From a virus (lineage: Duplodnaviria > Caudoviricetes): a stretch of DNA of 25,072 nt. Positions 1 to 25,072 of the stretch are shown here, piece after piece (the stretch's first letter is position 1; every line of letters begins with the position of its first letter). The notes beneath the pieces were generated by a model that saw only the letters and a list, made by a program, of their open reading frames with translations, was not told where the DNA came from and ran no database searches. Made by a program: the position numbers and the translations under genes. The DNA lies in IMG/VR virus record IMGVR_UViG_3300032330_000011, positions 1-25,072 of that record; one strand, 5' to 3'.

Positions 1-159
1 GTGCATTTTGCTGGTCGTGCAAGCGATAAGGAAATCGGTTTGTCAATGCGTGTTGTGCGTCAGTACACCATCAACAATGACTCCATTCCCACACGTTTGG
101 ACGTTCTCTATGGTTGGGCCCCACTCTACCCAGAGTTGGCTTGCCGAGTAGCAGCCTAA
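1..159 (+). CDS. Major capsid (P22 coat-like) protein, C-terminal fragment (5' truncated)
   Basis: Frame 1 reads VHFAGRASDKEIGLSMRVVRQYTINNDSIPTRLDVLYGWAPLYPELACRVAA*. The ending 'RLDVLYGW..L.PE.ACR' resembles P22 gp5-type coat proteins; not in the ORF track. Confidence 0.85.
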   Translation: MHFAGRASDKEIGLSMRVVRQYTINNDSIPTRLDVLYGWAPLYPELACRVAA

Positions 160-166
160 TGGTCTA

Positions 167-187
167 GGGAGGGCTAAACACCCTCCC
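167..187 (+). promoter_or_regulatory. GC-rich hairpin directly after the capsid gene (mRNA stabiliser or weak terminator)
   Basis: GGGAGGG-ctaaaca-CCCTCCC, a perfect 7 bp stem with no good U tract after it. Confidence 0.6.
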
Positions 188-217
188 GTTCTAAACTTTA
201 TTTAAGGAATACATATC

Positions 218-649
218 ATGGCAAATCCAGGCCCAGCAAGTACCACAACGATTCACCCATCGAATCTGGCTACAAACCAAGCAATTCGTTTGTTGGCTTA
301 CGCAAGCGCTGTTCCAATCAGCCAAACGGGTGATGCTTCTGTAACTCTCCCTGTTAACAACACCACAAGCTATGCTGTGACCAATGTTGCTATCACCAAC
401 GCTAACAAAGACGTTAGCAGCGGTGCTTTGGCAATCTGGACTGGTGTTAACGGTACAGGCACAGAAATCGTTACCAACGCTGCTTTGACAGGCAACACTT
501 CTTCAGCTTATGTGACCAACTCAACTGTTGTGTCCGCAACTAAGAACGCAAACTTGTCAGCACAGACCCTGTATGTGAAAGTTGGCACAGCCGTTTCTGG
601 CGGTACTGTTGACATTTTCGTTTACGGTTACGACTTCTCCGAGTTTTAA
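218..649 (+). CDS. Putative virion structural protein (capsid decoration/cement candidate)
   Basis: 143 aa, Ala/Thr/Val-rich; AAGGA RBS; directly downstream of capsid; followed by a terminator. Confidence 0.7.
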   Translation: MANPGPASTTTIHPSNLATNQAIRLLAYASAVPISQTGDASVTLPVNNTTSYAVTNVAITNANKDVSSGALAIWTGVNGTGTEIVTNAALTGNTSSAYVTNSTVVSATKNANLSAQTLYVKVGTAVSGGTVDIFVYGYDFSEF

Positions 650-664
650 TCGGGGATAAAAGAG

Positions 665-701
665 AAGAAAGCCACTCTGTCAAAGGGGTGGCTTTTTCTT
701 T
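665..701 (+). terminator. Rho-independent terminator (possibly bidirectional)
   Basis: AAAGCCACTCT-gtcaaa-GGGGTGGCTTT then TTCTTT; A-rich 5' flank. Confidence 0.85.
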
Positions 702-741
702 ATTTACCGTTACAATTTAATCATTCTCTAAAGGAATCATC

Positions 742-1068
742 ATGGCTCTCCAAACGACTATTTTGCGCGGGAACATTTCCAACGCATTCGTTATGGGTGT
801 GACTTTTACAGCCACAACCGTTGCCACTTCTGGCGCTTCTAAGACTGTTACCGTTGCTGGCCTGAAGGTCGGTGATGCAGTTCAAGTGTCTCTCCCCGCT
901 GCTCAAACAACTGGTGTTGGCATTGCCAATGCTTACGTTTCTGCCGCTGACACTTTGATTGTTCAGTTCACCAATGCAACAGGCTCTAGCGCTTCTGCTG
1001 CCGCTGGTACATATACCGTGGTTGTGAATCGCCCAGAGTATTTGCCCCTTGATTCAAACGCTGTTTAA
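742..1068 (+). CDS. Putative small virion structural protein
   Basis: 108 aa, Ala/Thr/Val-rich; AAGGA RBS; late-gene context. Confidence 0.7.
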   Translation: MALQTTILRGNISNAFVMGVTFTATTVATSGASKTVTVAGLKVGDAVQVSLPAAQTTGVGIANAYVSAADTLIVQFTNATGSSASAAAGTYTVVVNRPEYLPLDSNAV

Positions 1069-1070
1069 TC

Positions 1071-1418
1071 ATGGCTAATACATCAGTATTGCGTCAAGCT
1101 GGTGTCACCTACGCACAATCGGTAGGTGCTACATCCACATCTGCGCTTCTGATCGAGGACAGCACCAATGACCAGGTTAACTATGCTTCTTTCCTCAACA
1201 CGGGTTCTACCAATGTTGCTGTGAAAATGGGCGATGCTAACGTGGGCGCTGCGGTGTTGCCTGTCAGCGGTTCTACAACAGGCGATTTTGTATTGCCAGC
1301 CAATATGACTGTTCCAATGGTTTTGGCTTGCCCTACAACGCCTTTTTACGTTCGCATGATTGGTTCGGCTGCTGGCCCATCCATCGTTTATGTGACAGCT
1401 ACGGCTGACCAATCCTAA
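1071..1418 (+). CDS. Putative small virion structural protein
   Basis: 115 aa; starts 2 nt after the previous stop; same composition. Confidence 0.65.
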   Translation: MANTSVLRQAGVTYAQSVGATSTSALLIEDSTNDQVNYASFLNTGSTNVAVKMGDANVGAAVLPVSGSTTGDFVLPANMTVPMVLACPTTPFYVRMIGSAAGPSIVYVTATADQS

Positions 1419-1426
1419 GAGGCAAT

Positions 1427-3556
1427 ATGTCTGACCCTGCACAAACCATAGATCAAAACATTTTGCCTGTCCAGGCGCTGTTTAATCTTGATAACACGTT
1501 TAACACGTTTATTGGGCAGGGTCAGCCATTCACGGCTACTATAAGCCCAGATCAGTCTGGTCTAAACATTACAAGCAGCACAATCAATAGCACGACTATT
1601 GGTTTGACAACACCAGCAGCTGCGGCATTTACGACTGCCACAGTATCAACCGCGCCAACAAGCGGAAACGATGTTGTCAATAAAACATATCTTGATTATT
1701 TTGCAGCTGGTTTGTCCTGGAAACAACCAGTTCTGTGCGCTTCAACCGTCAGCATTACTTTGTCAGGTTTGCAAGCCCTTGATGGCGTTACGGTGGCTGC
1801 TGGTGATCGTGTCCTGGTTAAAAATCAAGCCACAGCGTCCCAAAACGGCATTTATTTGGCCTCTGCATCTGCTTGGACAAGAGCGCCTGACGCTGATGCC
1901 TGGACAGATTTAATTTCTGCAATTTGCTTTGTGGAGACTGGCAGCACTTTGTCTGGCTCTGCCTGGTACTGTACTGCTCAACCAGGCGGCACATTAGGCA
2001 CTACGGCTGTCAATTGGTCTAATTTCTCTGTGGCAACAACGTACACAGCGGGAACTGGCCTCACATTGGCTGGTAATGCGTTTAGCATCACAAACACGGG
2101 CGTGACTGCTGCGGCTTATGGTTCGGCCTCTAAGACTTTGACAGCGACGGTCAATGCCCAAGGTCAGCTGACTGTCCTGGCTGCGACTGATATTGCAATT
2201 GCCAACACTCAGGTTTCTGGCCTGGGAACAATGTCCACTCAGAACGCCAGTTCTGTGGCAATTACGGGTGGCACGCTGAACGCTGTGACGATTGGTGGAA
2301 CGACTGCGGGTGCTATTACTGGCACGACAATCACCGCTAACACTCAATTTACAGGCCCAGGAACGGGTCTTACAGGCACAGCAAGCAGTTTGTCAATTGG
2401 TGGCAGCGCAGGGTCAGCAACAACAGCCACAAACTTGGCTGGCGGTGCTTCTGGCTCAATCCCGTATCAGTCTGCAAGTGGCACAACAGCAATGTTGGCA
2501 AGCGGCACAGGCGTTCTGGTGGGTGGTGCGACTCCATCCTACTCAACAACTCCAACGTTGACTGGCACTAACTTTTCAGGCATTCCAAACGCTGCTTTGA
2601 ACAATTCAAGCATTACTTTGGGATCAACAGCGGTTAGCCTGGGTGCAACGGCATCATCTGTGACTGCTTTGACATTGGCGAACCCAACAGTTTCTAATTA
2701 CGAAGATTGGACTGCCTCTGCCGCACCATCCTACACAGAAGGACGTTTGTGGTATGACTCAACACAAAAAGCATTAACTTATAACAGCGATATTTCTGGC
2801 AATTCGTTGCACATTGGTCAAGAAACACAATTAAAAGTTCGTAACGGTACAGGCTCAACAATTGCCAAAGGTGCGCCTGTTTACATTACATCAACTTCTA
2901 GCGGTCAGACTTTTCCAAATGTTGCATTGGCAAAAGCTGATACATTGACAACTGGTAATTGCATTGGTTTGGCAAATGAAGCAATTGCAAGTGGTGCTGA
3001 CGGTTATGTTGTTATTAACGGTATTTTGAACGGTGTTAACACAGGCACATTTACCGTTGGCGACATTCTTTATGTCAGCCCATATTCTGCTGGTCAATTG
3101 ATGAATACATATCCCCCTACTGGTTATCCAGTTCGGATTGGTGTTGTGTCTTATGTCAATAGTTCAACAGGCAGTATTTACATTAACCAATCAAATTCTT
3201 TTGTCCAGGCCGCTTCAATTGTTGGTACTGTGGCAATTGCAAATGGCGGTACAAATGGATCGGCTACTCCGACAGCGGGTGCTGTGCCTTACGGTACAGG
3301 AACGGCTTATGCGTTTACAGCTGCGGGAACTTCTGGTCAAGTTTTACAGTCAAATGGCGCAAGCGCACCCACATGGGTAACACCTACATCTGGTGTAACA
3401 ATTTCTGACGATACAACAACAAACGCAACACGTTATTTGGTGTTTACAAGTGCCACATCAGGCTCTGTTACAACGCAAAACGTGAGTTCCACTAAACTTA
3501 AATACAACCCAAGCACAGGCGCATTTACCGCCAATCAGCTAATCATTGCACCGTAA
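1427..3556 (+). CDS. Tail/virion fibre protein
   Basis: 709 aa, Thr/Ser/Gly/Ala-rich; fibre-type segments (KTYLDY..GLSWK, DGVTVAAGDRVLVKNQ..QNGIY, GQVLQSNG..PTW); GAGG RBS. Confidence 0.75.
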   Translation: MSDPAQTIDQNILPVQALFNLDNTFNTFIGQGQPFTATISPDQSGLNITSSTINSTTIGLTTPAAAAFTTATVSTAPTSGNDVVNKTYLDYFAAGLSWKQPVLCASTVSITLSGLQALDGVTVAAGDRVLVKNQATASQNGIYLASASAWTRAPDADAWTDLISAICFVETGSTLSGSAWYCTAQPGGTLGTTAVNWSNFSVATTYTAGTGLTLAGNAFSITNTGVTAAAYGSASKTLTATVNAQGQLTVLAATDIAIANTQVSGLGTMSTQNASSVAITGGTLNAVTIGGTTAGAITGTTITANTQFTGPGTGLTGTASSLSIGGSAGSATTATNLAGGASGSIPYQSASGTTAMLASGTGVLVGGATPSYSTTPTLTGTNFSGIPNAALNNSSITLGSTAVSLGATASSVTALTLANPTVSNYEDWTASAAPSYTEGRLWYDSTQKALTYNSDISGNSLHIGQETQLKVRNGTGSTIAKGAPVYITSTSSGQTFPNVALAKADTLTTGNCIGLANEAIASGADGYVVINGILNGVNTGTFTVGDILYVSPYSAGQLMNTYPPTGYPVRIGVVSYVNSSTGSIYINQSNSFVQAASIVGTVAIANGGTNGSATPTAGAVPYGTGTAYAFTAAGTSGQVLQSNGASAPTWVTPTSGVTISDDTTTNATRYLVFTSATSGSVTTQNVSSTKLKYNPSTGAFTANQLIIAP

Positions 3557-3565
3557 AGGAAAATC

Positions 3566-4201
3566 ATGGGACAGTTAACTTTTCAAGCAACATTGGGTGG
3601 CGCAGTCAATTTGGCTGGCCCTAATACTGCCTCGACAACTACCTTTACATTGCCAGCTGCTGATGGCACAACTGGTCAATTTCTCCAAACCAATGGTAGT
3701 GGGACGCTAAGTTTTGCCACTCCTACGGCTGGTGCGTCAACGTCTGCGGCTAACACTTGGACAGCCACACAGACTTTTAACGGCACTTCTAGCACGTTTG
3801 GTACTGTCCTATTGGACTCTGCCGAAACGGTCAATGTGGTAGGTTCTGCGCCCTCTGCTACAACCAATCTATATGTCCAGTCTGGCTCTGTTCAATATTA
3901 CACAAGCAATGCGGCTAACAACTTTGTTGTGAACTTGGCATTCTCTAGCGGTACTTCCATGAATACCGCTTTGTCAACAAACCAGTCTGTGACTGCGGCT
4001 TTGGTAACAACACAGGGTTCTACTGCTTATTACGCAACTTCTGTCCAAGTGGATGGAACAACATCTGGCGTGACAACACGTTGGATTGGTGGCGCACCAA
4101 CAGCGGGCAATGCTTCTGGTTTGGACGTTTACCGCTTTGCTGTTATTAAAGTTTCATCAGGAACATATACTGTTCTTGCATCTTTAACTCAATACAAATA
4201 A
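3566..4201 (+). CDS. Short fibre-associated protein
   Basis: 211 aa; TFTLPAADGTTGQFLQTNGSGTLSF fibre-like repeat; AAGGA RBS. Confidence 0.65.
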   Translation: MGQLTFQATLGGAVNLAGPNTASTTTFTLPAADGTTGQFLQTNGSGTLSFATPTAGASTSAANTWTATQTFNGTSSTFGTVLLDSAETVNVVGSAPSATTNLYVQSGSVQYYTSNAANNFVVNLAFSSGTSMNTALSTNQSVTAALVTTQGSTAYYATSVQVDGTTSGVTTRWIGGAPTAGNASGLDVYRFAVIKVSSGTYTVLASLTQYK

Positions 4202-4203
4202 TC

Positions 4204-4878
4204 ATGTGTATCTGCAAGAAATGTAGCGTTGATAAACAATTGGATGAGTTCCAGTTGGATAAAAAGCGCAACAAACATTACACAACTTGCAGGGCTTGCC
4301 GTGTGCAAGCTGACCGTGAACGCAGACAAGCTAATCCTGAAAAGTATCGGGAATACACACGCAACTACCTTAAAGAATGGCGTGTTAAAAATCCTGAAAA
4401 GCAATCGGCTATTGACCAACGTTATCATGCAAAAAACGCTGAACAACGTTGTGCAAAAGCTAAAGCATGGCGTGAAGCCAACCCAGACCGATGTGCTGAA
4501 AATGCAAAATCATGGGCGCAACGGAATCCAGAAAAAGTTAAAGAGTCAGCAATAAAAGGTGGACGCAAATATCGGGAAACACATCCTGAGTATCAAACCA
4601 CTTTTTATAAAGCCAACAAACAGCGTTATGTTGCGGCAAGGGCTAGACGTAGGGCGGCACAGGAATCTGCTACACCAACATGGTTAACTGCAATTGATAA
4701 AGCTATGATTCAAGAAATGTATGATGTTTCTGAAGCAAGATTTATTCAAACTGGCGTAAAACACCATGTTGACCATATTGTCCCAATTAACGGCAAGAAT
4801 GTGTCAGGAATGCACGTTCCTTGGAATTTACAAGTTATAACTGCTCATGAGAATTTGAGCAAAGGATGGAGATTCTAA
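4204..4878 (+). mobile_element. Free-standing HNH (homing) endonuclease gene
   Basis: N-terminal CKKC..CRAC Zn motif, basic helical repeats, C-terminal HHVDHIVP...GMHVPWNLQVITAHENLSKG HNH motif; composition unlike flanking structural genes. Confidence 0.85.
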
Positions 4879-6830
4879 TGCCATTACAACAGACTTTTGG
4901 CAACGTCACGGCAGACGCTTATGGCGGTGGTGTAGCCGCTGTTCCTAACTACATTGAGGATGTGTTTAGCACATACCTTTACACAGGCACAGGTTCTGCA
5001 ATTACTATTAACAATGGCATTGATTTATCTACAAAAGGTGGATTGGTTTGGATTAAAAATAGGACTGGCGCTCAAAGTCATAACTTATATGACACAGCAA
5101 GAGGCAGAGCATATAGATTGGCATCGCAATCAACTGCGGCTCAAACAGGGCCATCAGGTTCTACTAATGATTTAACTTCATTTAACACAAATGGTTTTTC
5201 TCTTGGTACTGAGCAATATTCAAATACAAACGATTCAGCCTTTACCTACGCCTCATGGACATTCCGCAAGCAACCAAAGTTCTTTGATGTTGTGACTTTT
5301 ACCGCAGGGACAAGTACAAACCAAAGAATTTCACATAGTTTAGGAAGCGTTCCGGGTTGCATCATTATTAAATGCACATCTACAACAAGTGGCTGGTATG
5401 TTTACCATAGGTCTTTAGGTAGAAGCCAATATGTGCGACTGAACGCAACATCTAACGCAGTTTCATCTACAGACATTTGGGGAACTTCAGACCCAACATC
5501 AACAGATTTTGGTGTTAATGCGCCATCACTTCTTGAGGGGGCAGGAACTACCTATGTAGCTTATGTGTTCGCCCACAACGCAGGAGGCTTTGGTCTGACT
5601 GGTACAGACAATGTGATTTCGTGTGGGTCTTATACAGGCGGCTCTATTCCTAACGCAAAGACGCTTGGCTATGAACCACAATGGATTATGGTCAAGCGCA
5701 CAGATAGCACAGGTAACTGGGTTGTGTTTGACAATATGCGTGGAATGTCGGCTTCATCTTCGTCTGCTAGTTATTTGTACCCAAACCTTTCTGATGCCGA
5801 AAGTTCTGGCTCCAATGGTATTGGTGCGACTGCAACGGGATTTGAGTTTTATGGAACCAATTCAGACATCAACTCAACCACACCCGGAACCTACATCTAC
5901 ATAGCCATTCGTAGAGGCCCGATGAAAGTGCCTACGGATGGGACTAAGGTGTTTGCGCCTGTGACATACACGGGTACTGGTTCTTCTTCTACGCAAGTTG
6001 TAACAACTTTTGCACCTGATATGGTATGGCCTAAAAACAGAGGGGGTAGCGATAGTTATGCTTGGACTCGTTTGCAAGGTTTAAATGGTCTTGTAATGTC
6101 GGACACATCTGCTGAAGCCGCTTTGACCAACAGACTAACAAGCTGGAATCAGACGGGTATTACTTTAGGAACAGCACAGCCAAACAATTCTGGCGATTCA
6201 TATATTCTTGAAGGATTTAAACGTGCCCCTAGCTTCTTTGATGAGGTTTGCTATACAGGGACTGGGGCAAACAGGACTGTGTCGCATAACTTGGCAGCAG
6301 TGCCTGAGTTGATGATTATTAAAGATAGGTCTGTTGGCGAAGATTGGACAATCTATAGCCAAACTTTAGCAACAAACCAAGCTTTGAAATTTACGACAGC
6401 AGCAAGAGAACAATTATCAAATTACTGGAACACAACACGCCCAACAAGTTCTGTGTTTTCAGTCGGCGATTACGCAGGGGTTAATTCTTCGGGCGATAAC
6501 TATGTCGCCTACCTATTTGCCACTTGTGCAGGGGTCAGTAAGGTGGGAAGTTACACAGGCAATGGCACAACACAAACCATTAACTGTGGATTTACAGGCG
6601 GTAGTCGGCTAGTTTTAATTAAACGCACAGACAGCACAGGGAATTGGGTAATTTGGGACACCGCACGAGGCATGGTAAGTGGTACTGATCCACGTTTAGA
6701 ATTAAATACAACAAATGCAGAGACAAACGCTAACTGGGTTTACACCACAACAGGCGGTTTCCAAATCGTCACTAGTGATGCAAACGTAAACGCCTCGGGT
6801 GGTTCGTACATTTATTTTTCTGTGGCCTAG
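4878..6830 (+). CDS. Repeat-domain virion protein (putative receptor-binding/fibre tip)
   Basis: Likely start ATG 4878 (TAATG overlap with the HNH stop, GGAG upstream) rather than 4866; about six ~100 aa repeats beginning Y/F-T-G/A with W/I-I/V-K-x-R-like motifs. Confidence 0.7.
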   Translation: MPLQQTFGNVTADAYGGGVAAVPNYIEDVFSTYLYTGTGSAITINNGIDLSTKGGLVWIKNRTGAQSHNLYDTARGRAYRLASQSTAAQTGPSGSTNDLTSFNTNGFSLGTEQYSNTNDSAFTYASWTFRKQPKFFDVVTFTAGTSTNQRISHSLGSVPGCIIIKCTSTTSGWYVYHRSLGRSQYVRLNATSNAVSSTDIWGTSDPTSTDFGVNAPSLLEGAGTTYVAYVFAHNAGGFGLTGTDNVISCGSYTGGSIPNAKTLGYEPQWIMVKRTDSTGNWVVFDNMRGMSASSSSASYLYPNLSDAESSGSNGIGATATGFEFYGTNSDINSTTPGTYIYIAIRRGPMKVPTDGTKVFAPVTYTGTGSSSTQVVTTFAPDMVWPKNRGGSDSYAWTRLQGLNGLVMSDTSAEAALTNRLTSWNQTGITLGTAQPNNSGDSYILEGFKRAPSFFDEVCYTGTGANRTVSHNLAAVPELMIIKDRSVGEDWTIYSQTLATNQALKFTTAAREQLSNYWNTTRPTSSVFSVGDYAGVNSSGDNYVAYLFATCAGVSKVGSYTGNGTTQTINCGFTGGSRLVLIKRTDSTGNWVIWDTARGMVSGTDPRLELNTTNAETNANWVYTTTGGFQIVTSDANVNASGGSYIYFSVA

Positions 6831-6832
6831 AC

Positions 6833-7492
6833 ATGAACAGCGGAATATATCAAATTAAAAATAATGTCAGTAATGGCGTATATTTTGGTCGTTCTATTGA
6901 TGTAGCGGATAGGTTGTCGCACCACAAACAACAATTAAAACGCAATGTTCATGTTAACAAGCGTTTGCAACATTCATGGAATAAACATGGTGAGCAAGCG
7001 TTTGAGTTCAAAATGGTTTGGGAAGAAACGCCAGACAAGTTAGAAGAATTAGAAGGTTTTATTCTTGAGACTGTTTGGGGCAATGAACGGCTATTTAATC
7101 ACCACAAGTTATCTGCTGGTGGCTTTATGCCTAACAACAAATTAGGTTGTTTTCCAAGGTCAGAAGAAACTAAAAAGAAAATGAGTGTTGCGTTTAAAGG
7201 CCGTGAGTTTTCTGAGCAACATAAACATAAGATTGCTGTTGGGAAAATTGGTTTAAAAGCAAGTGACAAAACTAAAGAGAAAATGTCAGACGCAAGGATT
7301 GGCAAGGCAAGGCCACAATCATGGCATGACAAAATAGCTAAATATAGGGAAAACAATCCAAACCCTATGCAAGGCAAGATTAGCCCTATGAGAGGTAAAA
7401 AATTCCCTACTATTGCTTGTGAGCATTGCGGTAAGGAAGCCTCAAAAGGAAATTACTTACGTTGGCATGGAAATAATTGTAGGAGCAAATAA
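6833..7492 (+). mobile_element. Free-standing GIY-YIG homing endonuclease gene with NUMOD3-like repeats
   Basis: SGIYQIKN..GVYFGRS..RL..H catalytic N-terminus; SEETKKKMS / SEQHKHKIA / SDKTKEKMS repeats; C-terminal CEHC..H..NC. Confidence 0.88.
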
Positions 7493-7989
7493 TGCAAATC
7501 AGAATTCGTGAAACAGGACAAGTTATGTACGAGAGTGAATTTCGTGCATACACAAAAGCCAATGGAGGCCCATCATGGGAAACAACAACAACTGAAGTCT
7601 TGGAGGCTCTGGGTGCTGATGTAGTCTTGGAAGGCCCACAAGCAACTGGTGGAACTGTTTACCAATATTCTCAACGTGATGGCGTTGAGCAAATTGACGG
7701 TAAATGGTTCACAAAGTATGTGCTTGGCCCTGTCTTTGCCGACACAACTGTTGATGGTGTGACAACCACAGCCGCAGAACATGAAGCCGCCTACAAAGCC
7801 ATCAAGGATGCTGAACAAGCCTCCGCTGTGCGTCAAAGCCGTAGCGACAGATTGGCAGACTGCGATTGGACACAAGTGGCTGACAGCCCTGTTGACAAAG
7901 CTGTTTGGGCAACATACCGTCAAGCCTTGCGTGACATCACCACTCAAGACGGTTTCCCTTGGAATGTGACATGGCCTGATTCACCATGA
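7492..7989 (+). CDS. Tail fibre assembly chaperone-like protein
   Basis: C-terminal R..RL..CDWTQ..D....WATYRQALRDIT.Q.GFP..V.WP signature; AGGAG RBS. Confidence 0.8.
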   Translation: MQIRIRETGQVMYESEFRAYTKANGGPSWETTTTEVLEALGADVVLEGPQATGGTVYQYSQRDGVEQIDGKWFTKYVLGPVFADTTVDGVTTTAAEHEAAYKAIKDAEQASAVRQSRSDRLADCDWTQVADSPVDKAVWATYRQALRDITTQDGFPWNVTWPDSP

Positions 7990-8297
7990 GATTTGTTTGG
8001 AAAATCTCAGAATTGAAAGGTGATGCCAAAGCCATATTACAGGCTAAGTATCACGTTTCATTGATTGAAGATGATCTGAGAATTGAAACTGAAGGATATT
8101 GGGACTTTGACCCTACAAAGGCGACAATCCCAACATCCCAAGTGACAGAGGAAATGGTTGCAAATTGGATTGATGAAGGCACTACCCAAGACGGTGTAAG
8201 TAGCATAAAATCAAGGCTATTAGAGCAGCTTGAATCGGTCAAAAAACAGCAAGAAATTGCGTTGCCTTGGAAGCCGCCTACATTTAAATTAAGTTAA
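7986..8297 (+). CDS. Hypothetical phage protein (fibre-module associated)
   Basis: 103 aa; ATGA overlap with the upstream gene. Confidence 0.65.
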   Translation: MRFVWKISELKGDAKAILQAKYHVSLIEDDLRIETEGYWDFDPTKATIPTSQVTEEMVANWIDEGTTQDGVSSIKSRLLEQLESVKKQQEIALPWKPPTFKLS

Positions 8298-8306
8298 GGA
8301 ATCACT

Positions 8307-9287
8307 ATGGCTGTGCCTTATGACATTGTTAGCAGAGCGCTAAAGGACATTGGTGCATTGGAAGCTGGTGAGACTCCTACTCCAGACGCTGCAAGAGATG
8401 CGTTTGAGATGATGAATGACATGATTGACCAATGGTCAAACGAAAACATGATGGTTTTCAATGTCACAGAAATTATTTGCCCTGTTATCGCTGGTCAAAC
8501 CCAATACACAATTGGCCCTAATCCATCGACTTTAAACTTTATTGGGGCGTCTTTCACAGGCTCAATCACGGGCAACGTTTTAACCGTGACAGGCATCAAT
8601 TCAGGCGCATTGGCCCAAGGTCAGACGCTAAGTGGCACAGGCATCACGCCTGGCACAAAGATTACTCAGTTTTTGACTGGCGCTGGTGGCAACATTAACG
8701 AGACTGGTACATACCAAGTCAACATTTCCCAGACAGTAGCGTCCACAACCATTACTGCTTACTACCAAAAGCCTCTAAACATTGATTCAGCTTTTGTGCG
8801 TGTTAACACCACTTCTAATGGTCAACCAATCACAGGCGGTGGTTTGGACTACCCAATGTCGGTTTTGGCTCTCCAAGACTATGAAATGATTGGCTTGAAA
8901 ACCCTGAACGGCCCTTGGCCTAAAGCGGTTTACTTCAACCCAGGCGCTGATTCTGGTAACTTGTTCATTTGGCCTAGCCCATCACAAGGCGAACTCCACT
9001 TGTTTGCCAATACATTGTTCACACGTTATGACTCAATGTATGAGGACTTACAGCTTCCACAAGGCTACTCAATGGCTCTTAGGTGGTGTTTGGCAGAGCG
9101 TTTGATGCCCATGTATGGCAAAGCCTCTGCAACGCAAATAACGATGATTCAGACGTTTGCGGGTCAAGCTAAAGCTACTCTCAAGCGCACAAATATGTCG
9201 CCATTGCAGACAGCACGTTATCCTGATGCGTTGTTGACGGGTAAAGCGAAAGATGCTGGTTGGATACTTACGGGTGGTTTCCTGTGA
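8307..9287 (+). CDS. P22 gp4-like head-to-tail adaptor with an inserted beta domain
   Basis: N-terminal [16 protein letters not shown]...[13 protein letters not shown] resembles P22 gp4; C-terminal [10 protein letters not shown]; lies upstream of the gp10-like gene. Confidence 0.75.
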
Positions 9288-9295
9288 GTTTTATT

Positions 9296-9304
9296 TGATA
9301 CAAT
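9296..9304 (+). promoter_or_regulatory. Putative extended -10 promoter in front of the third endonuclease
   Basis: TGaTACAAT in the 43 nt gap, 26 nt before ATG 9331. Confidence 0.4.
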
Positions 9305-9330
9305 GTGATTGTTCTTACAAAGGAGCAATC

Positions 9331-9915
9331 ATGGAACGCAAAGAGATAAACGAAAAGCAAAGAGAATGGCGCAAAATTAGACTGGAAAAGAAAGCTAACA
9401 ATATAGCTATCGGCAACCCAGGTCGCCCCTCAAATACACCTGATGTATTGTGGGAAAAAGTAGATGTAAAACAGCCACATGAATGTTGGCTTTGGAAGGG
9501 ATACAAGAATGCAGAAGGATATGGTCGGACATGGATTAATGGCAATGGGTATTACGCTCATCGTGTCATTTTTAATCTTGTCCATCCAAATCTCATTCAG
9601 CTTTCTGCGCCAAAAAGCACGCATGATTCAGGATTTTTACTGCATACTTGCGACAATCCATCATGTTGCAATCCATTGCATTTGTTTATTGGCACACACG
9701 CTGATAACATGGCTGACAAAGTTGCCAAAGGTCGTTCTCCAGATTTTAAAAGTGGTCGAGGCCCAAGGTGCAAACTCACTATGGATCAAGCCAATGAAAT
9801 CCGAGAAAAGCGCAAAAATGGCATATCAGCACGACAGCTTGCAATTGATTATCAAATCAGTTTGCCATCCATTAAAACGCTACTCGCTGGCAAGTCTTAC
9901 GTTCTAAAGGAATAG
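9331..9915 (+). mobile_element. Free-standing HNH homing endonuclease gene with C-terminal HTH
   Basis: Start reassigned to ATG 9331 (AAGGAG RBS). CWLWKG..GYG..AHRV..LHTCDNPSCCNPLHLFIGTHADNMAD motif, then KLTMDQANEIR..SARQLA HTH. Confidence 0.88.
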
Positions 9916-9917
9916 AT

Positions 9918-11918
9918 ATGCCGGATTTTGCATTTGTAGGAGCAAGTTATGTTGCGCCAAGCATTTATCAAAACGATAGTGAATGTATAAATTTCTTTCC
10001 TGAAGTTGACCCTACCAAACAACAGGGTGAGCGTGGGGTGATTGCGCTTTACCCAACGCCTGGCCTTACGCTTAAAGCCTTATTGCCTAACCAACAAGAG
10101 GTTCGTGGGCTTCACACCGTGTCGGGTGGTGAGCAATTGATTGCGGTTTGCGGCTCATACGTTTATGCGCTGACAGCTAACCTTGTTCCCTCTGTGATTG
10201 GTCAACTTAATTCCAGTACTGGAATAGTTCGCATCACAGATAACGGGGTCAATGTTTACATTGTGGACGGTGCTTATCGTTACACATGGTATATCTCAAG
10301 CCCCGCTTCTGCGGTGTTTTATGGATCAACAAGTGGCACAACATTGACTGTTTCTAGCGTGTCAAGTGGCACATTGGCGGTTGGTCAATCTTTATATGGC
10401 ATTGGTGTGTTGGCTGAAACCGTGATTACGGCTTTAGGTACAGGCACAGGCGGTGCGGGTACATACACAATTAACAGAAGCCAAACCGTTGCAGCGGAAA
10501 CGATGAATTCCGCAACTGTTGGTGCGGTGGTAACTGCCACTATTACTGGTTCAGTTATGACCGTTTCTGCGGTTACTTCAGGCACTTTGCACGTTGGGCA
10601 AACCATTCAAGGCGCTGGCGTAACCCTTGGCACGATTATTACGGCTTTGGGTACTGGTACGGGTGGAACTGGAACTTACACGTTAAGCACTTCTAGCACC
10701 GTTGCTGTTGGCGTGACCATGTATGGTTTGAACTTTTCTGTTCTGCCCTCTACTGACGGTGCTTTTAGCGGTGCAAACACCGTGGACATTATTGACAACT
10801 ATTTTGTCTATAACAACCCAACAACGCAGCAATGGGGTGCTAGTGACCTTTTGTCGCCCATTTCACCAAATACTAGCTATTCGTTGAAAGATGGCGCACC
10901 AGACGATTTGGTGGCTTTGATCGTTGACCATCGAGAAGTTTATTTGATGGGTGAGATTTCGTCTGAGGTTTGGACTGATGTGGGCGCTGTCCCATTCCCA
11001 TTCCAAAGAATCCCAGGCACATCTACTCAACATGGTATTGCAGCGCCATTTTCTTTGTATCGCCTTGGCAATTCGTTTGCTTACGTTTCCCGTAACAACC
11101 GTGGCCAAGCGCAGATCATGCAAATGCAAGGGTACATCCCACAAAGGATTTCTACCCATGCCGTTGAGAACACATTAGCCAATCAATACGTTGGTGACGC
11201 TGTGGCGTGGACTTATCAACTTGAAGGCCATGAGGTCTATGTTGTCACATTTCCATCTTTGGAATTGACATGGGCTTATGACGCAACCACTCAAATGTGG
11301 CATAAATGGCTTTACACAACGAATCAAAACCAATATCAGCGTCACCGTGGCAATTGCTGTGCGGTGTTCCAAGGTCTAGTCATCGTTGGTGACTATGAGA
11401 ATGGCAAGCTGTATGAGTTGGACAAAACCAACTACACAGATGACGGTCAGAACATTCGCAGATTGCGTAGAGCGCCTCATTTGGTGACAGAGTTTCAGCG
11501 TCAATACTTTGACGAATTGCAGATTCAGTTTCAGCCAGGCGTAGGAACAACTGGCGCTGCTGGGTCTGTTGCTGTTGTAGATGCAAACACCATTTATTTG
11601 GGCAATACTTATACAATTACGGCTGACGCAACATTAACAATAGAGGCTGAAAAGCGTTATATTTTGGCGACTCAGCAACTTCCAACAACGCAGACCACAA
11701 GTAATCCGCAAGCGATGCTTAGATGGTCAAATGATGGCGGTTCTACTTGGTCAAATGAACATTGGACAAGCGTTGGTCGGATTGGTAAATACACAAATCG
11801 TGCGATTTGGCGCAGATTGGGTCAAGCCCGTGACAGAATTTTCGAGGTTTCGGTTTCCGATCCTGTTAATTTTGTGATTGTTTCAGCAAATCTTAAAATG
11901 CAAGGGGCAGAAAACTAA
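9918..11918 (+). CDS. P22 gp10-like tail hub / packaged DNA stabilisation protein
   Basis: 666 aa; [63 protein letters not shown] motifs typical of gp10-like proteins. Confidence 0.85.
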
Positions 11919-12157
11919 TGGCTTCTCCTGGACTTTCAAGCACGCAACAAGTCAACCCCTATCCACAAGCACCGTTTTTGGATGGGGCGACTAATCGTCC
12001 GACACGTTCGTGGCAACAGTTTTTTATTAACTTGTTGAATTTCAGTTCTGCCACTACTGCAACTGCGGGTTCAGCAACGCTTCCCGCTAATCCTGCTGGT
12101 TTTATGAATGTCACCGTAAATGGGCAAACCTATAAAGTGCCTTACTACAATGTTTGA
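11918..12157 (+). CDS. Small tail protein (at the P22 gp26 needle position)
   Basis: 79 aa; TAATG coupling to the gp10-like gene; function by synteny only. Confidence 0.55.
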   Translation: MASPGLSSTQQVNPYPQAPFLDGATNRPTRSWQQFFINLLNFSSATTATAGSATLPANPAGFMNVTVNGQTYKVPYYNV

Positions 12158-12170
12158 GAAAGTTTAAGTC

Positions 12171-13955
12171 ATGGAAAACATAATCAATTCTTTAGTTTCT
12201 CAAGCCGTTGGGGTTACTGATCAACAGATCAAAGATTTTTTGTCAACTGGCCCAAGTGATTCTCAAATTGCCAAAGCTATGGAGACTTACGGTGTTTCTC
12301 CAACGCAAATGGCGCAAGTTACGGGTTTGCCTGAAGGCCAGGTGGCTGCCAGGGTTGCGGCTACGATTCCTCCAGGCCAATCTGTAACGCTTGGAGACAC
12401 TATTGTCCAGCCTCAATATCAAACCATTGGTTCAGGAATGGATCAGCAAATTGGCGGCCTTGAAAATGTCCTCACTTATAAAACTGGTGAAAACAAAGTT
12501 GGCGGTGGATATAACCAATATAACCCAGATGGAACTTTGCAGCGCACAGGCACACAACAAGAAGTAAACGCAACTAAAGACTTTTTAAAGTTTGCCGCTT
12601 TAACAGGCGCAGGACTTTATGGTTTAAATTCTGCAGGATTGTTGGGTGGTGGCACAGGCGCTGGTTCTGCTTTTGAAGCTATGAATGCTGGTGCTGGTGC
12701 ATTTGGTGGTGGTGGCACAGCTTTAAGTTCATTAGCAGCCATGACCCCTGCTGAATTAGCCGCTTTTGAATCCATGAATGCTGGTGCATCTGCAATGACT
12801 GATTTAGGCGCTAGTGGCGCATTAAATCCTACCATTACGGGTATGGGTGCAGGAACAGGATTGACTGCGGGTGCAGCGGGTCTTGGTTTGAATGCGGGAA
12901 CTGCGGGTCTTGGTGCTGAAGGTCTTGGCGCAGGGCTTGGCGCTGGAACAGGCGCAGGATTGGGTGCAGGGCTTGGAAGCACTTTGGCTAGTTTAGGTAC
13001 TGGTGTTGGTGGTTCACTTTTAGGCTCTACTCTTGGTTCAACTTTGGGTGGCGTAGCTGGTTCTACCCTTGGCTCTACTCTAGGTTCTACTTTAGGCTCT
13101 GGTGCTGGTTCTGCGTTAGGCACAAGCCTTGCCACAGGATTGGGTTTATCTGCCCTTGGTTCAACTCTTGGAACTGCGGCTAACCAGGCTGGAATTTCTA
13201 ATGCCCGTGACTTGATTAACCAATATGGCACTCAAGCACAAACTACTCTTGCTAATGCTTACAAAAATGCACAAAATTTAAATGCTGCCAATCGTACAGA
13301 TTTAGGCAACATTTATGCAAACACATCTAAAAATATGCAAAATTTGTATAACCAACAAGTTGGTTATCAAGACCCATATCAAGATATTGGACGGGCTGGT
13401 TCACAAGGATTGTTGGCAAATCAAGACTATTTGACCCGCCAATTTACCAATGCTGATTTGAACGCTAATTTAGCGCCTAATTACGCATTTATGTTGGGTC
13501 AGGGTCAAATGGCTAACCAACGTGCTGCCAACATGGGCGGTGGCGCTTTGGGCGGTAATGCGCTGCAAGGTCTGCAACGCTATACCCAGGACTATGCGGG
13601 TAATGCTTACCAACAAGCGTTTAAAAACTTCCAAGATCAACGCAGCAACATTTACAACAACCTGGCTAACATGGCTCAGATTGGCACAACGTCAGCTGGT
13701 CAGTTGGCTGGTCTTGGCAATACATACGGCTCTAACATGGCTGGTTTGGCCTCCAACTATGGCAGCAACCTTACAACAAGTGCGGGTCAAGGCATCAATG
13801 CAGCAAACCAGTATGGTTTGAACACAGCTGGCCTGGCAACTGGTATCGGTGGCGCATTGGCAAGTAATGCAACCCAATCAGGCGCAAACACAGCGGGACT
13901 TTTGAGCAACCTGGGCAATACTGCTTTGCTTGGCTCTATGATCAAAGCGACATAA
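12171..13955 (+). CDS. DNA ejection/transfer protein 1 (P22 gp7-like position)
   Basis: 594 aa; Gly/Ala/Leu-rich middle; Gln/Asn-rich C-half with PNYAF..QG...AA..GG.LGGNAL..LQ.Y.QDYA motif. Confidence 0.7.
   Translation: MENIINSLVSQAVGVTDQQIKDFLSTGPSDSQIAKAMETYGVSPTQMAQVTGLPEGQVAARVAATIPPGQSVTLGDTIVQPQYQTIGSGMDQQIGGLENVLTYKTGENKVGGGYNQYNPDGTLQRTGTQQEVNATKDFLKFAALTGAGLYGLNSAGLLGGGTGAGSAFEAMNAGAGAFGGGGTALSSLAAMTPAELAAFESMNAGASAMTDLGASGALNPTITGMGAGTGLTAGAAGLGLNAGTAGLGAEGLGAGLGAGTGAGLGAGLGSTLASLGTGVGGSLLGSTLGSTLGGVAGSTLGSTLGSTLGSGAGSALGTSLATGLGLSALGSTLGTAANQAGISNARDLINQYGTQAQTTLANAYKNAQNLNAANRTDLGNIYANTSKNMQNLYNQQVGYQDPYQDIGRAGSQGLLANQDYLTRQFTNADLNANLAPNYAFMLGQGQMANQRAANMGGGALGGNALQGLQRYTQDYAGNAYQQAFKNFQDQRSNIYNNLANMAQIGTTSAGQLAGLGNTYGSNMAGLASNYGSNLTTSAGQGINAANQYGLNTAGLATGIGGALASNATQSGANTAGLLSNLGNTALLGSMIKAT
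12861..13175 (+). repeat. Low-complexity coding repeats (GAGLG / GSTLG units)
   Basis: Degenerate tandem repeats such as GGCTCTACTCTT / GGTTCAACTTTG / GGTTCTACCCTT encoding GSTL. Confidence 0.8.
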
Positions 13956-13964
13956 GGATAAATC

Positions 13965-15509
13965 ATGGCTGACTTTTCAATGAACGTGAACTATGCCAAA
14001 CCCCAGGGTCAAACCCTTGGGGACATGGTGAACATGGCTTCTGGAATCCAAAACTTCCAACAAGCCCAGCAGATGAATCCTTTGGCTTTGGAAAAGGCTC
14101 AGATTGAAAATCAAGTTCTGCGCCAGAAAAACGATGAGCGTTTAAAACTGCAAGAGTTCACAAGCAATCCTGAAAATTGGCAAACCAATGGTCGGATTGA
14201 CATGGACAAAATCAATAAGGTAGTTCCAAAAATTGCCCCATTAACAGGTTCTGATGTTATTACTTCATTGAGTGGACTTCATAAAAGTCAGACTGAAGCC
14301 GATAAAGCTAAACAAGATTTAACGCAAACTGAACGTCAATTGATTGGTAATGTTGATCATTCATTGGGTTTGATGGGTGTCAATGATCCTAGACAAGTTA
14401 TTAAGGCATATCAAGGTTTAATTACAAATAATCCTGACAACGCAGCTTTGCATCGTATGGTCAATGCTCGAATGGAAATTCTCAACAAGGCTCAACCTGG
14501 CCCTAATATTACAAAAGATTTGCTTGCAGAATCTGCTTCATTGTTGACTATTCCTCAACAACGTGAATTGTTTGGACAAAAAGCCACATTGACACCTATG
14601 GGTGGTCGTGCATACGAAACACTTATGTCACCACAAGGCATTACTGGTGAAGCACCAAGTGTTCAGTTTACTGGTCGTTCACAAGAAACAAGTTTAAACC
14701 CTGCACAACGTGAAGAAGTTTCTGGAACTGACATTTACGGCAATCCAATTACTACTGTAAAAGACGAATTTGGTCGTGTTGTTGGTCAAAAAGGTGTGCC
14801 TGTTATGGGTCAACCTACACCAGCACCTATGCCTATGCGTTTTGCCCCAGGCGAATCACCAGAAACCGTTAAAGCCATGCAAGCAGAACGTATTTTGGCA
14901 AAAGATTCTGCAGCAGCCGCAGCACCTGCTTTGCAAAATATTCAAACAGTTCGTAAATATTTGCCATTAGCTGCAACTGGCGCAAATTCAGAAGCTATTG
15001 CAAGACTGCAATCGGTGGTTGGTAACATAGGCGGTAGTAAGCCTGAAGAACTTGCTGCTGCTTCGCGTGACATCATCGAAAAAAGCATTGCTGATTTGGC
15101 GCTTCAAAAAAATCAAGCATTGGGTGGCAAGTATGTAGAAGATTTGAAAGGTGCTGCTCAATCATTGGCAAGTGCTGGTCGCAATCCAACAGCTATTGCC
15201 AAGTCTATGGATCAGTTAGAGCCATTGATTCAACACGCACAGTATTATCAACAGGGCTTAGAAAACGCTATTGCTAAAAACAAAGGTGATGTTCAAATCA
15301 AACGTCAATTTGACAATGCCATGATTAACGCTTATGACCCACAAGCCCTTGGTGCTTACAACGCTTACAAATCAGGTGGTGAGCCAGCATTGAATCAGTA
15401 TCTGATGGATATGTCGCCTGATAAAAAGAAACCAATAACGCCTGGTCAAAAAGCCAATATCTTTATGAAAATTCAGAAGTACGTTAACCTTGTTAATGGA
15501 GAACTGTAA
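13965..15509 (+). CDS. DNA ejection/transfer protein 2 (putative)
   Basis: 514 aa, helical Gln/Ala-rich; AAGGA RBS; synteny with podovirus ejection genes. Confidence 0.6.
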   Translation: MADFSMNVNYAKPQGQTLGDMVNMASGIQNFQQAQQMNPLALEKAQIENQVLRQKNDERLKLQEFTSNPENWQTNGRIDMDKINKVVPKIAPLTGSDVITSLSGLHKSQTEADKAKQDLTQTERQLIGNVDHSLGLMGVNDPRQVIKAYQGLITNNPDNAALHRMVNARMEILNKAQPGPNITKDLLAESASLLTIPQQRELFGQKATLTPMGGRAYETLMSPQGITGEAPSVQFTGRSQETSLNPAQREEVSGTDIYGNPITTVKDEFGRVVGQKGVPVMGQPTPAPMPMRFAPGESPETVKAMQAERILAKDSAAAAAPALQNIQTVRKYLPLAATGANSEAIARLQSVVGNIGGSKPEELAAASRDIIEKSIADLALQKNQALGGKYVEDLKGAAQSLASAGRNPTAIAKSMDQLEPLIQHAQYYQQGLENAIAKNKGDVQIKRQFDNAMINAYDPQALGAYNAYKSGGEPALNQYLMDMSPDKKKPITPGQKANIFMKIQKYVNLVNGEL

Positions 15510-17440
15510 TGGCTAATGAATTTGACTTGTCAGGTTTTGCTCAAGCGTTAAAAGTAGCGCCTAGTAATTTTGGCCAACCACAAGGTCAAATGCCTCAAGC
15601 CATGCCTCAAAATCGTCAATCTGATCGTATGGCTATCTTGCAAGACGAGATGGAAAAAGCTAAACAACGTTTGGCTGCTGGCGATCCAAGAGCGCAACGA
15701 GATATTGAAGCATTGACCCGTGAAATGGGCGGTAGAACAGCGTCAATAAGTCAGCCAATGACACAACCTCAAAATGAGGCTTTTGATTTGGGTGGCTTTG
15801 GTAAAGCATTGCTGTCAACTCAGCCAACTGCGCAACCATCTAGCAAACCGATGGATGCTACTAAGCAAAAATACGATACGCAATTAGAAGAAGCGTTTAA
15901 AAAGATTCCTGGTTATCAAAGTCTTGAAGCTGGCATTATGGGCGCTGGTGGTGGAATTTCTAAATCTATTGGTGGCTTACAACAACTGATTGGCAAAGGT
16001 GTTGGATTAGTAGCGCCTGAAACTGGTCAAGCAATTGAGCAAAACGCATTAAAGAACGTGCGTCAAACAGAAAGCCAAATAGCCCCTTATGAGCAAGCAA
16101 GACCTGTTGCAACAACGGTTGGTCAAATTGCTGGCGCTGTGGTCAATCCAGTAAACAAATTGATTCCAGGCGGTTCTGCCACAGGCGTAATGGGTTTGGC
16201 TCAAGGCGCTGGTCAAGGTGCATTAGCTAATGTATTGACTACACCAGTTACTGATGAAAACAAAGCATTTTTAACTCAGAAACTTGAACAAGCATTTGCG
16301 GGTGGTGCGGGTGGTGCTTTAGGTACTGCTATTGCTAAAGCGCCTGGTGCGCTTGCAGAGCCATTTAAAAAGGCTCTTGGAAGCACAGAACAACAGGCCG
16401 TTGATACTCTGCGTAAAGCTGGTGTACCAATTGATGTTGCCCAAGCTACAGGTTCTGAATTTTTAAAGCGTACAAAAGCTGCATCATTTGACAATCCATT
16501 TACTGCTGGCAAAGCTATAGATTTTGCTGATACGCAAAAAGCCGCTTTTAATAAAGCTATTGCTAAAACTATGGGTGAAGATGCTTCTGCAATTACCCCA
16601 TCAGTTTTGCAAGCTGCAAAGACTCGTCTTGGTAACGCATACGATGATATTGCTTTGCGTAACAACATTCATCTGGATGATGAATTAACAAAGAATTTGT
16701 CAAGCATTCGATCTGAAGCAGAACAAATATTGAATCCAGATCAATTTAACATTGTTCAAAAACAAATCAATAACATCATACAAAAAGCCGAAGAACAAGG
16801 CGGTGGTTTGCGCGGTGAACAATATCAAAGCATTAAAAAGGTTCTTGATAAATTGTCTGGTGGTCGAGATACCGATGTTGGTTCATACGCTAGAGAATTA
16901 AAAGAAACATTGCTTGATGGATTGACTCGTACAGCTAAAGCTACGGGCAATGAAGCTGATGTGAAATTGTTGAAAGAGACAAATCGCCAATACAGCAATA
17001 TGAAGAAGATTGAAGATGTGGTGTTAAAAGACCCACAAGGAAACGTCAGTCCTTCTTTGTTAAACAATTCTTTGGCCACCAAAGGCAAACGATATTCGTT
17101 TTATCAAGATGATCCTGAATTAGCTAATTTAGCCAGCGCAGGTAAGTTGGTTCTTGATCAAAAATTGCCCAATAGCGGAACGATGGCTAGAATGTTAGCG
17201 TCTTCTCCTGTGTTTGCAGGAACAAAAGCCCTTTATCAAGGTGGCGCACAAGCCGCAATGATGAATCCAACAACCGCCAGATATATTGAGCAAGGTTTGC
17301 CACAAGGCGCGTTAAGATCAACATTGCAAGCGCCACAACAACTTGGTCAAATGTTGCCACAATATATGCAAAAGCCAGGCGCTGTAAGTGCTACTGCTTT
17401 GCGTGAACTAATCAATCAAAGAAATCTCGGAGTTCAATAA
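15509..17440 (+). CDS. DNA ejection/transfer protein 3 (putative)
   Basis: 643 aa; TAATG coupling; Gly/Ala-rich hydrophobic stretches followed by a helical region. Confidence 0.6.
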   Translation: MANEFDLSGFAQALKVAPSNFGQPQGQMPQAMPQNRQSDRMAILQDEMEKAKQRLAAGDPRAQRDIEALTREMGGRTASISQPMTQPQNEAFDLGGFGKALLSTQPTAQPSSKPMDATKQKYDTQLEEAFKKIPGYQSLEAGIMGAGGGISKSIGGLQQLIGKGVGLVAPETGQAIEQNALKNVRQTESQIAPYEQARPVATTVGQIAGAVVNPVNKLIPGGSATGVMGLAQGAGQGALANVLTTPVTDENKAFLTQKLEQAFAGGAGGALGTAIAKAPGALAEPFKKALGSTEQQAVDTLRKAGVPIDVAQATGSEFLKRTKAASFDNPFTAGKAIDFADTQKAAFNKAIAKTMGEDASAITPSVLQAAKTRLGNAYDDIALRNNIHLDDELTKNLSSIRSEAEQILNPDQFNIVQKQINNIIQKAEEQGGGLRGEQYQSIKKVLDKLSGGRDTDVGSYARELKETLLDGLTRTAKATGNEADVKLLKETNRQYSNMKKIEDVVLKDPQGNVSPSLLNNSLATKGKRYSFYQDDPELANLASAGKLVLDQKLPNSGTMARMLASSPVFAGTKALYQGGAQAAMMNPTTARYIEQGLPQGALRSTLQAPQQLGQMLPQYMQKPGAVSATALRELINQRNLGVQ

Positions 17441-17982
17441 TGGCAGTTAATCTTGCACCCATTGGTAACGGTTTCCAATTTTTTACCAGCACAGGCATTC
17501 CACTTAACGGTGGGTATATCTACACCTACCAAGCTGGGTCTAGCACTCCTCTTGCAACTTACACAACGGCTGCCGGAACTATTGCCAACGCCAATCCTAT
17601 TCAATTGGGGACTGATGGACGCCCCCCACAAGAGATTTGGTTGACTGAAGGTTACTCATACAAGTTCATTTTGACCGACTCTGCCAATGTGCAGATTGGC
17701 ACTTACGACAACCTTTACGGCATTTTGGGAACAGCGGCAAGCACAAACCCAATCCCCTCTGGTGGCATCATCATGTGGTCAGGCTCTATTGGCGCTATTC
17801 CTACGGGCTATTACCTTTGCAATGGCTCTAACGGCACACCAGACTTGCGTGATCGCTTTGTGGTTGGTTCTGGTAGCACCTATGCTGTTGGCAACACGGG
17901 TGGCTTTACGTCCAACGTAGCTGGTTCAGGCGGCACAAATTTGCCGCTTTACTATTCATTGGCATTTATTCAAAAGGCTTGA
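17440..17982 (+). CDS. Miniature tailspike-position protein: head-binding-like N-domain plus tail-collar-like domain
   Basis: G.PL.GG.IYTY.AG..TPLATY..NPI.L..DGRP, then IPSGGIIMWSG..IPTGYYLCNG.NGTPDLRDRFVVG, ending NLPLYYSLAFIQK. Confidence 0.7.
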   Translation: MAVNLAPIGNGFQFFTSTGIPLNGGYIYTYQAGSSTPLATYTTAAGTIANANPIQLGTDGRPPQEIWLTEGYSYKFILTDSANVQIGTYDNLYGILGTAASTNPIPSGGIIMWSGSIGAIPTGYYLCNGSNGTPDLRDRFVVGSGSTYAVGNTGGFTSNVAGSGGTNLPLYYSLAFIQKA

Positions 17983-17983
17983 A

Positions 17984-18187
17984 ATGTCTGACATTGATTT
18001 GGTTAAGTACGGTGTGCTTTGGCAAAAAGTTGAATCAATGGAAGCCAAGATTGACAAAATGGAAGGCCAACTTGAAACTCTGATTGAGTTGGCTAACAAG
18101 GGTCGTGGTGGCTTCTGGATGGGCATGACCTTTGTGTCGGCTATTTCTACCCTTATGGGTTACTTTAGCCATCATTGGACAAAATGA
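17984..18187 (+). CDS. Small coiled-coil plus single-TM protein (holin/lysis-associated candidate)
   Basis: 67 aa; coiled coil then GRGGFWMGMTFVSAISTLMGYF hydrophobic tail. Confidence 0.6.
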   Translation: MSDIDLVKYGVLWQKVESMEAKIDKMEGQLETLIELANKGRGGFWMGMTFVSAISTLMGYFSHHWTK

Positions 18188-18468
18188 AATGGTTTTTTGT
18201 TGGAATGCTGACAGCGTGTTTGTTGGCAGCTTCTCAACAAAAATGCGTTGTTAATGATTTCTACGGTTTAAGTTGGCTTGGCAATCCATCGGAAAGGCAT
18301 CAACGTCTTTCTGAATGGTTAACCACAAATGGGAATTTATGCGGTTCTGATGAATTGCTTGCCATTTGGAATAACTTGGCAATGTGGGCGGGAACTGCTG
18401 ACAGTTCAGAACTAAGATCAAAAATTCTCTACTATTATGCAAAGGCAGTAGAAAGAGAGAAGAAGTGA
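18184..18468 (+). CDS. Putative exported small protein
   Basis: Start likely ATG 18184 (ATGA overlap); MKWFFVGMLTACLLAA signal-peptide-like N-terminus. Confidence 0.6.
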   Translation: MKWFFVGMLTACLLAASQQKCVVNDFYGLSWLGNPSERHQRLSEWLTTNGNLCGSDELLAIWNNLAMWAGTADSSELRSKILYYYAKAVEREKK

Positions 18469-18704
18469 AAATCAGTTTTGACAAATGGTATCCCGTAGTT
18501 CAACCAAATGTTGGAATGCAAGCTGATGTGTTTGCCAAACGAGTTGACAAGATGAATGCTGAACGAGCCGTACAAGTTCAAGTGGATCAACAAGTCAAAA
18601 AGTTTCATCAATACGAATATGAAATATATGATTTTCGAATGCGTCAGATAACGATAAACATTCAGATCACTAACCTTAAACGTGAGATTGACAAACTTGT
18701 ATGA
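18465..18704 (+). CDS. Hypothetical protein
   Basis: GTG start with 4 nt overlaps at both ends. Confidence 0.6.
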   Translation: MKISFDKWYPVVQPNVGMQADVFAKRVDKMNAERAVQVQVDQQVKKFHQYEYEIYDFRMRQITINIQITNLKREIDKLV

Positions 18705-18973
18705 CAAAGAAACCAGCACGCAAACCACAGATAGAAGTGAAAGACAAGCTGACTCTGTGGGTAACACTCATGGTAAGCGCAACCCTTTGTATCTCAGTAT
18801 TGGCAATGGTGATTTCCTTTATGCTGGGTCTGTGGGCCAAGGAAGTGGACAACGGGGAAATTTTCAAGATGATTTCACCCGCTTTTTCTACTCTTATAGG
18901 CGGCATGATTGGATTCCTGTCTGGTATCAAACTCATGCAAAATGAAGAAACTAAAAAGGACAGTAAATGCTGA
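18701..18973 (+). CDS. Two-TM membrane protein (holin candidate)
   Basis: Basic N-terminus, two hydrophobic helices, charged C-tail. Confidence 0.6.
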   Translation: MTKKPARKPQIEVKDKLTLWVTLMVSATLCISVLAMVISFMLGLWAKEVDNGEIFKMISPAFSTLIGGMIGFLSGIKLMQNEETKKDSKC

Positions 18974-19482
18974 CACTACTTTCAACACTCATTTCATTTC
19001 TTATGGGAGGTCTGCCCAAGATTTTGGATTTCTTCCAAGATCGTGCTGACAAACTACATGAATTGGCTTTGGCTCAAATGCAGATTACCCGTGAGTTGGA
19101 ACTGCGCAAAGCGGGCTTTGAGGCACAAGAAAGAATTGAGAACATTCGGTCTGAGCAACTGGCAACAGAAAGCGCTGCCAACACTCAGCAGATTTTGATT
19201 GGCGCACAACAGGCTGAAATGTCAGCAATCTATGCTCACGACACATCTTTGAACGAAGGCACATCTACTTGGATGAAAGATTTGCGTGCTTCTGTTCGCC
19301 CTGTCATCACTTACGGTTTCTTTTTCTTGTTGTTGTTTGTGGATGTTGGCTTGTTTGCATACGGCTGGCATCAAGGTGCATCATTTGTGGAACTGGCTGA
19401 GATGTTGTGGGATTCTGACACTCAGGCCTTGTTTGCCTCCATCATTGCTTTCCACTTTGGCGGCAGAGCCTTTGGCAAATGA
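18967..19482 (+). CDS. Holin-like membrane protein
   Basis: N-terminal hydrophobic helix, coiled coil, LRASVRPVITY plus TM, IIAFHFGGRAF end; directly upstream of the lysozyme. Confidence 0.65.
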   Translation: MLTLLSTLISFLMGGLPKILDFFQDRADKLHELALAQMQITRELELRKAGFEAQERIENIRSEQLATESAANTQQILIGAQQAEMSAIYAHDTSLNEGTSTWMKDLRASVRPVITYGFFFLLLFVDVGLFAYGWHQGASFVELAEMLWDSDTQALFASIIAFHFGGRAFGK

Positions 19483-19955
19483 ACGTCAGTCCTAAAGCCA
19501 TTGAGATGATCAAACACCATGAAGGTGTGCGACAAAACCCGTATAAATGCCCTGCAAAGTTGTGGACGGTGGGCGTGGGCCATGTAATGTTTCCCGAGCA
19601 AGGAAAGCTAAAGATTGACCAACGTGATGCGTTTACACCCCCATCAGAAGCCATGCGTAAGCACAGCATGGAGGAAGTCAATGAGATTCTTAGGGCTGAT
19701 CTTGCTAGGTTTGAGAAGGGAGTGGCAACTTATTGCCCTGTGCCTCTTACTCAAGGTCAGTTTGATGCGCTTGTCTCATTTTCATTCAATGTTGGGCTAG
19801 GCACATTACAGCGGTCAACCATGCGCCAAAAGGTGATTCGTGGCGACATGGCTGGCGCTGCTGAAGAACTTTTGAAGTATTGCATGGCGGGTGGCAAAGT
19901 CCTCAAAGGTTTACAAAACCGCAGAATTGACGAACGAGCGTTATTTCTTAGCTGA
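19479..19955 (+). CDS. Endolysin, GH24 (T4/P21-type) lysozyme
   Basis: IKHHEG..PYKCPAKLWTVGVGH catalytic region, QFDALVSFSFNVG, GLQNRR.DE..LFL. Confidence 0.93.
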   Translation: MNVSPKAIEMIKHHEGVRQNPYKCPAKLWTVGVGHVMFPEQGKLKIDQRDAFTPPSEAMRKHSMEEVNEILRADLARFEKGVATYCPVPLTQGQFDALVSFSFNVGLGTLQRSTMRQKVIRGDMAGAAEELLKYCMAGGKVLKGLQNRRIDERALFLS

Positions 19956-20114
19956 GTTTTGGTGTAGGTGCTTACCTGTTAGACGCATGATCCAACAGGA
20001 CTGACAAATCCATTTGTGACCCATGTCAATGCCTCCCTCTGGTGGTTTGGATTCGTCACATTTGTTGCACGTTTTAAATGGGTGTAGTTGGCGTGGTTCT
20101 GATATTAATGTCAT
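19941..20114 (-). CDS. Small zinc-finger protein (57 aa, not in ORF track)
   Basis: MTLISEPRQLHPFKTCNKCDESKPPEGGIDMGHKWICQSCWIMRLTGKHLHQNSAKK*; two CxxC; ATGA overlap with the upstream gene. Confidence 0.7.
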   Translation of the reverse strand: MTLISEPRQLHPFKTCNKCDESKPPEGGIDMGHKWICQSCWIMRLTGKHLHQNSAKK

Positions 20115-20569
20115 TTTATTTCTACTACTTCTTTTGCTTTGCTTCTTAATCGGTTGCGTGTCTTAACAATCATTTGTTCATAAACGCTACGGGGAACGCT
20201 AGAACGCTGAAGGTCATGGTATTCATAGACTTCTCTGATGGCATTTAATCCAACACCTGATAAGCCCATGCGTTTAGTCTTTTCATAGCGCCTAGCGGCT
20301 TCCTCAAGGGCTTCTTGAGCCTGTTGGCAATGGGGTAGGGCTTCCGCACCAATACCGTTAGACCCCATGACTTCACAAATGTTCATCATGTCGGCAAGTT
20401 CTTGCCACTCTACGATTGTCCCCATGCCCTTGGACATTGCCTCAATTGCCGCCAGTTCCCTCATTCTCAGCTTGTCCAAAACTCTGGATTCGGTTATCGC
20501 TGCGCCTAGCAAGGCGTGTCTCAATGGATCGATCAACTTCCAATGTTGGCGCTTTGTTTGTTTTCTCAT
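20111..20569 (-). CDS. Hypothetical phage protein
   Basis: Helical protein; start likely MRKQTKR at 20569 (AGGG upstream); track start 20581 is the alternative. Confidence 0.7.
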   Translation of the reverse strand: MRKQTKRQHWKLIDPLRHALLGAAITESRVLDKLRMRELAAIEAMSKGMGTIVEWQELADMMNICEVMGSNGIGAEALPHCQQAQEALEEAARRYEKTKRMGLSGVGLNAIREVYEYHDLQRSSVPRSVYEQMIVKTRNRLRSKAKEVVEIK

Positions 20570-20663
20570 TATCCCTGCCAAAAATTAAATCCCAACGCTG
20601 TGCATATTCTTCATTTGCCACATCAAATGGCCTTGGCTTGTCGCCTTTTCCTCCATCACTCAT
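20442..20663 (-). CDS. Hypothetical phage protein
   Basis: AAGGAG RBS and ATGA overlap at the start; MSDGGKG..PRPF..EEYA.RWD.IFG. Confidence 0.6.
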   Translation of the reverse strand: MSDGGKGDKPRPFDVANEEYAQRWDLIFGRDNEKTNKAPTLEVDRSIETRLARRSDNRIQSFGQAENEGTGGN

Positions 20664-21070
20664 GTGTTCTTCTCCTTGAGTTTGGCTTCAATGGCTGCAA
20701 AAACTTCATCGTCTGTTTTATGGTCTAGCCATGAACTAAACAAATGTTTGTCCTCATCCGTCAGCCCTATCCATGTGCGCTGTGGTGAATGAGGTGCGTA
20801 TTCCCAAGCAAGAACTTCTATGTTGCCACCAGCAAGACGCTTGATAATGCTTACGCTGTTGCCGTCTTTGCCCCAATCAACCCCCCATTGCACAGGCTCA
20901 TCCTTCGCTTCTAGTGCGGATTTAATGGCGGTGATGGCTTGGTCATAACCACAATTGCACTTAGGATAATTCTCTGGCTCTACAAATGTAGGCCACTGCG
21001 GACAATCATGGTGGTGGTATCCAAGGTCTTCCAACGCCTCCAATGCAAGGCGTAATGCTTCGTCTTTCAT
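20660..21070 (-). CDS. Hypothetical mosaic early protein
   Basis: Start likely 21070 (ATGA overlap); EALRLALEALE ... QRTWIGLTDE ... AIEAKLKEKNT framework typical of phage early accessory proteins. Confidence 0.7.
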   Translation of the reverse strand: MKDEALRLALEALEDLGYHHHDCPQWPTFVEPENYPKCNCGYDQAITAIKSALEAKDEPVQWGVDWGKDGNSVSIIKRLAGGNIEVLAWEYAPHSPQRTWIGLTDEDKHLFSSWLDHKTDDEVFAAIEAKLKEKNT

Positions 21071-21384
21071 TTTGCTTGCCACTCCCGTTCGTTGCGTCCT
21101 GAGTTTGATTTGACCGTGTTGCCTGTCAGTTCAATCAAACCAATCATTTTCATTTCGTTTAAGCGCCTGGCGACTTGGTTGCTATCCAACTGTGTGAAAT
21201 AAGCAATACCGTCTTTGCCAAGCGGCCCATGTGCAATGAGGCAGTCCAAAATCAACTGGTGATGCTGTGGTACTGATTCCTTAATGGATTCTGCTGCCTC
21301 AAAAGATGTGAGAGGATCATTTGCCCTAACTCTTGGGAATTCGGGCATGGCAAAAATGCGTTTAAATGTTTCTTTATAGTCCAT
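21067..21384 (-). CDS. Winged HTH DNA-binding protein
   Basis: R.NDP.TS..AA, QVARRLNEM...GLIELTG..SGRNEREW; AGGAG RBS. Confidence 0.7.
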   Translation of the reverse strand: MDYKETFKRIFAMPEFPRVRANDPLTSFEAAESIKESVPQHHQLILDCLIAHGPLGKDGIAYFTQLDSNQVARRLNEMKMIGLIELTGNTVKSNSGRNEREWQAK

Positions 21385-21401
21385 AATTTCTCCTAATAGT
21401 T

Positions 21402-21442
21402 GGGGTACTAATGTTTCGTCCGCTTAAGCGCCACTTTCCCCC
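21402..21442 (-). ncRNA. Candidate structured intergenic RNA hairpin with a loop-E/sarcin-ricin-type motif
   Basis: Minus strand GGGG-GAA-AGUG-g-CGCuuaaGCG-gacgaaa-CAUU-AGUA-CCCC. Confidence 0.45.
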
Positions 21443-21447
21443 GTTGA

Positions 21448-21684
21448 TCAAAATTCCAAATCTTCGTCCTTTGGCAAACCTTTGTATTCTTCTTTAGTTT
21501 TTGGTGTATTGAGATAACTCCATCCTGACCAACCACCCTCAACCAAAGGAATCATGTCCAATTTCATCATTGGGCCGTTCTTGGTTTCAATGACCGAGCC
21601 AATGGTTTGGTAACGTGATTTTTCTTGACCGTCTTTGTTGGTGTATTTACCTGTAACTACGGTAATTTCATAAAGTTTAGACAT
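21448..21684 (-). CDS. Small putative ssDNA-binding protein
   Basis: 78 aa; beta-rich, aromatic residues, acidic tail ending DEDLEF; follows the annealing protein and exonuclease. Confidence 0.55.
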   Translation of the reverse strand: MSKLYEITVVTGKYTNKDGQEKSRYQTIGSVIETKNGPMMKLDMIPLVEGGWSGWSYLNTPKTKEEYKGLPKDEDLEF

Positions 21685-22303
21685 TCTTGACTTTCATAAG
21701 TTTGTTAATCTTGTCATCCAATTCAGCAATGAATTTGACGATTTCTGCTTCTGCTTGTTTGATAAACACATCATCCCGTGGGACACGCTTCACAAACAAT
21801 TGAAGTTCTGCGGGTAGCCGATTGTCAAAGCTGACAAAATCGCACCATTTACGACCCGTACACGCAAGTTGGAATTGCATCTGGGTGTAATATTTTGTTG
21901 GCACAGTTTCAGACAACAGCGTGTCAATGTGCGTGGCGGTGTTGGGGCATTTGATTTCTAATAGCCCATCATCGCCCACAAGCCCGTCAGGGGACGCACC
22001 AGCCATTTGAATTGATGGGTGAGGCACAAACCCTACTTCATCAACTAAAACGTCTTTAATCGCCTCGTATGCGGCTCTGGCAAGTGGCTCTGTTTCTGTG
22101 CCGTGTTGCATTGCAGCGTTTGTGAAACCCTCTGCCTTTTGACCTGTCAAGCGTTCGCACACCAATTGAGCCATGTAGTTGTCACGACTGGCTGAGTAGC
22201 CTGACTTTGTTTTGGCAAGCACATCAGCCACACGGGATGCCGTGACCTTACCGATGCGAATGGCAAACCATTCATCTGTGCCTTGATCCATCATTTCAAT
22301 CAT
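21677..22303 (-). CDS. YqaJ/lambda-type exonuclease
   Basis: QGTDEW..R.GKVTAS, M.HG...EP.AR..YE, GASPDGLV..LLEIKCP, YYTQMQ.Q motifs. Confidence 0.92.
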   Translation of the reverse strand: MIEMMDQGTDEWFAIRIGKVTASRVADVLAKTKSGYSASRDNYMAQLVCERLTGQKAEGFTNAAMQHGTETEPLARAAYEAIKDVLVDEVGFVPHPSIQMAGASPDGLVGDDGLLEIKCPNTATHIDTLLSETVPTKYYTQMQFQLACTGRKWCDFVSFDNRLPAELQLFVKRVPRDDVFIKQAEAEIVKFIAELDDKINKLMKVKNV

Positions 22304-22854
22304 AATTTTCCCTTTGCTTTATCTTTGGCGGCAATAACTTTGATCTGCCAGGCTTTGTCACCATCACAAGCGGCATAGGCTACTTTGTAGGCAACCTTAA
22401 GTTCGTCTTGTGTTGTGGCGTTTTCAATGGCGGCAAACAGTTCTGTCATGCTGTCAGGCTCAATGGTTGACTCAGGCTCAACAAAAGAGGGCAGATCGTC
22501 ACCGTTGTAGATGTACAAGCCAAGGCCATGCAAGCTAAGTGCTTTGGTCATGCAACGCATAATGGCGGTGTTAACTTGGAAAGCGTCTGGGTTAACGATG
22601 GCTTTGTTGCGGTGATCCATCACGGGTAACTGGCAAGTCATTGGCTTATCAAACATGGTGACTGTGACCCACACCATTGCTGTTCCGTTGATGTCCATGA
22701 AGCATTTGTCGCCAAACATCTCAACCTTGAATGTGGCTTTATCGTCAGCTTTAAGTGCTTCAGCCCATGCCCAAGCCCATGACAGATAAGTCAGATTGGC
22801 TTTTTTCTCTGTGTGTTCGTTGACGTTCAACGCCAGTAAGTTTGCGATTGTCAT
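22300..22854 (-). CDS. Sak3/DUF1071-like single-strand annealing protein
   Basis: LTYLSWAWAW, LPVMDHRNKAI, VNTAIMRCMTKA..HGLGLYIY.GDDLP motifs; adjacent to the exonuclease. Confidence 0.85.
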   Translation of the reverse strand: MTIANLLALNVNEHTEKKANLTYLSWAWAWAEALKADDKATFKVEMFGDKCFMDINGTAMVWVTVTMFDKPMTCQLPVMDHRNKAIVNPDAFQVNTAIMRCMTKALSLHGLGLYIYNGDDLPSFVEPESTIEPDSMTELFAAIENATTQDELKVAYKVAYAACDGDKAWQIKVIAAKDKAKGKL

Positions 22855-23036
22855 GCTTCTTCCTTTAGATAGGCCGTGAGGCGTTTGATTCGGTCTGAGT
22901 GATAGTCAGCCATGCGCTTGGCGTATTCCTGTGCGCTAAGAGCGTCCAGTAGCTTGCGTTGGGCTTCGTTGAGTTCCTTGGCAGCCAGTTCTTTGGCTGA
23001 TGGCAAGCGGAAATAGTCTTTGAGTTGGTTAATCAT
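22851..23036 (-). CDS. Hypothetical coiled-coil protein (61 aa)
   Basis: Start reassigned to ATG 23036 (GGAG RBS, TAATG overlap with the upstream peptide ORF). Confidence 0.7.
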   Translation of the reverse strand: MINQLKDYFRLPSAKELAAKELNEAQRKLLDALSAQEYAKRMADYHSDRIKRLTAYLKEEA

Positions 23037-23128
23037 TAAGCTCTCCATGCCAGTAATACGCCCCAACCGCCAAAGATGACGATTGCCAATGTCCACTCAA
23101 TCAGGGTTTGAATAATCTTAGATTTCAT
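23036..23128 (-). CDS. 30 aa single-TM peptide (not in ORF track)
   Basis: MKSKIIQTLIEWTLAIVIFGGWGVLLAWRA*; fills the gap and overlaps both neighbours. Confidence 0.65.
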   Translation of the reverse strand: MKSKIIQTLIEWTLAIVIFGGWGVLLAWRA

Positions 23129-23390
23129 TTTGTTCTTTCAACATACGAGCGTGGTGAATCTTGACTTCAGACATGATGTGGTCTAAGTTCTCTTTGTCGA
23201 GGTCATAGGTAATGTCGTTACCTGTCTGGTCGTAGATAAACACATCGTAAATTTCCGCTGTGTTGTGGTCGTGGGGAAGATTGAATTCTGGTGGGTAGTA
23301 GTCATAGCCCACACGCACCTTGTCTAAGGTTTCACCGTCATCGTAAGTGACGTATTCATCAAAGTAATAGCGGAGTTTGTAGTCAATCAT
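23118..23390 (-). CDS. Acidic, Tyr-rich hypothetical protein; first gene of the leftward operon
   Basis: 90 aa; TAAGGA RBS. Confidence 0.7.
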   Translation of the reverse strand: MIDYKLRYYFDEYVTYDDGETLDKVRVGYDYYPPEFNLPHDHNTAEIYDVFIYDQTGNDITYDLDKENLDHIMSEVKIHHARMLKEQNEI

Positions 23391-23434
23391 TTGGTTTCCT
23401 TAAAAGACCCCGAGAAGTTCAGGGCATGGACGCT

Positions 23435-23462
23435 ATTGTATAGATTACTAAACACAAATCAA
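23435..23462 (-). promoter_or_regulatory. Leftward sigma70-like promoter
   Basis: Minus strand TTGATT-16 nt-TACAAT. Confidence 0.6.
23437..23454. promoter_or_regulatory. Operator-like palindrome O1
   Basis: TGTATAG-atta-CTAAACA; 7 bp arms with one mismatch; overlaps the leftward -10. Confidence 0.6.
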
Positions 23463-23511
23463 TAACTATTTGAAAAATATTTTTAATGTTGTTTTTTTGC
23501 AAATCTTGTTT

Positions 23512-23529
23512 TGTTTATTTTGCTATACT
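23512..23529 (+). promoter_or_regulatory. Operator-like site O2 overlapping the rightward extended -10 promoter
   Basis: TGTTTAT-tttg-CTATACT matches the O1 reverse complement at 12 of 14 arm positions; TGcTATACT at 23521-23529. Confidence 0.6.
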
Positions 23530-23534
23530 AGGAC

Positions 23535-23687
23535 ATGGACAAACAAAAGGCTATCACCTTAGCTGGCTCACAAAGTGAGCTTGCACGAATCTTGGGAATC
23601 ACCAGGGCAGCGGTGCATCATTGGAAAGTTATCCCAGAAGGCCGTTTATATCAATTGATGGTGTTGCGTCCTAATTGGTTTGTATAG
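23535..23687 (+). CDS. cro: Cro-like HTH regulator (50 aa, not in ORF track)
   Basis: MDKQKAITLAGSQSELARILGITRAAVHHWKVIPEGRLYQLMVLRPNWFV*; classic Cro-type HTH at the divergence point. Confidence 0.85.
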   Translation: MDKQKAITLAGSQSELARILGITRAAVHHWKVIPEGRLYQLMVLRPNWFV

Positions 23688-23693
23688 TAAGAT
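23664..23693 (+). promoter_or_regulatory. Putative promoter for the structured RNA / replication operon
   Basis: TTGCGT-18 nt-TAAGAT; predicted +1 near 23700, at the foot of the first hairpin. Confidence 0.45.
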
Positions 23694-23699
23694 TATGGA

Positions 23700-23812
23700 A
23701 ACACTTGGCGGTGTTAAGGTAGTAGGGTTACACATGAAGTCTGCTGGTTACTACGCCAGTCCGCCAACATCCGCAAGGGTGAGACTTCAGGTGTAGCCCT
23801 TTTTTTTGGGCT
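23700..23812 (+). ncRNA. Structured three-way-junction RNA, C4/CI antisense-like
   Basis: Closing helix 23724-33/23791-800 plus 23735-42/23782-89; hairpin GCTGGT-tactac-GCCAGT; linker CCGCCAA; GNRA hairpin CATCC-gcaa-GGGTG; U tract after the stem. Confidence 0.75.
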
Positions 23813-23816
23813 TTTT

Positions 23817-24470
23817 ATGAGAATTAAAAATTGGTCAAAGTTTCAGCACTTCAAGGACAGGCGGCCTCCTTGGGTGAAGTTGTACCGTGACATTCTTGAT
23901 GACATTGAATGGCATGAATTAGACCCACTTGCGGCAAAAGTATTGGTCATGTTATGGCTGATTGCCAGCGAGGATGAAGGACGCATTCCTGACACAAAAA
24001 CGCTTGCTTTTCGTCTTAGATTGACAGAAGTTAAAACTAAAGAAGTCGTTATCAAGCTGTCTCATTGGTTGGAACAAGATGATATCAACGTGATATCAGA
24101 AGGATATCAACTTGATCTACCAGAGACAGAGACAGAGAGAGAGACAGAGAAAGAGAAAGAGACAAAGGCAAAAGCGCCTGAAGGCGTATCACCAGAAGTT
24201 TGGGAATCTTTTGTTAAACAAAGAAAAACCAGTCGAGCAGTCATAACGCCAACAGTTATTAAATCAATTCAACGTGAAGCTGACAAAGCGGGTTGGACAC
24301 TTGAGCAAGCATTGGCTGAATGCGCAGCTAGAGGTTGGCGTGGATTTAAGGCTGATTGGGTAGCTGATAAAAATTTAAGCAAGACTGGTCAAATGAATCA
24401 AAGGGTGATTTCTGGTCTTACCCGTGGACTTATTGGAGGCGGCTTAAATGTCAAATTACTTGGAAACTGA
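23817..24470 (+). CDS. Phage replication initiator (lambda O-type organisation)
   Basis: IKNW.KFQH...RPPWVKLY N-domain, ETETERETEKEKE linker, C-domain W..F...RK....T...RGWRGFKADW; follows cro. Confidence 0.8.
   Translation: MRIKNWSKFQHFKDRRPPWVKLYRDILDDIEWHELDPLAAKVLVMLWLIASEDEGRIPDTKTLAFRLRLTEVKTKEVVIKLSHWLEQDDINVISEGYQLDLPETETERETEKEKETKAKAPEGVSPEVWESFVKQRKTSRAVITPTVIKSIQREADKAGWTLEQALAECAARGWRGFKADWVADKNLSKTGQMNQRVISGLTRGLIGGGLNVKLLGN
24081..24167 (+). repeat. Iteron-like repeats plus purine tract: candidate replication origin
   Basis: GATATCA at 24081, 24092 and 24103 (11 bp period), degenerate GATCTAC at 24114, then an AGAGAC/AGAGAA purine-rich run. Confidence 0.65.
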
Positions 24471-24843
24471 TTTTTGCACCCAAGACCAAGGTCTTGATTA
24501 CATCTTTGGTCGCATGATGGCAATTTATGGCGCACCGTTTAACCGTCATTTTGATGGCCTTGACCCTGAGTTTGTTCGCCAGGAATGGAAAGGGCAGATT
24601 GGCAGATTTCTGACATATCGCCCAAGCATGGACTTTGCGATTGCCAAACTTAATGAAGAATTTGTGCCAAGCGCCATTAAATTTAGAAATCTTTGCAACC
24701 AAGGCCCAGAAATACCTGTCAAGCCATTACCACAAATTGAACGCAAGATGACCATTCACGAAAAGATTGAAAGTGATCGTGTCAGGTCAGAGGCATTGGC
24801 GAAATTGGCAGCATTAAAAAAACAATATGGTGGGAGATCATGA
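24448..24843 (+). CDS. Hypothetical protein at the helicase-loader (P-like) position
   Basis: 131 aa; GGAGG RBS; F.PSAIKF.NLC resembles loader/inhibitor-type motifs; mostly synteny. Confidence 0.55.
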   Translation: MSNYLETDFCTQDQGLDYIFGRMMAIYGAPFNRHFDGLDPEFVRQEWKGQIGRFLTYRPSMDFAIAKLNEEFVPSAIKFRNLCNQGPEIPVKPLPQIERKMTIHEKIESDRVRSEALAKLAALKKQYGGRS

Positions 24844-25072
24844 ATGAGTTGGCTCTTTTCGCAGGCGCTGGTGGAGGAATACTTGGCGGGAAACTTCTCG
24901 GATGGCGAACAGTCTGTGCCGTTGAATGGGAACAATACCCAGCAAGCGTACTGTGCGCCAGACAAAATGACGGGCTTCTCCCGCCTTTCCCGATTTGGGA
25001 TGACGTACAAACCTTTGACGGAAAACCGTGGCGAGGAATTGTTGACGTTGTATCGGGAGGCTTTCCTTGCCA
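24840..25072 (+). CDS. DNA (cytosine-5)-methyltransferase, 3' truncated (not in ORF track)
   Basis: MNELALFAGAGG (motif I)...VCAVEW...IWDDV...VDVVSGGFPC (motif IV catalytic PC); ATGA overlap, GGAG RBS. Confidence 0.93.
   Translation, partial: MNELALFAGAGGGILGGKLLGWRTVCAVEWEQYPASVLCARQNDGLLPPFPIWDDVQTFDGKPWRGIVDVVSGGFPC

Follow-up and report, generated by a model that had tools for sequence, protein, structure and literature searches.

In the temperate phages that are known to have them, C4 and CI RNAs work together with proteins, downstream target sites and processing by the host; termination in phage P4 is Rho-dependent. In the plasmids pT181 and pIP501, RNA-RNA pairing decides termination ahead of the replication initiator, through an antisense RNA that is encoded on the opposite strand and is fully complementary to its target. 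Among the phage RNAs, C4 is described as trans-acting in PMC8546580 and PMC5320573, the latter adding that it is freed from a precursor by RNase P and that its specificity rests on a few loop letters. In the P4 CI system, as PMC4825925 reports it, transcription ends prematurely upstream of the replication genes by way of an upstream complementary site, seqA. The same paper presents IsrK of Gifsy-1 (RF01394) as a short terminated RNA that acts in trans on its own read-through transcript. IsrK turns translation on, and it is the counterpart of the seqA part rather than of the C4 part. PMC5737381 takes the c4-2 motif (RF02944) to be, in all likelihood, a remote homologue of an RNA already known.

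Here we describe a phage leader that we regard as a variant form of the C4 and CI RNAs: a C4 with permuted hairpins, joined directly to its own targets and to a putative intrinsic terminator, which is undetected by any Rfam model. In the literature, taken without the c4 and c4-2 supplements of PMC2864571 and PMC5737381, we found no account of this permuted form.

Setting and structure of the leader

The window (the whole stretch of DNA analysed, 25,072 nucleotides) belongs to a record of 25 kb of phage DNA that is 72% complete. Sak and YqaJ recombination genes lie leftward in it, and a Cro-like gene (50 aa), the leader element, an O-like initiator and a cytosine methylase follow one another rightward. 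The distance between cro and the nearest frame of the leftward side is only 144 bases, and no repressor-like frame lies in that gap; the initial annotation had remarked that the region has no cI, and no cI-type repressor was found in the window or, searched for by its S24 domain, in 38 relatives. Two overlapping plus-strand frames at 24840-25072 start 4 bases apart (24840 and 24844) and are open to the window end, one of them being a C5 methylase. Endonuclease VII-like, homing and HNH genes (4204-4878, 6833-7492, 9253-9915) are interleaved with the structural genes.

The element is predicted to be a promoter-driven leader of about 108 bases (approximately 23699-23807), with transcription starting at about 23699-23700 (Table 1). 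It lies directly on the initiator gene, as first proposed, and the ATG at 23817 stands 17 nt past the closing helix. After the P1 record, the linker is named a' and the loop b'; the b' loop hairpin and the a' linker together form the C4 core.

Table 1. Features of the leader and of its two neighbouring genes
Feature	Position	Strand	Basis
Cro-like gene, 50 aa	23535..23687	+	Pfam P22_Cro, E 1e-9
Leader sigma-70 promoter, predicted	-35 TTGCGT 23664-69; spacer 18 nt; -10 TAAGAT 23688-93	+	Conservation in relatives
First hairpin, showing target site a1 (TTGGCGG, 23705-11)	23700..23715	+	4/5 stem pairs compensatory
Target site b1 (GTAGTA), 7 nt past a1, adjoining the closing helix	23719..23724	+	Covaries with loop
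Closing helix, 18 bp, 5' arm	23724..23742	+	Fold; covariation
Hairpin carrying antisense loop b' (TACTAC, 23749-54)	23743..23760	+	Fold; covariation; P1 C4 match
Antisense linker a' (CCGCCAA), single-stranded	23761..23767	+	Covaries with a1, 4 further letter sets
GCAA tetraloop hairpin, 3' of a'	23768..23781	+	Fold; helix covariation
Closing helix, 3' arm	23782..23800	+	Fold; covariation
AGCCC-T8-GGGCT hairpin, lineage-limited	23795..23812	+	Fold; alignment
U8 tract straight after the closing helix; predicted intrinsic termination site	23800..23807	+	Conserved T run
Replication initiator (O-like), heading the replication operon	23817..24470	+	PHROG 678, E 6e-19; PHROG 26426, E 4e-15

All the sequences named in the initial annotation (TACTAC, CCGCCAA, GTAGTA, TTGGCGG, AGCCC-T8-GGGCT and the ATG) are present where it had placed them. 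The a1 hairpin, the closing helix, the loop hairpin and the GCAA hairpin appear in both the minimum free energy and the centroid folds, which bear out the 18 bp helix, the two hairpins (one GNRA) and the U tract described there. The closing helix, 23724-42 with 23782-800, contains one A-G mismatch. The fold of 23699-23808 has a free energy of -44.5 kcal/mol (z -3.9), equalled by none of 200 shuffles.

The promoter-like site is conserved among relatives. Of 91 distinct relatives, 86 have a -10 match that ends 9-19 nt ahead of a1 (shuffle rate 0.24), and 53 of these 86 have TTG at -35 (shuffle rate 0.13); in the window the leader promoter was not listed by a strict consensus scan. As the -10 ends 6-7 nt ahead of the first hairpin in 52/86, the RNA likely starts with the a1 hairpin. 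At the other end, at least seven of eight positions after the closing helix are T in 99 of 100 close members, and the family's conserved terminator is likely the closing helix followed by U8. The AGCCC-T8-GGGCT hairpin, which the initial annotation had set up as a competing structure, does exist here and could cover the G-rich ribosome site (23808-10) once the closing helix is open. As the terminator of the family it was rejected: it forms in 65 of 100 close relatives (65% paired, with no compensatory change), a U run stands behind it in 17 of 100, and it occurs in none of 24 divergent members. The statement that the initiator has no Shine-Dalgarno sequence was too strong, as GGG (23808-10) lies 6 nt ahead of the ATG. 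GGG, GGGG, GGAG or GGA occupies the ribosome-site position in 91/99 relatives; the initiator ATG does have a G-rich ribosome site, though a weak one.

The element had also been tied to a cro-to-initiator gap. This tie does not extend to the relatives: there the leader brings a conserved promoter-like site of its own, and the genes found upstream are diverse, Cro-like in many relatives and unrelated in others. The downstream frame, its N-terminal sequence read by eye, falls into at least four initiator-like types; otherwise it is nuclease-like or a small gene. The element is therefore a portable module that runs from the promoter through the leader, the U tract and the G-rich site to the start codon. 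In six loci (L031, L048, L052, L053, L076 and L205) nuclease-like frames, homing-endonuclease-like by eye, lie between leader and initiator and use the start codon of the leader.

Other structures were seen nearby. A structured leader of another kind (GGCTAGG...GAAAAG...CCTGCC) takes the same slot directly ahead of the initiator ATG (L018:2780-2891, L033, L039, L056, L067, L075 and L076), and at least 12 of the 75 relatives fetched through the initiator carry it; 8 of its 19 pairs are compensatory among seven sequences, and six loci scanned gave no Rfam match. L076 has both leaders in tandem with one gene between them. In L062 and L063, the region upstream of an initiator-like gene is taken up by tandem repeats, each about 34 bases long. 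Upstream of the leader in L140 (538-595, minus strand) there is a weak match to a Betaproteobacteria toxic sRNA (30.6 bits, cut-off 50). In four sequencing runs, all consisting of contigs, two contigs overlap the element in the window, X20 (151 nt, from an RNA library, covering 23658-23808 and ending at the U tract) and X16 (from 23729 into the initiator); because single contigs cannot show ends, both are neutral on where expression ends.

Comparison with C4, CI and related RNAs

The claim of a C4/CI-type RNA stands on a direct comparison with P1 C4. The core is identical to that of P1 C4 at 24 of 26 bases (score 35), the best background score in 1654 window tiles being 23 and none of 20000 shuffles reaching 35, and the gap between a1 and b1 is 7 nt in both. 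As in C4 (RF01695), there are a long closing helix, a tetraloop hairpin and two single-stranded antisense segments, and as in P1 (Rfam RF03163, c4-a1b1) a1 is displayed in a hairpin loop. The order of the parts differs. Here the closing helix is followed by the loop hairpin, the linker and the tetraloop hairpin, whereas the C4 consensus, P1 and P4 have the closing helix, the tetraloop hairpin, the loop hairpin and the linker. The position of the tetraloop hairpin 3' of the linker would explain the missing matches to the C4 model.

The Rfam check that the initial annotation had suggested was run and returned no C4, c4-2 or c4-a1b1 match to the window. Apart from chance hairpin or terminator matches, no Rfam family matched the window, either at gathering score or at E up to 10. 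Among 40 members there was no C4 match at E up to 10 and only chance hairpin or terminator matches; as controls, the RF01695 model scored 68.8 bits on P1 and 74.9 bits on P4 CI. The c4-2 model (RF02944), which lacks a positive control (attempts to obtain one matched 0/151 and 0/23 genomes), had no match in the window, in 21 carrier genomes or in the 40 members. The c4-a1b1 model (RF03163) comprises two hairpins, the second showing a1, whereas the element has the a1-displaying hairpin only; neither the window nor the 40 members matched this model. Likewise, the isrK model (RF01394) had no match here. As the element differs from the C4 family in its Rfam model score and in the order of its parts, it is not filed as a member; it would work like C4 and CI and probably descended from them.

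Further differences concern the targets and the output. The a1/b1 sites lie 0-1 nt from the RNA here and 66 nt from it in P1 C4. In P1, C4 acts on downstream a2/b2 sites over the icd ribosome site and controls an antirepressor; the element has neither a2/b2 in the window nor icd/ant and, unlike P1 C4, has a U tract at the foot of the helix and would control an initiator operon. The likeness to P4 CI includes a C4-family fold, an RNA encoded inside the leader that it would control and, as predicted here, termination ahead of replication genes; a seqA-like upstream site is present in the same leader, ahead of the replication genes, as in P4 CI. P4 CI also has a downstream seqC, with no seqC-like site in the window, and its hairpin order is different. 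The predicted terminator of the element is the RNA's own closing helix, unlike in P4 CI. In comparison with pT181 and pIP501, regulator and target are here one same-strand RNA, with 7 + 6 bases paired. The interpretation given in the initial annotation is partly supported; the switch may serve immunity, attenuation or copy control, as proposed there.

Covariation among relatives

Loci fetched through the initiator numbered 80, of which five were too short, leaving 75. The element was found in 55 of these, directly before the initiator in 49 and with a gene between in six. A second search pattern consisted of the two outer helix arms alone and took no account of loop or linker; 111 of the 120 loci that it gave were members. 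Pooling gave 100 distinct sequences, 82 of which were aligned. The helices pair in 99.7% of the cells (99.4-100% for each of the four), and compensatory changes are seen at 12 of the 32 pairs; the outer arm carries no information in this alignment because the search pattern fixed it. The long-range pairs a1:a' and b1:b' form in 98.7% of the cells against 91.9% after shuffling, with 8 of 14 pairs compensatory, and neither the helix nor the long-range covariation was reached in any of 500 shuffles. Helices and both complementary pairs thus covary in the intergenic regions of relatives, the check proposed for the bipartite loop and linker pairing, which is borne out. The same holds for the display of TTGGCG in a hairpin loop, since the a1 hairpin folds and four of its five stem pairs are compensatory.

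Distinct letter sets were also counted, to limit the effect of relatedness. For b, 15 of 18 sets pair fully against 5.2 when permuted (0/20000). The other three are the window itself, which misses at its outermost position, L134, and L155, where the alignment is offset. For a, four of five sets pair fully (p 0.007). The b classes are connected by G-U intermediates (9 U-G and 5 G-U cells at two b pairs), which indicates pairing of RNA. At least 18 b letter sets occur in the close family, plus 20 in the divergent members. As three helix positions are about as variable as b, diversifying selection on b is unsupported.

Divergent members were searched with a covariance model built without the long-range pairs. 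Scoring 100/103, 100/121 and 100/120 pattern loci together with one genome match gave at least 26 divergent loci at 52-106 bits; two of the pattern scans were mostly chance, with members making up 6/100 and 5/100. In the 24 members that were parsed, 16 different outer arms keep 17-19 pairs, and a U tract follows the closing helix in 24 of the 26. Of 20 distinct divergent loops, 16 form 6 bp or more with the b1 of the same leader, compared with 2.8 when permuted (0/3000); in the metagenome matches the pairing of a was imposed by the pattern and that of b was free.

The fold, the a':a1 and b':b1 pairing and the U tract at the helix foot are therefore properties of the family, and the leader is a real, strongly covarying regulatory RNA, far beyond chance. 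A DNA-level element, such as an origin hairpin or inverted repeats bound by a protein, would suit the position next to the initiator gene and the invariance of the arm GGGTTACAC in the close family, but the G-U intermediates, the tetraloops, the U tract on one strand and the 16 arm sequences with pairing kept make it very improbable.

Proposed control of the replication operon

Because b1 lies at the foot of the closing helix and b' about 24 bp off, the covarying pairs would need another fold or two molecules. The reading that we favour, and consider probable, is that a rearranged C4-type RNA carrying its own targets serves as a self-made transcription attenuator of the replication operon, in which finished leaders stop new transcription. 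Folding predicts that, as long as the nascent leader lacks the 3' arm of the closing helix, its a1 and b1 would be paired in cis to a' and b'. The 5' arm would be held in this way, and polymerase would pass the U tract into the initiator gene. Leaders that form the closing helix would end at about 23807 and expose a' and b', which their own a1 and b1 could not reach in that fold. Once released, they would attach to the a1 and b1 sites of transcripts still being made, which could then no longer pair in cis and would be terminated. The phage would thus make initiator on entry and cease to do so as leader RNA accumulates. A second phage arriving later would likewise be shut off if its b letters were the same, and would escape if they differed.

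Folding at nascent lengths is consistent with these steps, the folds being equilibrium folds and not a kinetic simulation. For ends at 23768-23786, a1:a' has a probability of 0.44-0.78 and the 5' arm is tied up; the closing-helix fold wins only from an end at 23789. Across the family, the probability exceeds 0.5 for a in 73 of 82 members and for b in 44, as against none of 82 for b in a control with mismatched 5' modules. The window itself has a value of about 0.27 for b1:b' in cis, and 38 of the 82 members are below 0.5. When a1 and b1 are blocked in the calculation, folding goes straight to the C4 fold. In the full-length leader the closing-helix fold is more stable by 10-16 kcal/mol, so the cis trap may be short-lived. 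The U tract is kept while the helix letters change, which counts for the attenuator, as do the core shared with the trans-acting C4, the promoter-like site that sets the 5' end at the a1 hairpin, the precedent of P4 CI and the single copy in each genome examined.

Judged from the alignments, covariation fits pairing in cis and in trans equally well. A kinetic attenuator acting only in cis, in which a1:a' and b1:b' are the antiterminator within one molecule, read-through is fixed or speed-dependent and released leaders are inert, shares this support, along with the cis pairing predicted at nascent lengths and the lack of a second target in our search. We consider it rather unlikely, as a simple antiterminator needs neither a C4 core displaying single-stranded a' and b' nor an a1 held in a hairpin loop, and both the core display and the looped a1 are kept across divergent members.

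Two divergent members without a U tract, L483 (same element as L555) and L473 (same element as L556), lie unparsed before an initiator-like ATG. In the a1:a' state they form hairpins between the 3' arm and the ribosome site, of -7.5 and -13.1 kcal/mol. Their folds predict control at translation with the opposite sign, and in this they would oppose the sign of the attenuator. Translation might then be activated in trans in the manner of IsrK, for which PMC4825925 gives the precedent: the 3' arm would cover the ribosome site of the read-through mRNA until a short leader binds a1/b1, flips the fold and turns translation on. Such a hairpin is possible at -5 kcal/mol or better in 71 of 99 close members. 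As a layer common to the family it is not supported, since 19 distinct arms with U tracts pair with their own ribosome site no better than with swapped ones (p 0.29), nine of the 19 own pairings being weaker than -2 kcal/mol; a value of p 0.027 is obtained only once the two U-less members are included. There is no compensatory change, and the conserved output is the U tract. We therefore hold activation in trans to be unlikely for the family.

Another reading takes the leader as a stand-alone small RNA with a leaky terminator and main targets elsewhere, in phage operons, rival phages or host mRNAs, a1 and b1 modulating only its own folding. P1 C4 does act on a2/b2 outside itself, and the P1 record, in which C4 and its sites are annotated, gives a1/b1 only as putative sites. 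Against this, no second bipartite target, a2/b2-like or seqC-like, was found in the window, and looser matches allowing G-U pairs, two in the genome G005 and one in G015, are not shared. A look-alike in the leftward operon (TTGGCGG-N7-GTATTA, 23073-23054, minus strand) was rejected as a second a1-b1. It forms the last part of a short coding frame (...IFGGWGVLLAWRA), most of its variation among 10 relatives falls on third codon positions, and the copy in L064 does not follow the loop. As the element also always adjoins the start codon of the replication operon, we judge a stand-alone role to be quite improbable. On the minus strand at about 23040-23140 there is a short hydrophobic frame, previously unlisted, that ends ...IVIFGGWGVLLAWRA and is conserved in 10 relatives. 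For the listed frame 22851-23096, the start is probably later than its GTG.

The carriers of the leader were also surveyed. The 38 carrier records (24 + 14), of which 20 are at least 90% complete, yielded neither a tyrosine integrase nor an S24 repressor domain, and neither a resolvase nor ParA was found in the 24. P4 integrates, whereas no integrase was found in the leader-carrying phages. G005 is classed as a provirus, and a Pfam scan of 49 of its frames gave no integrase. The same genome (L311:11105-13983) has a reverse transcriptase beside a gene with an Mtd domain, the layout of a diversity-generating retroelement. Each of 24 genomes examined has one copy of the leader. Plasmids gave no match; of 50,697 phage records two match, both uncultured and without RNA annotation, and three pattern matches in a collection of genome contigs include two real ones, both on short contigs of metagenome-assembled genomes.

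A broader proposal remains tentative. The attenuator would then belong to a widespread phage clan that has no cI, integrase or partition genes and that uses a protein-free replication switch of about 110 bases, in which one leader is repressor, target and terminator and yields more of itself by repressing. The 6-base loop could set dozens of immunity groups, serving superinfection exclusion or a non-integrated carrier state, and the U-less members would have been flipped to a translation activator.

The general logic is already known from P4 CI. What the locus adds is a permuted C4 on the replication operon of common uncultured phages, with no repressor or integrase found there, and an antisense RNA fold in the course of being rewired. 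Since its natural alleles come in sets that differ in 6-base specificity, the leader is a candidate for a compact, orthogonal RNA switch, and it offers a direct way to ask how such phages limit replication or exclude their kin.
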